Source of the DNA: Candidatus Poriferihabitaceae bacterium
Lineage (GTDB): Bacteria > Pseudomonadota > Gammaproteobacteria > Arenicellales > Poriferihabitantaceae
Length of the DNA stretch: 64,000 bases
Reading direction: 5' to 3'
Assembly: GCA_965237485.1 (NCBI GenBank)
Contig: CBDEFQ010000006.1
Coordinates: 273,506 to 337,505 of the forward strand
The notes below the pieces were generated by a model. The model saw nothing but the letters and a program-made list of their open reading frames with translations, was not told where the DNA came from and did no database searches. A program made the translations under genes and the position numbers. Below are positions 1-64,000 of the stretch, one piece after another (position 1 is the stretch's first letter; every line of letters starts with the position of its first letter).

Positions 1-970
1 CTCAATCTGCGTATCCCAAAGACCGCTAAACACGTCGATGAACCTTTTTACCCTCAATCGCTAGAACGCGGCTTACGCAGCCAACGTGCGATGATGCTGA
101 CCGTTGCTGAAATGTACGTGACGGGCGTTAGCACGCGCCGAGTCGAAAAAGTCATGCAGAGCATGGGTATTGAAAGCATCTCCTCTACACCGGTCTCACG
201 GGCTAACCAGAGCATGGATGAGGCGTTAAAAGTCTGGCGTGATCGTCCGTTGGGTAAAGTCTCTTACCTAATCCTTGATGCGCGTTATGAAAAGGTGCGT
301 GAGGGCCACCAAGTGATTGATATGGCGGTGTTGAGTGCGGTTGGGTGTATTGCCTTGTGGACGGCGTTGCGTATTAGGAACGGCAATGGTGCTTAATGAA
401 GCCGAGGTTAACTGGCGAGAGTTCCTCAAAGGCTTGGTTGACCGGGGCATACATGGTATTGAGTTTATTGTCAGTGATGATCACAGTGGCTTAAAAGCCG
501 CTAGAAAGGCAGTGTTCCCAGGTATACCTTGGCAGCGTTGCCAGTTTCATCTGGCGCAGAATGCAATGCATCATGCCCCCAATCACAAGATCAAGCAACG
601 CATTAGTGGTGAGCTGCGTAGTGTTTGGAATGCACCCAATATGGCAGCTGCTCAGGTTAATCTAAAAGTCCTTGTGAGCCAGTACCAGGAAAAGCATGCT
701 CACTTGGCGCAGTGGCTAGAAAACAATGTGCCTGAAGGGTTAAATGTGTTTGCCTTGCCAGATAGACACCAAAAGAAAATGCGAAGCTCCAACCGCATTG
801 AACGGACGGTTCAACAAGAACTTAAGCGGCGAACCCGCTTGGTCAGAGTCTTTCCTAACCGAGAGGCTTGGTTACGATTAGTCAGTGCCATTCTGATTGA
901 AATTGACGACGAATGGGCTAATGCTAATCATCAATATATCGTGTGGAACGACAATGAGTCAACTTGCTAG
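1..970 (+). pseudogene. IS256-family (Mutator-type) transposase, frameshifted
   Basis: The ORFs 91-396 and 335-970 are two frames of one gene. Relative to copy 2 (GCGGTGGGTG), copy 1 reads GCGGTTGGGTG, an extra T at 341/342. The reading frame is already open at base 1 (LNLRIPKTAKHVDEPFYPQSLERG). Confidence 0.85.
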
Positions 971-1001
971 ACAAAAAGTCCATACCCAATGTTGCGTAAT
1001 C
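1..1001 (+). mobile_element. IS256-family insertion sequence, copy 1 (5' part runs off the window start)
   Basis: About 98% identical at protein level to the copy at 36272-40812. The shared sequence ends at ...CCAATGTTGCGTAATC (1001), after which the two copies diverge. Confidence 0.85.
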
Positions 1002-1226
1002 TCGAGGGAAAGTATATTGAGTCAGATTTTTTGATAGAATGAGGCGAATAGTTGTTCTATTCAACGAATTAGATCGGGAAATCTGGACAAAATGGCTTTT
1101 CCGCAGTAGATGTATCCTAACTCCGACAGACTCCTAGGGGAGAAATAAGCGGGTTTCCCAATTGTCATATTTTGTGGTGTCCTCTAAGATACTCGATCTC
1201 AATATAATGATCACTGAGGCTTTACA

Positions 1227-1559
1227 ATGATTCCAATGGGCACAATTGTTACTGTGACGATGTTTGCCGGCATAGCAACCGCCATGCTGCACACTAAATT
1301 TCTCCCCGCGGCAAACAAAGCTGTAGGGTTTTTATTGCTAGCAGCGGGGTTATGGAATGTGTTTTGGTATGGCCTACAACATATGGGGCAGTTCTGGGGT
1401 ATCGCAGCTTTGGTTTCGGGGCTGCTGATGGTAATTACTTCGATGCATATTTTAGCTAGCAGTAAGCTACCCACCATCGTGGTTAAGCTTAAACCGATTG
1501 TGTTGGTATTATTACTGGGCTGCGCGCTTAAGTATGCGGTGACCATAGTTAGCTTATAA
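1227..1559 (+). CDS. small hydrophobic membrane protein, function unknown
   Basis: The 110-aa ORF has 3-4 predicted TM-like hydrophobic stretches. It is preferred over the antisense 136-aa ORF, which looks like a shadow frame. Confidence 0.45.
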   Translation: MIPMGTIVTVTMFAGIATAMLHTKFLPAANKAVGFLLLAAGLWNVFWYGLQHMGQFWGIAALVSGLLMVITSMHILASSKLPTIVVKLKPIVLVLLLGCALKYAVTIVSL

Positions 1560-1589
1560 GTGCAGCGAGGTAGTTCAATTTCCAGCTTT

Positions 1590-2906
1590 TTAGGCGAAGC
1601 TCCCTTGCAAATCGTGATCATCAGCGTCTTCGACTAATACCTTCACGAAATCTCCTGCTTGCACTTGGCTGGTATCACCGAAGATATGCACTTGGCCATC
1701 AATTTCTGGGGCATCAGCTTTGCTGCGGCCGATGGCGCCATCTTCTCCAACGTGGTCTATCAATACCTCTAGCGTTTTGCCTATTTTGGCTGCGAGCTTG
1801 TTTGCTGAAATTACCGCTTGGTGCTGCATAAATTGCGCCAAACGCGCTTGCTTTATTTCTTCGTCCACTGCGCCGGGCAGCTCGTTGGCTTTGGCTCCTT
1901 CAACCGCTGAATAAGCAAAACAGCCGACTCTATCTAGCTGCGCTTCGTCGATGAACTCTAGTAAGGTGTTGAAGTCCGCTTCGGTCTCTCCGGGAAAGCC
2001 CACTATGAATGTGCTGCGTAAGGTGATGTCAGGGCAATCTTGGCGCCATTGCTTTACGCGGTGCAATACTTTTTCAGCGTGAGCGGGGCGACGCATGTTT
2101 TTTAGTATGCGCGGGCTTGCGTGCTGAAACGGGATATCCAGATACGGCAAGATTCGGTTTTCTGCCATCAGCGGGATCAGCTTGTCGACATGCGGATAAG
2201 GGTAGATATAGTGCATCCTTACCCAGGCATCTAGCTCGCCCAAGGCATTAGCGAGATCGGTAATGTGTGATCGCACTAATTTACCGCCGTGTATTTCAGG
2301 CTTGTACTTCACATCAACACCATAGGCACTAGTGTCTTGTGAAACCACTAATAATTCTTTAACGCCTGCTTCTACTAGTGCTTGTGCTTCGTCCAAAACT
2401 TGGTTAATCGGGCGGCTGACTAAATCGCCCCGTAGGCTGGGGATGATGCAAAAACTACAGCGGTGATTGCAGCCTTCTGAAATTTTTAAATAAGCATAGT
2501 GTCTTGGCGTGAGTTTGATTCCGCCTGGTGGTAACAAATCAACAAATGGGTCGTGTTTAGGCGGCAGCACTTGGTGCACGGCTTTCATCACCGCGTCTTT
2601 GGAGTGCGGACCGGTAACCGCCAGCAAATCTGGAAAGTGATCCTCCACGACGCTACCTTTTGCCCCTAAGCAGCCAGTTACAATAACTTTACCGTTTTCA
2701 TTTAAGGCTTCTTGGATGGTCTGCATCGACTCCTCAACGGCGTCATCAATAAACCCGCAAGTATTGACGATGACGATGTCAGAACTGGCGTATTGGTTAT
2801 TGATTGCGTAACCTTCAGACTTAAGCTCAGTGATTATTTGCTCTGAATCAACTAAGGCCTTAGGGCAACCCAGACTAATAAAACCAACAGATGGTATTGA
2901 GAGCAT
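1590..2906 (-). CDS. rimO: ribosomal protein S12 methylthiotransferase RimO
   Basis: 438 aa. N-terminal MTTase domain ([15 protein letters not shown]), radical-SAM CxxxCxxC motif (CNHRCSFC) and a C-terminal TRAM-like region. Confidence 0.92.
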
Positions 2907-2913
2907 AAGTAAA

Positions 2914-3747
2914 TTAACTATATGATACGGCTAGTTGCATGCGATGCACAACCAGGCTCGCTAACTCTTCAATCGACATGGCCGTGGAGTCAGCAAAAGG
3001 AATGCGGTACTTTTTGAAAAAAGCATGAGCTTGGCGCACTTCGTTTTGGCATTGTCCGAGTTTTGAATACTGGCTGTTCGGTCTACGGGCTTCACGTATT
3101 TTGTGTAACTGTATTGGGTCAATCACTAAACCAAAAATTCTTTGCTTTGCCTCAACTAAGGGCTCAGGTAACATGCCTTTTTCGAAATCATCATCAGCAA
3201 TGGGGTAATTGGCGGTCTTGAGTCCATAATGCAAGGCCATATACAAGCTTGTGGGTGTTTTGCCTGCGCGCGATACACCGACTAATATTAAATCTGCCTG
3301 CGTATATCCTTCCATGCGCACGCCATCATCATATTTCATTGAAAAGTTAATTGCGTCGATACGATGCATATAGCCTCCCCCTTCATTGATACCGTGCGAC
3401 AGCCCGGTGACATGCGAGGAATCAGATTTTAGCAAAGCTTCCATCGATGGGATAAATGGCTCAAATAAATCCAGCACTACTGCGTTAGATTGCTCAATGT
3501 GTTCCTTAAATTTAAGGTTGGTAAACGATACAAATACCAAAGGACGAACACCACTTGTCTGATACGAATGATTAATTTGTTTTATGCAGCCTTTCACCTT
3601 ATCATCCGCGTCCACGAAGGGGATGGTATGGCGTTCAAAGTTGATCGTAGGGAACTGCGATAATAGTGTATTGCCCATTGTTCCAGCTGTGATGCCGGTC
3701 CCATCCGATATAATATACACTGGCCGCGTGGCCGCTTTATTAGACAT
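2914..3747 (-). CDS. ppsR: PEP synthase regulatory protein (kinase/pyrophosphorylase) PpsR
   Basis: 277 aa with the DUF299 pattern ([22 protein letters not shown]). It is divergent from ppsA, as in other gammaproteobacteria. Confidence 0.9.
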
Positions 3748-3770
3748 AAATTCTCAATTTGGAGCAAAAA

Positions 3771-6137
3771 GTGAGCAACTTAATTCGTTGGTTTTCTGAT
3801 TTAGGTATGAACGATGTTCCGCTAGTGGGAGGCAAGAATGCGTCCCTCGGCGAGATGATCTCGAATTTATCACTTATGGGCATAAAAGTCCCGAATGGCT
3901 TTGCTACAACGGCAGAGGCGTATCGCTTATTTTTAAGCCATAAAGAGCTGGATAAACGCATTAATGAAATGCTTGATGCGCTGGATGTAGAAGATGTAAC
4001 TGCATTAGCAAAAGTTGGTGCGCAAATCCGCGATATGGTGTTGAGTGCGCCATTGCCACCAGAATTAGGCGAGCAAATTAAAGCTGCCTATGACCAGCTC
4101 AACCCGCAAGATGCTGGAGAAGTCGCAGTGCGCTCCTCTGCTACTGCTGAGGATTTACCAGAGGCTTCATTTGCAGGCCAACAAGAGACTTTCTTAAACG
4201 TTAAAGGTATTGATCATGTTTTGGCTGCCACCAAAGAGGTGTTTGCTTCCTTATTTAACGACCGAGCAATTTCTTATCGCGTACATCAAGGCTTTGATCA
4301 TGCTGACGTGGCATTGTCCGCGGGGGTGCAGAAAATGGTGCGCTCTGATTGCGGCTCTAGCGGCGTGATGTTCACCATCGATACTGAATCAGGCTTTCAA
4401 GATTCTGTTTTTATCACCTCATCATGGGGCTTGGGTGAATGCGTGGTGCAAGGCTCAGTAAACCCGGACGAGTTTTATGTATATAAGCCTGCACTTGCAG
4501 CGAATAAGCCCGCTATCTTGCGCCGTAATCGTGGCTCTAAGTTGATAAAAATGGTCTATAGCGACCAAGCTGCACATGATAAAACGGTTTCTACTACTGC
4601 AGTTGATGAGACAAAGCAGCTTAAATTCTCAATCTCAGATGATGAAGTAAATCAGTTGGCTACTATGGCCGTCACAATCGAAAAGCATTATGGGCGGCCG
4701 ATGGATATCGAGTGGGGTAAGGATGGCCTGACGGGAGAGCTACTCATTCTGCAAGCCAGGCCAGAAACCGTTGAGAGTCGTTCTAATAAACAAGTTCTCG
4801 AGCGCTATAAATTAAATGAAACTAGCCAGCTTTTAGCTACAGGCCGTAGTATCGGTCAGCGCATTGGTTCAGGTGTCGTACGTTTGGTGCCAACAATTGC
4901 GGACCTAGCTAAAGTGCAGCCAGGTGATGTGCTGGTAACAGATATGACCGACCCCGATTGGGAACCAGTGATGAAACGCGCAGCGGCTATTGTCACCAAC
5001 CGTGGTGGACGAACTTGTCACGCCGCAATTATTGCGCGTGAGCTGGGTGTGCCCGCGGTAGTCGGTTGTGGTAATGCGACTCAAACTATTGAAGACGAAG
5101 CGGAAGTGACGGTGTCTTGTGCTGAGGGGGATACAGGTAACATCTACGATGGCTTACTGGATTTTGAGTTACAAACCGTTCAGTTGGATGGCTTACCAGA
5201 ATTGCCATTTAAAATAATGATGAACGTGGGCAACCCAGAGCGCGCATTTTCGTTTTCCAAATTGCCTAATGCAGGGGTTGGTTTGGCGCGACTCGAATTT
5301 ATTATCAACAACGGCATTGGCATTCATCCTAAGGCGTTGCTCGATTACGACAATATGCCAGATAACGTTAAGAGCCATATTGATGTGGCAATGGCTGGCT
5401 ACTCTGATCCAACCAATTTCTATGTTGGCAAGTTGATTGAAGGCGTTAGTTCCTTAGGTGCTGCATTTGCGCCCGATCCAGTTATCGTAAGATTGTCCGA
5501 TTTTAAATCCAACGAATACGCAAATATGGTTGGCGGTGAGTTGTTCGAGCCAGTTGAAGAAAACCCGATGATCGGATTTCGCGGTGCTTCGCGATATATT
5601 GATAAATCGTTCCGCCCCTGCTTTGAGTTAGAGTGTCGCGCCATAAAGTACGTGCGCGATGAAATGGGCATGACCAATATTCAAGTAATGGTGCCCTTCG
5701 TGCGTACACTAGAAGAGGCTGAACAAGTAACTGGGCTGTTGGCTGAAAATGGTTTAGGGCGTGGTGAAAATGATCTAAAGGTAATCATGATGTGCGAAGT
5801 GCCATCCAATGCGGTATTAGCAGACCGATTCCTAGAATTTTTCGATGGCATGTCAATTGGCTCAAACGACTTGACCCAGTTAAGTTTAGGTTTAGACAGA
5901 GACTCAGCCGTCATTGCCCATTTATTTAATGAGCGCGACCCCGCTGTCAAAGCGCTGATCAGCACTGCGATACAAGCCTGCAAGAGCCAAGGAAAATACA
6001 TCGGTATCTGCGGTCAGGGTCCATCGGATTACCCAGACTTTGCGCAATGGCTGATGGAGGAAGGTATTGACAGCGTCTCCCTCAACCCAGATACAGTAGT
6101 GGAAACCTGGTTATATTTAGCCAACAAAAAAGCTTAA
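3771..6137 (+). CDS. ppsA: phosphoenolpyruvate synthase
   Basis: The ORF is open from 3759 (TTG). GTG at 3771 is preferred because GGAG lies 6 nt upstream. Motifs: [19 protein letters not shown], the phosphohistidine region [15 protein letters not shown], and a C-terminal PEP-utilising domain. Confidence 0.93.
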
Positions 6138-6420
6138 GCATATGCAACTAAGCCAGAATGTGTTTGTAAGCCGTTTTTTGGGGTTCCACTCGGCCAACAG
6201 GCCATTCCAACCACAATACAAAGCCCACGCCTTAATCTAGACATAATGATTTGACCTGCCCATCACAATAGACGCGGATTATGTTGAAATGGGCGAATAT
6301 TCTTATCCTCTAAGTAGTCCATCACTAAATTGTTCGGCTGCACCGACCAAGCTCGAACACCGCGTTAAGACTGCCTGCAAGATATGACACAATTAATTTA
6401 CTTATTATTTTCGATTTATT

Positions 6421-6559
6421 GAGACCGCAGCATAACGTCGCGAGCGAAGATAAGACAAGGCAAAAAGGGGCGAAAAAGCGCAGTTTATAACTATAAATGA
6501 GCATTTTGAGCCCCTTTTTAACGCCGTATTATCGAGCACAGTAGTTATGCTGCAGTCTC
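6421..6559. mobile_element. 139-bp MITE (family 2), copy A
   Basis: Terminal inverted repeats GAGACCGCAGCATAAC / GTTATGCTGCAGTCTC. It is flanked by the direct repeat TTATT (6416-6420 and 6560-6564). About 92% identical, in inverse orientation, to 41475-41614. The interior forms a long imperfect hairpin. Confidence 0.8.
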
Positions 6560-6734
6560 TTATTTGCATTTATTGTTTCAGTTCGCTAGTTAAAACTATA
6601 CACCTTAGTGCAAGGCTTTAGCTGCTACACAGATAGGTTAGTCTGTTCAGATGAACGATCAGAGCAGCAGCTATACGGTAAGCAGTTAACAGCTCACATA
6701 GTTTGGGTAACGAAATAGCTTCATTGCGCACGTT

Positions 6735-6765
6735 AAAAAGCTGCCACATCAGGCAGCTTTTTTTT
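6735..6765 (+). terminator. rho-independent terminator-like hairpin
   Basis: AGCTGCC-acatca-GGCAGCT followed by T8. It lies about 600 nt after ppsA and about 80 nt before the transporter start. Confidence 0.6.
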
Positions 6766-6846
6766 GATTTAAGTTCATATCTAGGATGATTAAACCCATG
6801 CTTAGGTGTATATTCTCGCCGCGCTGTTATTGTTTCAATTGCTCAC

Positions 6847-8814
6847 ATGTCTAAGCTAAAACTATCTACTAAGTTGTTGATTAAGAAGAGATTTGCCTCG
6901 CTGTCAATCTTTGTGATGGTGGGGTTGTTGTTGGCGTATGAACAGCCCTCAGTCGAGATTGTGTGGATGACGGGTATCCTGTTGCTGACCATCTATCTTT
7001 TCGCGTTCGAGATTGTAGAGGTTGATGTCGCAGCGGTATGTATTATGGTGGTGTTGGGCTTAACTTCATTGCTGGCGCCAATAATGGGCTTGCAATCAGG
7101 TTTGGTTGATACATCGCAATTATTTGACGGCTTTTCGAGTAATGCGGTGATGTCGATTATTGCGGTGATGATTATCGGTGCAGGCCTAGATCGCACGGGT
7201 TTGATGTCCAAAGTCGCTACGTTTATTTTGCAAATAGGCGGCTCTTCCGAAAAGCGAATCATCCCTATTATTTCCAGCACCGTGGGTTTTATTTCTTCCT
7301 TTATGCAGAATGTCGGTGCTGCGGCACTGTTTATTCCAGTGGTGTCGCGGATATCAGCACGTAGTGGTCTGCCGATGTCTCGCTTACTGATGCCGATGGG
7401 ATTTTGTGCCATTCTAGGGGGCACCATGACGATGATTGGGTCGTCACCGCTAATATTGTTGAACGATTTGATTGCTGCATCAAATAATAATCTGAGTTTT
7501 CAAAATCAGATGCAAATGTGGTCTTTGTTCTCTACCACGCCGATAGGCTTAGCGCTGTTAGCAGCAGGTATTGCCTATTTTGTTATCTGCGGAAAGTTTG
7601 TATTACCCACGGATTCTCAAGCTGCTCAGACCTCGGCGACTTCTTCTTTGCGCTATTTCCACGATGTTTACGGCGTCGATTTTGAGGTTAAGGAGATCGT
7701 TGTAAAAGAAGGCAGCCCGCTTATTGGGAAACACTTAGATGATTGTGAGACTGCCTATAAAGTAAGAGTAATTGCGAACAAGCGCTTAGGTCAAGGTGTC
7801 AATATTGGTGCTGGAGCTTTGGCTCGTGATACTGAAATAACAGCTGGTATGGTAATAGGCGTGGTAGCGGATCCACAAGATTTAGAAAAATTTGTAGATA
7901 AGTATCAAGTTGAGATGCGTAAGGAGTTACGCAGTTTTTCTGAGGCCTTGTCGCCGAGTAAATCAGGTATCGCAGAGGTTGTCATACCACCTGGATCTCA
8001 ACTTATAGGTAAATCGGCGCGTGATGTGTGGTTACGTAAAACCTATGGTATTGCCATGATCGGCCTGCACAGAGACGGGCAAACCTATCGTGAAGGCGGT
8101 GATATACGCAGTATAGAGTTACATGGCGGCGATACGCTTGTTGTTCACACCGCCTGGGAGGCTTTAGCGCGGCTAGAAAAAGACAGGAACTTTGTTGTAG
8201 TCACCACAGAGTTCCCCCACGAAGATCTTAGGCCAAATAAAGTGGGCTGGGCGCTTGGATTTTTTTTGCTCGCGCTTGGTTTGGTTTTATTTACGGATAC
8301 TCGATTGTCGATAGCGCTATTAAGTGGGGCTATAGGGATGGTGTTATCTGGCGTTCTACGCATGGATGAGGCCTATGAGGCCGTATCATGGAAAACTGTT
8401 TTCTTGTTGGCTAGTCTTATTCCTTTGGGTTTAGCGGTTGAACAAACTGGAACGGCTAAGTGGATAGCAGACCAAGCTTTGTTAGTAATTGGCGGCGCAC
8501 CAGTATGGGTGATGCAGTTGGTGGTGGCATTGTTGGCAACCTTCTTCACCTTGGTAATGTCCAATGTAGGTGCAACCGTGTTGTTGGTTCCACTGGCAGT
8601 AAATATCGCGATCGGTATTGGCGCAGATCCAGCTCTATTTGCTTTGACTGTTGCGCTTGCAACGTCGAACTCGTTTTTAATTCCTACGCATCAAGTCAAC
8701 GCGCTCATCATGGGGCCTGGTGGGTACACAGTCTCTGACTTCATTAAAGCCGGCTCGGTGATGACTTTGATTTTCTTAGCGGTAATGATTGCTATGCTAA
8801 ATCTATTGTTCTAA
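6847..8814 (+). CDS. SLC13/DASS-type anion permease with central TrkA-C domains
   Basis: 655 aa. Hydrophobic N- and C-terminal permease halves flank a soluble, duplicated TrkA-C-like region (about aa 270-460). Confidence 0.75.
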   Translation: MSKLKLSTKLLIKKRFASLSIFVMVGLLLAYEQPSVEIVWMTGILLLTIYLFAFEIVEVDVAAVCIMVVLGLTSLLAPIMGLQSGLVDTSQLFDGFSSNAVMSIIAVMIIGAGLDRTGLMSKVATFILQIGGSSEKRIIPIISSTVGFISSFMQNVGAAALFIPVVSRISARSGLPMSRLLMPMGFCAILGGTMTMIGSSPLILLNDLIAASNNNLSFQNQMQMWSLFSTTPIGLALLAAGIAYFVICGKFVLPTDSQAAQTSATSSLRYFHDVYGVDFEVKEIVVKEGSPLIGKHLDDCETAYKVRVIANKRLGQGVNIGAGALARDTEITAGMVIGVVADPQDLEKFVDKYQVEMRKELRSFSEALSPSKSGIAEVVIPPGSQLIGKSARDVWLRKTYGIAMIGLHRDGQTYREGGDIRSIELHGGDTLVVHTAWEALARLEKDRNFVVVTTEFPHEDLRPNKVGWALGFFLLALGLVLFTDTRLSIALLSGAIGMVLSGVLRMDEAYEAVSWKTVFLLASLIPLGLAVEQTGTAKWIADQALLVIGGAPVWVMQLVVALLATFFTLVMSNVGATVLLVPLAVNIAIGIGADPALFALTVALATSNSFLIPTHQVNALIMGPGGYTVSDFIKAGSVMTLIFLAVMIAMLNLLF

Positions 8815-8863
8815 TGTGCTTGATTAAGATTTCGCCGGCGAGTTCACTGCTCTGCTGAGCAAT

Positions 8864-8899
8864 AAAAAAGCCGCTTAACTTTGCAAGTAGGCGGCTTTA
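8864..8899. terminator. bidirectional intrinsic terminator between the transporter and rne
   Basis: AAGCCGC...GCGGCTT stem with an inner stem. An A-run lies upstream (a T-run on the minus strand, so the signal is strongest for rne) and TTTAGATTTT lies downstream. Confidence 0.6.
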
Positions 8900-8913
8900 G
8901 ATTTTCGAGCTTA

Positions 8914-11097
8914 TTACCTCACATTGCCATTGGGTTCTTCGCTAGCAGCGGTGGTTGCTTTGGGTGCTTGTTTTACGTTGCCGACCTGTTCCTGATCCAC
9001 CTTTGGCTTACGCGTGTTTGGTTTTGTGTAAGACCCGCTTCGACGTCGACCACTGGTTGGTTTCTTAGCGTCATTACGGCGTCCGCGGTTGCTACCAGTT
9101 TTGTTGGCTGGGCCTTTTGCTGCTTTATTTCCAGTATCCGTATTAGCAGCTGCTTCATTGGCCTGATTTGCTTCATTATTCTTTGGGTGGTTTTGCGCCG
9201 ATTTTTTCGGCCGCCGGCCACCGCGAGAAATATTGTTATTACGCCCGCGATTATTGCCGGTACTCTTTGCGTCTCTAGAGTCATTACGACGTCGATTATT
9301 CGGGCTTCGGTTTTGCTTAGGTCGTGGTGAACGTTTTGGCTTGCTCTCCTCTTGTTTGGGTGATTCTGGTTCTGCCTTTTCAGCGTTATTGCCGGTAAGT
9401 GCACCCCAAAGGCGTCCGAATAGGCCCGCATCACGCTGCTGTGTGGTTGTGCTTGCACCTGCACCTGCATTAGGTGGTGGTGTGGAAGGGGTCATTTGCT
9501 CAAAACCGATCATCGGCTTTTCTATGTTACCCGGCTTGGCAGAGATCTTTTCTAGTAAGTCTTCTTTTTCTACTTCTGGTTTCAGATAATGACTGCCTTC
9601 TTCTGACATTTCATCAAGTTCACTGCTACGCAGACGCTTAATTTGAAAATGTGGACTTTGGAGCTCAGTAGTAGGGATAACCGTAACACGGGTCGCAAGG
9701 CGTGATTCCAGCTGTGAAAGTTCGCGCCGCTTTTCATTTAGCAAATAGGCAGCGCTATCGACAGGAAGGAATACCTGTAAGGATTCGGTATTTTCTTTTA
9801 ATGCTTCCTCTTCAATTAAGCGGAGTAAATTGAGTGAGTTGGAAACAATACTGCGGATATGCCCAGTACCTTCGCAACGCGGGCAAGTATGGTAGTTTGC
9901 ATCGTCAATAGATGAACGGATACGTTGACGAGACATTTCAAGTAGCCCAAAACGCGAGATTCTTCCCACCTGCACACGTGCTCGGTCATAACTAAGTGAA
10001 TCTTTAAGCCGAGATTCAACTTTACGTTGGTTCTGATTAGAGCCCATATCAATTAAATCAAGTACAACCAACCCACCGATATCGCGGATGCGCAGCTGCC
10101 GGGCAATTTCTTCAACCGCTTCAAGGTTAGTTTGCAGCGCGGTCTCTTCTATGTCTCCCCCTTTGGTAGCGCGCGCCGAATTCACGTCAACCGAAATCAA
10201 AGCTTCGGTATGATCAATGACAATCGAGCCGCCAGAGGGTAGTTGCACGTCTCGTGAAAAAGCAGAGGCAATTTGGCTTTCAATTTGGAAACGCGAATAT
10301 AGTGGAGTAGGATCATCATAGAACTTAATTTTGTTTAAATTCTGTGGCATCACCTGTTGGACAAATCGGTGTGCTCGCTCATAGATTTCCTTGTCGTCGA
10401 TCATGACTTCCTGAACGCTGGCATTTAGGTAGTCACGAATGGCGCGAACAATTAGGTTACTTTCTTGGTAAATAAGTGCTGGCGCCTCACACTTGGTGGC
10501 CGCATCTTCAATCGCCTCCCACAGTTGTAATAGAAAGTCGAAGTCCCACTTGAGTTCCTCCTCCGTTCGGCTTAGCGCTGCGGTGCGAGCAATGATCGCA
10601 TGTTCGGCTGGAATGTTTAGAGTATCTAGTGCCCGCTTTAAGTCGGTTCGCTGTTGACCTTCAACGCGCCTCGAAATGCCGCCCCCTTTAGGGTTGTTGG
10701 GCATCAATACCAAGAAACGCCCTGCTAAGCTGATGAAGGTGGTAAGCGCGGCCCCCTTGTTACTGCGCTCGTCTTTTTCAACCTGAACAATCAGTTCTTG
10801 ACCTTCCTTGACTACATCTTTGATGCTGACCTTAGATAAAGGTGTACTCGATGAGTAGTTTTGGAAGTAGCCACGATAAATTTCTTTGAACGGTAAAAAG
10901 CCATGTCGGTCGGCGCCATAATTGACGAATGCAGCTTCCAAGCTAGGCTCTACTCGGGTGACAATGCACTTGTATATATTGCCTTTTTTCTGTGCTCTAA
11001 CCGCGGATTCTAGGTCTAAATCGATCAGTTTTTGGCCATCGACAATGGCAACACGTAACTCTTCTGCGTGAGTCGCGTTAAATAATATTCTTTTCAT
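8914..11097 (-). CDS. rne: ribonuclease E
   Basis: 727 aa. N-terminal S1/catalytic domain (MKRILFNATHAEELRVAIVDG..., CPRCEGTGHIRS zinc link) followed by an Arg/Asn/Lys-rich low-complexity C-terminal scaffold. Confidence 0.92.
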   Translation of the reverse strand: MKRILFNATHAEELRVAIVDGQKLIDLDLESAVRAQKKGNIYKCIVTRVEPSLEAAFVNYGADRHGFLPFKEIYRGYFQNYSSSTPLSKVSIKDVVKEGQELIVQVEKDERSNKGAALTTFISLAGRFLVLMPNNPKGGGISRRVEGQQRTDLKRALDTLNIPAEHAIIARTAALSRTEEELKWDFDFLLQLWEAIEDAATKCEAPALIYQESNLIVRAIRDYLNASVQEVMIDDKEIYERAHRFVQQVMPQNLNKIKFYDDPTPLYSRFQIESQIASAFSRDVQLPSGGSIVIDHTEALISVDVNSARATKGGDIEETALQTNLEAVEEIARQLRIRDIGGLVVLDLIDMGSNQNQRKVESRLKDSLSYDRARVQVGRISRFGLLEMSRQRIRSSIDDANYHTCPRCEGTGHIRSIVSNSLNLLRLIEEEALKENTESLQVFLPVDSAAYLLNEKRRELSQLESRLATRVTVIPTTELQSPHFQIKRLRSSELDEMSEEGSHYLKPEVEKEDLLEKISAKPGNIEKPMIGFEQMTPSTPPPNAGAGASTTTQQRDAGLFGRLWGALTGNNAEKAEPESPKQEESKPKRSPRPKQNRSPNNRRRNDSRDAKSTGNNRGRNNNISRGGRRPKKSAQNHPKNNEANQANEAAANTDTGNKAAKGPANKTGSNRGRRNDAKKPTSGRRRSGSYTKPNTRKPKVDQEQVGNVKQAPKATTAASEEPNGNVR

Positions 11098-11450
11098 GTT
11101 GTTATTGTTTCCATATTGTAACCCCCAACTACGGATGTGCTTTGTAAGCTAAAACAATCCTTAATAGGAACTACAATCTAGTTTTGTATCAAAAATAGCA
11201 TTTGATATCAATTACTTAAGTATGGAGTTTGCGTGAAGGAAATTACGCATTTCGCGTAAATGCACATTTGGCTTTAACTGGCTGCTGCGCTGTTTGCTTT
11301 GTCGAGCTGTTGCGTGATGTCAGCATTTGCCTTGGCCAGTATTGTTTGGCTTTGGCTGATCGTTAAAGATCTTTTGTGCGAAAACTCCGAAGAGCTTTTT
11401 AAAGGAACGGATGAACCTCATCCATTCATAATAATCTTTCATTTCCTTCC
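11098..11450 (-). promoter_or_regulatory. probable long structured rne 5' leader
   Basis: About 660 nt of non-coding sequence lies upstream of rne and contains local palindromes (for example TGCGT...ACGCA near 11231). The call is inferred from the known autoregulatory rne leader in gammaproteobacteria. Boundaries are not determined. Confidence 0.3.
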
Positions 11451-11762
11451 AGCGGTCACTCCGCCTATAAACAGGGCCTTTTGTTGCCCGCCCCCATTTT
11501 TGTCAGTAAATATTCTTGGCATCGTCTCCTAGGGCTTACTCTAAGTGCGACACTTGCTGATCTAGGGATAACTGAATATAACTGTAAATCTAAGCCAGTT
11601 CAATCTTTGTCTGAAAATGTGGCCATTAATTTGCCGCGTTCAACTAAGCTCACTGAATCCGTCAATTTAGTCTGGACTGTGTACTGACTCATAAAATACG
11701 TTTGCGTTTCGTTAACGATTATAATGGGCCCTAAATAATATAAGAGAATTGAGTGTTTAGTC

Positions 11763-12509
11763 ATGAGTGATCAATTACTGCAGAATCAATTGTGTTTGGT
11801 AACAGGTGCTTCCCGCGGTATTGGTGCCGCGATCGCCGAGAAACTGTCCGGTTTAGGCGCAACAGTTGTAGGTACCGCGACTTCGCAAGGTGGTGCTAAT
11901 AGCATTTCAAAAGCGCTGGGCAAAGACGGTAATGGGTTGGTACTGAATGTTAACGACGAAACTTCAGTTAGTGATCTAACAGCTGCGGTAAATGAGCAAT
12001 ACGGTCGCCCCATTTCTGTGCTGGTGAATAATGCAGGCATTACGCGGGATAATTTACTAATGCGAATGAAAGAAGAAGAATGGGATGAGATAATGGATAC
12101 CAACCTCAAATCGGTTTACCGAATGAGTAAAGCTTGTTTACGCGGCATGACAAAAGCCCGTTTTGGTCGCATTATTAGTATTTCTTCGGTGGTGGGTGCG
12201 TCTGGAAATGCCGGACAAGCTAACTACGCCGCTGCTAAGGCTGGGCTGGTAGGTTTTAGCCGGTCATTAGCACAGGAAATTGCCACGAGGAACATCACTG
12301 TGAACGTCGTTTCGCCGGGATTTATTCGTACTGACATGACGGATGCTTTGCCAGAAGCCCAGAAGGCAGTGCTGATGACAAAAATTCCGATGGCGCGCTT
12401 AGGCGAAGCTTCGGACGTGGCCGGTGCAGTGGCTTATCTAGCCTCACCCTGGGCTGAATATGTCACCGGCACGGTGGTCCATGTGAACGGCGGAATGTAT
12501 ATGGGTTAA
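11763..12509 (+). CDS. fabG: 3-oxoacyl-ACP reductase
   Basis: 248-aa SDR with TGASRGIG, NNAG and YxxxK (YAAAK) motifs. It lies directly upstream of acpP-fabF. Confidence 0.92.
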   Translation: MSDQLLQNQLCLVTGASRGIGAAIAEKLSGLGATVVGTATSQGGANSISKALGKDGNGLVLNVNDETSVSDLTAAVNEQYGRPISVLVNNAGITRDNLLMRMKEEEWDEIMDTNLKSVYRMSKACLRGMTKARFGRIISISSVVGASGNAGQANYAAAKAGLVGFSRSLAQEIATRNITVNVVSPGFIRTDMTDALPEAQKAVLMTKIPMARLGEASDVAGAVAYLASPWAEYVTGTVVHVNGGMYMG

Positions 12510-12688
12510 ATATTTGGCTGCTGATAGTAATCGAAAACTTGCTTTACAAAGCCAAAAATTTGATACAATTCGCACGAACGTATAGGCTGTATCATGCGTA
12601 AGTTGATTAGTTTTTAATTGAATTTATTCCCCTGTTCCTGCTATCGATGGCAGCGAATCAGGATTTTTAACTGGAGGTTAACCCCCTA

Positions 12689-12928
12689 ATGAGTAGTATC
12701 GAAGATAGAGTAAAAAAAATTGTTGTTGAACAACTTGGTGCTAATGAAGACCAAGTGACTGCAGAAGTTTCATTTGTAGATGATTTGGGCGCAGATTCGC
12801 TAGATACTGTCGAGTTGGTAATGGCATTAGAAGAAGAATTCGATATGGAAATTCCTGATGATAAAGCTGAAGCTATCGCAACTGTTAAGGATGCTGTTGA
12901 ATATATCAATGCTCAAATGAGTGCATAG
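12689..12928 (+). CDS. acpP: acyl carrier protein
   Basis: 79 aa with the phosphopantetheine site [12 protein letters not shown]. Confidence 0.95.
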
Positions 12929-12955
12929 CTCCAGCTCGCTGGTAAATTGTTTTAT

Positions 12956-12990
12956 AAAGCCGTTTCTCTTGGTGGGTGACGGCTTTTTTA
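12956..12990 (+). terminator. intrinsic terminator/attenuator after acpP
   Basis: AAAGCCGT...ACGGCTTT hairpin followed by a T-run. Confidence 0.6.
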
Positions 12991-13175
12991 ATTTACGAGA
13001 CTCCACATAACTACTGCGCTTGACCAAGCATATCTATTAGGCGTTGTTGAAATTCGCTCAAAATGCGGGACTATGAAATGGTAAATACACATAAACTGTG
13101 CTTTTGCGCGCATTTTTGCCTAGCCTTTTCTGCGCTCGCTACGTTATGTTGGGGCCTCTTATATACCCATAGATT

Positions 13176-14414
13176 ATGAGTAAACGTCGCATTGTGGTCA
13201 CCGGCCTTGGTTGTATCTCCCCCGTAGGTAATAACTTAGCGGACACTTGGTCTGGTTTGATGGAAGGTCGGTCAGGCTTAGGCAGAATCACTCAATTTGA
13301 TCCAGAAGGCTTTGCGTGTACGGTAGCAGGTGAAGTCAAAGAGTTTGACCCAACACTAAGCATCGAAGCGAAGGAAGTGCGTAAGATGGATCGCTTTATT
13401 CAAATGGGTATGGTGGCTGGAATTGAAGCAATAGAAAACTCAGGCTTAAAGGTGACGGAAGCCAATGCAGAGCAAATAGGGGTTTATATCGGCGCGGGCA
13501 TTGGCGGCATGAATACGATTGAGTCGACCACCACAACTTATAATGAACGAGGCCCACGTCGCGTGTCCCCGTTTTATATCCCCATGGCGATTATCAACAT
13601 GATCTCCGGCAATTTATCAATCAAGTATGGATTAAAAGGCCCAAACTTATCAATGGTTACAGCTTGTTCTACTGGCACGCATGCCATAGGTGAGGCGGGC
13701 CGTTTAATAGAATATGGTGACGCCGATGTCATGGTTGCGGGCGGGGCAGAAGCGACGATTACACCGACATCTATAGCGGGCTTTGGCTCTGCTAAAGCGC
13801 TCAGCAAACGCGGTGATACCCCCACTGAAGCAAGTTGTCCATGGGACAGTAGACGCGATGGTTTTGTCATGGGAGAAGGTGCGGGTGTGTTGGTGCTTGA
13901 AGAGTACGACCACGCTAAGGCGCGCGGCGCGACTATATACGCTGAGCTTGCTGGTTTTGGAATGAGCGGTGACGCTTACCACATGACCAGCCCAGCGCCG
14001 GGCGGCCAAGGCGCAGCGCGGTGTATGCGCAACGCCATGCGCCATGCAGGTTTAAGCACCAGTGATGTGGACTATCTAAACGCACATGGCACTTCAACGC
14101 CGCAAGGCGATATTGCTGAAACCATGGCGGTAAAAGCGGCCTTTGGCGGTGATGCCAATCGCCTAGCGGTGAGCTCCATTAAGTCAATGATTGGCCACTT
14201 ATTAGGCGCGGCTGGTGGGGTTGAGGCGGTTTCTACGGTGATGTCGATATATAAGCAATCCTTACCGCCAACTATTAACTTGCACCACCCCGACCCAGAG
14301 TGTGACTTAGATTACGTACCTAACGTTGGTCGCGATGCCAATGTGCGCGCTGCCTTGTGTAACTCATTTGGCTTTGGTGGCACCAACGGAACTTTGGCGT
14401 TTACGCGCGTCTAA
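13176..14414 (+). CDS. fabF: 3-oxoacyl-ACP synthase II
   Basis: 412-aa KAS II. Active-site context ACSTG, downstream HGTSTP and GHLLGAAG. Confidence 0.93.
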   Translation: MSKRRIVVTGLGCISPVGNNLADTWSGLMEGRSGLGRITQFDPEGFACTVAGEVKEFDPTLSIEAKEVRKMDRFIQMGMVAGIEAIENSGLKVTEANAEQIGVYIGAGIGGMNTIESTTTTYNERGPRRVSPFYIPMAIINMISGNLSIKYGLKGPNLSMVTACSTGTHAIGEAGRLIEYGDADVMVAGGAEATITPTSIAGFGSAKALSKRGDTPTEASCPWDSRRDGFVMGEGAGVLVLEEYDHAKARGATIYAELAGFGMSGDAYHMTSPAPGGQGAARCMRNAMRHAGLSTSDVDYLNAHGTSTPQGDIAETMAVKAAFGGDANRLAVSSIKSMIGHLLGAAGGVEAVSTVMSIYKQSLPPTINLHHPDPECDLDYVPNVGRDANVRAALCNSFGFGGTNGTLAFTRV

Positions 14415-14422
14415 GCATAACA

Positions 14423-15514
14423 ATGAGCGCGCCGTCACAAGACGATCAAGCCGGATCAACGGCTCCCGCCCAGACCAAGACTAGAAAAAATGTGCTGACT
14501 AGGTTTTTTAAAAGACTATTATTTAGTTGCATAATCGTCGCATTGCTTAGCGCAGCTGCATTATATTCTTACTATCAAAACAGCACCACTGCGCCTCGTC
14601 AGTTTAATAATCAAGTCTTTAAAATAAAAACGGGACAAAGTTTTTCGGCTTTTGCTAGAAATTTGGTTGAACTGGGGGTGATTAAAGAACCTTTCTCGTT
14701 TCAAATGTTGGCGCACCAAAAAGACTTGGCTGGTCAGTTACATGCTGGGCAATATCAGCTTGAAGACGGCTTAAACTTGCAGGAGATTTTGAATAAGGTT
14801 ACTTCAGGCAAGGGGCAAATTAGCCATAGCTTGCAATTTGTTCAGGGCAGTACTTTTAGGCAACTATTGGCCTACTTAAAAAGTCAAGGCAAGCTTAAGC
14901 AAACCTTGGGACAGTTATCGGGGAGGGCGCTAATGCGAAAGTTATTTGATAAGGATGTTGACCCTGAAGGGCAGTTTTATCCAGATAAGTATCTTTATCA
15001 AGCTGATGATACCGATGTAAGCATATTGCGACGTGCCCATGATCTAATGCAAAAGAAGCTAGATGCTATATGGAGCGAACGTGCAGCCGACCAGGTGCAC
15101 AAAACCTCTTATGAAGCCCTAATAATGGCTTCGATCATTGAAAAGGAGACAGCACAACCCAGTGAACGGCCGCTGATTTCGGGGGTGTTTTCCAATCGTT
15201 TGAATATCGGTATGCGCTTGCAAACTGACCCGACTGTCATATATGGAATAGGACCTTCCTATGATGGCAATATCACTAGAAAGCATTTGAAAACCGATAC
15301 CCCATATAATACGTACACGCGTTATGGCTTACCTCGAGGGCCAATTTGTTTACCCGGTGAAGCCGCGATCTGGGCCGCGGTGAACCCTGAATCCACTAAG
15401 GCTTTATATTTTGTAGCAAAGGGTGATGGGCAAGGGTCGCATTATTTCTCAAAGACTTTACAAGAGCATAATAAAGCAGTACGAAAATATCAGATTAATC
15501 GAAAAAAGAGCTGA
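14423..15514 (+). CDS. mltG: endolytic murein transglycosylase MltG (YceG)
   Basis: 363 aa with an N-terminal TM segment and YceG motifs (ASIIEKE, NTYTRYGLPRGPI). Confidence 0.88.
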   Translation: MSAPSQDDQAGSTAPAQTKTRKNVLTRFFKRLLFSCIIVALLSAAALYSYYQNSTTAPRQFNNQVFKIKTGQSFSAFARNLVELGVIKEPFSFQMLAHQKDLAGQLHAGQYQLEDGLNLQEILNKVTSGKGQISHSLQFVQGSTFRQLLAYLKSQGKLKQTLGQLSGRALMRKLFDKDVDPEGQFYPDKYLYQADDTDVSILRRAHDLMQKKLDAIWSERAADQVHKTSYEALIMASIIEKETAQPSERPLISGVFSNRLNIGMRLQTDPTVIYGIGPSYDGNITRKHLKTDTPYNTYTRYGLPRGPICLPGEAAIWAAVNPESTKALYFVAKGDGQGSHYFSKTLQEHNKAVRKYQINRKKS

Positions 15515-16146
15515 TGGGAGTGGATGGTAAAGCCTGTTTGATTACCGTCGAGGGTTCAGACGGCGCTGGTAAATCAATGCAAATTGGGTGTGCAGAGCAA
15601 TATTTGCGTAGTAGAGAATTTGACGTTGTTATTACCCGCGAGCCAGGCGGTACGGCGCTGGGCGAAGCTTTGCGTGAAATTTTACTAAATAACGCAGAAT
15701 TGCCCATCAGCACTGATGCTGAATTGATGATGATGTTTGCCGCGCGCGCGCAACACTATAACCAAGTGATCCAACCAGCATTGCGCAAAGGTAGTTGGGT
15801 TATTAGTGATCGATTTGCCGACGCAAGCTTTGCCTATCAAGGAGCACGTGGCTTGCCAAGAGAACGTATAGAGGTGTTAGAAAATTGGACCTTAGGGGGT
15901 TTCCGACCCGATTTAACTTTATTACTAGACCTACCGCTAGAACTCGGCTTATCGCGGGTTGATTCTCGCGGCGATAAAGATCGGTTTGAAATGGAAGGGT
16001 TGACTTATAAGCAACGCGTGCAGCAAATATACACTGAGCGTGCGCAACGCGAGCCCAATAGGATAAAAGTGATAGATGCAAGTGGTTCGGTCGCACAAGT
16101 CAGCGAACAGGTGATTAAGCACTTACAACTATTTATTGACCGATGA
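15514..16146 (+). CDS. tmk: thymidylate kinase
   Basis: 210 aa with P-loop EGSDGAGKS and the DRF motif. Confidence 0.9.
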   Translation: MGVDGKACLITVEGSDGAGKSMQIGCAEQYLRSREFDVVITREPGGTALGEALREILLNNAELPISTDAELMMMFAARAQHYNQVIQPALRKGSWVISDRFADASFAYQGARGLPRERIEVLENWTLGGFRPDLTLLLDLPLELGLSRVDSRGDKDRFEMEGLTYKQRVQQIYTERAQREPNRIKVIDASGSVAQVSEQVIKHLQLFIDR

Positions 16147-17207
16147 GTGCAGAACTGGGTTTATACCCTTGGCAGAAAGCTGACTGGCAGCGATTTGAAC
16201 AGTTTAAACAGCGCATGCCGCATGCGGTGTTGGTGTCGGGAACCCGTGGGGTGGGTAAATTAGCTTTCGCCCTTAACGTAGCGAAGTCAATTTTATGTGA
16301 GCAAAAATCCGCTTGCGGCAGTTGCAACAACTGTACTTTATTTAGTTCAGGCAACCACCCAGATTTACATTTAATCTTTACTGAGCTGCTGACTTTAACG
16401 TTGCCAGAGAAGTTTCAAGCTTACGCTGGGCGATATTTAGAAGATTTCGAGAAAGCCAAAAAGCGTAAACCACGGCGGATCATATCGGTTGATCAAATTC
16501 GTGACTTAATTAACAATGCCAGCTTGTCGCACCACAGTGCTACCCATAAGGTGACAATCATAGCACCGGCCGAGCAAATGAATATCAATGCATCTAACGC
16601 ATTGTTAAAATTACTAGAGGAACCCCCATCCGATACGATGCTAGTTTTAGTAAGCTCTGCTCCTGAACAACTTGCGGCAACCATAAAAAGCCGTTGCGTG
16701 CCTTTTGTTATTAATGTGCCTGAACGCGCTAATGCGTTAAGCTGGCTCGAGCAAAGTCGACAGGATGTAGAGCACAGTGTATTAAATAGCGCGCTAAATC
16801 TAGCAGTCGGTGCGCCATTAGCTGCCTTGTCAGTCATTGCCGAAGGGCACTTAAATAATTTTGATAGCATGTTAGGTCAACTTGAGGCCCTAGTATTTGG
16901 AAAGGAAAATCCCATAGCCGTCAGCGACCAGCTAGCTAAATTACTTGATGGCCGCAGATTGATAAATTGGCTACAGTCCATAGTTAAAGAAATTTTACTA
17001 GTAGCAAAGTTAGATACCCATTCTTCTTCGAACATTTTGTCTAAGCACAAAGGGCTACAACTGGCTTTGAATGCGGTTCCAAGTGGAAAACTGTTTGGGT
17101 TTTACGACGAGTTGAGCGAATACAAGCACCACGATATTGAACAACTCAATCAGCAATTGCTAATAGAGCAGTTGGTACTCAAGTTATCGGTTATCTGTGG
17201 ACGTTAG
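16143..17207 (+). CDS. holB: DNA polymerase III delta' subunit
   Basis: 354 aa with GTRGVGK, a CGSCNNC zinc module and LLKLLEEPP. It sits in tmk-holB-pilZ-tatD synteny. Confidence 0.88.
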   Translation: MSAELGLYPWQKADWQRFEQFKQRMPHAVLVSGTRGVGKLAFALNVAKSILCEQKSACGSCNNCTLFSSGNHPDLHLIFTELLTLTLPEKFQAYAGRYLEDFEKAKKRKPRRIISVDQIRDLINNASLSHHSATHKVTIIAPAEQMNINASNALLKLLEEPPSDTMLVLVSSAPEQLAATIKSRCVPFVINVPERANALSWLEQSRQDVEHSVLNSALNLAVGAPLAALSVIAEGHLNNFDSMLGQLEALVFGKENPIAVSDQLAKLLDGRRLINWLQSIVKEILLVAKLDTHSSSNILSKHKGLQLALNAVPSGKLFGFYDELSEYKHHDIEQLNQQLLIEQLVLKLSVICGR

Positions 17208-17274
17208 CGATCAAATTCGAAGGCAAATTCAATTATAATGGCCAAGCCCACCTAACTTATTAGCCCCATTTACT

Positions 17275-17631
17275 ATGCCAGATTCAACAGTTTTAAATAA
17301 AGCTTCAATGATTCCATTGCGATTTACCAGTCTCGGACAGGTATATAAATCATTTATGCCATTTTTAACCAATGGAGGTTTATTCGTGCCAACTAAAAAA
17401 AGTTATGAATTAGGCGAAGCAGTAACCATGGTGGTTAAGCTACCAGACAATGACGAAAAATTTAAACTACCGGGTACAGTTGCTTGGATAAGTCCCGAAG
17501 CGGCCACTGGAGACAATAAACAAGGCATCGGTGTCGAGTTTGCCGAAGGTAAAGGTGTAGCCATGCGCCACCGCATTGAAGGCTTGTTGGGCGATCGCTT
17601 AGGTAGCGATGACCCGACCTATACAATGTAG
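17275..17631 (+). CDS. PilZ-domain protein
   Basis: 118 aa. It occupies the holB-downstream position held by pilZ in Pseudomonas. The PilZ-like beta-barrel sequence includes GGLFVPT...GIGVEF. Confidence 0.7.
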   Translation: MPDSTVLNKASMIPLRFTSLGQVYKSFMPFLTNGGLFVPTKKSYELGEAVTMVVKLPDNDEKFKLPGTVAWISPEAATGDNKQGIGVEFAEGKGVAMRHRIEGLLGDRLGSDDPTYTM

Positions 17632-17650
17632 GCAACAGATAAGCCATAAG

Positions 17651-18430
17651 ATGGGTCTTGTAGATTCGCACTGCCATTTAAATTTCGACCCAATGGGCGA
17701 TAATTTAGAGACGGTGATTGCTGCCGCTAAAAGTAATGATGTGCAGCATATGTTGTGCGTGGCGGTAACGATAGAGGACTTCCCGCAAGTGGTAAAAATT
17801 GCCCACGACCATGAATTTATCTATGCGTCGGTTGGCGTACATCCTTGTTATAAAGATTCTATCGAGCCGACTGTTGATGACTTGGTAAATTATGCCGATG
17901 ACCCAAAGATAGTGGCAATTGGCGAAACGGGGCTAGATTACTTTCGTAACGAAGGCGATCTGACTTGGCAGCGCGAGCGATTTATACGTCATATAGAAGC
18001 GGCGATTATTGTGCAAAAGTCACTTATTATTCATACCCGTGAAGCTGCCATTGACACTATGGCAATGCTCAAACAACACCATGCTGATCGCTGTGGTGCG
18101 GTGATGCATTGCTTTGCGGAAGATTGGGACACTGCAAAAAAAGCCTTAGACCTCGGTTTTTATATCTCGATGTCGGGTATTGTTACCTTCAATAGCGCAC
18201 AAGACTTAAAGAAAGTAGCTAAAAAAATTCCTATAGACCGCTTATTGGTTGAAACTGATTCACCGTATTTGGCCCCAGTGCCTATGCGCGGAAAGCCTAA
18301 TCAACCTGCCTTTGTTAGACACACTGCTGAGTATGTAGCGCAGCTGCGCGGTGTGTCATTAGAAGAGCTGGCTGAGCAGACCACGCGAAACTTCTTTACG
18401 TTGTTTGCAACAGCAACCCCTGCCGTATAG
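17651..18430 (+). CDS. TatD-family metal-dependent hydrolase (YcfH-like)
   Basis: The ORF is open from 17609. ATG at 17651 gives MGLVDSHCHL, the canonical TatD N-terminus. Also has ETGLDY and ETDSPYL. Confidence 0.88.
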   Translation: MGLVDSHCHLNFDPMGDNLETVIAAAKSNDVQHMLCVAVTIEDFPQVVKIAHDHEFIYASVGVHPCYKDSIEPTVDDLVNYADDPKIVAIGETGLDYFRNEGDLTWQRERFIRHIEAAIIVQKSLIIHTREAAIDTMAMLKQHHADRCGAVMHCFAEDWDTAKKALDLGFYISMSGIVTFNSAQDLKKVAKKIPIDRLLVETDSPYLAPVPMRGKPNQPAFVRHTAEYVAQLRGVSLEELAEQTTRNFFTLFATATPAV

Positions 18431-18445
18431 GGCTACAAATCGTCT

Positions 18446-19285
18446 CTAGCCGTTTAAGATTTTCGCGTGATGGCGCAGGTGGTCTTCGATAAAAGAGGCA
18501 ATAAAATAATAGCTGTGGTCATAACCCTCTTGGTATCTCAAGGTGAGGCCTTGGTTGTTCGTAGTGCAGGCCTGCTCAAACTTATCGGGATGCAGCTGAT
18601 CCGCTAAAAATTCATCGTCTTTTCCCTGATCTATTAAGATAGCCGAAGCACTATGGCATCCTTTTTGCATAAGTATCGTAGCATCATGCAGTTGCCAATC
18701 AGCAGGATTATCGCCTAGATAATGGCCCAAGGCCTTTTGTCCCCAAGCACATTGGCTCGGCGCGCAAATCGGCGAAAATGCAGAGATTGATCGATACAAT
18801 TGCGGGTTTCTTAAGCCCAAAGTTAATGCGCCGTGCCCACCCATGGAATGGCCTGTGATGCCTTGCTTATTTATATCAACATTAAAATTATCACTGATTA
18901 CCGCCTGTAATTCTGCCGTGATATAGCTATACATCTGATAATTATCACTCCAGGGTGATTCCGTGGCGTCTACATAAAAACTCGCACCAGAGCCCAAATC
19001 ATAGCTCTCGTCTTCACCTACAACCCCCGCACCTCTGGGGCTGGTATCAGGGGCAATCACGGTAAGCCCTAATTCAGCGGCGACGCGTTGCGCGCCGGCC
19101 TTAAAAATAAAGTTTTCTTCTGTGCACGTCAGCCCAGACAAATACCATATAACCGGCGTTTTAGCTGCTTGCGCTTGCGGTGGGTGAAACACCGAGAAAC
19201 GCATACTAGTGCCAGTAGAGGTTGATTCATGGGCGTAAATGCCTTGGCTGCCACCAAAGCATTTTTGTTCACTGATGGTTAGCAT
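18446..19285 (-). CDS. fghA: S-formylglutathione hydrolase
   Basis: 279-aa esterase D family protein with GHSMGGHGA. Its start overlaps the adhC stop (TAATG). Confidence 0.9.
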   Translation of the reverse strand: MLTISEQKCFGGSQGIYAHESTSTGTSMRFSVFHPPQAQAAKTPVIWYLSGLTCTEENFIFKAGAQRVAAELGLTVIAPDTSPRGAGVVGEDESYDLGSGASFYVDATESPWSDNYQMYSYITAELQAVISDNFNVDINKQGITGHSMGGHGALTLGLRNPQLYRSISAFSPICAPSQCAWGQKALGHYLGDNPADWQLHDATILMQKGCHSASAILIDQGKDDEFLADQLHPDKFEQACTTNNQGLTLRYQEGYDHSYYFIASFIEDHLRHHAKILNG

Positions 19286-20394
19286 TAAAACTTCACGACT
19301 GAACGAATGGATTCTCCAGAATGCATTAAATCAAATGCATCATTTATTTGCTCTAGCGGCATGGTGTGGGTGATGAGGTCATCTATATTAATTTTACCGT
19401 CCATATACCAATCCACAATCTTAGGGACATCGGTGCGGCCTTTAGCGCCGCCAAACGCGGTGCCTTTCCATACCCGGCCAGTGACCAATTGAAATGGCCG
19501 AGTACTAATTTCTTGCCCTGCACCCGCCACACCAACAATAATTGATTCCCCCCAACCTTTATGGCAGCACTCTAACGCTTGGCGCATAAGAGTTGTGTTG
19601 CCTACGCACTCAAAACTGTAGTCCGCACCGCCCTTGGTTAAGTCAACTAAGTAAGGCACTAGGTCGCCCTCTACTTCGTTGGGGTTTACAAAATGTGTCA
19701 TGCCAAACTTTTCTGCCATTTCACGGCGTCCAGGGTTGATATCAACACCAACAATGCGATCAGCCCCGACCAATCGTGCGCCTTGAATAACGTTTAATCC
19801 TATGCCGCCTAAGCCAAACACCACAACGTTATCTCCTGGCTGTACCTTAGCGGTGTTAATTACCGCTCCGATGCCGGTTGTTACCCCGCAGCCTATATAG
19901 CAAATAGATTCAAAAGGCGCATCTTTGCGCACTTTAGCGAGCGCAATTTCAGGTAATACTGTGTGGTTAGCAAAAGTGGAGGTACCCATATAGTGAAACA
20001 ACTTGTCTTTACCAATAGAGAACCGGCTGGTGCCGTCTGGCATCACGCCCTGGCCTTGAGTTTCGCGAATGGCTTGGCATAAGTTGGTACGTCCGCTGGT
20101 GCAATAATCACACTGGCGACATTCTGGGGTATAAAGCGGAATAACGTGGTCGCCTTTCTTTAGCGTCGTCACCCCTTTACTTACCTCTACCACCACACCA
20201 GCACCTTCGTGGCCTAAAATAGCCGGGAAAAGGCCTTCAGGGTCAGCACCAGAGCGCGTGAACTCGTCGGTATGACAAATGCCTGTGGCTTTAATTTCAA
20301 CCAGCACCTCACCGTCGCGCGGGCCCTCCAATTGAACGGTTTCGATAACTAAAGGTTTGCCAGCCTGATAGGCGACTGCTGCACGTGTTTCCAA
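19285..20394 (-). CDS. adhC: S-(hydroxymethyl)glutathione dehydrogenase / class III alcohol dehydrogenase
   Basis: 369-aa zinc ADH (GICHTDE, GHEGAGVV, GLGGIGL). Confidence 0.92.
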   Translation of the reverse strand: METRAAVAYQAGKPLVIETVQLEGPRDGEVLVEIKATGICHTDEFTRSGADPEGLFPAILGHEGAGVVVEVSKGVTTLKKGDHVIPLYTPECRQCDYCTSGRTNLCQAIRETQGQGVMPDGTSRFSIGKDKLFHYMGTSTFANHTVLPEIALAKVRKDAPFESICYIGCGVTTGIGAVINTAKVQPGDNVVVFGLGGIGLNVIQGARLVGADRIVGVDINPGRREMAEKFGMTHFVNPNEVEGDLVPYLVDLTKGGADYSFECVGNTTLMRQALECCHKGWGESIIVGVAGAGQEISTRPFQLVTGRVWKGTAFGGAKGRTDVPKIVDWYMDGKINIDDLITHTMPLEQINDAFDLMHSGESIRSVVKF

Positions 20395-20524
20395 GTCTCT
20401 GCCTCTTTACTTTATAAGTGAATTAATTGTTAACTCACATTTTAAAGTTAGGCTAGAGGACAGGCAAGTCCTAAAATGCCCCAATTAATGGCTCAGTAAA
20501 TCGGCATCGGTTTATTAGAGAGGT

Positions 20525-20797
20525 TTAGGCCGCCGTAAAACCCATTGGCGCATCGCCCATATCACTTTCTTTAAACAAAAACCCAAGCAGGTGCGCTTCG
20601 ATGGTTATCAGCGAGCTTGGGTCTGAGGTGTTGAGTTGATCTTCGTTAACAATCATTACCAAACGCTCAAGCCACTCCTGCCACGCTTGGGCCGAGATGT
20701 TGTCGTAAATACGCTGACCTAGTTCACCCGGATAAGGTGCTTCGTCGAGGCCTGGAGCTTCTCTTCCTAAAAAAACACATTGAACTGAATGGGTCAT
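20525..20797 (-). CDS. yggX: Fe(2+)-trafficking / oxidative-damage protection protein YggX
   Basis: 90 aa. The N-terminus has the form M..V.C.FL.REA.GLD...YPGELG.RIY..IS..AW..W. Confidence 0.88.
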   Translation of the reverse strand: MTHSVQCVFLGREAPGLDEAPYPGELGQRIYDNISAQAWQEWLERLVMIVNEDQLNTSDPSSLITIEAHLLGFLFKESDMGDAPMGFTAA

Positions 20798-20961
20798 TGC
20801 TTACTCTAATATTTGTAACCGTTCATATAGACCAGTCTTGAATTTGTTTACCGTAAACACAATATAATACCTACTAAGTAAATTTAAACATCCTATAGTG
20901 CAGTTTTTGTGGTTTGGATGTTAAGATGACAACAACAGATTAACTAAGTTGAGAGTACACA

Positions 20962-21327
20962 ATGAATAGCTTTAATGGGGTTTTATCCCAAGAGAAACTA
21001 GCCGTCACCCCCGCTGCCACTGAAAAGGTGGGCACTTTACTAAAAGAGGCGGGCGACCAAGTCGATTCCGTACGCGTTTATGTGTACGGTGCGGGCTGTT
21101 CGGGAATGAAATATGGCATGACTTTTGCTGAAACTACACTACCCACAGATAGCATGATGACTGAAGGCGATATGCGCATTGTGGTTGATCCAGTGGCCTT
21201 GGGCTTCTTGAAAGGCGCTGAGATTGATTACGCAGATGATGGCGTGAATGCCAGTTTTGTATTTAATAATGTTTTCCAAGCCGTGGGCGGCAGTGGCTCT
21301 TGCGGTGGCTGTGGCGGAGCTGCGTAA
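20962..21327 (+). CDS. HesB/IscA-family iron-sulfur cluster insertion protein
   Basis: 121 aa with the GAGCSGMKYG motif and a C-terminal Cys cluster (GSCGGCGG). Confidence 0.75.
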   Translation: MNSFNGVLSQEKLAVTPAATEKVGTLLKEAGDQVDSVRVYVYGAGCSGMKYGMTFAETTLPTDSMMTEGDMRIVVDPVALGFLKGAEIDYADDGVNASFVFNNVFQAVGGSGSCGGCGGAA

Positions 21328-21359
21328 GCCACACAATTTGAACCAAAATTGTAAGCTCA

Positions 21360-21689
21360 ATGAGTCAAAAAGATATTCAACACATTGATGACAATGGCAC
21401 TGGCTTAGTTGTAGAAACCGCTAAGCCAAAGCTTAAAAAACCGCCGATGTTTAAAGTGGTGATGCTTAATGACGACTATACACCCATGGAGTTTGTAATT
21501 TTGGTGTTAGAAAACTTGTTCCGTTTAGATCACGAACTCGCTATGCAAATTATGCTCAACGTACATCAGAAGGGCAAAGGTGTATGCGGGGTATATCCGC
21601 ATGAAGTGGCTGAAACTAAAGTCGCACAAGTGTCGGAACTCGCCCGCTCTAATGAGCACCCATTGCAATGCACGCTTGAGGAGGCCTAG
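21360..21689 (+). CDS. clpS: ATP-dependent Clp protease adaptor ClpS
   Basis: 109 aa with the pattern [19 protein letters not shown]...VH.KG. Confidence 0.93.
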
Positions 21690-21826
21690 TGGTCCTTCAA
21701 TTTAATAATTGCGGGTCCAGAGCCCAAGAGCCGGTGCAGTGCAAGGCGCAGCTCGTAGGCAATGGTTGTTCCATTGTCAAGAGCTGCAACGCTGAATCCG
21801 TAATTATCAGATTGTAGGACCACTAG
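21686..21826. repeat. palindromic (MITE-like) element filling the clpS-clpA intercistronic gap
   Basis: 11-bp perfect termini: CTAGTGGTCCT (21686-21696) and AGGACCACTAG (21816-21826). The arms align for about 50 bp around a central CAATGG-ttgtt-CCATTG, and the left arm carries an extra stretch of about 24 nt. There is only one copy in this window. Confidence 0.6.
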
Positions 21827-21828
21827 TT

Positions 21829-24078
21829 ATGTTATCTAAGAATATTGAAGCAGCACTTACCAGTGCGGTAAGTAAGGCTCAGGAGTTAAAACATGAATTT
21901 GTCACAGTAGAGCATTTACTGTTCGCCATTGCTGATATCGAGTCTGTGCGATCGCTTATACATAGTTGCGGCGGTAGTGTAGATAAGCTTAAGGAAGACC
22001 TTGAACGCTTTTTAAGCGACATGATGCCGATGTTAGAAGAGACAGAAGAACTTGAAACGCAGCCGGGTATTGGCTTTCAACGAGTATTACGACGCGCTAT
22101 TTTACACGTGCAAAATTCAGGGCTGAAGGAAGTTCAGGGTGCCAACGTGTTGGTTTCCATCTTGAGCGAGAAAGATTCGCACGCAGCTTATTATTTGAAT
22201 TCTCAAGACGTAACTCGTTTTGACGTTGTGCGTGAAATCTCACACGGTATCGTCAATATCAGTAATGAAAATCCGCAAATTGAACATCAGACCGACCAAG
22301 AAGGTGAGTTTGGTGATCAAGGTGGCAAGAAAACTGCGCTTGAGTCTTATACCGTCAATCTAAATGAACTCGCCCGTCGAGGCAAAATTGACCCATTAAT
22401 TGGGCGGGAAAAAGAATTGCAGCGCACTGCGCAAATTTTGTGCCGCCGCCGTAAAAATAACCCTCTGTTTGTCGGTGAAGCAGGCGTTGGTAAAACGGCG
22501 TTAGCAGAAGGTTTGGCGCGCTTAATCGTTAAGGGCGATGTACCTGAAGTACTTGAAAGTGCCACTGTATATTCCTTAGATATAGGTGCCTTATTGGCGG
22601 GCACCAAATACCGCGGCGATTTCGAAGAGCGCCTAAAGGCGGTGATGAATGAACTTAAAAATGCGGATGACGCCATTTTATTTATCGATGAAATTCACAC
22701 CATCATTGGCGCAGGTGCGGTGTCTGGCGGGGCTTTAGATGCCTCGAATCTGCTTAAGCCGATGCTCGCCAATGGTGATATGAAGTGCATGGGCTCCACA
22801 ACCTATCAGGAGTATCGCAATATCTTTGAAAAAGACCGCGCCTTGTCGCGACGCTTTCAAAGCATCACTATTGAAGAGCCAACTATTGAAGAAGCGGTGC
22901 AAATTTTGCGCGGCTTAAAATCGCGCTTTGAAGAGCACCATAAAGTCAAATACACAGCACCTGCTTTGCGCAGTGCAGTCGAATTAGCAGCGCGTTATCT
23001 AAACGAGCGTTTTTTACCTGATACCGCGATTGATGTAATGGATGAAGCCGGAGCGAAGGTTCGTCTGGCACCTGCAGCCAAGCGCAAGAAAACAATTGGT
23101 GTAAAAGAGGTCGAAGCCATTGTTGCCAGTATGGCGCGAATTCCACCTAAGCAAGTTTCTACTGAAGACAAAAAGTCTTTAGCAAATTTGGAGCGGGATT
23201 TGAAAATGGTGGTATTCGGTCAAGATAAAGCTATTTCTACTTTGTCATCGGCGATCAAGATGTCGCGGGCCGGCTTGGGTGATAAAAATAAGCCCATTGG
23301 TTCATTTTTGTTTGCTGGTCCTACCGGCGTAGGTAAAACAGAAGTCACAAAGCAATTAGCCCACACAATGGGTATCGAGTTTTTACGTTTTGATATGTCG
23401 GAATACATGGAGCGGCATACTGTTTCCCGCCTAATTGGAGCCCCTCCAGGCTATGTGGGGTTCGACCAAGGAGGCTTATTAACCGACGCAGTAAACAAGC
23501 ACCCTCACGCCGTTTTGTTGCTTGATGAGATTGAAAAGGCGCATCCTGATCTGTTCAATATTTTATTACAAGTGATGGACTATGGGACGCTCACCGACAA
23601 CAACGGTAGGAAAGCGGACTTTAGAAACATCATTATTGTAATGACGACTAACGCAGGCGCCGTCGATGCGGCGCGCGGTACGATGGGCTTTGTAGAGCGT
23701 GAAGTAGAACTAGATAATTTTGAAGCAATTAAAAAGGCCTTTACGCCAGAATTTCGTAATCGCTTGGACGCAATGGTACATTTTCAACCGCTTGATGAAC
23801 CTACGATTATGCATGTCGTCGGCAAGTTTATCCTTGAACTCGAGCAGCAACTTGAAGACAAACAAGTGGGCTTAACCGTAGATAAGAAAGCACGCGAATG
23901 GCTGGCAGAAGAAGGCTACGATAAATCGATGGGTGCCCGGCCGATGTCGCGTGTTATTCAAGAACATATCAAACGACCATTAGCTGAAGATTTGCTATTT
24001 GGTGAATTAGTGCGCGGAGGCCAAGTAACAGTAACGGTCAAGTCTGGCAAGCTTAAGTGCATTGTTGAGGCTAAGTAA
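21829..24078 (+). CDS. clpA: ATP-dependent Clp protease ATP-binding subunit ClpA
   Basis: 749 aa with two AAA+ modules (GEAGVGKT, GPTGVGKT) and N-terminal HEFVTVEHLL. Confidence 0.95.
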   Translation: MLSKNIEAALTSAVSKAQELKHEFVTVEHLLFAIADIESVRSLIHSCGGSVDKLKEDLERFLSDMMPMLEETEELETQPGIGFQRVLRRAILHVQNSGLKEVQGANVLVSILSEKDSHAAYYLNSQDVTRFDVVREISHGIVNISNENPQIEHQTDQEGEFGDQGGKKTALESYTVNLNELARRGKIDPLIGREKELQRTAQILCRRRKNNPLFVGEAGVGKTALAEGLARLIVKGDVPEVLESATVYSLDIGALLAGTKYRGDFEERLKAVMNELKNADDAILFIDEIHTIIGAGAVSGGALDASNLLKPMLANGDMKCMGSTTYQEYRNIFEKDRALSRRFQSITIEEPTIEEAVQILRGLKSRFEEHHKVKYTAPALRSAVELAARYLNERFLPDTAIDVMDEAGAKVRLAPAAKRKKTIGVKEVEAIVASMARIPPKQVSTEDKKSLANLERDLKMVVFGQDKAISTLSSAIKMSRAGLGDKNKPIGSFLFAGPTGVGKTEVTKQLAHTMGIEFLRFDMSEYMERHTVSRLIGAPPGYVGFDQGGLLTDAVNKHPHAVLLLDEIEKAHPDLFNILLQVMDYGTLTDNNGRKADFRNIIIVMTTNAGAVDAARGTMGFVEREVELDNFEAIKKAFTPEFRNRLDAMVHFQPLDEPTIMHVVGKFILELEQQLEDKQVGLTVDKKAREWLAEEGYDKSMGARPMSRVIQEHIKRPLAEDLLFGELVRGGQVTVTVKSGKLKCIVEAK

Positions 24079-24616
24079 TTTGTCTGAAAATTTGATTCAT
24101 CGGCGTATAAGACGAGGTTTTATTGCACTTTGCTTTGTAGCAGCTGGGTTTGCAGCGCCTTCTAGTTTTGCCGTTAAAAACCAGCTACATAAGCTACCCG
24201 AACCCGTCGCTGTAAGTGAATTTGAGTTGCAAGACTTGGATGACCACACTTATAAGCTTTCAGATTACCTAGGTAAGCCGCTGATTGTTAATTTCTGGGC
24301 CTCTTGGTGCCCGCCTTGTCGAGCAGAAATGCCTTCAATGAACCGTGCTTGGCACAAGATCAAGGACGAGGGCATCAGCTTATTGGCGATTAACACAGGG
24401 GAAGATTACGACGCGGTATTTGGTTTCTTTGCCGAAATGGAAGTCGATTTCCCATTGCTAATTGACTCGAAAAACAGCACCTATAATAATTGGAGTGTGC
24501 GTGGTCTTCCTACCACATTTGTTTTGAATTCGAGCGGTGAAATCGTCTACAGAGCCGTTGGTGAACGTGAATGGGATGACGAGGAGCTTTTAGCGCAAAT
24601 CCGAGCTTTACTCTAG
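24062..24616 (+). CDS. TlpA/ResA-like periplasmic thiol:disulfide oxidoreductase
   Basis: It has a signal-like N-terminus and a thioredoxin WCPPC motif (FWASWCPPCRAEMP). The start is uncertain: TTG at 24062, 24080 or 24092. Confidence 0.8.
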   Translation: MLRLSNLSENLIHRRIRRGFIALCFVAAGFAAPSSFAVKNQLHKLPEPVAVSEFELQDLDDHTYKLSDYLGKPLIVNFWASWCPPCRAEMPSMNRAWHKIKDEGISLLAINTGEDYDAVFGFFAEMEVDFPLLIDSKNSTYNNWSVRGLPTTFVLNSSGEIVYRAVGEREWDDEELLAQIRALL

Positions 24617-24670
24617 CCCTTTAAGCATTAGGTTAAGTTCTCATATCGCGTAAGTAAGAACAGATGTTCG

Positions 24671-25789
24671 TTACTTTGGGCTAAGAATATATAACTCGCC
24701 TTGTTGTTTCATTTTGCCAGCCCTTTGTTCAGCAACTGAACCCGTTCCCCAAAATAAATCTGCGCGCAAGCGCCCTTTGATTGCGCCGCCTGTATCTTGT
24801 GCGAACACCAGCTGATTTAGAGGAGAGTTTTGCTCATCGGGAAATGTGGTTACTATCCACATTGCCGTGCCCAATGGCACCACTTTCGGGTCAATGGCAA
24901 GACTCCGCTCGGCGGTGATCGGTATGTTCATTGAGCCGATGGGGCCTTCGTTTATGTCATCGCGGAGTATAAAGAACACGTAGCTTGGGTTATCGTTTAA
25001 TAAATCTTGCGCTGCTTCAGGGTTGTCCTTAAGCCACTTCTTAATGCTAAATAAGTTCACATCTTCGCGTTCAAGCTCCTCGCGTTGAATTAACAATTTG
25101 CCTACAGATACATAAGGATGGCCGTTTTGGTTAGCATAACCCGCACCAATAATTTTGCCATTGGGCAGTTGCACGCGACCAGAACCTTGAATTTGTAGGA
25201 AAAATAGCGCGTCGCGATCGCTGACCCATAGTAACTCGTTACCTTTTAGCGGCGCGTCATCGCTTTGTATTTCTGCGCGTGAGTAATACGGAAGAACTTT
25301 ATTACCTTCGATTCTTGCGCGGACTCTTTTATCTTTGAGTTCTGGGTAAAGACTTGAAAGGTCGACGGTTAATAACCCGTCAGGGGGTCCATACAATGGG
25401 TAACGATAGTGGGCATCTTGCTGATAGCTACCTTGCAATAAGGGTTCGTAGTAGCCTGTAATCAAGCCTTGTTCAGCACCGTCTTCAGTCAATAATTGTT
25501 TTGGTGTAAACCGTTGCTCAATAAAGGCTTTAACAGCAGTATCACTTACTTCAGGCAGGCTTGCAGCATCCGCGCAAATTGCTTGCCAGTGCCCCTTATT
25601 TTTTAGTTTTCGACAACCTTTCAGTAAAGCAGGCCAAGCCTGTGTATGGTGATCTTCATTCCAGCCGGGTAAATCAGCCCAAGCGACTGATTTGCTTAAG
25701 CGCGGCCCGGTTTTATCCGTTGTTTGGCAGGCATTAAGTAGTAAAGCAACGCTTATGATACTGGCGGTGCGCCAAAATAGTTTGCCCAC
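24671..25789 (-). CDS. mltA: membrane-bound lytic murein transglycosylase A
   Basis: 372 aa with a lipoprotein-like N-terminus (LLNAC) and MltA/3D-domain pattern (GSGRVQLPNGK, QDTGGAIKG). Confidence 0.88.
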   Translation of the reverse strand: MGKLFWRTASIISVALLLNACQTTDKTGPRLSKSVAWADLPGWNEDHHTQAWPALLKGCRKLKNKGHWQAICADAASLPEVSDTAVKAFIEQRFTPKQLLTEDGAEQGLITGYYEPLLQGSYQQDAHYRYPLYGPPDGLLTVDLSSLYPELKDKRVRARIEGNKVLPYYSRAEIQSDDAPLKGNELLWVSDRDALFFLQIQGSGRVQLPNGKIIGAGYANQNGHPYVSVGKLLIQREELEREDVNLFSIKKWLKDNPEAAQDLLNDNPSYVFFILRDDINEGPIGSMNIPITAERSLAIDPKVVPLGTAMWIVTTFPDEQNSPLNQLVFAQDTGGAIKGRLRADLFWGTGSVAEQRAGKMKQQGELYILSPK

Positions 25790-25791
25790 TC

Positions 25792-26763
25792 CTAAGAATC
25801 ACCTGCGCTGCGTGCGTGAAAGATAAAGCCGATGCTATTGAGCAGCAATTGAGCTGCCAATATTGAAGTGGTATCAGTTGGGTCGTAGATTGGGGCGACC
25901 TCGACCAGATCTATGCCGATGATGTTGCCGCCGCTGCGAATGGCCAGTGCCTGAATAATTTCCAGTACTTCATAGTATAGAAAACCACCGTGGCTTGGGG
26001 TGCCCGTACCGGGTGCGATAGAAGGGTCAAAGCCATCAATATCGATGGTGATGTAATAGTTTTTCTCGGTTGGGATACGCGCCATAACACCGTCCACTCC
26101 TAGACGCCTTACATCTCTAACCGACAAGATATCAGAGCCCGCTGCGCGGGCGGCATCGTAGTCATCGCTGTTGGATGACGATACGTTGCGGATACCCATT
26201 TGGGTCATACCTTCAATATGATTCATCTCTGAAGCGCGGCGTAAAGGGTTGCCGTGACCGTATCGGACCCCATGGCGTTCGTCGACAAAGTCTAAGTGCG
26301 CATCAAAATGAATGATATGAATCGGCCCTTTATTCTCAAATGCTTGAATGATCGGTGCATGTACTGAATGATCGCCGCCTAAACAAACGGGCATGGCGCC
26401 GGCTTGTAATATTTTTGAAACAGCGTAGTAAGTGTTCTCGTGACTTTTATGCATGTCGGTGTGTACGATATCGGTATCTCCCACATCGACCATACGACAC
26501 TGCTCTTGAGTGAGATACATCTTGTCGTCTTCAAAATCATATGCGCCACCGTGACCAAACGAAAACAAGGTTGAAGCATCACGTATTCCACGAGGGCCAA
26601 AACGCGCGCCGGAACGCCATTGAGTGCCCATGTCGTTGGGCACGCCTAAAATAGCGACATCGGCATCAATGTTTTCCCAGTTGGTGCATATTGGTGCTTT
26701 GGCAAAGCTGCAATGGCCTACAAAAGGTAGGTTTAAGCGGTCCGATTCATAATTATTGGACAT
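25792..26763 (-). CDS. agmatinase/ureohydrolase-family enzyme (agmatinase, guanidinobutyrase or related)
   Basis: Arginase-fold motifs GGDHS, DAHLD and IDIDGFDP. Start chosen at ATG 26763 (GAGGA SD 4 nt upstream, MSNNYESDRL...). The 428-aa tracked ORF is an upstream run-on that overlaps the next gene. Confidence 0.85.
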   Translation of the reverse strand: MSNNYESDRLNLPFVGHCSFAKAPICTNWENIDADVAILGVPNDMGTQWRSGARFGPRGIRDASTLFSFGHGGAYDFEDDKMYLTQEQCRMVDVGDTDIVHTDMHKSHENTYYAVSKILQAGAMPVCLGGDHSVHAPIIQAFENKGPIHIIHFDAHLDFVDERHGVRYGHGNPLRRASEMNHIEGMTQMGIRNVSSSNSDDYDAARAAGSDILSVRDVRRLGVDGVMARIPTEKNYYITIDIDGFDPSIAPGTGTPSHGGFLYYEVLEIIQALAIRSGGNIIGIDLVEVAPIYDPTDTTSILAAQLLLNSIGFIFHARSAGDS

Positions 26764-26830
26764 GATTTTCCTCAGAGAAACAAGAAATTGGATTGTGCAT
26801 GATCGCACGAGTATTTGCGATCTTGATCCG

Positions 26831-27430
26831 CTAAAACTGCCATACAGCTGCAATCCCCCCCGCCTTGGCACCGGCAGATACCCAAGGTGCCCACCGAGGC
26901 GTTTGTTTGCCAAACAACCTCCATGCATCGATGGCCGCGGGCAAAGCAATGGCCCAGGCAATGTCATTACTTGAATAGGATGTCGCACCAGCGATTCCAG
27001 TCGTGTCGCCTTCTTGGTGATCTTTAAGCACGGCCAGATAAGCCGCAGTAATAGCGATATGGCCAAGCACCAGCCCACCTAGTAAGGCTTGCTTGTTGGA
27101 GCTTAAACTGGGTTGCGTAAGTTCAGCAAAGGCAAGTTCAGAAATAATCCATTGGCTTTGAAATCCTGCAGAAGACAATCGTAAGGCCTGTTGATCACTG
27201 TCATCTTGATTGCGATACTTTACCGTGAAGTTGTCGAAGTAGGCATCAGCGTCTTCAATTTCCGCCACTAAAAAGTGACCCAATTCGTGGCCAGCGATGG
27301 TCACTGCGATGCCGCCCAGCATGATGGGCCAGTTGGATTTTAGGTTTGCAAGATCTACTAGCTGTGCCTGAGCAATGGTCGGTGATAGTGCTAGACCAAT
27401 GATTAAGCAAAAACGGACTAAATGCTTCAT
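26831..27430 (-). CDS. uncharacterised exported/membrane protein with HExxH motif, coupled to ccmI
   Basis: 199 aa with a signal-like N-terminus (MKHLVRFCLIIGLALSPTIAQA). HELGH is embedded in a hydrophobic segment (GGIAVTIAGHELGHFLVA). Its ATG overlaps the ccmI stop (ATGA). Confidence 0.65.
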   Translation of the reverse strand: MKHLVRFCLIIGLALSPTIAQAQLVDLANLKSNWPIMLGGIAVTIAGHELGHFLVAEIEDADAYFDNFTVKYRNQDDSDQQALRLSSAGFQSQWIISELAFAELTQPSLSSNKQALLGGLVLGHIAITAAYLAVLKDHQEGDTTGIAGATSYSSNDIAWAIALPAAIDAWRLFGKQTPRWAPWVSAGAKAGGIAAVWQF

Positions 27431-28734
27431 TTAATGCGCTCGGACAAAATGAGTTTGATCGGTTGGCTGCGGCTGTTTTTGGTCGCGAAGTCGGGCGTTT
27501 TGATGTCCCCGCTTTGCGCGATTGGCTCACCGCTGCGTGAGATTCTAGCGCTAACAACCAGGTCGCTAAAGCGGCTAATACTCATTTGCGCGATCATCGC
27601 ATTACTGTCATTTAAGGTTACTTGTAAGGGTAAATCAGCCACGGTCTTTCTTACTACAGCTAGGGGCACCTTAGGTCCAGATTGTGCTTTTGCGACTATA
27701 AATACGGTGTCACTCGCTTGCACGGTGCTTTGCAAGCTTGGATCTAGGCTAAGTACCACCTTCAACTCAACCCCTTGCGCGCTAGTATCTGCCTGCACTT
27801 TTGACGAGGCGACAGACGCTTGGTTTAGATTTAGATGCTCAGCTGATTCATTATGCGCCTGAATTTTGGCTATTAGATTTAGTTCTATTGTATCTGCGCT
27901 AGAACCTAAATTTAGCTTGGCGCTATCGATTAAACTTTGAATTTGCTTGCGCGTATCAGAATCGTCGCGCAATAGGAGTACGGCCCACAACCAATTTTCT
28001 AATGCTAGCTGGGTTTGCCCAAACTCTAGTTGACCCAAACCCATTAACCATCGCGCTTTAATATGATGCGGGTCAAGTGAAAGCGCTTGTTTTAATATGC
28101 GTAGGCTTCGCGCAGTAAATACTCGGTTATCGTCCATCACCATTACATCGGCTTGTTCAGCGAGTAAATCTGCATTTGGGCCGGTTAACCCAAGCAGCGA
28201 ATTATAGGTACGCTGCGCGTCGGCATACCGTCCGATTCGGCTATAGGTTTGCGCAAGCAAGAATAAACCGCGCTCATCGTTTGCGTTTGTTTTAAGACGA
28301 GCTTCCAAGCCGCCAACTAAATCATCGAGGCTAGGGATCACCGCTTGCTGAGAAGGGGCAGATTGCTGAGCCAATGTCTGGTAGTTCACTGCACCTGTTA
28401 GCGTGTACGTCAACAGCGCTATAACCGGAATAGCTAGCAAGGTAATCGAAGAGGCAAATTTAGGCGCATGTTGGTGCTGGTTGGATAATTCGGCTGACGT
28501 ATTCAATTCATCTGCCAGTGCTGTTTCGAGGTCAGCCATTGCAAGCTGTTTTTCAGACTTTGTGATGTCACCGGTATCAAATGCAGAATTTATTTCATTG
28601 CGGCGTTCTCTGGCAATAGCAATATTGCGTTGGTGATTGCTCTCTAAGCGTAGCTGCGCCTTACTACGCAATGGTCGTAGTACGATGAACATGGCTAGGG
28701 CTAACATTAAGCCAGCTAAAACCCAAAACACCAT
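27427..28734 (-). CDS. ccmI: cytochrome c-type biogenesis protein CcmI (CycH)
   Basis: 435 aa with an N-terminal TM (MVFWVLAGLMLALAMFIVLRPLR) and a TPR-like region. It is the last canonical gene of the ccm operon. Confidence 0.85.
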   Translation of the reverse strand: MVFWVLAGLMLALAMFIVLRPLRSKAQLRLESNHQRNIAIARERRNEINSAFDTGDITKSEKQLAMADLETALADELNTSAELSNQHQHAPKFASSITLLAIPVIALLTYTLTGAVNYQTLAQQSAPSQQAVIPSLDDLVGGLEARLKTNANDERGLFLLAQTYSRIGRYADAQRTYNSLLGLTGPNADLLAEQADVMVMDDNRVFTARSLRILKQALSLDPHHIKARWLMGLGQLEFGQTQLALENWLWAVLLLRDDSDTRKQIQSLIDSAKLNLGSSADTIELNLIAKIQAHNESAEHLNLNQASVASSKVQADTSAQGVELKVVLSLDPSLQSTVQASDTVFIVAKAQSGPKVPLAVVRKTVADLPLQVTLNDSNAMIAQMSISRFSDLVVSARISRSGEPIAQSGDIKTPDFATKNSRSQPIKLILSERIK

Positions 28735-28739
28735 CGGTA

Positions 28740-29198
28740 TTATTCGTCCTTAAGCAGTGTCTTGGCGCATTGCAAACCCGCTACCGAATCTGTTGCGATT
28801 GCACCGCGTTTTTTTAGCACCATAAACGCGAAAGCAAAGGCTAGGATTAAAAACACGAAAGGTCCAAACCAAAGTAAGACTGTAGTTGCTTTAATCGGGG
28901 GACGGTACATTACAAAATCACCATAACGTTCGGTCATGAACGCTACAATTTGCTTACGGCTTTTACCCGCAATCACCATCTGGTAGGTTTTACTACGCAG
29001 GTCTTTGGCTAAATCGGCATTTGAATCTGCAAGGTTTTGATTTTGGCAGACTAGGCAGCGTAATTCTTTGATCAACGCTTGGTATGTTTGTTCTTGCTCG
29101 GCGCTTTTAAACTGGTGTTCCTCTATTGAATCACCGTGCGCCAATAAACTTACGCTTAGCAAGCACAGCGTAGCTATCTTAAACAGCACTTTGATCAT
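28740..29198 (-). CDS. ccmH: cytochrome c-type biogenesis protein CcmH
   Basis: 152 aa with the LRCLVCQNQ(N)LADSNA motif. Confidence 0.92.
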   Translation of the reverse strand: MIKVLFKIATLCLLSVSLLAHGDSIEEHQFKSAEQEQTYQALIKELRCLVCQNQNLADSNADLAKDLRSKTYQMVIAGKSRKQIVAFMTERYGDFVMYRPPIKATTVLLWFGPFVFLILAFAFAFMVLKKRGAIATDSVAGLQCAKTLLKDE

Positions 29199-29725
29199 GA
29201 TTCTGTTTGCAATTGTGAAATCAGCGGAATCAATTTTTCTTCGATTATCTTCGGGTTAAACGGGCCAATTTGCTTAAAACGGATACGACCTTTTTTATCT
29301 ACCAAAAAGCTTTCTGGTACGCCGTATACCCCGTAATCGATTCCTATATCGCCCTTTAAATCATACGCAATGTGATTATAGGGGTCGCCAAATTGCTGCA
29401 ACCATTGCTGTGCGTCTTCACGTTGGTCTTTATAGTTTAAACCTACCAAGGTAACTACACTTTGTTTAGAAACCTCATTAATTAATGGGTGTTCTACGCG
29501 GCAAGCCGCACACCAGGAAGCCCAAACATTCAATAGCCAAACTTTTCCAAGTAAGTCTTGTGTGCTAATATTTTGCTCTGGAGTATGCAGTGTGGCCACA
29601 CTAAAGGCCGGCGCAGGTTTGTCGACTAAAGGCGAAGGAATTTTCTTAGGGTCGAGTTTTAAGCCAACCGCGAGAAAGCCAATTAAAACAAAAAAGCCAA
29701 TTAAGGGCAAAAGATAGCGAGTCAT
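29195..29725 (-). CDS. ccmG: thiol:disulfide interchange protein CcmG/DsbE
   Basis: 176 aa with WASWCAACRVEHP and GVYGVPE. Confidence 0.92.
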   Translation of the reverse strand: MTRYLLPLIGFFVLIGFLAVGLKLDPKKIPSPLVDKPAPAFSVATLHTPEQNISTQDLLGKVWLLNVWASWCAACRVEHPLINEVSKQSVVTLVGLNYKDQREDAQQWLQQFGDPYNHIAYDLKGDIGIDYGVYGVPESFLVDKKGRIRFKQIGPFNPKIIEEKLIPLISQLQTES

Positions 29726-31711
29726 TTAGCTACCTGTTGCGGCAATGGCGTCATGGGTAGAACTCTTGGCTTCTCTCGTAGCGAGTTTTCTATACCGCGG
29801 GTCGGTCGCAGCTAGTAAACCGCCAAAGGCCATGATCAACGCTCCCAACCAAATCCAGCGGATCAACGGCTTGTGATAGATGCGTAAGGCCCACGCGCCA
29901 TCTTCACCAATGGGCTCGCCAAGCGCAACATATAAGTCCCGAAACAATCCTGCGTCAATGGAGGCTTCGGTCATGGGCATCCCAGAGTTATAGTTACGCT
30001 TTTGCGGTGTCAGTATAGCTATAGGCGAATCCTTGCCGTTTTTGGTCACAACCACGTTGCCTTCGGAAGCGCTGTAGTTAGGCCCTTGAGTTTGCTTAAC
30101 CCCGTCAAAAGTAAACGTGTACTGTGCTACGTTAATTTGTTGGTTTGGGCTGGCCCGTAAATCTTTCTCGATGCTGTACGCCGATGTCATGGTGACACCG
30201 ATAACAAATACACCTAATCCAACATGCCCTGCAACCATACCGTAAAACCCTCTGGGCGCAGTATTCATCGCGCGAAAGCCACTCGCAGGTATACGTAGTC
30301 GGTCGTAGATCAAACTTAAGCTAGATAAAATGGTCCAGCTACCCAACATGCAACCTAAAGCGGCATTAATTGAGTAATGAGATTGCAACAATGGAGCGGT
30401 GAAGCCGATAAGTAAACTTAGGATTAATGGCACAATCAGTTTTTTGCTGATTCGATTAAGAGAATCGCGTTTCCAGCGCGTATAGGCACCGAGAGAAACC
30501 AGTAGGGCTAGCGGGATGGTCAATGGCACAAAAACGCTGTCGAAATAAGGCGGGCCGACTGAGATTTTACCCATTCCCAGCGCATCCAAAATAAGTGGGT
30601 ACAAAGTACCAAGTAACACGCTCGCCGCTGCGACAACCAGCAATATATTATTAATTAATAAGCTGGTTTCGCGTGATACGTTTTCAAAGCGCACATGGCT
30701 GCGAATTTGTGGCGCTCGCCACGCGTATAACGCCAATGATCCGCCAATAACGATTCCAAGAAAAATAAGTATAAATAAGCCGCGTCCGGGGTCAGATGCA
30801 AATGAGTGTACCGAGGTCAGTACACCTGAGCGGACCAGAAAGGTGCCTAGTAATGACAGCGAGAATGCCAGTACCGCCAGTAACACGGTCCATGCTTTGA
30901 ATACGCCGCGTTTTTCAGTAGCTGCTAAAGAATGCATCAGTGCGGTGGCGACGAGCCAAGGCATGAAAGAGGCGTTCTCAACCGGGTCCCAAAACCACCA
31001 GCCACCCCAGCCAAGTTCGTAATAAGCCCACCAAGAGCCAAGCGCAATGCCAATAGTCAGGAACAACCACGCTACGTTTGTCCACGGGCGTGACCAACGC
31101 GCCCAACTGGCATCGAGACGCCCGCCGATCATGGCGGCAATCGCAAAGGCAAAGGCCACGCTTAAGCCGACGTAGCCCATGTATAGCATGGGCGGGTGTA
31201 TCGCCAAGCCAAAATCTTGTAACAAAGGATTGAGGTCTCGGCCCTCAAGTGGGGTTGGATATAATCGCTCAAATGGGTTTGAAGTAAGCAGCATAAACAG
31301 TAAAAAGCCGATGCTGATCATGCCCATCACTGCTAATACTTGAGCGACGATTTGCGTCGGCATGGAACGACTAAAAAGCGCGACCGCAGCCGTCCACAAG
31401 CTAAGCATTAAAGCCCAAAGTAATAATGAACCTTCGTGCGAACCCCATACACCAGATATCTTAAATAAGAGAGGTAACTGCGTGTTTGAGTGCGCGGTAA
31501 CCAATTTTACTGAAAAATCACTGCTTATAAATAAATAAGTGAGACAGGCAAAGGAGAGTACAACGAATCCAAATTGTGCCAGTGCGACCGGCTTGGCGAC
31601 AGCAATCCAATTTGCATAACCCCTACGCAGGCCTATGGTCGGAATGATGGCAAGTATTAATGCCATGCATAAGGCGATTGCCAGTGCGAAGTTGCCGACT
31701 TCAGCAATCAT
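29726..31711 (-). CDS. ccmF: cytochrome c heme lyase subunit CcmF
   Basis: 661-aa polytopic protein with the [12 protein letters not shown] (WWD) motif. Confidence 0.94.
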
Positions 31712-32169
31712 TGGTTTGTTGCCGTATCGGGCTTAGCGTACATGTCTTTATTGGCCTGTTTTAACGCCGCTGTCACTTCTGGGGGCATATAATTTTCGTC
31801 GTGTTTGGCTAACACTTCTTCGGCTTTAAACGTGTCGCCTTCGAGCTTGCCTAAAGCAACAATGCCTTGGCCTTCACGGAAAAGATCGGGCAAGATGCCA
31901 GTGTATTCAACCGGTACGGTTTGCGCAGTGTCCGTCAATGTGAAACGCACGCTTAAGTCGGAACTGCTGCGGGCTATACTGTCGTCAACCACCATCCCAC
32001 CGATGCGAAAGGAAATGCCTTGTGGTGCCTCACCAGCGACAATTTGTGATGGTGAAAAGAAAAAATTCATGTTTTCTTTTAGGGCCATTAAGGTAAGGCC
32101 TACGGCGATAGAAATGCCTACGAGTAAAAGGGCAATCAGCAATAGCCTTTGTTTGCGCTTGGGTTTCAT
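31708..32169 (-). CDS. ccmE: heme chaperone CcmE
   Basis: 153 aa. It has an N-terminal anchor, an OB-fold, and C-terminal [13 protein letters not shown] carrying the heme-binding His. Confidence 0.93.
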
Positions 32170-32333
32170 TGCTGCTTGGCTTGATTGCGCGTAATTTGTG
32201 AAGCGACCTCTCGCAATATCGATTTACGCCGCATTATGGGTGAGATTAAATTCCAGATAAGCACGATGGCAGTAATGCCCACGCTTGTCCAAACATAAAA
32301 GGCATAGCCGCCCATGGCAAAATATGTATTCAC
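32166..32333 (-). CDS. ccmD: heme exporter protein CcmD
   Basis: This ORF is not in the supplied track because it is under 60 aa. I read a 55-aa [58 protein letters not shown]. Its GTG overlaps the ccmC stop (GTGA) and its TGA overlaps the ccmE start (ATGA). [10 protein letters not shown] is the conserved CcmD core. Confidence 0.8.
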
Positions 32334-33109
32334 TGTAAGGCCTCACTTTTTACTAATTGTGCGACCCACTTGGTGCGTCTTTCACCGTCCAAAAGCTCGT
32401 TACGTACGCGCATAAAAAGCACGGTGAAATAATAAAATTGGTAAGCAAAAAACATAATTAACAACGGGATCAGCATCCTAGTATCAATAGACGGCTTGTC
32501 GAATTTACTAACGGTTGCACCTTGGTGTAGGGTGTTCCACCACTCTACAGAGTAATGAATTATCGGTAGGTTGATCACACCGACAATCGCTAGGATTGCG
32601 CCAGCACGTGATGCGCTGCGCCTATCGACAATAGCAGAAGTAAGCGCGATATAGCCTAGATATAAAAACAGCAAGATCAATTCAGAAACAATACGCGCAT
32701 CCCACTCCCAGTAAGTACCCCACATTGGTCGGCCCCAAAGACTTCCGGTCACCAGTGCCAAGAAAGTAAACGAAGCCCCTAAGGGCGCGCTTGCACGGGC
32801 GACAGCATCAGCGAGTTTCATACGCCAAATCAGTGTTATTGCTCCGGCGAAGGCCATCACAACATAGGTGAACATTCCCATCCAAGCTGCGGGTACGTGG
32901 ACATAAATAATGCGAAAACTATCGCCTTGTTGATAATCTGCTGGGGCGAGTACGAGGCCGCCAATCAGGCCTGCAATAAATAACACAGCGGTTATACCGC
33001 CAAGCCAAGGTATCCATTTCTTCGCGAAGTTATCAAAATACTGCGGTGAACCAAAGCGATGAAACCATTGCCAAAATCCGCTAGTTTTTGAACTTGAACT
33101 GTCTGTCAT
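32330..33109 (-). CDS. ccmC: heme exporter protein CcmC
   Basis: WGRPMWGTYWEWDAR (WWD) motif. The ORF is open to 33148. ATG at 33109 (MTDSSSSKTSGFWQWFHRFGSP) aligns better with known CcmC N-termini. Confidence 0.9.
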   Translation of the reverse strand: MTDSSSSKTSGFWQWFHRFGSPQYFDNFAKKWIPWLGGITAVLFIAGLIGGLVLAPADYQQGDSFRIIYVHVPAAWMGMFTYVVMAFAGAITLIWRMKLADAVARASAPLGASFTFLALVTGSLWGRPMWGTYWEWDARIVSELILLFLYLGYIALTSAIVDRRSASRAGAILAIVGVINLPIIHYSVEWWNTLHQGATVSKFDKPSIDTRMLIPLLIMFFAYQFYYFTVLFMRVRNELLDGERRTKWVAQLVKSEALQ

Positions 33110-33427
33110 TGTTAATTTACTAAATCGGTTGATGATAATACCAAACAACGGTGTAATAAATGCTTAGTTGCGCGAATTCCTGAGCAAATTGGCTCAGCGC
33201 ATTATAGCCAAATATTCCCTTAGCTGGAGCTTAGCGTATGATTGACGATCACAAAATAATGAGACCATCAAATAACCGTAATAGTTGCAAATTATGAGAA
33301 ATACTGGTGGGGCTTTCAGGGGTGATTGCACTTCCACTTGTAACAGCCAGTATATTATCGTAACGAATAAAAATAATGCCGTTCTCATTGTTATTTTTGT
33401 TTTGAATCACAATACGAGTGGATAAGT

Positions 33428-34117
33428 TTAATTCAAACTGACTTTTACCGCAGCCGCAATAGCGAAAGGGGCCAGCGTTAGTGATAACGCAAAACAGGCA
33501 CCTAATATATATAATTGGCCGATGCTATCCAAACCTACCGCAGCAGATTGAACCGCGCTTGCGCCAAAAATTAGCACGGGAATAAATAGGGGGATAAGTA
33601 ATAGACTTAGCAGCAAGCCACTGCGCTGTATACCTACCGTCAGGCCGGCAGCGATGCCCCCAATCAAACTGAGTGTTGGTGTGCCTAGCAGCAAACTTAT
33701 GAATAGCGTGCCAAACGCTTGGGCAGGTAAATTAAGTAATAAGCCCAGTAAGGGCGAGATTAGGATAAGTGGTAAGCCGGTAACTAGCCAGTGCGCGGTA
33801 ATTTTTGCGAGGCTTAACAAGGCAGTAGGATGCGGACTAAGAACCAACTGCTCCAAGCTGCCGTCTTCGAAGTCTGCGCTAAATAGATGATTCAATGTCA
33901 TTAAGGTTGCCAATAACGCAGCGACCCACAACACGCCGGGCGCCACCTTGGCCAAGGTAGATGCCTCTGGCCCAACGCCAAAAGGGAATAAGCTGCAAAC
34001 CATTAGCAAAAACAATAGAGGGTTGAAGATCGCGCTGGGGCTGCGAAAAGCTAATCGCAAGTCATAAGCGATATTCATGTAAAAAGCTTGTGTGAATGAA
34101 ATAGGCATCTCAAGCAC
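33428..34117 (-). CDS. ccmB: heme exporter permease CcmB
   Basis: 229-aa polytopic protein located between ccmA and ccmC. Confidence 0.9.
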   Translation of the reverse strand: MLEMPISFTQAFYMNIAYDLRLAFRSPSAIFNPLLFLLMVCSLFPFGVGPEASTLAKVAPGVLWVAALLATLMTLNHLFSADFEDGSLEQLVLSPHPTALLSLAKITAHWLVTGLPLILISPLLGLLLNLPAQAFGTLFISLLLGTPTLSLIGGIAAGLTVGIQRSGLLLSLLLIPLFIPVLIFGASAVQSAAVGLDSIGQLYILGACFALSLTLAPFAIAAAVKVSLN

Positions 34118-34728
34118 TAGTTTAGTGAAACTTGCCGAAAATCAAGTTGCGGGAAGTGCAAGGTTTGGTGACTAGTAACGATGGCCATGCCGCCTTGTTG
34201 AATATGTTTTTCTATCATGCTCTCAAACACCTTTGCACCCGCTTTATCAAGCGCCGTGATGGGTTCATCTAATATCCATAGTTTTGCACTAGACAATAAC
34301 AGCCGTGCGATGGCGACGCGGCGCTTTTGGCCTGCAGACAATTGATAAGTCGTGATGTGTTCATAGCCGTTTAGCCCGGTCTGACTAAGCGCATCCTCGG
34401 GACTAAACCTATTTGCAACTGACAACATGGATTGCTGCATCTTGAGGTTTTCGAGCGCAGTTAGCCCAGATTTCAATGCGTTTAAGTGTCCCAAATAAGC
34501 TAGCTGAATCTGGAAGGGGGTGGGTTGTTTATATATCGACTCACCTTCCCAAAGTACATCGCCTTGCGCTGGGTAGCTAAGGCCGCTGATGATACGCAAT
34601 AAACTGGTTTTACCAACGCCATTTTCGCCGCTGATTTGCACAATCTGCGCTGGCTTAATGCGTAGATTAAAGCCAGAAAATAAGGCCTCATAGCCCTTAA
34701 CACACTCAATATTGTTTACTTCGAGCAT
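34117..34728 (-). CDS. ccmA: heme exporter ATP-binding protein CcmA
   Basis: 203 aa with Walker A GENGVGKT, signature LSAGQKRR and Walker B LWILDEP. Confidence 0.92.
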   Translation of the reverse strand: MLEVNNIECVKGYEALFSGFNLRIKPAQIVQISGENGVGKTSLLRIISGLSYPAQGDVLWEGESIYKQPTPFQIQLAYLGHLNALKSGLTALENLKMQQSMLSVANRFSPEDALSQTGLNGYEHITTYQLSAGQKRRVAIARLLLSSAKLWILDEPITALDKAGAKVFESMIEKHIQQGGMAIVTSHQTLHFPQLDFRQVSLN

Positions 34729-34738
34729 GTTTTAACGC

Positions 34739-35275
34739 TTAAGACTCTGAAGCCTGAGTTCGCTTGGCAATCTCAACATAATGCTCGGCAGAATGGGTTA
34801 AGAATGCAAGCTCCTTTTCATTCAATGGGCGTGATTGTTTAACGGGAGACCCCACCCACAAAAAACCGCCAGCAAGCGTTTTACCCGGTGGCACCAGCAC
34901 TCCAGCACCTATCATGCTGTTACTTTCGATTACGGCGTTATCTAGTACGATAGTGCCCATGCCGATCAAGCAACGGTCATGCACCGTACAACCGTGCAAA
35001 ATAGCATTGTGTCCGACGGTTACATCATTACCAATTTCAAGCGGTGCGCCGCCGGGTTTTGAATAGTCGCTATCGTGGCTGGTATGTAAAATAGCGCCAT
35101 CTTGAATATTGGTACGCCTGCCTATTTTAATGGTATTAACATCACCACGGACAACAGCAGAGGGCCAGACGTTAGAATCAGCACCGATGGTGGTTTTGCC
35201 GCTTACATAAGCCATTTCATGCACAATAGCGCTTGGGTGGATATTGGGCGTGTGAGATTCGAAATCTTTGATCAT
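34739..35275 (-). CDS. gamma-carbonic-anhydrase-like / hexapeptide-repeat protein (YrdA/PaaY family)
   Basis: 178 aa with left-handed beta-helix repeats (IGADSNVWPSAVVRGDVN.I.IG..TNIQDG..LH). It lies 10 nt upstream of ccmA. Confidence 0.85.
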   Translation of the reverse strand: MIKDFESHTPNIHPSAIVHEMAYVSGKTTIGADSNVWPSAVVRGDVNTIKIGRRTNIQDGAILHTSHDSDYSKPGGAPLEIGNDVTVGHNAILHGCTVHDRCLIGMGTIVLDNAVIESNSMIGAGVLVPPGKTLAGGFLWVGSPVKQSRPLNEKELAFLTHSAEHYVEIAKRTQASES

Positions 35276-35602
35276 ACGTTCATTGGTGACGCAAAAAGGC
35301 GATTGTAAACCTTCTATTGATGTGGGGGTATGGCTTCTTTAGTGTGGATTAGGCAGACAGTTTAGATTTACTCTGGAAAATGAACCAATATTGAGTTTTC
35401 TACGGTGCTTTCCGGCTCTCAGAGCGTTGTACTTGCACACCTCCATAGATACAACAATAGCGCTCAAAAGCACTCTGGCCCTTTGTTAGGTTGTTTCGAC
35501 AAGCGTGTAGACATACCCGCAAGTGTGGCTAGAGATATCAAGCGCACTAGCAGATGCTGAGCCTTCAACTGTAATAATCAGGGCTAATGTTTTTAAAGGC
35601 TA

Positions 35603-35812
35603 GGCAATTACCGTAATGACGACAGAACTGCTCGAATACTAACTAATGTGATATTGAAGAATGCAATTGAACGTTTAGGGTTAAACGCGAGAAGCTATCA
35701 CCGCATTACAAAAGTATCTCGAACCATAGCAGATCTAGCAGGGTTCGAATAACTAAGACAATCGCACATTATACAGGCGATGTAGTTACGCAGTTTTGAT
35801 CGAAATGCGTGA
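35603..35812 (+). pseudogene. comM: decayed 3' remnant of comM/yifB (Mg-chelatase-like competence protein)
   Basis: The frame reads ...[51 protein letters not shown]. This matches the conserved ComM C-terminus (LS.RAYHRILKVARTIADL....I...H..EA..YR..DR). In-frame stops occur at 35750-35752 and 35783-35785. Upstream sequence is further degraded. Confidence 0.7.
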
Positions 35813-36302
35813 AGTAGATATTGAATTAATCTCATTGGGCTCAATTCCCCGCCCATTGGGGCGATATATAGATTCACGATGTAGAGTGCGTGAATTCAAC
35901 TTTATACCCCGTTGCTTGGGCCGGGGTTGTTCATTTTCACGAAAATGAGAAGGTCAGAATTTAGGGTACCTGAAAATAGCTATAGTCTGATCTTCTGACA
36001 GATATTGATCCAAAACCAGTGTTTACTATGGGTTGTTTGCCTTGGAGCGCGAATTATTGTGCCTGCTACACCTGTAATTATTTACAGCTAGTATCGCTGC
36101 CACTATATAGGTTAAACTAATGCATTAAGCGAATTAGGACTAGTAAAGAGACGAGAAAATACTATCTAAATTTGTTGCATCACTTTTATTAAGGTTACAG
36201 GAGTATCAAAATTCAAACTTTCTGGAACCAAAAAACTTGGGTTGTACTTTGCAAGTGGTATCGGTGTTCTTGATTACGCAACATTGGGTATGGACTTTTT
36301 GT

Positions 36303-37229
36303 CTAGCAAGTTGACTCATTGTCGTTCCACACGATATATCGATGATTAGCATTAGCCCATTCGTCGTCAATTTCAATCAGAATGGCACTGACTAATCGTA
36401 ACCAAGCCTCTCGGTTAGGAAAGACTCTGACCAAGCGGGTTCGCCGCTTAAGTTCTTGTTGAACCGTCCGTTCAATGCGGTTGGAGGTTCGCATTTTCTT
36501 TTGGTGTCTATCTGGCAAGGCAAACACATTTAACCCTTCAGGCACATTGTTTTCTAGCCACTGCGCCAAGTGAGCATGCTTTTCCTGGTACTGGCTCACA
36601 AGGACTTTTAGATTAACCTGAGCAGCTGCCATATTGGGTGCATTCCAAACACTACGCAGCTCACCACCAATGCGCTGCTTGATCTTGTGATTGGGGGCAT
36701 GATGCATTGCATTCTGCGCCAGATGAAACTGGCAACGCTGCCAAGGTATACCTGGGAACACTGCCTTTCTAGCGGCTTTTAAGCCACTGTGATCATCACT
36801 GACAATAAACTCAATACCATGTATGCCCCGGTCAACCAAGCCTTTGAGGAACGCTCGCCAGTTAACCTCGGCTTCATTAAGCGCCATTGCCGTTCCTAAT
36901 ACGCAACGCCGTCCACAAGGCAATACACCCACCGCACTCAACACCGCCATATCAATCACTTGGTGGCCCTCACCCACCTTTTCATAACGCGCATCAAGGA
37001 TTAGGTAAGAGACTTTACCCAACGGACGGTCACGCCAGACTTTTAACGCCTCATCCATGCTCTGGTTAGCCCGTGAGACCGGTGTAGAGGAGATGCTTTC
37101 AATACCCATGCTCTGCATGACTTTTTCGACTCGGCGCGTGCTAACGCCCGTCACGTACATTTCAGCAACGGTCAGCATCATCGCACGTTGGCTGCGTAAG
37201 CCGCGTTCTAGCGATTGAGGGTAAAAAGG
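36303..37229 (-). pseudogene. IS256-family transposase, C-terminal about 305 codons (copy 2)
   Basis: Colinear with copy 1 from YPQSLERGLRSQRAMML... to ...NDNESTC. It is interrupted at the TAAAAAGG duplication. Confidence 0.88.
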
Positions 37230-37558
37230 GTAACTTCTCAATAACCCGTGGCAAAGCTGGCGCGTTCCATAATGATATCTGGCAGAGGATCAATATGTTG
37301 CTCACCGATACCAAGCCGATGGGTCAGGTAGTGCCAGAACGATATATCCAGTTTTCGGCAGGTCTTTTTCAAACTGGCAAACGTGTCCCGACACTGCTGG
37401 CCAGCATCGCTGCGGGTGGAGCCACTCACTTTTCGTTTTTTCACGTAATCGCGAATGTCTGTTTCACTGCCATTGGTGTGTAACGGAATATCTGGTCGAT
37501 CTAGCACCAACAGTCATTCTGCTTGATTCGCATGGATTCGTTTGAGCGTCTGATTTAA

Positions 37559-37721
37559 CCTAGATAAATCAGTTAAAACACGAAAGTCCATGCAAGCTCT
37601 TGATGCACCTAGCAAAATCAAAAAAAACCTTATCACCAATAAGGTGACCGCGACTTTTTTGATTTCACTATGCACTTCAATTGCTTACATGTCTTTTCCG
37701 CGTTTAACTGATTTATCTAGG
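37559..37721. mobile_element. 163-bp MITE (family 1), copy A
   Basis: TIRs CCTAGATAAATCAGTTAAA.. / ..TTTAACTGATTTATCTAGG. 5-bp TSD TTTAA (37554-37558 and 37722-37726). By eye it is identical to 54481-54643. Confidence 0.88.
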
Positions 37722-38879
37722 TTTAATGTTTGGTAGCATGTCTGTTGAGTGAAGATTTCATCGAAACGCTGCTCAAGTATTTTACGTTGGTTCTCGCAAG
37801 GCTGGGTTTTATACTCTTTAACGCCCGATAAAAGCACCAGACTTGGTCGCGTATTTTAGCAATGCCCTGCCGGTGTCCCTCGTTCAGCGGTATCAACTTA
37901 TGGATTAAGTGCTCGGTGTGTATCCAACACAAGGCATGAGCCAAAATGTTAAATTGCCCTGCATCATCACTGACGACAGCGATGTCATCACACAGACCAT
38001 GATGCAAAATACTACCAAGTAATGCCCCTTCGGTGGTGATACGTCGGTGACGTGCCTTAATGATCAACAGGCTATCGAGCATTTCAAGCCAGTCATCCTC
38101 GTTGGCAATACGGCGTTCCCGGTGCTCAGTTACAGCGGCTAAGGCTTGCTTTGGCAATCCATGTTGTTGCCTATAATTCAACGCACTTTGACTCAAACGA
38201 TAATCCGTATTGCCAGCCCTTAATAGCGGTAGGAAGTTAATTCGACTTTTTGATTGAGTACTTTTAAACCACGCAAACAAGTCATTACCAATGTGCGTTA
38301 CATAGCCATTTTTGCCCTGATGGCGAGCACCACTATCGTCCACGGTCACGTAAGACGATGCGCTCAGAGCAACGCTTAGTAACGCCTCTTTCTCAGCATG
38401 AAAGGGCTCTTTAGCACTGATCAGTATTGGGTTAATTTGTCCCGAAGAAATATCAATTCCCCACTCTCGCAACTGTTCCAACAAGAGTGGTTGCGTGGTT
38501 TGACAATGATGATATTGATAGAGAATATAACTGACCAGACGAGGCCCATAATGTCGCCCTGCCACGGATGTCGGTAACTGGCCTTTGAGCTTTTTATTGT
38601 CTGGCGTTACCCAATGCGCTAAACGATAGCGGGTGGTATGAACCTTGATAAGCAAATCTTGCACTACAAAATCCCGATAGCCTTTAAAGCGAGAACCTTC
38701 GGGCACGGACTTCGCTGGTTCAATAACCAGATTTAGGTCAATTGACAGCCTTGGTGTTTTCTTTGCCTTGTTCGACCCAGCTCGCTGCTTAGGTTTGTCG
38801 CTAGAAGATGAACGTTTTGGCTCTGTTTTCTTATCCATATTACCACCCTTAAAAGTAGGCTGCCTCTTCTGCCCCTTAA

Positions 38880-40056
38880 GGGCTTGTCGGATAATTAATA
38901 GAATACGTGAGATAATATGGGCTGATTCTAGTCAGCCTGCAATTTTGAGCAAACGTCATCAAAGCCAACTGTTCCTAACCTTAGATTCTCTGGTTAGCTC
39001 TGAACATCCCTACCGTAAACTCGATGAGCTATTATGTTTTGGTGCATTGAGTAAACCCTTCTCTAAAATATATGCCACCCGTGGCCCTAAAGGCCGAGGT
39101 GTTGAGTTCGGCTTACGTGCCTTGGTGCTTCAGTTCATGGAAGATTTAAGTGATAGAGAAATGGAGCGATACTTATCAGAGAATCTGGCCGCTAAGTGGT
39201 TTTGTGATTCAGGACTGGAACAGAGCACTCCTGATCATAGTTACTTTGGTGATTTTCGCTCACGCATTGGAACCAGGGGTATGATGAATTTATTTGACCG
39301 TGTTCGGAGCGGGTTAGTTTCAATGGGCTTAGTACGAGAAGTATTCACATTTGTCGATGCCAGCCAGTTGGTCAGTAAGCTAACCACTTGGGATGATAGA
39401 GATAAGGCGATAAAGATGGGATTAGAGGAGTTCAACAATAAGACAGTTGATAAAGTTGCGGCGGACAAGCAAGCACGGTTTGGGTGCAAGGGAAATAGCA
39501 AATATTGGTATGGTTACAAAGAGCATGCATCAGTGGATATGCAAAGTGGCTTGATCAATAAAATAGCGACCACCTCGGCTGAGGTAACGGATGCAAGCGG
39601 CTTAAAGCATGTTTGCCCTAAGTCGGGTGCTGTTTATGCGGACAAGGGTTATTGCGTGAGCCCGGCCAAAACCACGCTCAGGCGCAACGGTTGCCATGAT
39701 GCAACAATCAAGAAGAACAATATGCATGGCAAGAATAGAGACAAAGACCGTTGGATTAGCAAAATTCGTTCACCATATGAGCGAGTGTTTGCTCATCGCA
39801 ATAAGCGAGTTCGTTATAAAGGGTTGGCTAAAGTCCAGTTCCAAGTTGGAATCAGGGGCTTATGTTTTAACCTTAAGCGATTAATGGCATTGGGAGTTGA
39901 ACGAGTTGAATTGGTGCCGGCCTAGGGATAGATCCGTCTATTGGTGGCAAAATGGCTGCTAATAGACGGTTTATTGCACAAAAAACGCGTTGCTGAGCAA
40001 ACTAAAAGCGACTTCGGCGAAAACCCTGTTTGAAATTGTATTAACCGACGAGCCCC
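38880..40056 (+). mobile_element. IS5-family insertion sequence (1177 bp) inside the IS66 transposase gene
   Basis: IRL GGGCTTGTCGGATAATTAAT and IRR (reverse complement) GGGGCTCGTCGGTTAATACA. It is flanked by TTAA (38876-38879 and 40057-60), which fits the IS5 YTAR target. Removing the IS and one TTAA restores the IS66 reading frame (INILKGQKRQP). Confidence 0.88.
38945..39925 (+). CDS. IS5-family DDE transposase
   Basis: The tracked ORF (from 38768) reads in from flanking DNA. The likely start is TTG 38945 (MSKRHQSQLFLTLDSLVSSEHPYRKLDELL, DUF772-type N-terminus). The DDE_Tnp_1-type C-terminus includes YADKGY and RSPYERVFAH. Confidence 0.8.
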   Translation: MSKRHQSQLFLTLDSLVSSEHPYRKLDELLCFGALSKPFSKIYATRGPKGRGVEFGLRALVLQFMEDLSDREMERYLSENLAAKWFCDSGLEQSTPDHSYFGDFRSRIGTRGMMNLFDRVRSGLVSMGLVREVFTFVDASQLVSKLTTWDDRDKAIKMGLEEFNNKTVDKVAADKQARFGCKGNSKYWYGYKEHASVDMQSGLINKIATTSAEVTDASGLKHVCPKSGAVYADKGYCVSPAKTTLRRNGCHDATIKKNNMHGKNRDKDRWISKIRSPYERVFAHRNKRVRYKGLAKVQFQVGIRGLCFNLKRLMALGVERVELVPA

Positions 40057-40484
40057 TTAAGGATATTGATTTCATCTTTAAGCAATGCTATTTCTTCGTC
40101 CTGTTGTTGAACTCGCACCAACAGCTGCTCCACTAGCACCCGCAACATTTTTACTGCGGGGGTTTGTTCTTGTTCAGGAATGTCGGGAATAGAGGGTAGC
40201 TTACTCAAGGTCTTAAACGTCCGTTAACTGGATAGACCTTAGTGTACCATCGGTTTTGAAAGTCCAATTTTGCCTTCTCAACTGCGCCACAACGAACGTT
40301 AAGAAGACACCCCTGAACGTTCCTTAAGCGATCTTTGTTATTAGCGTAAAGGTGCCTACAACCACCCTGGAACTCAACCTAAATCGAGTCACTCGACCAC
40401 GTTGAATTACCTTCCTTTTAGCGTAAAACCCGGTCAAGAAATATTTTGTTTTATTTTACCTGCCACGGGTTATTGAGAAGTTAC

Positions 40485-40750
40485 TAAAAAGGTTCATCAA
40501 CGTGTTTAGCGGTCTTTGGGATACGCAGATTGAGCGTACCGGCTTGCGTATCGATACGCTTATCTTGGTAGCCATTGGCAAACCCTGGCCGGTCTTGACT
40601 ATGCTCATAGTGTGATGCGCCTGGAAACGGCTCTCTTTCAATCTTCATCGCCTCATTGAGCAGTGCGGTGAGCACGGGGCGCATGGCATCGGGGCCTTCT
40701 GAGATGTGTGTTCCACTACTACGTCAAATACGTTATTGTTTGATTGGGTC
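40485..40750 (-). pseudogene. IS256-family transposase, N-terminal fragment (copy 2)
   Basis: MRPVLTALLNEAMKIEREPFPGASHYEHSQDRPGFANGYQDKRIDTQAGTLNLRIPKTAKHVDEPF ends exactly at the IS66 TSD. A candidate upstream ATG at about 40750 (MTQSNNNVFDV) is out of frame with it. Confidence 0.75.
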
Positions 40751-40870
40751 ATTTGGGTGTCTCCAGTATTTTAATTGCTTAAAACAGGGAACGCACAAAT
40801 GGCTCAACTTACAAGACACCAAGATAGAAAATTTGAATAAATCGGAGTTAAAGGGGTCAGACCCCTTTAA

Positions 40871-41019
40871 CTCATCGAGTTTACGGTAGGGATGTTCAGA
40901 GCTAACCAGAGAATCTAAGGTTAGGAACAGTTGGCTTTGATGACGTTTGCTCAAAATTGCAGGCTGACTAGAATCAGCCCATATTATCTCACGTATTCTA
41001 TTAATTATCCGACAAGCCC
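40871..41019 (-). mobile_element. truncated left end (about 149 bp) of a second IS5-family copy
   Basis: This is the reverse complement of 38880-39028 (IRL through ...PYRKLDE). Identity stops abruptly at 40871. Confidence 0.85.
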
Positions 41020-41468
41020 ATAATACATTCGTATCTGCTACAGACAAAGCTACGGTGCAACGAGAGGCGCAGCTAATGTTGGGGATATATGTTCTTTTGG
41101 GTTGCTTGTCATGGTATTACCAGAACAATACATTGTTGTTTGTGTGGATATTGCCTTTGTTAATAGGCCAGCCGTTTTTGCGCTTATTTTTATTGGCAGA
41201 ACATGAGGGGTGCGCGAACTCGAACAATATGTTTGAAAATACCCGCACGACACTAAGTAATTTTGCCGTGCGCTTTATCACTTGGAATATGCCTTACCAT
41301 ACAGAGCATCATGTTTTTCCTGCGGCACCGTTTCACCAATTACCTAAGTTACATGAGTTTACTAAACTGCATTTGCAAGTCGTCGCACCCGGTTATGGCA
41401 GGTATCACTTAGCTTGGATAAAGGCCCGACTTTTAGGTAAGGCCTCGGGGGAGTCTGAAAATAGCTGA
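41020..41468 (+). pseudogene. fatty-acid desaturase, 5'-truncated
   Basis: Only the C-terminal part is present (LAEHEGC..., third His box MPYHTEHHVFP). The reading frame is open right up to the IS5 end at 41019, and there is no N-terminal half. Confidence 0.75.
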
Positions 41469-41474
41469 TTAATA

Positions 41475-41614
41475 GAGACTGCAGCATAACTACTGCGCTC
41501 GATAATACGGCGTTAAAAAGTGGCTCAAAATGCTCATTTACTAAGCATAAACTGCGCTTTTTCACCCCTTCTTGCCTTGTCTTATCTTTGCTCGTGACGT
41601 TATGCTGCAGTCTC
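41475..41614. mobile_element. 140-bp MITE (family 2), copy B
   Basis: TIRs GAGACTGCAGCATAAC / GTTATGCTGCAGTCTC. It is flanked by TTAATA (41469-41474 and 41615-41620). It is the inverse-orientation homologue of 6421-6559. Confidence 0.8.
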
Positions 41615-42604
41615 TTAATAGTAATCAGGTTGCTTGCGATGCAAACGTGGGCGTTGTCGACGAGGTTTACGCCTAACGCCCACCCTTTGCTCGCGCCAGG
41701 CAATGATAATCCCGGAAAGGATGATGATAGAGATACCAAGATAGGCGGTGGTGGACGGCTGTTCGTTAAAGAAAATGATGCCGCCTACAGTCACTAGGGG
41801 TAAATAAATATATTCTAGCGGGGCCAACAAGCTAGCGGGTGCGTTTTGATAAGCGATGGCCAAGAAAAAATGCATCAATATACTGCTCACGCCAATGCCA
41901 ACAAGCACGAGCAGCACCAGCGGCTCGGGTGCTAATGGTGGGTGGGTTATAAAATTGCTGACTTCAGAGTCAAGCGGTTGGTAGGCAAACCATATTAAAC
42001 CAATTAAGCCGATAACGGCAAATAATACGCTCAGCCAAAAGGACAAGGCCAAAGGATTTTCGTCTTGGCAATATTTACGTGTGTAGGTATTGGTTAGGGC
42101 GTAAGAAAAGCCACAGCCCAGTGGCCAAAATATTTTAGGGTCAAACTGCGTGGAACCTGGTTGTAATACTAACAGTACTCCTGCAAAACCAATAAGCGCG
42201 CTTAGAATACGCCATATACCCACTCGTTCCTTTAGTATAAAGCGTCCAAAAAATACGGTAAATAAGGGGCTACTAAACAAGCCCGCGGCTACGATCGCAA
42301 TGGGCAATAAACCGATGGCTATGAAGTAGGTTAAAAACGACACAGCCATTAGCAAACTACGAATAAAAACTACGAAGCCGTTCCTGGTCTTTAGGGAGTG
42401 GTCTTTGTTGGCAATAAGCACCACCGCCGCCAATACCGAAGCGCCAATCACCGAACGCATCAGCTGCACCTGCCAAATAGAAACTTGATCGCTAAGCCAC
42501 TTGGTCGCTAGATCACTACCGCTAGCGATTGAGATACCTGCCATCACCGCGCACATCGCAAATAATGCTCTATCTACTCTGGTTCCGGAGGTTTCATTGG
42601 CCAT
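41615..42604 (-). CDS. EamA/DMT-family transporter
   Basis: 329 aa with about 10 TM segments in two EamA-like halves and a basic C-terminal tail. Confidence 0.8.
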   Translation of the reverse strand: MANETSGTRVDRALFAMCAVMAGISIASGSDLATKWLSDQVSIWQVQLMRSVIGASVLAAVVLIANKDHSLKTRNGFVVFIRSLLMAVSFLTYFIAIGLLPIAIVAAGLFSSPLFTVFFGRFILKERVGIWRILSALIGFAGVLLVLQPGSTQFDPKIFWPLGCGFSYALTNTYTRKYCQDENPLALSFWLSVLFAVIGLIGLIWFAYQPLDSEVSNFITHPPLAPEPLVLLVLVGIGVSSILMHFFLAIAYQNAPASLLAPLEYIYLPLVTVGGIIFFNEQPSTTAYLGISIIILSGIIIAWREQRVGVRRKPRRQRPRLHRKQPDYY

Positions 42605-42892
42605 GACGCTACTCGTGTTAATAGCAACTATTCGGGTGTATCACAGCTTTGAAGCTCGAGCGAATAAAAATAGTTCGGTGAACGGTGTTTGTCGTTTATT
42701 TATACTAATTTGGCCACCAATTCCTAATTAGCGACCGTTTGATATTGTACGTCTAAGTGGTGGTATTCTAGATTTGTCGAAGCAGTGCAGCTAAGGATGT
42801 TCTAAAATGCTGGTTCTAGAATAATCTGTGTACATTTGTTATGGCCTCACAGCAAGATAATACAGCCCGGCGAGATTTCTTCTTTCAGTTAA

Positions 42893-44275
42893 CCGGCAGT
42901 CTATTCCAATACAGGAATGATACCGAGAAGTTGATTGTCATTTCTGTTCAAAGATGTTTTTAAAGAGTTTAGTTTTTTCCTCATTGAGTTGTTTTGCTAC
43001 CTCATTATCAGTCATCTGATAAACGATATCGTCAAGCATTGTAAACGAGATGTGAGTTTTAAGATATGACTGTGCATTGGTCAACGATTTGAGTTTTTCA
43101 TAAGGCGTCATCATGTTTCGATATGGATAGGTTTTGACTTGTTTTCCTTTGTTGTTAGTGCTGATCTGTGGGAAGAAACAAGGTCGGTGATAATTCAAAT
43201 AAGGGTTAAGAAAGTCGGTGGCAAATTGATTAATCTCAGGCGCATATTTTTGCGGGATATGCATGAAGCCAAGATGCTTGCGCACGATGGCCCCATTGTT
43301 GCACTCAACTAAGGCATTGTCGTTACGGTGTCTAGCCCTGGATTTGGTCAACTCGATTAATAGCTTATTCAACAATCGCACCACCGATTGGTTAATGTAT
43401 TCACTGCCATTATCGGCATGAAAGCCTTTAATCACAAAGGGGAATTGCTCTAGCATTTGAGTGAGAATAGGCATCAAGAATGGCTCTGATATTTTCTGTG
43501 TAGAAGACACGACTTCAAACGGGGTGATCTCATCAACGGCGTTGATATGATAGACCCCTTTAACCTTGTCCTTATCGCCCTGATGCACTGTATCTACACG
43601 GCTATAGCCAGGTTGACCTTCTGGCTGTGGCTTACGTCTTTGGCCGATAGAAGAAGGCTTGGAATGTGTCTTTTCAAAGTGACGGCGATTGTTCTGGTAG
43701 GGTTTAGATCGGCGTAGATTGTATAGATGAGAAACCGAGATACGTGCCAGGTTGGCATACTCAGTTTGCTCATAGACAACTAAGGCGCGCTCACAGAGTT
43801 TCTTAGTGGCATGGCCTGATAACGTACCGTGGAGTTCATCCATATCTGCTAGAAGCTTAATGTCTTGATTGCTATAGCGTCTAGCAAAGCCCCTTGTGGC
43901 ACGATGTCGCCACTGGATTCTACCGTGCTTGAGATAGCTGGCAGCCAGGCGTTTCACTTGCACATAAGAGTAACCGCTGATGCGTGTGATATAACGCAGC
44001 ACAAGACTCTTATCGGCTCGACCCAGTTTGCTGTATTTGAAACGCATTAAGGTGCGTTTGATGAAATCATAGCGATTGCGTTTACCGTCGATTGCCAGAT
44101 CGATTTCATCAGTGCCTTGTAGCAACAAGCGTGCCTTATCAAGGGTATCTATATGGTGGTCATTCATAATGGTATTCATTCACCATCATGAACAGAAATT
44201 AGATTAGTTCGGTATCATTTCCGATTAGAATCAGTCCCTTCGCTCAGTATCATTTCATGTTGGACAAGACTCCGG
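42893..44275 (-). mobile_element. insertion sequence with an rve (integrase-core) transposase, possibly ISNCY/IS1202-like
   Basis: Imperfect inverted repeats CCGGCAGTCTATTCCAATACAGGAATGATACCGAG (42893-) and, in reverse complement, CCGGAGTCTTGTCCAACATGAAATGATACTGAG (-44275). I could not resolve a TSD. Confidence 0.65.
42938..44179 (-). CDS. DDE transposase with integrase-core domain
   Basis: 413 aa with an rve-type pattern (VDTVHQGD...HADNGSEYIN...NDNALVECNNG). Family assignment is uncertain. Confidence 0.8.
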   Translation of the reverse strand: MNTIMNDHHIDTLDKARLLLQGTDEIDLAIDGKRNRYDFIKRTLMRFKYSKLGRADKSLVLRYITRISGYSYVQVKRLAASYLKHGRIQWRHRATRGFARRYSNQDIKLLADMDELHGTLSGHATKKLCERALVVYEQTEYANLARISVSHLYNLRRSKPYQNNRRHFEKTHSKPSSIGQRRKPQPEGQPGYSRVDTVHQGDKDKVKGVYHINAVDEITPFEVVSSTQKISEPFLMPILTQMLEQFPFVIKGFHADNGSEYINQSVVRLLNKLLIELTKSRARHRNDNALVECNNGAIVRKHLGFMHIPQKYAPEINQFATDFLNPYLNYHRPCFFPQISTNNKGKQVKTYPYRNMMTPYEKLKSLTNAQSYLKTHISFTMLDDIVYQMTDNEVAKQLNEEKTKLFKNIFEQK

Positions 44276-44472
44276 CTGGCTTTTGTTCACTATCTGCGCC
44301 ATTATGTATATGGAAGCCAGTTATAGAAACTGGGATTTAATGAGCTTTCTCGGTAGTACCTTGTTCTTCCTCGCCTGCATCATATTTATGATGCCATTTA
44401 TTCGCGCAATTTGCAGAAGCGAAGTTCCCAAGGCTAATGACAATAATGCATAGCAACTAATGAGGGCAAAGC

Positions 44473-44757
44473 ATGTTTAAAAAAATCTTTGGCAGTTTGT
44501 TTCCCGGTGGCAGTGACAAAGCGCCAACGCAACACGAATCATATGACTACAGCGGTTACATCATCACTCCATGCCCCGTATCGGCAGAGGGCGGTTACCG
44601 GGTGGAAGCTAAAATCGAAAAGGAAATTGATGGCGAAATGCAGTCCCACCACTTTATTCGCTCAGACGTGGCTGGCAGCGAAAAAGCGACCATAGAATTA
44701 ATCATCAATAAAGTTAAGATGTGTATTGATCAGCGGGGTGATCAAATATTTGATTAG
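44473..44757 (+). CDS. small conserved hypothetical protein (possibly the family annotated HlyU-like)
   Basis: 94 aa, MFKKIFGSLFPGG...YSGYIITPCPVSAEGGYRV...HHFIRSD. I recognise the pattern only loosely. Confidence 0.5.
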   Translation: MFKKIFGSLFPGGSDKAPTQHESYDYSGYIITPCPVSAEGGYRVEAKIEKEIDGEMQSHHFIRSDVAGSEKATIELIINKVKMCIDQRGDQIFD

Positions 44758-44785
44758 CGATAGCTGTTGAACTGAACGATTAGGA

Positions 44786-47608
44786 TCATAGTAACTTAGT
44801 TAAATACTGACCAGTAAACGAGGCTTTGACTTTCGCGATTTCCTCCGGCGGCCCCGATGCAATCACTTCGCCGCCGCCGGTGCCGCCTTCGGGGCCAAGG
44901 TCGACCACCCAATCAGCGGTTTTAATGACATCTAAATTGTGTTCAATTACGATAATGGTATTGCCATCATCTCTTAATCGATGAATTACTTTTAGTAGCT
45001 GTTTGATATCTTCAAAGTGCAGCCCGGTTGTGGGTTCATCCAACAAATAGAGTGTGCGCCCAGTATCGCGCTTTGATAGCTCACGCGATAGCTTTACCCG
45101 CTGCGCCTCACCGCCGGACAGAGTGACCGCGCTTTGTCCTAGGGTGATGTAACCCAGGCCGACATCCATCAGCGTATCGAGTTTTCGTTTAATGATGGGT
45201 ATAGCCGTGAAGAACTCGGTGGCCTCTTCGATGGTTTTGTTAAGTACGTCGTGAATACTCAGGCCTTTAAATTTTATATCCAAAGTCTCTCGATTGTAGC
45301 GGCTGCCTTTGCATGCGTCGCAAGCCACATACACATCAGGCAAGAAGTGCATCTCTACTTTTATCATGCCCTCGCCTTGGCAGGCTTCACAGCGACCGCC
45401 TTTGACATTAAATGAGAAGCGCCCAGGCTTATAACCCCGTGCGCGCGCTTCTTGGGTTTGAGTGAAGATATCGCGTATATGCGTGAACAAGCCGGTATAG
45501 GTTGCGGGGTTAGACCGAGGCGTACGACCGATGGGTGATTGATCAATAGCGATGATCTTGTCGAAGTGCTCCAGCCCGGTTATTTCACGGTGTTCGGCGG
45601 CTTCTTTGTGCACCAAGCCTAAGGCGGCGGCAACGGCTGGTTGCAAGGTGGCATTAACTAAAGTTGATTTACCTGAACCCGAAACCCCGGTTACACAAGT
45701 TAATAAGCCAACTGGAAAATCTGCATCCGCATCCCTTAAATTATTACCTCGCGCACCTTTAACACTAAGTACTTTATCTGGGTCGCAAACAGATCGCTTT
45801 TTCGGGACGGCGATTTTACGTTTGCCCGAAAGATACAAGCCGGTAATTGAGTTTTTATTGTTTTTAATATCATCGGGTGACCCTTGTGCGACAATTTCCC
45901 CGCCATGCTTGCCGGCACCTGGGCCAATATCCAGCACGTGATCTGCCGCTTCGATAGTTTCTTGGTCATGTTCGACCACAATAACTGTATTGCCAATATC
46001 GCGCAGATGATTAAGTGTTTGCAATAAGCGCCCGTTGTCGCGTTGGTGTAAGCCAATTGAAGGCTCGTCGAGAATATACATAACCCCCACTAATCCAGAT
46101 CCAATTTGTGACGCCAAGCGAATACGTTGCGCTTCGCCGCCCGACAGGGTATCGGCGGTACGGTCTAGAGTTAAATAATTAAGGCCAACATTAATTAAAA
46201 AGCCTAAACGTGCATCAATTTCATTGAGTATTTTCTCGGCTATCTCAGCGCGTCTGCCTTCAAGCTTAAGCGTGGTAAAAAAGGCGCGACTTTCAGTCAC
46301 CGCCAAAGAAGTGATCTCGTTGATGGGCTGATCGGCCACAAACACATTGCGACTACCTTCGCTTAAGCGACTTCCGCTGCATGTGTTGCAAGCATGGTCA
46401 CTGAAAAATTTACCTAAATATTCCCTAACAGATGGCGACTCAGTATCCATAAAACGCCGCTGCCGATTGGGTATAACCCCCTCGAAAGGGCGCGCTCGGC
46501 TGGGGAAGTGGCCACGGCTGTTTTGGGTGAAATCAACACTCGTATCTCCCGTGCCGAATAAAATCAAATCCTTATGCTTCTGTGCTATTTCTTCGAAGGC
46601 AACATCAATGTCAAAGTGATAGGTATTAGCGAGTGCTTCTAACATACCAAAATAGTAACCACTACGGCGGTCCCAGCCGGGTATTGCACCTTCCGCCAAA
46701 CTTAAACTTGGCTCGGATACGGCTTTGTCTGGGTCCATATACTTGCGAACCCCTAGACCATCGCAGTCTGGGCAAGCACCATGAGGGTTGTTGAACGAAA
46801 ACATTCGAGGCTCCAACTCCGGTAAGCTGTATCCGCAATGTGGGCAAGAAAACTTAGAAGAAAATAGAAGTTCGGTATCCCCTTTGAAGTCTTCGTCAAT
46901 AATTTTTGCGCGCGCTAGGCCATCAGTCAAATTAAGCGCAGTCTCAAACGATTCAGCCAAACGCTGTTTGTTGCTTTCGCGGCACACCACGCGATCGATG
47001 ACTATCTCGATATTGTGTTTTATGTTTTTCTCAAGCGGTGCTAATGCGTCTAGCTCTACCACTACGCCATCAACACGCGCGCGGATATAGCCCTGTGCAT
47101 GCATCTCGCCCAATAGCTGCTGGTGCTCACCTTTTCGCCCCCGTACTACTGGCGCTAACAGCATTAATTTGGTGCCATCGGGCAAATCCAGCAAATGGTC
47201 GACCATTTGGCTAATGGTTTGTGCTTCGAGTTTAATTTTGTGTGTAGGGCAACGCGGCTCACCGATTCGTGCAAATAATAAACGCAAATAGTCGTATATT
47301 TCGGTTACCGTGCCGACGGTTGAGCGTGGGTTATGTGAGCTGGATTTTTGTTCGATGCTAATCGCGGGAGATAAGCCTTCGATAAGATCAATGTCTGGCT
47401 TACCCATCATCGATAAAAACTGACGTGCGTAAGTGGACAACGACTCCACGTAACGGCGTTGGCCTTCGGCATAAATGGTATCAAAAGCCAAAGAAGACTT
47501 ACCCGAACCAGACAAACCAGTGATTACAATGAGCTGGTCACGCGGCAAATCAACGTCAATATTGGCAAGGTTGTGGGTGCGCGCACCGCGGATTTTTATG
47601 TGATCCAT
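44786..47608 (-). CDS. uvrA: excinuclease ABC subunit A
   Basis: 940 aa with two ABC modules ([18 protein letters not shown]), zinc-finger Cys pairs and LSGGEAQR twice. Confidence 0.96.
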
Positions 47609-47727
47609 GAAGGCTAAGAACTCGATACGAAAACAAAAACAAACCTGATACTATACGCCCCCGAATACGCTCCGTACAATTAATTTCATACTATTTTATG
47701 CTCAATAGGAAATCGCGTGGTGAACCG

Positions 47728-49083
47728 ATGAATGAGGTTGAGAAAAAGGCAGTTTTCTCGCTTGCGGGTATTTTTGGGCTGCGTATCTTTGGCTTGTTTT
47801 TAATCCTGCCGGTGTTTGCGCTATTTGCTAATGACTTGCCGGGTGCGACGCCTACATTGATCGGAATTACGCTAGGCGCGTATGGGTTAACCCAAGCCTT
47901 GCTGCAAATTCCATTCGGTATTTTGTCTGATCGATGGGGCCGCAAAAAGGCGATCATTTTGGGCCTGATTATTTTCGCTGTTGGCAGTGTGATTGCGGCT
48001 TATGCCGAAACCATATACGGCGTGCTACTGGGCCGCATGATTCAAGGTGCGGGTGCTATTTCTGCGGCAGTGATCGCGCTGCTTGCCGATCTAACCCGCG
48101 ATGATCAACGCACCAAAGCCATGGCTTTGGTTGGAGTAAGCATTGGCTTTATTTTCATGTTGTCGATGATGCTTGGGCCAGTTTTGGATAATCTGATAGG
48201 CGTACGCGGAATTTTCGGCCTAACCGCTGTATTTGCATTGGGTGCAATCGTTATTTTAATTAAAGTGACGCCGAATCCGGTGCAGTCTTCATTGCACCGT
48301 GATGCTGAGCCAGTGCTCAGCCAACTTGGCGACGTGCTGGCCGAGCCGCAACTACGGCGCTTGGATTTCGGAATTTTTAGCTTACATCTAGTACTCACTG
48401 CTTTGTTTGTGGTGGTGCCGTTTGAGCTAGTCGAATTGGGTAATTTGCCCAAGCGTGCGCATTGGCAGGTTTATATTCCAGTCATGCTGATAGCTATTGT
48501 AGGTATGTTGCCATTTGTAGTCTTATCGCAACAAAAATCGAAAATACAGGGCTTATTTATTGGCGCGATTGCATTGCTTATGCTGGCCTTGGTAGTGCTA
48601 GCTTATTCGGTGGGAAATCATTGGCATGGGTTTCTATTGGGCCTCGTTCTATTTTTTGCTGGCTTCAATGCTTTAGAAGCAATGCTGCCTTCACTGGTTT
48701 CGCGTGTTGCACCAGCAGGCAGCAAAGGATCAGCGACGGGGGTGTATAATAGTGCGCAATTTTTTGGTGTATTCGTAGGTGGCAGCGCGGCAGGTTGGTT
48801 GAGTGGGGCGTATGGCGCAAACATGGGTTTTTTATTCTGTTTGTCTGTTATTATTGTCTGGCTTGGTTGGGTGGTAGTGGCACCAGCATTTCGCTTATAC
48901 GACAGTAAAACCATTCACGTTGGTCCGCGTTCAGATGATGAGTTAGCGAAGTTAACTAGACAGCTACTTGCGCTTTCAGGCGTGCAGGACGTAAGTATGC
49001 TAAGCGGAGAAAGTACGGCTTATTTGAAAATCGATACAGCAAAGTTAGACGCAGATACACTCAATAAAGTATTAAAAGCATAG
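47728..49083 (+). CDS. MFS transporter
   Basis: The ORF is open from 47698. ATG at 47728 is preferred. It has 12 TM-like segments and the GILSDRWGRKK loop motif. It occupies the uvrA-divergent, ssb-upstream position, as in Pseudomonas. Confidence 0.82.
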   Translation: MNEVEKKAVFSLAGIFGLRIFGLFLILPVFALFANDLPGATPTLIGITLGAYGLTQALLQIPFGILSDRWGRKKAIILGLIIFAVGSVIAAYAETIYGVLLGRMIQGAGAISAAVIALLADLTRDDQRTKAMALVGVSIGFIFMLSMMLGPVLDNLIGVRGIFGLTAVFALGAIVILIKVTPNPVQSSLHRDAEPVLSQLGDVLAEPQLRRLDFGIFSLHLVLTALFVVVPFELVELGNLPKRAHWQVYIPVMLIAIVGMLPFVVLSQQKSKIQGLFIGAIALLMLALVVLAYSVGNHWHGFLLGLVLFFAGFNALEAMLPSLVSRVAPAGSKGSATGVYNSAQFFGVFVGGSAAGWLSGAYGANMGFLFCLSVIIVWLGWVVVAPAFRLYDSKTIHVGPRSDDELAKLTRQLLALSGVQDVSMLSGESTAYLKIDTAKLDADTLNKVLKA

Positions 49084-49115
49084 ATAAACATATAGTCAAA
49101 TATTAGAGGCAAAAC

Positions 49116-49640
49116 ATGGCAAGAGGCGTAAATAAAGTAATTTTAGTCGGCAATTTAGGGCGCGATCCAGAAATTCGTTACACACCCAGTGGCAGTGCTG
49201 TTGCTAATGTAACGATTGCTACCAGTGATCAGTGGAAAGATAAACAAACTGGTGAGCAACAAGAGCGCACCGAATGGCACCGCATAGTATTTTTTAATCG
49301 CCTTGCTGAAATTGTGGGAGAGTATTTGAAGAAAGGCGCACAGATTTATATTGAGGGCCGATTGCAGACACGAAAATGGCAAGATCAAAGTGGGCAAGAT
49401 CGTTACACCACAGAGATCGTAGCCAATGAAATGCAAATGCTGGGTAGCCGTAGTGGCGGCGGAAGTCAATTTGGTGGCGACAGCAACTTTGGCGGTATGG
49501 GTCAATCTGCCCCAGATCAAGATACGCCGCAAGCCGCACCCCAAAAACAGGCGCCAGCGGCATCAACGCCACCGGCGCAATCTGCTCCAGCAGCAGCCCC
49601 AAGCGCATATGATGAGTTTGATGACGATATTCCGTTTTAG
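49116..49640 (+). CDS. ssb: single-stranded DNA-binding protein
   Basis: 174 aa with [19 protein letters not shown], a Gly/Gln-rich linker and an acidic tip DDDIPF. Confidence 0.95.
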
Positions 49641-49672
49641 GCGGCTTAGTCTTTAATATTCTAGGTATTGAA

Positions 49673-49697
49673 AATGCACCGCAACGGGCGCATTTTT
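49673..49697 (+). terminator. candidate intrinsic terminator after ssb
   Basis: AATGCACC-gcaac-GGGCGCATT hairpin with one mismatch, followed by T5. Confidence 0.45.
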
Positions 49698-49724
49698 ACT
49701 TTATAAATACCTGATGATTTAGTT

Positions 49725-50522
49725 ATGAACAAAGCAACGAAAATGCCATCGATATACATTCCGCATGGCGGCGGCCCAGCATTTTTTATACAAGGTGAAA
49801 TGCGGGAAATGTTTCAGCCGATGGCTGATTTTTTAGCTGACCTGCCTAGATTGTTGCCTGCGGTGCCCAGCGCAATATTGGTCGTAAGCGCACATTGGGA
49901 AACTTCGATGGTAACCTTGGAAAGCGGCATAAAGCCGCAACTCATTTATGATTATTACGGGTTTCCAGAAGAGATGTATAAGCTGGCTTATCCTGCGGTG
50001 GGTGAACCCAGTTTGGCCAAGCGTGCAGCGAGGCTTTTGTCGGAACATCACATACCCAATACAATTGATGCAGAAAACGGTTGGGACCACGGGGTGTTTA
50101 TTCCCTTAATGGTAATGTATCCGCAAGCAAATATTCCAGTTGTAGCTATGTCTTTAGAGCAAGACATGAACCCAACAAAACACATCGCGATAGGGCGCGC
50201 TTTAGCGCCGCTACGCGATGAAGGGGTGCTTATTTTAGGTAGCGGAAGTAGTTATCATAATCTGGGCCAGTTAAGAAATAGTGGAGAAGGTGGAGAGGAA
50301 TTTAATGATTGGCTATCACAAACCTTATCAGAACAAGGTAGCAAACGAGCCGAACAGCTGGCGCAATGGGAGCAAGTGCCAAGTGCGAGGATGGCCCACC
50401 CCAGAGAAGAGCATCTATTGCCACTGATGGTGGCTTCTTCAGCGGGTAGTGACGAGCCGGGCAGAAAGATTTGGCAGGGCAATATGGGCCCCGCGCCAGT
50501 GGGTGCTTGGGCGTTTGATTGA
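49725..50522 (+). CDS. class III extradiol dioxygenase (YgiD / 4,5-DOPA dioxygenase family)
   Basis: 265 aa with IPHGGGP, VVSAHWE, YDYYGFP and GSGSSYHNL. Confidence 0.82.
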   Translation: MNKATKMPSIYIPHGGGPAFFIQGEMREMFQPMADFLADLPRLLPAVPSAILVVSAHWETSMVTLESGIKPQLIYDYYGFPEEMYKLAYPAVGEPSLAKRAARLLSEHHIPNTIDAENGWDHGVFIPLMVMYPQANIPVVAMSLEQDMNPTKHIAIGRALAPLRDEGVLILGSGSSYHNLGQLRNSGEGGEEFNDWLSQTLSEQGSKRAEQLAQWEQVPSARMAHPREEHLLPLMVASSAGSDEPGRKIWQGNMGPAPVGAWAFD

Positions 50523-50610
50523 TATTGTGATGCTTGTAAACGCTTGAAAAACAGCGTTTTGTCCCTACTAACTGTATTAAGTTGAACATACATTTTTTGG
50601 AAAGATTAAC

Positions 50611-51489
50611 ATGATAAATCGCGTATTTTTATTTCTAGCAACTAACTTTGCAGTGATCACAGTGATATCGGTGGTGGGTAGATTGTTCGGCTTGGATTCG
50701 ATTTTGGCGCAAAACGGCCAAAACATGAGTGGATTACTTTTTATGTGCGCTGCATTTGGCATGATCGGCTCGTTTATTTCGCTGGCGATGTCAAAGTCCT
50801 CTGCTAAGCGCTCCACCGGCGCGCAGGTGATCGAAAACCCTGCAAATGTCGATGAGCAATGGTTGTTTGATACAGTGCAAAATCAAGCGCAAATGGCGGG
50901 TATTGATATGCCCGAGATTGCGGTTTACGATTCGCCTGATATCAATGCGTTCGCAACCGGTATGAAGAAGAATGATGCTTTGGTTGCAGTTAGTTCTGGC
51001 CTATTAAATACAATGACGCGTAAGGAGGCCGAAGCCGTGCTTGCGCATGAGATTTCGCACGTTGCCAATGGTGATATGGTTACACTGTCGCTGATACAAG
51101 GGGTGGTTAATACCTTTGTTATGTTTTTCGCCCGGATCGTGGCACAAGTCATGTCTGGCAATCGCCAAGGTGGCGGTGGTGGAGGAATGGGCTATTTTGT
51201 CACCTATATGATCGCGCAATCCATTTTTGGATTTTTAGCCTCTATCATTGTGATGTACTTTAGCCGTGTGCGTGAATTTAAGGCTGATGAGGGCGGTGCC
51301 ACGTTAGCAGGCAAAGCCAACATGATTGCCGCACTAGAAAGGCTCAATTCTCAACAAGCACCAACTGATTTACCCGAACAAATAGCGGCATTCGGAATTT
51401 CATCAGGTCGCGGTAAATTCGGCAGATTGTTTATGTCACACCCACCTCTACCTGAGCGAATTGCAGTGCTGGAACAATTTAACGGATAA
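50611..51489 (+). CDS. htpX: heat-shock membrane protease HtpX (M48)
   Basis: 292 aa with HEISHVANGD and TM segments flanking the catalytic domain. Confidence 0.92.
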   Translation: MINRVFLFLATNFAVITVISVVGRLFGLDSILAQNGQNMSGLLFMCAAFGMIGSFISLAMSKSSAKRSTGAQVIENPANVDEQWLFDTVQNQAQMAGIDMPEIAVYDSPDINAFATGMKKNDALVAVSSGLLNTMTRKEAEAVLAHEISHVANGDMVTLSLIQGVVNTFVMFFARIVAQVMSGNRQGGGGGGMGYFVTYMIAQSIFGFLASIIVMYFSRVREFKADEGGATLAGKANMIAALERLNSQQAPTDLPEQIAAFGISSGRGKFGRLFMSHPPLPERIAVLEQFNG

Positions 51490-51562
51490 GGATTGCAAAG
51501 CACTATCACCTCGACTAACCTTCGCCTCCCTTTTAAGCTCTAGAAGCGGTTTGAAGGGATTC

Positions 51563-51632
51563 GCAGAGGTGCCAGAGTGGTCGAATGGGCTTGCCTGGAG
51601 TAAGTGTGTCTTTACGGGCATCGGGGGTTCGA
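51563..51632 (+). pseudogene. truncated tRNA-Ser copy 1
   Basis: It lacks the 3' T-stem and acceptor strand. It has G2C in the acceptor stem and a 2-nt deletion in the anticodon loop (CCTGGAGTAAG versus CCTGGAAAGTAAG). Confidence 0.85.
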
Positions 51633-51736
51633 CAAAATCGTCTGGAACGATTTTACACGAGCAAAGCGAGCCCGAAGGGTGAAACCCAGGAAGGGTTGAA
51701 TAATCCCACCCGCAAGGGGAGGGGTGAGAACACAAC

Positions 51737-51808
51737 GGAGAGGTGCCAGAGTGGTCGAATGGGCTTGCCTGGAAAGTAAGTGTGTCTTTACGGACACCGG
51801 GGGTTCGA
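51737..51808 (+). pseudogene. truncated tRNA-Ser copy 2
   Basis: 72 nt, matching the intact gene except one substitution in the variable arm (GGACACC versus GGGCACC). It lacks the 3' 18 nt. Confidence 0.85.
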
Positions 51809-51912
51809 CAAAATCGTCTGGAACGATTTTGCACGAGCAAAGCGAGCCCGCAGGGTGAGACCCAGGATGGGTTGAATAATCCCGCCCGCAATGGGGGGGG
51901 TGAGAACACAAC

Positions 51913-52004
<92 letters not shown>

Positions 52005-52416
52005 ATTTATTTATAAAAACAAAGACTTACGTTTTTGTGCTTTCATTTTATAGGGAATTATATACCTAAATCCGTGAAGCCAATTTCACTAACCACGCTT
52101 CTCAAGTTCCCACTTTTGACTTAACTGCTCTTTAGAAGGCTTTTTATTTTCATATTTAACCTTGTTTTCAGGAAGACTAAATAGAGTTTCTTTGATTGCT
52201 TTCTCGATCTGTTTTTTAGTTGGGTGTTTCATAATTACGTGATTTATAGGCCTGCATTATGTAACAAGTTCGCCATGTGCGTCTTTAACTTTATTCAGCT
52301 TGTTGAACAGCGTGCAAAAATGAACAGTTTCGTGGGTGATCAGCGTACAAAACTGAACACCTTTATTGTTAACTGTCTCGGAGCCATTAATCCGAGGAAA
52401 CTGTCAGGTGATTTGT

Positions 52417-53916
52417 ATGCCTATATGTACCAAGATACGACGTTTGTGTTTAGTAGAAGGTCGCAAAGTAAGCGAGGTGTCGCGTGAATTCAATTTATCA
52501 CGCACCACTATTTATAAATATTTAAACAACGCGCCAAGCGAACCTGAATATCAGCGGTCGGTGCCAATAGTCTGTCCGAAGCTGGATAAGTTCAAACCTC
52601 AGTTGATCAATTTGCTTGAAGTGGACGCAGCTCGCTCAGTGCGAGAAAGACGTAATGCAGTTCAACTGTATGAAGAGATTGAGTTGCAAGGGTATCGAGG
52701 GGCTTATGACAGCGTTCAACGGTTTGTCAAAGCGTGGAAGGATCACTCGCGGTCATGTATTAAACAAGCATTTGTGCCATTGGTTTTTGCACCAGGTGAA
52801 GCCTGTCAGTTTGATTGGTCACATGAACAAGTCATTCTGGGTGGGTTTGGTGTCAAGATCAAACTAGCCCACTTTCGTTTATGTCATTCGCGTAAATCAT
52901 ATCTTAGGGCCTATCCCAGAGAAACACAGGAGAGGGTGTTTGATGCACATATTCGGGCGTTTGATTTCTTTGAGGGCTTACCTCAGAAGATGATATACGA
53001 TCACCCTAAGACCATAGTCAGTGCATTGTTTAAGGGTAAGCGGCGTGAGTTTAATCGCCGCTTTCTAAGCCGGATGAATCATTATCTGATTGAACCGATT
53101 GCCTGTACACCGGCAGCGGGTTGGGAGAAAGGCCAGGTTGAACGTCAGGTCGGTGTTATGCGCCAAAGGCTGTTTGTTCCACGGGTGCGCTTTGCTGATT
53201 TAGATGAATTAAACCAATGGCTGGAGCAACGTTGTGCTCGACTTGGTGAACGCCCACACCCGACTGACAAATCAAGACTAATTGATGAAGTGTTTGCCGA
53301 GGAGCAGCCGAGCTTACGTCCCGCGATGGTAGCCTTTGATGGATATTATGAGCGTTTGGCGCGTGTGCATAAAACCTGTGTGGTGCACTACGACCGCAAT
53401 CAATACTCCGTACCCTGTCGGTATGTTGACCAAGCTGTTTCTGTTAGAGCCTATGCAGATAGGATTAAAGTCGTGGTTGACGATGTGGAAGTGACTTCAC
53501 ATGCTCGCTGTTTCGGTCGTCATCAAATGATCTTTGATCCTTGGCATTATCTGCCCGTACTGGAGATTAAACCTGGCGCATTACGCAATGGCGCACCGTT
53601 TGTTGATTGGGATTTACCCAAGGTGCTGCTAACACTCAAAAAACAGTACCTCAAACGTGATGGCGGTGACCGAGAGTTTGTACAATTGTTACTATTGATT
53701 CACCAGCATGGCTTGGAAACAGTCACGGTGGCCTGTGAGCGGGCATTAGATGCCAATACGACTCAGCTATCAGTCATTACCAATTTGGTGCATCGGTTAA
53801 CGGAACCTGATTCGGCCCAAGTGATGACAATTACCAATGCGCCTGTATTAGCTGTCCCCTCGGCAGCGAACGTGACCCGCTATGACCCGCTGTGCGCGGA
53901 GGTGAGCCATGCTTGA
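52417..53916 (+). CDS. istA: IS21-family transposase IstA
   Basis: The ORF is open from 52366. ATG at 52417 gives the HTH N-terminus MPICTKIRRLCLVEGRKVSEVSREFNLSRTTIYKYL. The rve-type core includes CQFDWSHE. Confidence 0.85.
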   Translation: MPICTKIRRLCLVEGRKVSEVSREFNLSRTTIYKYLNNAPSEPEYQRSVPIVCPKLDKFKPQLINLLEVDAARSVRERRNAVQLYEEIELQGYRGAYDSVQRFVKAWKDHSRSCIKQAFVPLVFAPGEACQFDWSHEQVILGGFGVKIKLAHFRLCHSRKSYLRAYPRETQERVFDAHIRAFDFFEGLPQKMIYDHPKTIVSALFKGKRREFNRRFLSRMNHYLIEPIACTPAAGWEKGQVERQVGVMRQRLFVPRVRFADLDELNQWLEQRCARLGERPHPTDKSRLIDEVFAEEQPSLRPAMVAFDGYYERLARVHKTCVVHYDRNQYSVPCRYVDQAVSVRAYADRIKVVVDDVEVTSHARCFGRHQMIFDPWHYLPVLEIKPGALRNGAPFVDWDLPKVLLTLKKQYLKRDGGDREFVQLLLLIHQHGLETVTVACERALDANTTQLSVITNLVHRLTEPDSAQVMTITNAPVLAVPSAANVTRYDPLCAEVSHA

Positions 53917-54807
53917 ACTTGTTGATGATCTTAAAGCCCTTAAACTACACGGTACGGCACCATGCTTACCTGAGTTGATAGATTCGCCTCGTTCTAAAGT
54001 AACGTTGCAATCTGGGTTAATTAAATTGATGGATGCCGAGCGAACGGACCGAGAAGTGAGGTGGCTAAATTCCCTCATCACCGTGATTTACAGCAATTTG
54101 ACTTTACCCAGAGCGAAGTTGAACCAGCGCTCATCGAGGATTTGTCTCAGGCTGACTATATGGACAGAGCCCATAACCTCATCTTTGTCGGTGGCACTGG
54201 AACAGGCAAAACCCATTTAGCTACGGCCTTAGGCATTAAAGCCATTCATTCAGGTCATCGGGTTCGGTTTTACAATGTGGTGGACCTGGTTAATCTGCTG
54301 ATCAAAGAACAGCAGGATGAGAAGCAGGGGCGGCTAGCACGAATTATGCAACCGTTAGATGCGGTGATATTCGATGAGCTGGGATATTTACCCTTCCCCG
54401 CATCGGGTGGCGCACTATTATTCCACCTGATCAGCAAGCTATACGAGAAAACCTCCATCGTGTTTACCACCAAGCTTAATCCTAGATAAATCAGTTAAAA
54501 CACGAAAGTCCATGCAAGCTCTTGATGCACCTAGCAAAATCAAAAAAAACCTTATCACCAATAAGGTGACCGCGACTTTTTTGATTTCACTATGCACTTC
54601 AATTGCTTACATGTCTTTTCCGCGTTTAACTGATTTATCTAGGTTAATGTCAGTGAATGGGTGCAGGTATTTGGCGACGAGAAAATGACCACGGCTTTGC
54701 TCGACAGAGTGACTCATCATTGCTCAATTATTGAAACGGGTAACAACTCATATCGATTCAAGCAGTCTAGTGCTAAAGCAAAGCTCAAGACTGTCACTAA
54801 AAAATAA
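53909..54807 (+). pseudogene. istB: IS21-family helper ATPase IstB, frameshifted and MITE-disrupted
   Basis: The N-terminal frame (MLELVDDLKALKLHG...AERTDREVR) switches at about 54058 to the frame with AKFPHHRDLQQFDF...GGTGTGKTHLA. About 8 codons usually found between these motifs appear to be missing. The MITE splits TTKLN / [25 protein letters not shown]. Confidence 0.8.
54481..54643. mobile_element. 163-bp MITE (family 1), copy B
   Basis: Same sequence and orientation as 37559-37721. 5-bp TSD TTAAT (54476-54480 and 54644-54648). Confidence 0.88.
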
Positions 54808-54946
54808 CATCGCAAGAAAGCAGGATTGATTCATCAACTCAAGTTTCGCTACGCTTCACTTGAGTTGATGATAAAGAAATATTATTGTATTTAATTGTTC
54901 AGTTTTACTCGCTGACAGGTGTCCAGTTTTAAACGCTGATTGACAA

Positions 54947-55459
54947 TCGGGTAAAGAGATCACTAAACCGCACCATCTGGCCAGTACACGCGTAATACAG
55001 CACGGCGAGCCAGTATTTTTGTGTTTCTGTGGAATGACCAATTTTCATCGTTTCAAACTTGGTTTTGACCGCACCTTTTGGGTTGGAGAAATCACAGATA
55101 AAAACCAAGAAGCGGTATACCAAACTGCGGTGGATAGCCAAACCGCTGCCCTAAATGTATTGGCTCCCGGCGTGGCCGCTGAGGATGTTCACGCGGAGTA
55201 CGCCGAGGTGATTCAGAGCGCCGGATACCAGTACCCATTTCGCTGCGGCAGAGCCACCGGATTTAGCTACCTATAAATGCCACAACTGGTTTTTGGAGAT
55301 AGGACCATTTTGCAACCAGGCATGGTATTAGCTGTTGATGGTTCAGTGACTGTGGCACAATCTTTCCGCGCTCAAGTTGGGGATAGTTTTATAATCACTG
55401 ATGTGGGCTATGAACAAATTACCCAACATCCTAAAGCAATAAAAGAGATGATCGTTTAA
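54947..55459 (+). pseudogene. M24-family peptidase/creatinase-like hydrolase, 5'-truncated with an in-frame stop
   Basis: The frame is open from the IS21 end (…RVIQHGEPVFLCFCGMTNFHRFKLGFDRTFWVGE…). TAA at 55274-55276 separates the two tracked ORFs, which share one frame. Only the C-terminal third, approximately, of a typical M24 protein is present. Confidence 0.75.
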
Positions 55460-56724
55460 TGAGTAAATTTTCAGCTTGGAGCGTTTTTCGCAATGGCTTG
55501 AGCAACCAACAAAACTGGGGGCGTCAATGGCGTGATCCAGAACCGAAGAAAGAATATGATGTGATTATCATCGGCGCAGGCTTACACGGACTGGCCACCG
55601 CATACTACTTGGCTGAAAATCACGGCATTAAAAACATCGCGGTGGTAGAAAAAGGCTGGTTAGGTGGTGGTAACGCAGGGCGTAACACTACGATTGTACG
55701 TTCCAACTACATGATGCCGGGTAATCGTCAGTTTTACGAGCATTCCTTAAAGCTTTGGGAAAACATGAGCCATGATTTAAATTACAACATCATGTTCTCA
55801 CAGCGTTCGCATATTTCTTTGTTCCATAGTCCGGCTGCGCGCGATGGTGCTGCGCGTCGTTATAACACCATGCGTCTTAATGGTACGCCAGCAGAAATTT
55901 GGGGTTTAGACGAGTTAAAACAAAACGTACCACATTTAAATTACGACAATGCCCGCTTCCCAATTATTGGTGCTGCAGTACAACGTCGGGCTGGAACAGC
56001 GCGTCACGACGCGGTTGCTTGGGCGTATGCGCGAGCGGCTGATCAACACGGTGTGGGTATTCTACAAAATTGTGAAGTTACGGGCATTAACCGTAACGGC
56101 GACAAGGTAACGGGCGTCACCACTTCGCGCGGCGTGATCGGCGCCAAGAAAATTGGTTTAGCGGTGGCGGGTAACACATCCCGTTTATGGCAAATGGCGG
56201 GTATGTCTACACTGCCTATCGAAACGCATAAGTTGCAAGCTTTCGTAAGTGAGCCACTCAAACCGTTGCTTGATCAAGTAGTGGTATTTGGTGTGGGCGG
56301 CGCGCACTTTTATATTTCGCAGTCTGATAAAGGCGGCATGGTGTTTGGCGGTGACTTGGATTGGTATAAGTCATACGCACAAAAAGGTAACTTGCCGATT
56401 GTGCAAGACGTGGCTGAATGTGCGGTGTCGATCATGCCTTGCTTGGGTCGCGTGCGGTTGTTACGCCATTGGTCAGGAGTGATGGACATGTCAATGGACG
56501 GTGCGCCGTTTATATGTAAGACGCCACTTCCTAATATGTACCTTAATGGCGGTTGGAACTACGGCGGCTTTAAAGCCAGCCCAGCTTCGGGTTATTACTA
56601 TGCCGACTTGATTGCCAATGATCGACCACACAAGTACATAGAAAATCATGATCTCACGCGATTTGAGCGCGGGGTTAATATCGATGAACGCGGCGCCGGG
56701 CCTGACCCGAAGCTGCACGGATAG
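55459..56724 (+). CDS. soxB: sarcosine oxidase beta subunit
   Basis: 421 aa with FAD-binding YDVIIIGAGLHGLATAY. It is followed by the delta, alpha and gamma subunit genes. Confidence 0.92.
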   Translation: MSKFSAWSVFRNGLSNQQNWGRQWRDPEPKKEYDVIIIGAGLHGLATAYYLAENHGIKNIAVVEKGWLGGGNAGRNTTIVRSNYMMPGNRQFYEHSLKLWENMSHDLNYNIMFSQRSHISLFHSPAARDGAARRYNTMRLNGTPAEIWGLDELKQNVPHLNYDNARFPIIGAAVQRRAGTARHDAVAWAYARAADQHGVGILQNCEVTGINRNGDKVTGVTTSRGVIGAKKIGLAVAGNTSRLWQMAGMSTLPIETHKLQAFVSEPLKPLLDQVVVFGVGGAHFYISQSDKGGMVFGGDLDWYKSYAQKGNLPIVQDVAECAVSIMPCLGRVRLLRHWSGVMDMSMDGAPFICKTPLPNMYLNGGWNYGGFKASPASGYYYADLIANDRPHKYIENHDLTRFERGVNIDERGAGPDPKLHG

Positions 56725-56733
56725 GACAGGCCA

Positions 56734-57018
56734 ATGTTAAGAATAAATTGTCCGTTTTGCGGTGAGCGAGATCACAGCGAATTTAGTTATGGTGGCGATG
56801 CCTCCATTGTTTACCCCGCCTTAGATGCGCCACTAAAAGATTGGACGAATGCTGTATTTGAGCGTGCAAACATTCGTGGCATGCAGTCCGAAACTTGGCA
56901 GCATGGCACGGGTTGTCGACAATGGTTGGTGGTTGAGCGCGACACCATGACCCACGAGATTAAGTCGGTTAAAGCCGCGCACCCCGGCGTGGCCCAAGTG
57001 TTGGAGTCTGAAGTATGA
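56734..57018 (+). CDS. soxD: sarcosine oxidase delta subunit
   Basis: 94 aa, MLRINCPFCGERDHSEF (Cys/His zinc motif). Confidence 0.9.
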   Translation: MLRINCPFCGERDHSEFSYGGDASIVYPALDAPLKDWTNAVFERANIRGMQSETWQHGTGCRQWLVVERDTMTHEIKSVKAAHPGVAQVLESEV

Positions 57019-60000
57019 GCTCGCGCAGAATAAACACAGGCGGTGTAGTAGACCGCGGGCAAAAAGTCCAATTTACTTGGGATGCTAAGCCATTAAATGG
57101 CCTAGCGGGAGACACTCTATCTTCGGCCTTGTTGGCGAACAACGAACAAGTCGTTGGGCGTAGTTTTAAATATCACCGGCCGCGCGGTATTATGTCAGCA
57201 GGAGTGGAAGAGTCAGGCGCGATGGTGACCATCGGCAGTGGTGATCGTACAGACGCCAATGTAAAGGCGACGACGGTTGAGCTATTTCAAGGATTGGACG
57301 CACATGGCCAGAATGCTTGGCCAAATGTGCGTTTTGATATGGGTGCGGTAAACGGTCTGTTTGGTAAATTTTTCGCCGCAGGTTTTTACTACAAAACCTT
57401 TATGGGTATTCCTCCATTTGAGTGGTTCAGCAAAGGAACCGGCATTTGGATGCAATACGAAAAGATAATTCGCCGTGCGGCGGGTTTAGGTACGGCTTCA
57501 CGCTTGCCAGACCCGGATGAATATGAACATGGCCATTTATTTTGTGATGTGATGGTTGTGGGGGCAGGCATTGCAGGGTTAAATGCTGCGTTGGCTGCAG
57601 CGAACTCTGGCCTTGAAGTGATTTTAGTCGAGCAAGATTTTGAACTTGGTGGTTCGCTGATGAATCAATCTGGTGCAAATGATAAACGCTTAGCACTCAT
57701 TGAGTCAGTAAAAGCAGCGGGCGTAAAAATCATGACGCGAACTACCGCATTTGGCTTATATGATTACAGCGTCGCTGGATTGGTAGAGCGCGTGACTGAT
57801 CACTTACCTAAAAATGCACAAACGCAAGCGATGTACCTACCGCGTCAGCGCTTTTGGACTTTACGTTGTAAGCAAACCGTATTAGCAACCGGCGCGTTGG
57901 AGCGTCACGTGGCCTTCGGTAATAACGATAGGCCAGGCATTATGACGGCAGCCGCTAGCGGCACGTATCTAAACCGTTTTGGGGTGTTAACTGGCGAAAA
58001 TATTGTGATTGCCACCAATAATGATTCGGTTTATCAAACCGCGATTGACCTTAAAGCGGCGGGCGCTTCTATTAGTGTGTTAGACGTGCGCACTATGTTA
58101 TCCGGTGGTGCGTATGAGCAAGCGACCAGTCAAGGTATCGACGTAAGCATGGGCACAACGGCGTATAACGCGATTGGTACAAAGCAGCTTACTGGTTTGC
58201 AAACAGCCACGGGCAGTTACAATAATTGGACTGCTTCTGACCAGATAGATTGCGATCATATTTTATTATCCGGCGGTTGGTCTCCCGTAGTTAACTTACT
58301 TTCACACCGCGGTATCCGCCCTGTGTGGGATGCCAAGGATTGCTGTTTTGTTGCGCCTGAGCATAACGAGCCTATTCAAATGGCCGGTTCGGCTGCGGGT
58401 TACTGGACGGATGACGGCTGTGAAGCCTCAGGTTTATCAGCAGGTGAAGCAGCAGCTAAGGCATTAGGAGCCAAGATAAAATCTAAAGGCAGTTCAGTAG
58501 CCGCTGGTGGTTGGGACAATGCCATCGAGCCTTTATATGAAGTAAAAATAGAAGGCAAGTTTCAGAAGAGCTTTGTTGACCCGCAGCACGATGTAACCAC
58601 TGAAGACGTGCGTTTAGCGCACCGCGAAGGTTTCGTTTCTGTTGAGCACTTAAAGCGCTACACCACATTGGGCATGGCAACGGATCAAGGTAAGATGGGC
58701 AACATCATCGGCCTTGCATTGATGGCAGAAGCCTTAGGCAGAGAAATTCCAGAAGTGGGTACAACAACTTTCCGTCCACCTTACACGCCAATTAGTTTGG
58801 GTGCGTTAACTGGTCGTTCCACCGATAAGCATTTCAAAGCGCTACGGCGCACTGCGATGCACGATTGGAATATCGCCCACGGAGCCACCATGCTAGATGT
58901 TGGCCTATGGCAACGACCTTGGTACTTTGCACGTGATGGCGAAACTATTACCGAGGCGTATATTCGTGAAACTGAAACGGTGCGTAAGTCGGTTGGTTTA
59001 TGTGACGTGATGTCACTCGGTAAAATTGCAGTGCAAGGCCCTGATTCCGCCAAGTTTCTACACCGTATTTACACCAATGCCTTTGCCAAATTGGCAGTAG
59101 GCAAAGCGCGTTACGGCATAATGCTACGGGATGACGGCATGGTGATGGACGATGGTACTACTTGGCGTTTGAGCGAAACGGAGTACTTTATGACCACCAC
59201 CACGGCCCATGCGGCAAAGGTGATGGTGTGGCTTGAGGAGTTGTTGCAAACTCGCTGGCCAGAGCTGAAAGTACATGTTAGCTCAGTTTCAGAGCAATGG
59301 GCTGGTGTGGCGATTGCCGGGCCAGAGGCCAGAAATATTATTCAAGCCAGTTTAGCCGATAGCGATGATATTAGTAACGAGAACTGCCCGTTTATGGGGG
59401 TGATCGAATCAACGCTCAAAAATGGTGTACCTTGTCGTATTGCACGCATCAGCTTTTCGGGTGAGATGGCTTTCGAAATGTATGTGCCTTCTGATTACGC
59501 CAATAGCATGATGGATACCTTGTGGCCTGAAGCTAAAAAGATTGACGGTTGCTTATATGGTACGGAAGCACTCGGTGCGCTGCGTATCGAAAAAGGCCAC
59601 GTTACGGGCACTGAGCTTGATGGCCGCGTGACCATTGAAGATGCTGGCTTGGGCGGCATGGCTTCCACTAAAAAGCCTTATATTGGCAATGTGCTTAGAA
59701 TGCGCCCTGAAATGCAAAAAGAAGGGCGGCCACAGTTGGTAGGTATTTTGCCAAAAGATCGTTCGCAAACTTTTAACGCTGGGTCTTTGTTAGTAAACCA
59801 AAGCAGTTTGGGTGATGAATTCTACCTAGGTGACGGTTGGATCACGGCGGTAACGCATTCACCTGAAATGGGCCATTGGATTGGTCTAGGTTTTATTAAA
59901 GGCGGATACCAAGCGTGGGAAGGAAAAACATTAACTTCATCTGATCCTGTGCGCAAAGGCGATATCGAAGTCGAGATCATCTCGCCGCACATGGTTGATC

Positions 60001-60026
60001 CTAAAGGGGAGCGTATGCATGGTTAG
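57015..60026 (+). CDS. soxA: sarcosine oxidase alpha subunit
   Basis: 1003 aa with a dinucleotide fold VMVVGAGIAGL and a C-terminal GcvT-like folate-binding domain. Confidence 0.92.
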   Translation: MSSRRINTGGVVDRGQKVQFTWDAKPLNGLAGDTLSSALLANNEQVVGRSFKYHRPRGIMSAGVEESGAMVTIGSGDRTDANVKATTVELFQGLDAHGQNAWPNVRFDMGAVNGLFGKFFAAGFYYKTFMGIPPFEWFSKGTGIWMQYEKIIRRAAGLGTASRLPDPDEYEHGHLFCDVMVVGAGIAGLNAALAAANSGLEVILVEQDFELGGSLMNQSGANDKRLALIESVKAAGVKIMTRTTAFGLYDYSVAGLVERVTDHLPKNAQTQAMYLPRQRFWTLRCKQTVLATGALERHVAFGNNDRPGIMTAAASGTYLNRFGVLTGENIVIATNNDSVYQTAIDLKAAGASISVLDVRTMLSGGAYEQATSQGIDVSMGTTAYNAIGTKQLTGLQTATGSYNNWTASDQIDCDHILLSGGWSPVVNLLSHRGIRPVWDAKDCCFVAPEHNEPIQMAGSAAGYWTDDGCEASGLSAGEAAAKALGAKIKSKGSSVAAGGWDNAIEPLYEVKIEGKFQKSFVDPQHDVTTEDVRLAHREGFVSVEHLKRYTTLGMATDQGKMGNIIGLALMAEALGREIPEVGTTTFRPPYTPISLGALTGRSTDKHFKALRRTAMHDWNIAHGATMLDVGLWQRPWYFARDGETITEAYIRETETVRKSVGLCDVMSLGKIAVQGPDSAKFLHRIYTNAFAKLAVGKARYGIMLRDDGMVMDDGTTWRLSETEYFMTTTTAHAAKVMVWLEELLQTRWPELKVHVSSVSEQWAGVAIAGPEARNIIQASLADSDDISNENCPFMGVIESTLKNGVPCRIARISFSGEMAFEMYVPSDYANSMMDTLWPEAKKIDGCLYGTEALGALRIEKGHVTGTELDGRVTIEDAGLGGMASTKKPYIGNVLRMRPEMQKEGRPQLVGILPKDRSQTFNAGSLLVNQSSLGDEFYLGDGWITAVTHSPEMGHWIGLGFIKGGYQAWEGKTLTSSDPVRKGDIEVEIISPHMVDPKGERMHG

Positions 60027-60603
60027 TACAACACAAGAAAGAGTATCCGGCTTACACGGTTACTATCATACCGGTCGCTTTGGCGCAGACAATGGGTCTG
60101 GGCCAGGCGTTACCTTACAAGAAATCAATGAGCTAACGCTTTGGCAAGTTGCGGCATGGCCAGAAGCTTTTGCCGCGGTCAGTGCGAGCGTGGCAAAACA
60201 ATGTGGGGTGAGCAAAGCGCCAGCGCCAGGTCAGGCTGAAGTCGGTGAAAAGGCCGTATTATTGCGCGCTGAACCACTCAAATATTGGGTGATTGGGATG
60301 GTGCCAAGCGAACTTAGCTCTGACGAAGGGGCGATCGTTGATCAATCTCATTCGCGTACGCGCGTGCGTGTTTCGGGCAGTGAAGCTGCCTCATTGTTAA
60401 ACCGGCACTTACCGCTAGATTTGCGCGATAGCGCATTCCCAGTGGGTAGTGTTGCATCAACTGCATTTCACCATATTGGGATTACCTTATGGCGAAATAA
60501 AGACGGTTACGATTTATTTATGCCGCGCGGTTTTGCTGTTTCATTATGGGAGTTGCTAACGCATAGTGCCGAGCAGTTTGGCTACGAAACCTTAGCTGCA
60601 TAA
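60019..60603 (+). CDS. soxG: sarcosine oxidase gamma subunit
   Basis: The ORF is open from 59995. ATG at 60019 overlaps the soxA stop by 8 nt. About 194 aa, in the operon's final position. Confidence 0.82.
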   Translation: MVSTTQERVSGLHGYYHTGRFGADNGSGPGVTLQEINELTLWQVAAWPEAFAAVSASVAKQCGVSKAPAPGQAEVGEKAVLLRAEPLKYWVIGMVPSELSSDEGAIVDQSHSRTRVRVSGSEAASLLNRHLPLDLRDSAFPVGSVASTAFHHIGITLWRNKDGYDLFMPRGFAVSLWELLTHSAEQFGYETLAA

Positions 60604-60758
60604 GCGTTGGTAAAATACGGCTGCGTTGTGGGCTTAACCCGCAATGCAGCCAATTGTATTGTTGGTGGCTGGCGCGGTCGGCTTGTCTTCGGAAATTGAA
60701 ATTAAGGTATTGGCCATCTTTCTCAGCCAGAGTGAGAAGCAGGTACGTTGCTTTGGTG

Positions 60759-61595
60759 TCATGGAGGCAAGTAGTTTTTGAGTGAAACCAAGCCAAAGCG
60801 AGCGATTGCTTTGCACACCTCTGGGTTGGCTGATTCGAAGAGCCTCCAACGTTGTAGAATAGATTGAGCAAAGCGAACATCAAAATTGACCTGATGGCTT
60901 TGCCTGAGCATATTAAAAAAACGGACGCCCCAATTATCCAATTCTTCTACGAAAGCTTGGTTTGGCCGCTTCTGCTCACGGATAGTTTCGGTCAATAATG
61001 ATGTTTGTTCAGCATTCAACTCCAAATTAGCTCTAGCCATCCACTTCTTGGCATTTTGGGTGGCTTTCTTTACGCGTTCATTTTCACTCAGGTGTTTTAC
61101 TTCGTTACGCCGCTGTTGCTGTTGCTCGATATAGTTACGTTGCATCTGATCGATTTGAACTGATGACAGCGACTTTAACAAAGTGATAGAAAAATTGGCT
61201 GGGTGGCAAGCGAACACAGTCTCTCGAAACTCACGAGTCGATAATATAAGGCGCTCACTAAAATCTACATCGATGTGCTCATCGCTTGCATCGAGCTTGT
61301 CAGCGAGGCTTGATAGGAATGTCGAATACTGCGGCAACTCGCTTTGCCGGTGCCAAGCGTGAAACGCGTCCGTCAACCTATGAAGGCTATCTTCTTGGGT
61401 GTTATCCAGATCAACTAGATCAAGAAAATTACGGTCTAGGTGATTGTCTAGCTGACCGTATAGCGGCTTGAGTAGTAATTTACTATTAGTGCAAGAGCCC
61501 AAGGATATCAAAAGGACGAGTGCGAACAGCAGATACCGCTTTGCCGATTGGCCAAGTAAAATGTTAGCGTCCAAAATATTAATACGATAATCCAA
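60759..61595 (-). CDS. putative lipoprotein, function unknown
   Basis: 278 aa with a lipobox-like LISLGSC after a hydrophobic leader. The remainder is helical and charged. Confidence 0.6.
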   Translation of the reverse strand: MDYRINILDANILLGQSAKRYLLFALVLLISLGSCTNSKLLLKPLYGQLDNHLDRNFLDLVDLDNTQEDSLHRLTDAFHAWHRQSELPQYSTFLSSLADKLDASDEHIDVDFSERLILSTREFRETVFACHPANFSITLLKSLSSVQIDQMQRNYIEQQQQRRNEVKHLSENERVKKATQNAKKWMARANLELNAEQTSLLTETIREQKRPNQAFVEELDNWGVRFFNMLRQSHQVNFDVRFAQSILQRWRLFESANPEVCKAIARFGLVSLKNYLPP

Positions 61596-61739
61596 TATAA
61601 AGCGCGGTAGGGCGTGCTAGCTAAGACAGTAAATTTAGTCGGATAGTTTCAACTTTGCATTTTTCTAGTGAATGGCCTCACGCCCTAAACGTGCATTCCT
61701 TAAACTTTGAATAATCTGCTTGAAACGCCGATGAGCACG

Positions 61740-62144
61740 CTACAAGTATTCTGGCCCGTTTCGTGTCGGTAAATCGTCCCCAATCTTAAACCAAGGAAGT
61801 TTTTCTTCATGGGCAACATGCAGTGTTGGCTTAAATTTTTTGGGTTCTTCCATCGCAGCTACATACAAGTGCATCACACCCGACATCCGTTCTGACCGAA
61901 ATGAGAGCGGCGTACCGCAGTTTCCACAGAAGGTTCTTTCTACACCAGAGGAGGAGTGATAAACCTTAGGTGCTTCTCCCGTCCATCTCCATTGGGTATC
62001 TGACACGCCGATGTAGGTAGTCATTGGCGCAGAACACTGTCGTCGACAACTTTCGCAATGGCAGTTGACGCAAGATTTGATGGGGGCATCGATTTCAAAA
62101 CGGACTGCTTTGCAAAGGCATCTTCCGCGGCATGTTTCGGTCAT
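61740..62144 (-). CDS. GFA-family (glutathione-dependent formaldehyde-activating / CENP-V-like) zinc protein
   Basis: 134 aa with Cys ligand pattern CLCKAVRF...CHCESCRR...CGNCGTPL. Confidence 0.82.
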   Translation of the reverse strand: MTETCRGRCLCKAVRFEIDAPIKSCVNCHCESCRRQCSAPMTTYIGVSDTQWRWTGEAPKVYHSSSGVERTFCGNCGTPLSFRSERMSGVMHLYVAAMEEPKKFKPTLHVAHEEKLPWFKIGDDLPTRNGPEYL

Positions 62145-62220
62145 GAAGCTCTCTCTTCTTGGTAGGCGATATAAGATCCAGTATTTTAGCTCACTTTATG
62201 GGGCAGGCTAGGGGATTTGG

Positions 62221-62595
62221 CTATATCCAGCACTTAACAGCATCCACGGAATCAGTGGGCCCAGTATTGAAGCAGATCTTTGCTGATGGAGCAGACTGAT
62301 GAACCGTATTTACCAGTGCCTCAAACACGTTAAAGTGCTGTTCAACTTTTCTTACTCCCGCACCAATAAGTACGCAGTCATATGTCTTATTATTTAGCAC
62401 TTTCAGTACATCATCTGTAGCACTCTTATTGTCATTAATAAAACATTGATCGGCCTCATACCCGAGAGTATTGAGGCTGTCGCAATCAGCATTTAATACA
62501 TTGCGTAGCTTTTCAGCATCGAGCCTAGGCCACTTACTAAAGTCAACCACTTCAGGATTCCACCCCACCAACAGTACTTTTTTCTTGTTTATCAT
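62221..62595 (-). CDS. hypothetical protein
   Basis: 124-aa ORF with no motif I recognise. Coding is plausible from composition. Confidence 0.45.
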   Translation of the reverse strand: MINKKKVLLVGWNPEVVDFSKWPRLDAEKLRNVLNADCDSLNTLGYEADQCFINDNKSATDDVLKVLNNKTYDCVLIGAGVRKVEQHFNVFEALVNTVHQSAPSAKICFNTGPTDSVDAVKCWI

Positions 62596-63201
62596 TTTCG
62601 CACTATATTAGTCATGTTCTGCGACCTCCATACTAACCCTATAAAGTTTAGCTTATGATCTAGGGTTGGGCGAATGTCGATTGGGAGTATCCTACCGATA
62701 AAAGCGATTGTAAACCTTTATTCTCGAGATTTGGCTCAAGCTCACTTGGGTTCGCCATTTCTATGGTACCTTCCACTTCCACGCGTAAGTATTTGACGGG
62801 GTGTTCCAAACCTCATATTGTTGATGGGTATCTTGTATGCTCCCGACAGTTGAATGGCCGGTAAGCTGCCCTTTCTGCCAGTTGGTAAAACATTAATCAC
62901 ATTAAAAATCCTGATAGCAGCCATTTAGACTTTAGAAAAACCTCCATAATCGAACGAAATTGAGAAGAGAATAGCTCTTCTTCTGAGGGTAAACCTTAAT
63001 TGCAATTAATTGTAGAAATGCGATTACCGAGGGAAACTGACGGTGTAATTACCCAGCGACTTTGTTGCATGGCTATATCAGTCGGTCAATAAATATGCAA
63101 TGGATCTGAGGTCGGAACGGAGGGAAAGCATCCATACAGCAGACATTGGATAGATCTGATTTCCAACACCCATGAATGCGGCCACGTCTAATCTATCGAC
63201 A

Positions 63202-63995
63202 TCAATCTCGCTTACCTTGCACAATGCGATTCAAGATCATGGCGCAAAACAAAATCGCAAACCCAGCCAGTATCCCTTGTCCCACTGAGGAATACTGAAG
63301 AGCCTCCAGCACATCCTCACCCAGACCCTTGGCACCAATCAGAGATGCCACCACGACCATTGCAAGACTTAGCATAATTGTCTGATTGACACCTGCAAGA
63401 ATCGACGGGGCAGCCAAGGGAAGATCAACCTTGGTCAGTAAATACCATTTACTTGCCCCATAGGCGATGGCTGCCTCGCGAATTGACTCTGGAACCCCGC
63501 GCATGCCGAGGACTGTCAGCCTTACAACAGGCGTACCACCAAATATCATCGTGGTGATTACCGCTGCAGGCTTACCGACACTGAAGAACGCAATAACCGG
63601 AATCATGAACACAAAGGATGGCATGGTTTGCATAAAATCCATTATGGGACGAATAACTGCGTAGAAACGGTGGTGCCTTGCGCAGAACAAAACCCCAGCG
63701 GGATGCCTAGGCAGATCGACAACAACGCTGCGGTGCCCAGTAGTGCCAGTGTTGTCATGGCCTTTTCCCAAAATCCAAACAGCCCCATGTACGCGAGAAA
63801 GCACGCCGCTGAGACCGCACCTGCCAAACCAGCAGACAACCAAGTTAACAAAATGATGAAGCTCGCAATGACAGGCCAGGGGCTGGATACAAAGATCACT
63901 TCGAGTCCGTCAAGAACAACTCGAATACCATAGGAAATGGAATCGAATACGTATTGTCCTCCTGAGCGAACAACGTCAAATAGTCGCTCAATCAC
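63202..63995 (-). pseudogene. ABC transporter permease (glycine-betaine/proline ProW-type), frameshifted as assembled
   Basis: Two overlapping ORFs (63642-63995 and 63202-63843) are halves of one BPD-type permease (…LGIPLG / VLFCARHHRFYAVIRPIMDFMQTMPSFVFMIPV…). The frames join if the C4 run at 63693-63696 (G4 on the coding strand) is 5 nt long. The N-terminus may extend beyond the window. Confidence 0.7.
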
Positions 63996-64000
63996 GCTAA

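Follow-up and report, generated by a model that had tools for sequence, protein, structure and literature searches.

The clpS-clpA junction

In the window (the whole 64-kb stretch of DNA analysed here), clpS and clpA are adjacent on the forward strand, and the 139-nt gap between them (21690-21828) is filled by an imperfect palindrome, 21686-21826 (Table 1). The palindrome was noticed in a first-pass annotation of the sequence, whose coordinates and description of it hold, including the placing of the clpS stop codon inside its left terminus. ClpS belongs to Pfam family PF02617 (precomputed for a 100% identical protein, P0001, and for homologues), and its C-terminus (ending CTLEEA) is unaltered by the element. 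The clpA ATG at 21829 is the first start codon past an in-frame stop, and the N-terminus read from it (MLSKNIEAALT...) was matched in all relatives compared, so that the start is conserved and does not lie at a downstream codon with its own Shine-Dalgarno (SD) sequence. The corresponding gap in Escherichia coli K-12 is 30 nt, agreeing with the figure of about 30 nt given in the annotation.

Table 1. Features of the junction (window coordinates) and of the element family
Feature	Position	Strand	Description
clpS coding sequence	21360-21689	+	109 aa; from the open reading frame (ORF) list; stop TAG at 21687-21689
Reconstructed ancestral clpA SD, GAGGAGG	21678-21684	+	in the last clpS codons
Internally deleted MITE copy, 141 nt	21686-21826	.	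profile match, blastn, empty sites
Entry terminal inverted repeat, CTAGTGGTCCTTCAATTTAATAATTGCGGGTCCAG	21686-21720	+	35 nt
Internal hairpin 1 remnant	21721-21791	+	fold and alignment to full-length copies
Exit terminal inverted repeat, CTGAATCCGTAATTATCAGATTGTAGGACCACTAG	21792-21826	+	35 nt
AGGA in exit repeat	21816-21819	+	9 nt 5' of clpA ATG
clpA coding sequence	21829-24078	+	749 aa; from the ORF list; start codon shared by relatives
Junction after precise excision of the element			GGCCTAGTTATG
Family terminal repeat motif			YTAGTGGTCCTTCAA
Exit-repeat motif-to-start spacing			nuoL, 6 nt; nuoD, 6 nt; aroB, 7 nt; MscS-like gene, 8 nt
Exit-repeat motif-to-start spacing, solo repeat			DAHP synthase gene, 7 nt

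AGGA was described earlier as the only SD-like sequence; this is true within the gap, but the GAGGAGG now displaced to the base of the helix was overlooked. AGGA is a weak SD (-3.9 kcal/mol) and pairs with TCCT at 21693-21696, whereas GAGGAGG forms a -12.2 kcal/mol duplex with the anti-SD (calculated on the reconstructed empty site). The linear distance from GAGGAGG to the clpA ATG is now 144 nt, and the helix base is one base away, the order at the junction being GAGGAGG, C, the helix, TT, ATG. The sequence just 3' of the helix is TTATGTTA (5 T in 8); other copies of the family described below are without T-rich exits.

Structure of the element

The RNA minimum free energy was -73.3 kcal/mol, compared with -42.7 +/- 4.1 kcal/mol for 200 dinucleotide shuffles (z, -7.46; 0/200 as stable), which bears out the long hairpin expected from the first reading. 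The arms of the two terminal repeats are 83% complementary over 35 nt (mismatched at 6) and form a near-continuous helix of about 29 bp; besides the clpS stop, the entry repeat carries TAA TAA in a second frame. The asymmetric bulge reported before corresponds to about 27 unpaired left-side bases (21721-21747), and these are the 5' arm of an internal hairpin (hairpin 1), partnerless because its 3' arm has been lost together with hairpin 2, the copy being about 127 nt shorter than full-length members through internal deletion. The inner, apical local hairpin occupies 21748-21787. With its two repeats mismatched at 6 of 35 positions and its interior deleted, the window copy is old and is probably an immobile fossil.

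In free mRNA, the predicted probability that AGGA is unpaired was 0.03, in line with the suggestion that the hairpin sequesters the clpA ribosome-binding site (RBS). When a ribosome at the clpS stop was modelled by forcing bases through 21696-21702 to be single stranded (an assumed footprint in a thermodynamic prediction), this probability rose to 0.51-0.67. The region of the ancestral SD had an unpaired probability of 0.52 (computed over 21679-21685), and the clpA start codon was predicted to pair with downstream coding sequence whether the element was present or not. Rfam gave zero matches at E ≤ 10 for the window copy and, for full-length copies, generic hairpin matches of 15-21 bits only (46-196 required). 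A search of the sense strand between 20800 and 22200 yielded no σ70-like promoter, and a terminator scan made no call, its loop-size rule excluding a structure of this kind.

A family of miniature elements

The window copy is, judged by its homologues, a member of a previously undescribed family of miniature inverted-repeat elements (MITEs). Canonical members measure about 271 nt and consist of 35-nt terminal inverted repeats (entry-repeat consensus, YTAGTGGTCCTTCAAYYTRATAATTGCGGGTTCAG) around two long internal hairpins, with ends that read YTAG...CTAR. The family profile matched the window copy at an E value of 1.6e-24 (nhmmer), and blastn aligned that copy to locus L018 at 87.6% identity over 105 nt and 88.6% over 35 nt. 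About 12 independent sites were found in gammaproteobacterial GTDB genomes and JGI metagenomes. The proposal that the element is multicopy thus stands across genomes, at these unrelated loci; the window's own genome was covered for 64 kb only, and there the profile found a single copy. Deletion variants occur elsewhere (about 180 nt in L040, with smaller deletions in L045 and L028), and solo repeats are seen at L022/L043 and L033/L041.

Small ORFs across the element differ among copies by indels and are not conserved. The element is thus without coding capacity, and both the 141 nt found here and the canonical 271 nt fall under the bound of about 500 bp used for MITEs. The structure is better kept: 95% of cells in the family structure are paired, double changes occur at 30 of 98 pairs (9.4 +/- 2.1 in shuffles, 0/500; 4-9 in slid controls), and the repeat helix is preserved in all 12 full copies (96% of cells paired). 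An exact 29-mer of the left repeat had no match in GTDB genomes, so that the genome of the window is not among the species representatives of that set. The family was absent from the plasmid collection and from viral contigs, and a literature search with the repeat sequence returned unrelated PCR primers only.

Matches to a single-repeat pattern were also considered as insertion sequence (IS) ends. Those at L009-L017 and L019 were rejected as the MetH coding motif VVLQCNNFEV, that at L046 as a chance match within a large ORF, and L022/L043 and L033/L041 as the solo repeats already mentioned. IS copies in the window look IS256-, IS66-, and IS5/IS4-like (from a reading of their ORFs without Pfam), and their ends differ from those of the MITE, including those of the IS5/IS4-like copy at 38768-39925. 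A parent transposase with matching repeats was found in none of the fetched loci, window IS copies, plasmids, or viral contigs.

The flanks of the family are always Y...R around TA and would suit duplication of TA as well as of the 4-bp YTAR. The palindromic target motif, part of which may belong to the repeats, makes the two indistinguishable; the copy at L008 leaves an in-frame TAG under either model. An earlier suggestion of compatibility with an IS630/mariner-type MITE stands as to MITE status, and the TA/CTAG ends are compatible with an IS630-type origin, but an IS5-type origin with YTAR duplication is compatible with them equally well. As no transposase was found, the two origins are not separable.

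Insertion history

In the four closest relatives, gene order is identical and the clpS-clpA gap is 3 nt, and a fifth relative (L051) has a 40-nt gap with its own AAGGAGG. The element is absent from all five, as the annotation had proposed to check, and their gaps are short rather than equally long and unrelated in sequence. In blastn comparisons with L001 and L002, the alignment is interrupted exactly at 21689 and 21828. The net insertion is 137 nt, to which a putatively duplicated CTAG (or TA) is added. At the position of GAGGAGG, relatives carry GAGGAAG or GAAGAGG, 7-9 nt 5' of the clpA start.

The reconstructed pre-insertion junction is thus 2-3 nt long, with the clpA SD within the last clpS codons. 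By the same reconstruction, the insertion restored the clpS stop and moved the strong ancestral SD 137 nt away; it also placed the repeat-borne AGGA at its present distance from the clpA ATG. Scarcity of CTAG was considered as a cause of landing in a stop codon and rejected, the window containing 166 CTAG against 153 expected from a Markov model.

The set of filled sites varies among sister species. In species A (L018/L002; NuoK 100% identical to P0123), the nuoK-nuoL junction is filled in 18/18 contigs read and the clpS-clpA junction is empty, and in species B (ERZ25767047) both are empty; the family has therefore moved within this lineage. The nuoK-nuoL copy of L018 and L053 is full length, and L058 has that junction empty.

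We are highly confident that the 139-nt spacer is a MITE inserted at the C-TA-G of the clpS stop. The alternatives, a conserved cis-regulatory RNA structure native to the clpSA operon or an artefact of assembly, would suit the presence of one copy only in the 64-kb window and are extremely improbable: the empty sites in the five relatives lead us to reject a native structure, homologous copies lie at unrelated loci, Rfam offers no match, and the ends (both reading CTAG) between two intact flanking genes are the mark of transposition and not of a chimeric join.

Recurrence at tight operon junctions

Five of the roughly 12 sites are tight operon junctions, namely, clpS-clpA, nuoK-nuoL, nuoC-nuoD, aroK-aroB, and GH3-MscS (for sites other than clpS-clpA, Pfam confirmed the flanking genes). 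At all five, an exit-repeat (G)AAGGA or AGGA sits 6-9 nt 5' of the start codon, the upstream stop lies at -5 to +21 relative to the entry repeat, and the old SD is directly 5' of the entry repeat. Since fixed copies stand upstream of the essential genes nuoD, nuoL, and aroB, the arrangement is compatible with expression.

It is conceivable, if on the doubtful side, that the architecture of the family is "operon safe," permitting life where a stop and a start are translationally coupled. Stops in two of the three frames (C-TAG; TAA-TAA or TGA-TAA) would come from the entry repeat, (G)AAGGA 6-9 nt before any start beside the TA target would come from the exit repeat, and the repeat helix would rejoin the junction halves in the RNA, coupling being rebuilt by unfolding or by a split RBS. 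If true, such a design would explain why, of about 12 surviving sites, five are tight junctions in the essential nuo, aro, and clp operons and why a solo exit repeat was kept as the RBS of a DAHP synthase gene.

Proposed effect on clpA translation

Taken as a whole, a decayed-MITE spacer across which clpA translation is coupled by unfolding is the explanation we favour and think reasonably probable; the modelled unfolding mechanism by itself is plausible and falls somewhat short of probable. On the clpS-clpA transcript, the repeats would pair as a helix of about 29 bp, with AGGA buried in one strand and the clpS stop codon in the opposite strand. Because the stop sits in the same helix, a ribosome ending clpS would have to melt the helix base, which would expose AGGA and the start region. 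Translation of clpA would then remain dependent on that of clpS, with a ClpA:ClpS ratio probably below that of sister species, and the same geometry would recur wherever the family occupies a tight operon junction. The rise in predicted AGGA opening with a modelled ribosome at the clpS stop argues for this mechanism, as do the motif-to-start spacing and stop placement repeated across junction copies, and coupling by RNA unfolding over comparable distances is documented, e.g., for rpmI-rplT at +52 nt (PMC12548453). However, AGGA is weak next to the displaced SD, the prediction leaves the clpA start codon paired whether the element is present or absent, and refolding of a -73 kcal/mol hairpin may beat 30S binding, a general objection to the unfolding model in a review of coupling (PMC12548453). 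Transposase binding, by conserving the repeat, fully explains why AAGGA is conserved, so that selection as an SD is not required, and enrichment at junctions could be pure survivorship.

Net attenuation or uncoupling, in which a weak sequestered site simply replaces a strong coupled one without rescue and ClpA falls much lower relative to ClpS, is rather unlikely. In its favour, AGGA is predicted to be almost always paired, and SD strength is reduced from -12.2 to -3.9 kcal/mol. The duplex may also be an RNase III substrate, as it matches in length (about 29 bp) the repeat stems of Correia elements cut by this enzyme (PMC2649163; PMC10969869), or, with TTATGTTA after the helix, a weak intrinsic terminator; the U tract, however, is poor, and the lack of a terminator call came from a scan whose loop rule is unsuited to the structure. 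Tight coupling is inessential for clpSA, given the 30-nt gap in E. coli and the 40-nt gap with AAGGAGG in L051, and the insertion could on this account be a tolerated, slightly deleterious, or tuning mutation. What counts against attenuation is that copies are fixed before nuoD, nuoL, and aroB, where strong polarity should be lethal or costly, and that the clpA ORF is intact and so still under selection.

A split RBS, in which closing of the hairpin compacts the spacer, returns GAGGAGG to the vicinity of the ATG, and makes AGGA irrelevant, is unlikely. In its favour are the position of GAGGAGG one base before the helix with the ATG two bases after it, the half-accessible state of that strong SD, and the recurrence of an old SD directly 5' of the entry repeat at all tight-junction copies, and it has a precedent in phage T4, where hairpins reduce the spacing from 22 to 5 nt in gene 38 and from 27 to 11 nt in gene 25 (PMC3014915). 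The intervening structure is nonetheless far bulkier here (141 nt, and 271 nt in full copies) and may not fit between the ribosomal platform and the P site, and the effective spacing of about 3 nt is below the optimum unless the helix end frays. Quite improbable is a neutral passenger of no real consequence for either gene, with clpA expressed independently, for example from a promoter lying within clpS or within the element, or through direct entry of 30S subunits as the helix breathes. In bacteria, many MITEs are passengers co-transcribed within operons (PMC3184786), and the copy is old and decayed, but no promoter-like site was found on the + strand of 20800-22200, a transcript begun inside clpS would still carry the whole hairpin, and AGGA is strongly sequestered in the prediction.

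ClpS determines the substrate choice of ClpAP (N-degron delivery versus other substrates), and for this reason the ClpS:ClpA ratio matters. The insertion is a natural one by which a coupled junction of 3 nt became a structured one of 139 nt, with sister species as the uninserted control, and the clpS-clpA, nuoK-nuoL, nuoC-nuoD, and aroK-aroB junctions together are natural experiments on the tolerance of coupled junctions to structure and distance. The family bears on whether a transposon can carry operon-preserving signals (stop, SD, helix). Such elements also enlarge apparent "intergenic" distances and may mislead operon and start-codon prediction in metagenome-assembled genomes.

Comparison with known systems

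The Correia elements (CREE/nemis) of Neisseria are likewise short, non-coding, palindromic MITEs with long and internally deleted classes and a TA-centred duplication, and they may share the TAGTGG start of this family. Correia elements occur in Neisseria only, in size classes of 104-157 bp, and are marked by a 26-bp Correia repeat; an IHF site and promoters directed outward are present in them. This family is set apart by host and length (Gammaproteobacteria; 271 nt, two further long hairpins included) and offers an SD-like motif instead of a promoter, its sense strand being without a promoter-like site. Transcription of Correia elements together with neighbouring genes is common, and in the mRNA the repeat stems fold into hairpins bound by RNase III (PMC2649163; PMC10969869). 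The ERIC/IRU elements of Enterobacteriaceae are also imperfect palindromes (about 127 bp), TA flanked and inside transcription units, and differ in sequence, length, and hosts; the effects described for ERIC are on mRNA stability, with structure altering mRNA fate by unmasking of RNase E sites (PMC3184786; PMC10969869). Regular filling of 0-5-nt stop/start junctions by ERIC is not reported in the reviews consulted.

As to target site, IS630 inserts at the TA within 5'-CTAG-3' and duplicates the TA, according to Tenzen and Ohtsubo (1991) as cited in PMC2170065. The YTAG...CTAR ends of this family are compatible with an IS630/Tc1/mariner-derived MITE, but no IS630-family transposase with matching repeats was found in the loci, IS copies, plasmids, and viral contigs covered. 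MITEPsy1 of Pseudomonas syringae, derived from the IS5 group, has CTAG or YTAA as its target and duplicates 4 nt (PMC3189936), and this target fits YTAG...CTAR equally well; MITEPsy1 itself is 100 nt long with unrelated 18-nt repeats, and an IS5-type parent bearing the family repeats was found in none of the fetched loci, window IS copies, plasmids, or viral contigs.

For translation, small native hairpins in T4 genes 38 and 25 lie between SD and AUG and cut the spacing (PMC3014915); here, the old SD and the ATG flank a helix base with 141 nt of mobile DNA intervening. At rpmI-rplT, MS2 coat-lysis, and f1 VII-IX, the downstream RBS is locked in structure and finishing ribosomes cover the other strand (PMC12548453). 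Those structures are native, having evolved where they stand, whereas at clpS-clpA the structure would have been supplied ready-made by a transposon.

Almost all of the 139-nt clpS-clpA gap is one imperfect palindrome, as the first-pass annotation had described; its arms, bulge, and coordinates were borne out, as was a gap of ~30 nt in E. coli (30 nt in K-12). About 27 bases on the left side were unpaired in the fold and make up the "asymmetric bulge." The RNA fold (−73.3 kcal/mol) was compared with dinucleotide shuffles (−42.7 ± 4.1 kcal/mol; z, −7.46), none of which (0/200) equaled its stability. The AGGA proposed as a hidden Shine-Dalgarno (SD) sequence is indeed predicted to be buried, paired with TCCT at 21693-21696 (computed unpaired probability in free mRNA, 0.03). 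An antisense σ70-like hexamer pair (TAGATA-16-TACAAT) overlaps the clpA start and the exit repeat (the terminal repeat met last by the transcript; the entry repeat is met first) and points into the element; the count of such sites there was not above that in shuffles.

Features of the window and of related loci (positions in the window unless a contig is named; IS families by ORF reading)
Feature	Sequence	Coordinates	Strand	Remarks
clpS	window	21360-21689	+	stop TAG 21687-21689
GAGGAGG	window	21678-21684		
Palindromic element, clpS-clpA filled	window	21686-21826		
Outer arms	window	21686-21720, 21792-21826		35 nt each, 83% complementary
Unpaired bases	window	21721-21747		
Inner hairpin	window	21748-21787		
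AGGA	window	21816-21819		9 nt 5' of clpA ATG
σ70-like hexamer pair	window	21811-21838	−	
clpA	window	21829-24078	+	ATG is first start codon past an in-frame stop
IS-rich patch	window	1-1001, 36272-41050		
IS256-like transposase ORF	window	36303-37241		second copy, inverted, at 43-1001, 99%
IS66-like fragments	window	37238-38838		
IS5/IS4-like ORF	window	38768-39925		bounded by 156-nt inverted repeats 38876-39031/40868-41023
Second MITE-like element, ~172 nt	window	37554-37727, 54476-54647		copies 99% identical
Inverted ~140-nt sequence	window	6421-6560, 41474-41614		93-97% identical, 35 kb between
Tandem tRNA-Ser units	window	51562-52002		complete tRNA-Ser(GGA) only in last unit, 51913-52002
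nuoK-nuoL filled	L018			
nuoC-nuoD filled	L025, L026, L029, L030, L031, L034			
aroK-aroB filled	L023, L028, L035			
GH3 hydrolase-MscS-like channel filled	L024, L045			
Copy on stop codon	L027			PNP_UDP_1-family (phosphorylase superfamily) gene
Copy on stop codon	L036			enoyl-CoA hydratase
Intergenic copies	L021, L037			
Full-length copy	L008	4901-5170		inside TolB-like beta-propeller ORF
Solo exit repeat	L043 = L022	1346-1382 = 4850-4886		dsbB/class-II DAHP synthase gene
IS1595-type transposase gene	L051	1348-2316		more distant relative
clpS-clpA gap, 40 nt	L051	3318-3359		

Pattern search, a repeat finder, short-word blastn, and the family profile all showed no second copy in the 64-kb window. 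Multicopy status was established across genomes and metagenomes, with ~12 independent sites counting that of the window: a degenerate repeat pattern recovered true homologues from two GTDB genomes (L008 and L018, the latter copy 87.6% identical to that of the window) and on 17 further JGI or GenBank metagenome contigs, and a profile of 12 full copies matched the window copy (E value, 1.6e-24). The pattern also matched the MetH B12-binding-domain motif VHDIGKNIVxVVLQCNNFEV (Undibacterium, Burkholderiaceae, and others); L009-L017 and L019, coding-sequence coincidences in MetH, were rejected as false positives of repeat-based searches.

Canonical copies are 271 nt long and are made up, in order, of a ~35-nt repeat with the consensus YTAGTGGTCCTTCAAYYTRATAATTGCGGGTTCAG, long hairpin 1, a short center reading CCCGAAGGG or CCCTTCGGG, long hairpin 2, and a second repeat. 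This three-helix structure is strongly supported by covariation (95.2% of cells in the family alignment paired; double-sided changes in 30 of 98 pairs versus 9.4 ± 2.1 in column shuffles, with 0/500 reaching as many); when partners were slid as a control, only 4 to 9 pairs changed on both sides. Because the element is nearly symmetrical, a transcript enters via CTAGTGGTCCTTCAA and exits via TTGAAGGACCACTAG in either orientation. Deletion variants occur (L040, ~180 nt; smaller deletions in L045 and L028), and the window copy lacks ~127 nt equivalent to L018 3660-3786, leaving one arm of hairpin 1 without a partner. Nothing similar was found in Rfam families, in plasmids and viral contigs, or in a literature search with the repeat sequence. 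Judged from sequence, the clpS-clpA element is a decayed deletion derivative of a new, unnamed three-helix MITE family. The reading given in the first-pass annotation is supported, and the derivation by deletion from a 271-nt element adds to it.

ClpS homologues (83 to 87% identity) led to contigs of relatives that share the gene order of the window (Iron_traffic gene, Fe-S biogenesis gene, clpS, clpA, and thioredoxin-like gene). Empty sites, sought as the first-pass annotation had advised, were present in four of them (L001, L002, L048, and L050), with a gap of 3 nt (GAGGCC TAA ACA GTG in L001; GAAGCA TAG AAT ATG in L002; L048 and L050 similar). Alignments of the window with L001 and L002 (blastn) ended at 21689 and restarted at 21828-21830. 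The window junction reads GAGGAGGC-CTAG-(TGGTCC...GGACCA)-CTAG-TT-ATG, and taking out the element with one CTAG (or one TA) gives GGCCTAGTTATG, a gap of 2 nt. The clpA SD of the relatives (GAGGAAG or GAAGAGG) lies within the last clpS codons, and GAGGAGG persists in the window. These comparisons show that the element is an insertion and, beyond what had been noted before, that the junction was ancestrally coupled (2 to 3 nt) and that the ancestral clpA SD survives at the helix base. The ClpS C terminus and stop codon were left intact; the ancestral SD was displaced by 137 nt in linear sequence, and the repeat AGGA now stands at −9. A fifth relative, L051, has a 40-nt gap carrying an AAGGAGG of its own, and an IS1595-type transposase gene lies between its Iron_traffic and Fe-S biogenesis genes; mobile DNA has thus landed in this neighborhood more than once, and not every relative has the tight junction.

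The family was mobile in the window lineage, where hosts have a GC content of 45 to 47% (window, L018, and L001/L002) versus 58 to 64% in the rest. Species A (L018 and L002-L007) has an empty clpS-clpA and a filled nuoK-nuoL junction; both are empty in species B (assembly ERZ25767047: L001 and L058), whose nuoK-nuoL junction (L058/L059) reads TAA TGAGT ATG. L018 and L002-L007 were taken as one species because the L018 NuoK is 100% identical to protein record P0123, whose source label is that of the L002-L007 ClpS. The nuoK-nuoL copy was present in 18/18 species A contigs read (several samples/metagenomes) and identical in every contig shown (L053-L057 and L018), and it is therefore regarded as fixed; starting at the ATG that adjoins the element would lengthen NuoL by three residues (MTD) at its N terminus. 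Family ends are CTAG/TTAG...CTAG/CTAA, with flanking bases Y and R without exception. For IS630, the duplicated bases are reported to be the TA of CTAG (Tenzen and Ohtsubo 1991, cited in PMC2170065), and IS5-group elements such as MITEPsy1 duplicate 4 bp of YTAR (PMC3189936); as CTAG is palindromic, the two are indistinguishable here. Of the proposed IS630/mariner-type MITE, the MITE status is supported; the ends fit IS630 and IS5-group parentage equally well. No parent transposase was found at the family loci read or among the window IS copies, and ORF reading of the IS-rich patch gave no IS630-like element.

Other repeats in the window include an unrelated palindromic MITE-like element (termini CCTAGATAAATCAGTTAAA...TTTAACTGATTTATCTAGG, own internal hairpin), whose flanks suggest an A/T-rich ~5-bp duplication (TTTAA/TTAAT); an inverted ~140-nt pair; and three tandem 176-nt units, each opening with the 5' part of tRNA-Ser, which look like repeated partial tRNA gene duplication of the kind left by integrating elements.

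Flanking genes at the ~12 sites were confirmed by Pfam, and at 5 of these the element wholly fills a tight codirectional junction. The upstream ORF ends at CTAG or 5 to 6 codons inside the entry repeat (...SGPST*, via TGA of TGATAA), and (G)AAGGA of the exit repeat (AGGA in the window) lies 6 to 9 nt 5' of the start at all five junctions and at the solo repeat. At the latter, the dsbB stop TGA lies inside the repeat remnant, and the sequence up to the DAHP synthase start reads ...GGTTGAAGGACCACTAG ATG; this gene may have retained the repeat as its ribosome-binding site once the remaining element was lost. In alignment A1 (L018, L024, L025, and L031), GAAGGA is kept on the exit side, beside the start codon, and the repeat losing it (GAAGAA or GCAGGA) is the entry one at 4/4 sites, a small number; the window exit side has GTAGGA. 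Removal of the whole 270-nt block restores the TolB-like frame in L008. When the element is taken out together with one copy of TA or YTAR, an in-frame TAG remains, which means that the gene was a pseudogene beforehand or that the duplication model is incomplete. Target scarcity was ruled out as the cause of the junction bias, since the window shows no shortage of CTAG (166 observed versus 153 expected, Markov model). The family repeatedly occupies tight operon junctions in one recurring arrangement of stop codon, helix, and SD, a pattern that had not been noted before. Candidate explanations are survivorship (insertions elsewhere lost) and real compatibility with junctions; we consider it rather doubtful that this geometry is an adaptation rather than survivorship.

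For clpA, the computed duplex with the anti-SD was −3.9 kcal/mol for AGGA versus −12.2 kcal/mol for the reconstructed ancestral site (−5.8 to −6.2 kcal/mol in the four relatives with 3-nt gaps). If a ribosome with the clpS TAG in its A site covers bases through 21696-21702, holding these single-stranded raised the computed AGGA unpaired probability to 0.51 to 0.67. A terminating clpS ribosome would thus unfold the helix, and clpA translation would stay conditional on clpS translation, RNA unfolding being a classical coupling mechanism (PMC12548453); clpA output would probably be lower than in the sister species. The same occupancy would stop the helix, directly followed by TTATGTTA, from working as a weak terminator. 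This coupling is a model prediction. Alternatively, GAGGAGG, one base 5' of the helix, could still serve clpA, whose ATG is two bases 3', as a split ribosome-binding site across the helix base, much as a hairpin shortens SD-AUG spacing in T4 genes 38 and 25 (PMC3014915). Plain attenuation is another candidate, perhaps aided by RNase III cutting the ~29-bp repeat helix, for which Correia element repeat stems provide a precedent (PMC2649163, PMC10969869). The element could also be a neutral passenger. Fixed copies before nuoD, nuoL, and aroB speak against a loss of downstream expression from this arrangement. For translational coupling and for the ClpS:ClpA balance, the insertion is a clean natural experiment.

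The family behaves like a bacterial MITE: it is short, has terminal repeats, occurs at multiple loci, and has empty sites in relatives; its target duplication is consistent but ambiguous. Functions listed in a 2024 review of prokaryotic MITEs are promoters, IHF sites, RNase III/RNase E effects, and gene inactivation (PMC10969869); the words "ribosome" and "Shine" are absent from it. Repeats with their own ribosome-binding site are known, e.g., Neisseria REP2 (PMC3184786). Functionally nearest are the Correia and ERIC elements, cotranscribed palindromes whose repeat stems influence mRNA fate, but by hosts, length, and architecture the element belongs to neither.

Follow-up and report, generated by a model that had tools for sequence, protein, structure and literature searches.

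A 163-bp element that occurs in two identical copies in the window, the whole stretch of 64,000 nucleotides that was analysed, is with a probability of about 0.82 a MITE, a DNA transposon that has no gene of its own and depends on a transposase encoded at another genomic locus. An earlier note on this DNA had proposed the same identity. It is supported by the terminal inverted repeats (TIRs), the 5-bp target-site duplications, the different flanks of the two copies, the empty sites in paralogues of the interrupted genes, and further copies in the same assembly. In the proposed mechanism, a transposase from elsewhere in the genome would recognise the 19-bp TIRs and make a 5-bp staggered cut in the target, and repair of the stagger would leave the 5-bp direct repeats. 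The targets would be A/T-only pentamers, most of them containing TTAA. Insertions in host genes would be lost, those in the abundant insertion sequence (IS) copies would be tolerated at no cost to the host, and MITE copies lodged in an IS would multiply upon IS transposition. The MITE would thus survive mainly in other IS because such insertions cost the host nothing. The element is real, apparently unrecorded, and ordinary in kind. The points of note are its near-exclusive nesting in IS, a target used twice, an in-frame, stop-free design, and a possible link to the IS1380 family; current understanding stands.

Structure of the two copies and the genes that they interrupt

Copy A lies at 37559-37721 and copy B at 54481-54643, both on the plus strand and 163 bp long. 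The coordinates were obtained by direct reading and script comparison, and an independent repeat search of the window recovered the same pair. Copy A is flanked by TTTAA (37554-37558 on the left and 37722-37726 on the right) and copy B by TTAAT (54476-54480 and 54644-54648). The two copies had been judged identical by eye; script comparison gave 100% identity over 163 nt, and the duplications were read as first described. The two loci cease to match at precisely the left end of the element; past its right end they agree for 2 nt more, the TT common to both duplications. The flanks are otherwise unrelated and identity stops at the element ends, so neither copy is part of a larger duplicated block, as the earlier note had argued. 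A duplication of 4 bp, TTAA, was ruled out, as copies A and B would then need different element boundaries.

The TIRs, for which 19-24 bp had been estimated, were measured as a perfect 19-mer. In copy A, the left TIR is at 37559-37577 on the plus strand (CCTAGATAAATCAGTTAAA), and the right TIR, at 37703-37721 on the minus strand, is its perfect complement. The window contains this 19-mer four times, whereas shuffled sequence would be expected to give 0.02 occurrences. No further TIR-like site was found in the window at up to 3 mismatches, and sensitive blastn returned no further element-like sequence there. The element is 70% self-complementary over its whole length and, as a single strand, folds as one long hairpin (-39.1 kcal/mol, z = -9.7), in keeping with its first description as an imperfect palindrome with a strong hairpin. 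Its G+C content is 36.8%, compared with 46.5% for the window. A weak terminator-like stem with a T-run is present on its minus strand. The element has no transposase coding capacity; its sole open frame has 54 codons and matches no family. Element and duplication together measure 168 bp (163 + 5), or 56 codons, and one frame is stop-free. Gene callers therefore yield ORFs across the element, and several database "proteins" are translations of the MITE repeat.

Copy B is located in istB of an IS21-family element (52340-54915, plus strand), which consists of istA and the MITE-bearing istB and is bounded by 20-nt imperfect inverted repeats. The interrupted istB (53909-54807, plus strand) is truncated to ...TTKLNPR followed by a stop codon, which is the database protein P0177, encoded on the 854,641-bp contig that is thereby identified as the source of the window, and it has an extra frameshift near 54040-54070. 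After removal of the element and one TTAAT, istB gives a single Pfam IstB_IS21 stretch of 217 bits. The restored junction reads ...TTKLNVSEWVQ..., the same as in the paralogues P0126-P0138. These 13 IstB paralogues of the same assembly are 97-99% identical and uninterrupted. Since none of the 13 carries the insertion, copy B looks like a direct insertion into istB.

Copy A is located in an IS66-family transposase pseudogene on the minus strand (37238-38838). The insertion point corresponds to the position after residue 436 in the full-length paralogue P0415 (540 aa), within the DDE_Tnp_IS66 domain. In its orientation relative to the minus-strand gene, the element reads LDKSVKRGKDM followed by a stop codon. 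The IS66-like fragments of the window alone reached no Pfam model; P0415 scored 50.1 bits with Pfam DDE_Tnp_IS66 (cut-off, 23.1), and it was below the NCBIfam IS66 cut-off (110 vs 180 bits). The Pfam pass of P0415 and the score of the excised istB uphold the original assignment of the two hosts to an IS66-type tnp and IS21 istB. The pseudogene has three further lesions. One A is lost from an A-run near 37818, about 90 nt upstream of the insertion, which results in a 1-nt frameshift; a TGA nonsense codon is present downstream at 37514-37516; and the 5' end is lost beside an IS5/IS1182-like element that starts at 38876. Hence, the MITE is not the sole cause of inactivation of this gene. Excision of copy A by itself did not recover a single IS66-like ORF. 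Imprecise insertion was rejected as the cause, for the independent frameshift and nonsense codon account for the gap. When the MITE and one TTTAA were removed, the distant homologues P0247-P0249 aligned unbroken across the junction; with the intact locus, the alignment resumed only past the element. The empty site was found in six paralogues (P0415, P0419, P0420, P0411, P0401, and P0405), which read ...CYQTLNQTLKRIHAN... here, with ...QTLNQTLKR... across the junction.

Filled and empty sites in the same assembly

When the translated MITE was searched against proteins, P0123, P0124, and P0125 were retrieved, which are encoded on contigs of 1,444,552 and 348,342 bp; the latter contig was assumed to come from the same organism. 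Copies beyond the window were known from protein translations, so that their DNA identity and exact duplications are deduced, with the third codon base left ambiguous in two cases. P0123 consists of MNTII, the element, and IMNDHHIDTL..., with a deduced duplication of ATTAT, and the MITE is read through in frame. The window contains the uninterrupted counterpart, an IS481-like gene on the minus strand that starts MNTIMNDHHIDTL (ATG AAT ACC ATT ATG), in which the ATTAT at 44166-44170 (codons 4-5, between MNTI and MNDHH) is unoccupied. The same ATTAT site is filled in P0430 in the orientation opposite to that in P0123. As the two orientations differ, the site is, on these translations, one that was struck twice independently. 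An apparent second CTAGATAAA-type insertion in P0123, between ...RYDF and MLDK..., was rejected; it is TTGGACAAG from the IS481-like end sequence and not the MITE. In P0124, the copy lies 3 nt beyond the end of an IS256-family element, with a deduced duplication of ATHAA. P0125 differs at 5 of 44 residues, and its ATHAA was deduced from the right flank only. Over the full length of the element, two further copies, as judged from translations, match copies A and B exactly.

Inspection of the members of the IS66-like and IS481-like protein clusters, P0430 among them, extended the set. The site of copy A is filled in P0246, P0397, and P0402, in which the upstream side is seen, and in P0408, P0410, and P0417, in which the downstream side is seen. 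These represent at least five copies, all in the orientation of copy A, and are found on contigs of 1,444,552, 575,117, and 854,641 bp. A second IS66 site is filled in P0404 (...HTERLI followed by LDKSVKRGKDM and a stop codon), with a deduced duplication of TTAAT; the corresponding TTAAT in the window's IS66-like gene (37904-37908, minus strand) is unoccupied. In total, a conservative count over the translated-MITE and paralogue searches and the listed cluster members gives at least about 11 MITE loci in the assembly, and the true number is probably higher. Four unrelated IS families harbour copies, every one with a 5-bp repeat of its own, and matching empty sites were found in IstB, IS66-like, and IS481-like paralogues.

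The assembly also contains a diverged sister family of equal length, as judged from translations. Four IS66-like paralogues (P0396, P0399, P0402, and P0405) carry an in-frame 56-residue insert, NLENSVERKK...STEFSRF, that splits the protein between GSRF and KGY. The insert has 54 codons, as in the element, and 45% amino-acid identity to the translation of the element's minus frame (tblastn, E = 4e-11). The deduced duplication of this family is TTTAA, and the corresponding TTTAA in the window's IS66-like gene (38684-38688, minus strand) is unoccupied. In P0405, the sister MITE is read through in frame.

The candidate transposase and comparison with known elements

It had been stated that no IS in the window has ends matching those of the element, and this was confirmed by a TIR search and by comparison of ends. 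No transposase-encoding element with matching ends (CCTAGATAAATCAG) was found in the window. The transposase families in the window are IS256, IS66, IS5/IS1182, IS481-like, and IS21 only, with no IS1380-family transposase gene, and the ends of the window's IS match the MITE terminus at only 2-6 of 15 positions.

The closest ends were found among IS1380-family elements. ISEcp1 has the left end CCTAGATTCTACGT and produces 5-bp AT-rich repeats (PMC6061673); its ends on plasmid pC15-1a, CCTAGATTCTACGT and CCTAAATTCCACGT, were confirmed in sequence. CCTGAATAATTCATA forms the ends of IS1678 and ISSsu5; for IS1678, a flanking 5-bp repeat, GATAG, was seen. The MITE starts with CCTAGAT, ISEcp1 with CCTAGAT or CCTAAAT, and IS1678 and ISSsu5 with CCTGAAT; the first 7 bases of the MITE are identical to those of the ISEcp1 left end. 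Over 15 positions, the MITE terminus matches IS1678 at 10 and ISEcp1 at 8, figures that stem from a handful of reference elements. Three other IS1380-family elements, ISBdi2, ISSp1, and a Nostoc element, start with CCCG, and the duplication of ISBdi2 is 4 bp (CTAG). A CC(T) start and 4-5-bp repeats were seen in every IS1380-family element with definable ends; IS1247 and IS1380A were left out because their ends were undefinable by the inverted-repeat scan. The MITE thus shares with the ISEcp1/IS1678/ISSsu5 branch termini that start CCT(A/G)(G/A)AT and 5-bp target duplications. It differs from this branch in lacking a transposase gene, in its size (163 bp vs about 1.66 kb), in its longer perfect TIR (19 bp vs about 14-15 bp), and in being palindromic along its whole length. 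On these termini, the transposase may belong to the ISEcp1/IS1678 branch of the IS1380 family, an assignment that we put at not quite an even chance; the end match falls short of the near-identity usual between a MITE and its parent IS. No open-access paper tying a MITE to IS1380 was found.

A less probable but possible source is a transposase outside IS1380, either of the Tn3 family, as for TIMEs, or of the 5-bp-repeat IS4-related group (IS1634 and ISAba11-like IS701). The likeness of the TIRs to those of IS1380 members is limited, the partner was not found within the window, and TIMEs also target AT-rich DNA with 5-6-bp repeats (PMC4133298). Against such a source, the CC(T) start combined with 4-5-bp repeats is typical of IS1380 elements with definable ends, and the ends of the IS in the window do not match. 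TIMEs, which are Tn3-derived and known from Pseudomonas, resemble the element in being non-autonomous, in inserting into AT-rich DNA, and in having 5-6-bp duplications; however, their IRs are about 38 bp long and homologous to Tn3-family ends, whereas the TIR here is 19 bp and starts with CCTAG. The element was accordingly rejected as a TIME (PMC4133298).

IS1380 has been used as the outgroup for the piggyBac superfamily, its eukaryotic relatives (PMC10813416). The MITE resembles piggyBac elements in that the TIRs begin with C-rich motifs and TTAA targets are preferred, most MITE duplications containing TTAA. In contrast, piggyBac is eukaryotic and duplicates exactly 4 bp (TTAA), whereas the MITE duplicates 5 bp and has a target, ATTAT, without TTAA. 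The TTAA bias is suggestive given the kinship of IS1380 and piggyBac, but this analogy is no evidence. In a bolder form of the proposal, which we consider doubtful, the element and its sister family would be the first MITE lineage of the IS1380/piggyBac superfamily, with a 168-bp in-frame, stop-free insertion unit and piggyBac-like, TTAA-centred targeting. Accumulating specifically in the transposase genes of other IS, it would act as a parasite of parasites: it would disable or reshape these transposases and would in turn be copied through their activity, and precise excision could be the cause of the mosaic presence and absence of the MITE among the IS66-like paralogues. Were the IS1380 relationship true, a non-autonomous derivative would be added to a family important in antibiotic-resistance gene capture (ISEcp1), and many natural target sites would be available to define the target rule of the family.

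Database searches agreed with the original view that the element is undescribed, for no real match was obtained in genome, metagenome, viral, plasmid, and phage collections, in Rfam, or in the literature. Exact-TIR scans gave 7 loci in species-representative genomes, 6 in JGI metagenomes, and 0 in IMG/VR. None had a second arm or a match extending past 19-25 nt; all matches were single, and their number was about that expected by chance. One of these matches, L006, was rejected as an IS end; it sits between skp and fabZ. BLASTN of the element or its end against plasmid and phage collections gave nothing meaningful, and the TIR string had no match in open-access full text. With Rfam at the gathering threshold, only tRNA-Ser was reported. 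A permissive Rfam scan returned plant miRNA hairpin models far below threshold (42 bits vs a gathering score of 211), which were treated as a generic effect of long hairpins. On these searches, the element apparently forms a lineage-restricted family that has no previous record and belongs to a very familiar class.

Target choice, nesting, and spread

The seven deduced duplications consist of A and T only, namely TTTAA (twice), TTAAT (twice), ATTAT, and ATHAA (twice); TTTAA of copy A and TTAAT of copy B were read from DNA, and ATTAT, the second TTAAT, and the two ATHAA were deduced from codons. TTAA is contained in five or six of the seven, ATTAT being without it. The TTWAW-type preference first suggested from two sites is thereby sharpened to an A/T-only target. 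Of the five copies whose discovery did not depend on IS, four lie inside or beside an IS (binomial P = 0.003). The window is 15% IS DNA, and 16% of the target pentamers fall there, which is no enrichment. Pentamer availability is therefore no explanation for the nesting. The element may actively target IS DNA; tolerated landing sites combined with hitch-hiking are the more likely explanation for the distribution.

IS copies are very numerous in this assembly: 54 IS481-like proteins fall in a single 90%-identity cluster, and two IS66-like clusters add up to 38 members. Because in at least five IS66-like copies both the site and the orientation of the element are shared, it appears to spread also as a passenger. 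We lean towards the view that copy A reached its locus inside an IS66-like element already carrying the MITE. The earlier note had taken the identity of copies A and B to imply recent mobilisation. The identity holds; it does not prove a fresh insertion at copy A, where the same IS66 site is filled in at least five paralogues.

Taken further, this pattern might mean that the element is immobile by itself and has spread only as IS cargo or by segmental duplication, in which case no recent activity could be read from the match between copies A and B. The shared site and orientation in the IS66-like copies agree with this, as do the lesions distributed mosaically among the IS66-like paralogues, which suggest recombination among copies. 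Nevertheless, we regard purely passive spread as improbable. Copies with their own 5-bp repeats occur in four unrelated IS families, the IS481-like site is filled in both orientations, the copy B insertion is present in 0 of 13 IstB paralogues, and two copies beyond the window match copies A and B along their full length.

Correia elements, RUP, ERIC, and Rickettsia palindromic elements are likewise small, palindromic, and multi-copy. The Rickettsia palindromic elements are also alike in that the insertion unit is a multiple of three, stop-free, and readable in frame. However, no similarity to any of these elements was found in Rfam, and, unlike the classical palindromic repeats, which are intergenic or in host genes, the MITE lies almost only inside other IS. 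Single-strand (IS200/IS605/RAYT-type) elements leave no target duplications, and REP/PATE-type elements are defined by the lack of a duplication and by sub-terminal hairpins instead of TIRs, whereas the element has both duplications and TIRs. It is very improbable that the element is a structured repeat selected by the host, whether a regulatory or terminator palindrome or a repeat of REP/PATE type served by a single-strand transposase. The very stable long hairpin (z = -9.7) and the weak terminator-like stem and T-run of the minus strand speak for such a repeat. Against it, perfect TIRs and a 5-bp repeat are present in every copy, the copies lie in either orientation inside genes of other mobile elements and not at gene ends, and the Rfam matches are far sub-threshold.

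The MITE reading provides a clean, internally controlled case of nested mobile DNA in a genome with massive IS expansion. Within one assembly, occupied sites stand beside their empty counterparts, one target was used twice, and an IS with its MITE has multiplied as a composite. Such elements also break assemblies and create spurious small ORFs. The window itself belongs to the chromosome of an uncultured gammaproteobacterium, whose UvrA is 89-91% identical to that of related strains (P0002, P0003, and P0122) and about 70% identical to those of Acidiferrobacteraceae and Spongiihabitans, the named relatives. It has genes for PEP synthase, RNase E/G, and sarcosine oxidase, fab genes, the ccm operon, uvrA, and ssb.

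Lesions in the IS66-like paralogues and the sister MITE

Four lesions occur among the IS66-like paralogues and the window pseudogene (37238-38838, minus strand), namely a frameshift in an A-run, a nonsense codon (TGA), and insertions of the family-1 and family-2 MITEs. Nearly every combination of the four was seen, which points to recombination or gene conversion among the IS copies, or to repeated gain and loss. Alternatively, the homopolymer frameshifts common to these paralogues could be long-read assembly errors.

The family-2 (sister) MITE is present in the IS66-like paralogues P0396, P0399, P0402, and P0405, none of which lies in the window. It has the same length as the family-1 MITE (54 codons plus the 5-bp duplication) and lies within the N-terminal region of these proteins without shifting the reading frame; its read-through accounts for a 56-residue insert. 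The TIR was deduced as approximately CCTAGAAAACTCAGTT, and the duplication is TTTAA. The corresponding empty site in the window is unoccupied (38684-38688, minus strand).

The IS66-like gene bearing family-1 copy A is adjoined and truncated at its 5' end by an IS5/IS1182-like element of 2,148 bp (38876-41023). The terminal inverted repeats of this element are unusually long (156 nt, 99% complementary).

IS load and gene order

The IS load of the source assembly is extreme. The IS481-like protein has 54 members in one 90%-identity cluster, the IS66-like protein has 27 + 11 members, and IstB is represented by at least 13 variants; these three proteins are distributed across at least eight contigs. 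IS DNA makes up approximately 15% of the window. In a relative whose UvrA is 89% identical (locus L008), the gene order is EamA, HlyU, GMC oxidoreductase, and UvrA, whereas the window is devoid of the HlyU and GMC genes and an IS481-like element (42938-44179, minus strand) fills the gap.

Other repeats in the window

A 142-bp element with perfect 17-bp inverted ends, AGAGACTGCAGCATAAC, is located at 41474-41615, with a desaturase fragment on one side and the EamA gene on the other. It is flanked by TAAT on either side and is possibly a second MITE, unrelated to the first. A 141-bp unit (21686-21826) has 35-nt imperfect inverted arms, with CTAG at their start and end, and closely precedes the Clp ATPase gene; it could be another small inverted-repeat element or a structured leader. 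At tRNA-Ser(GGA), a 176-bp stretch is tandemly duplicated (51599-51950), the copies being 95% identical. Both copies close with the 5' part of the tRNA gene; only the second continues into the full tRNA-Ser(GGA) (51913-52002). The IS21 element starts approximately 340 bp further downstream.
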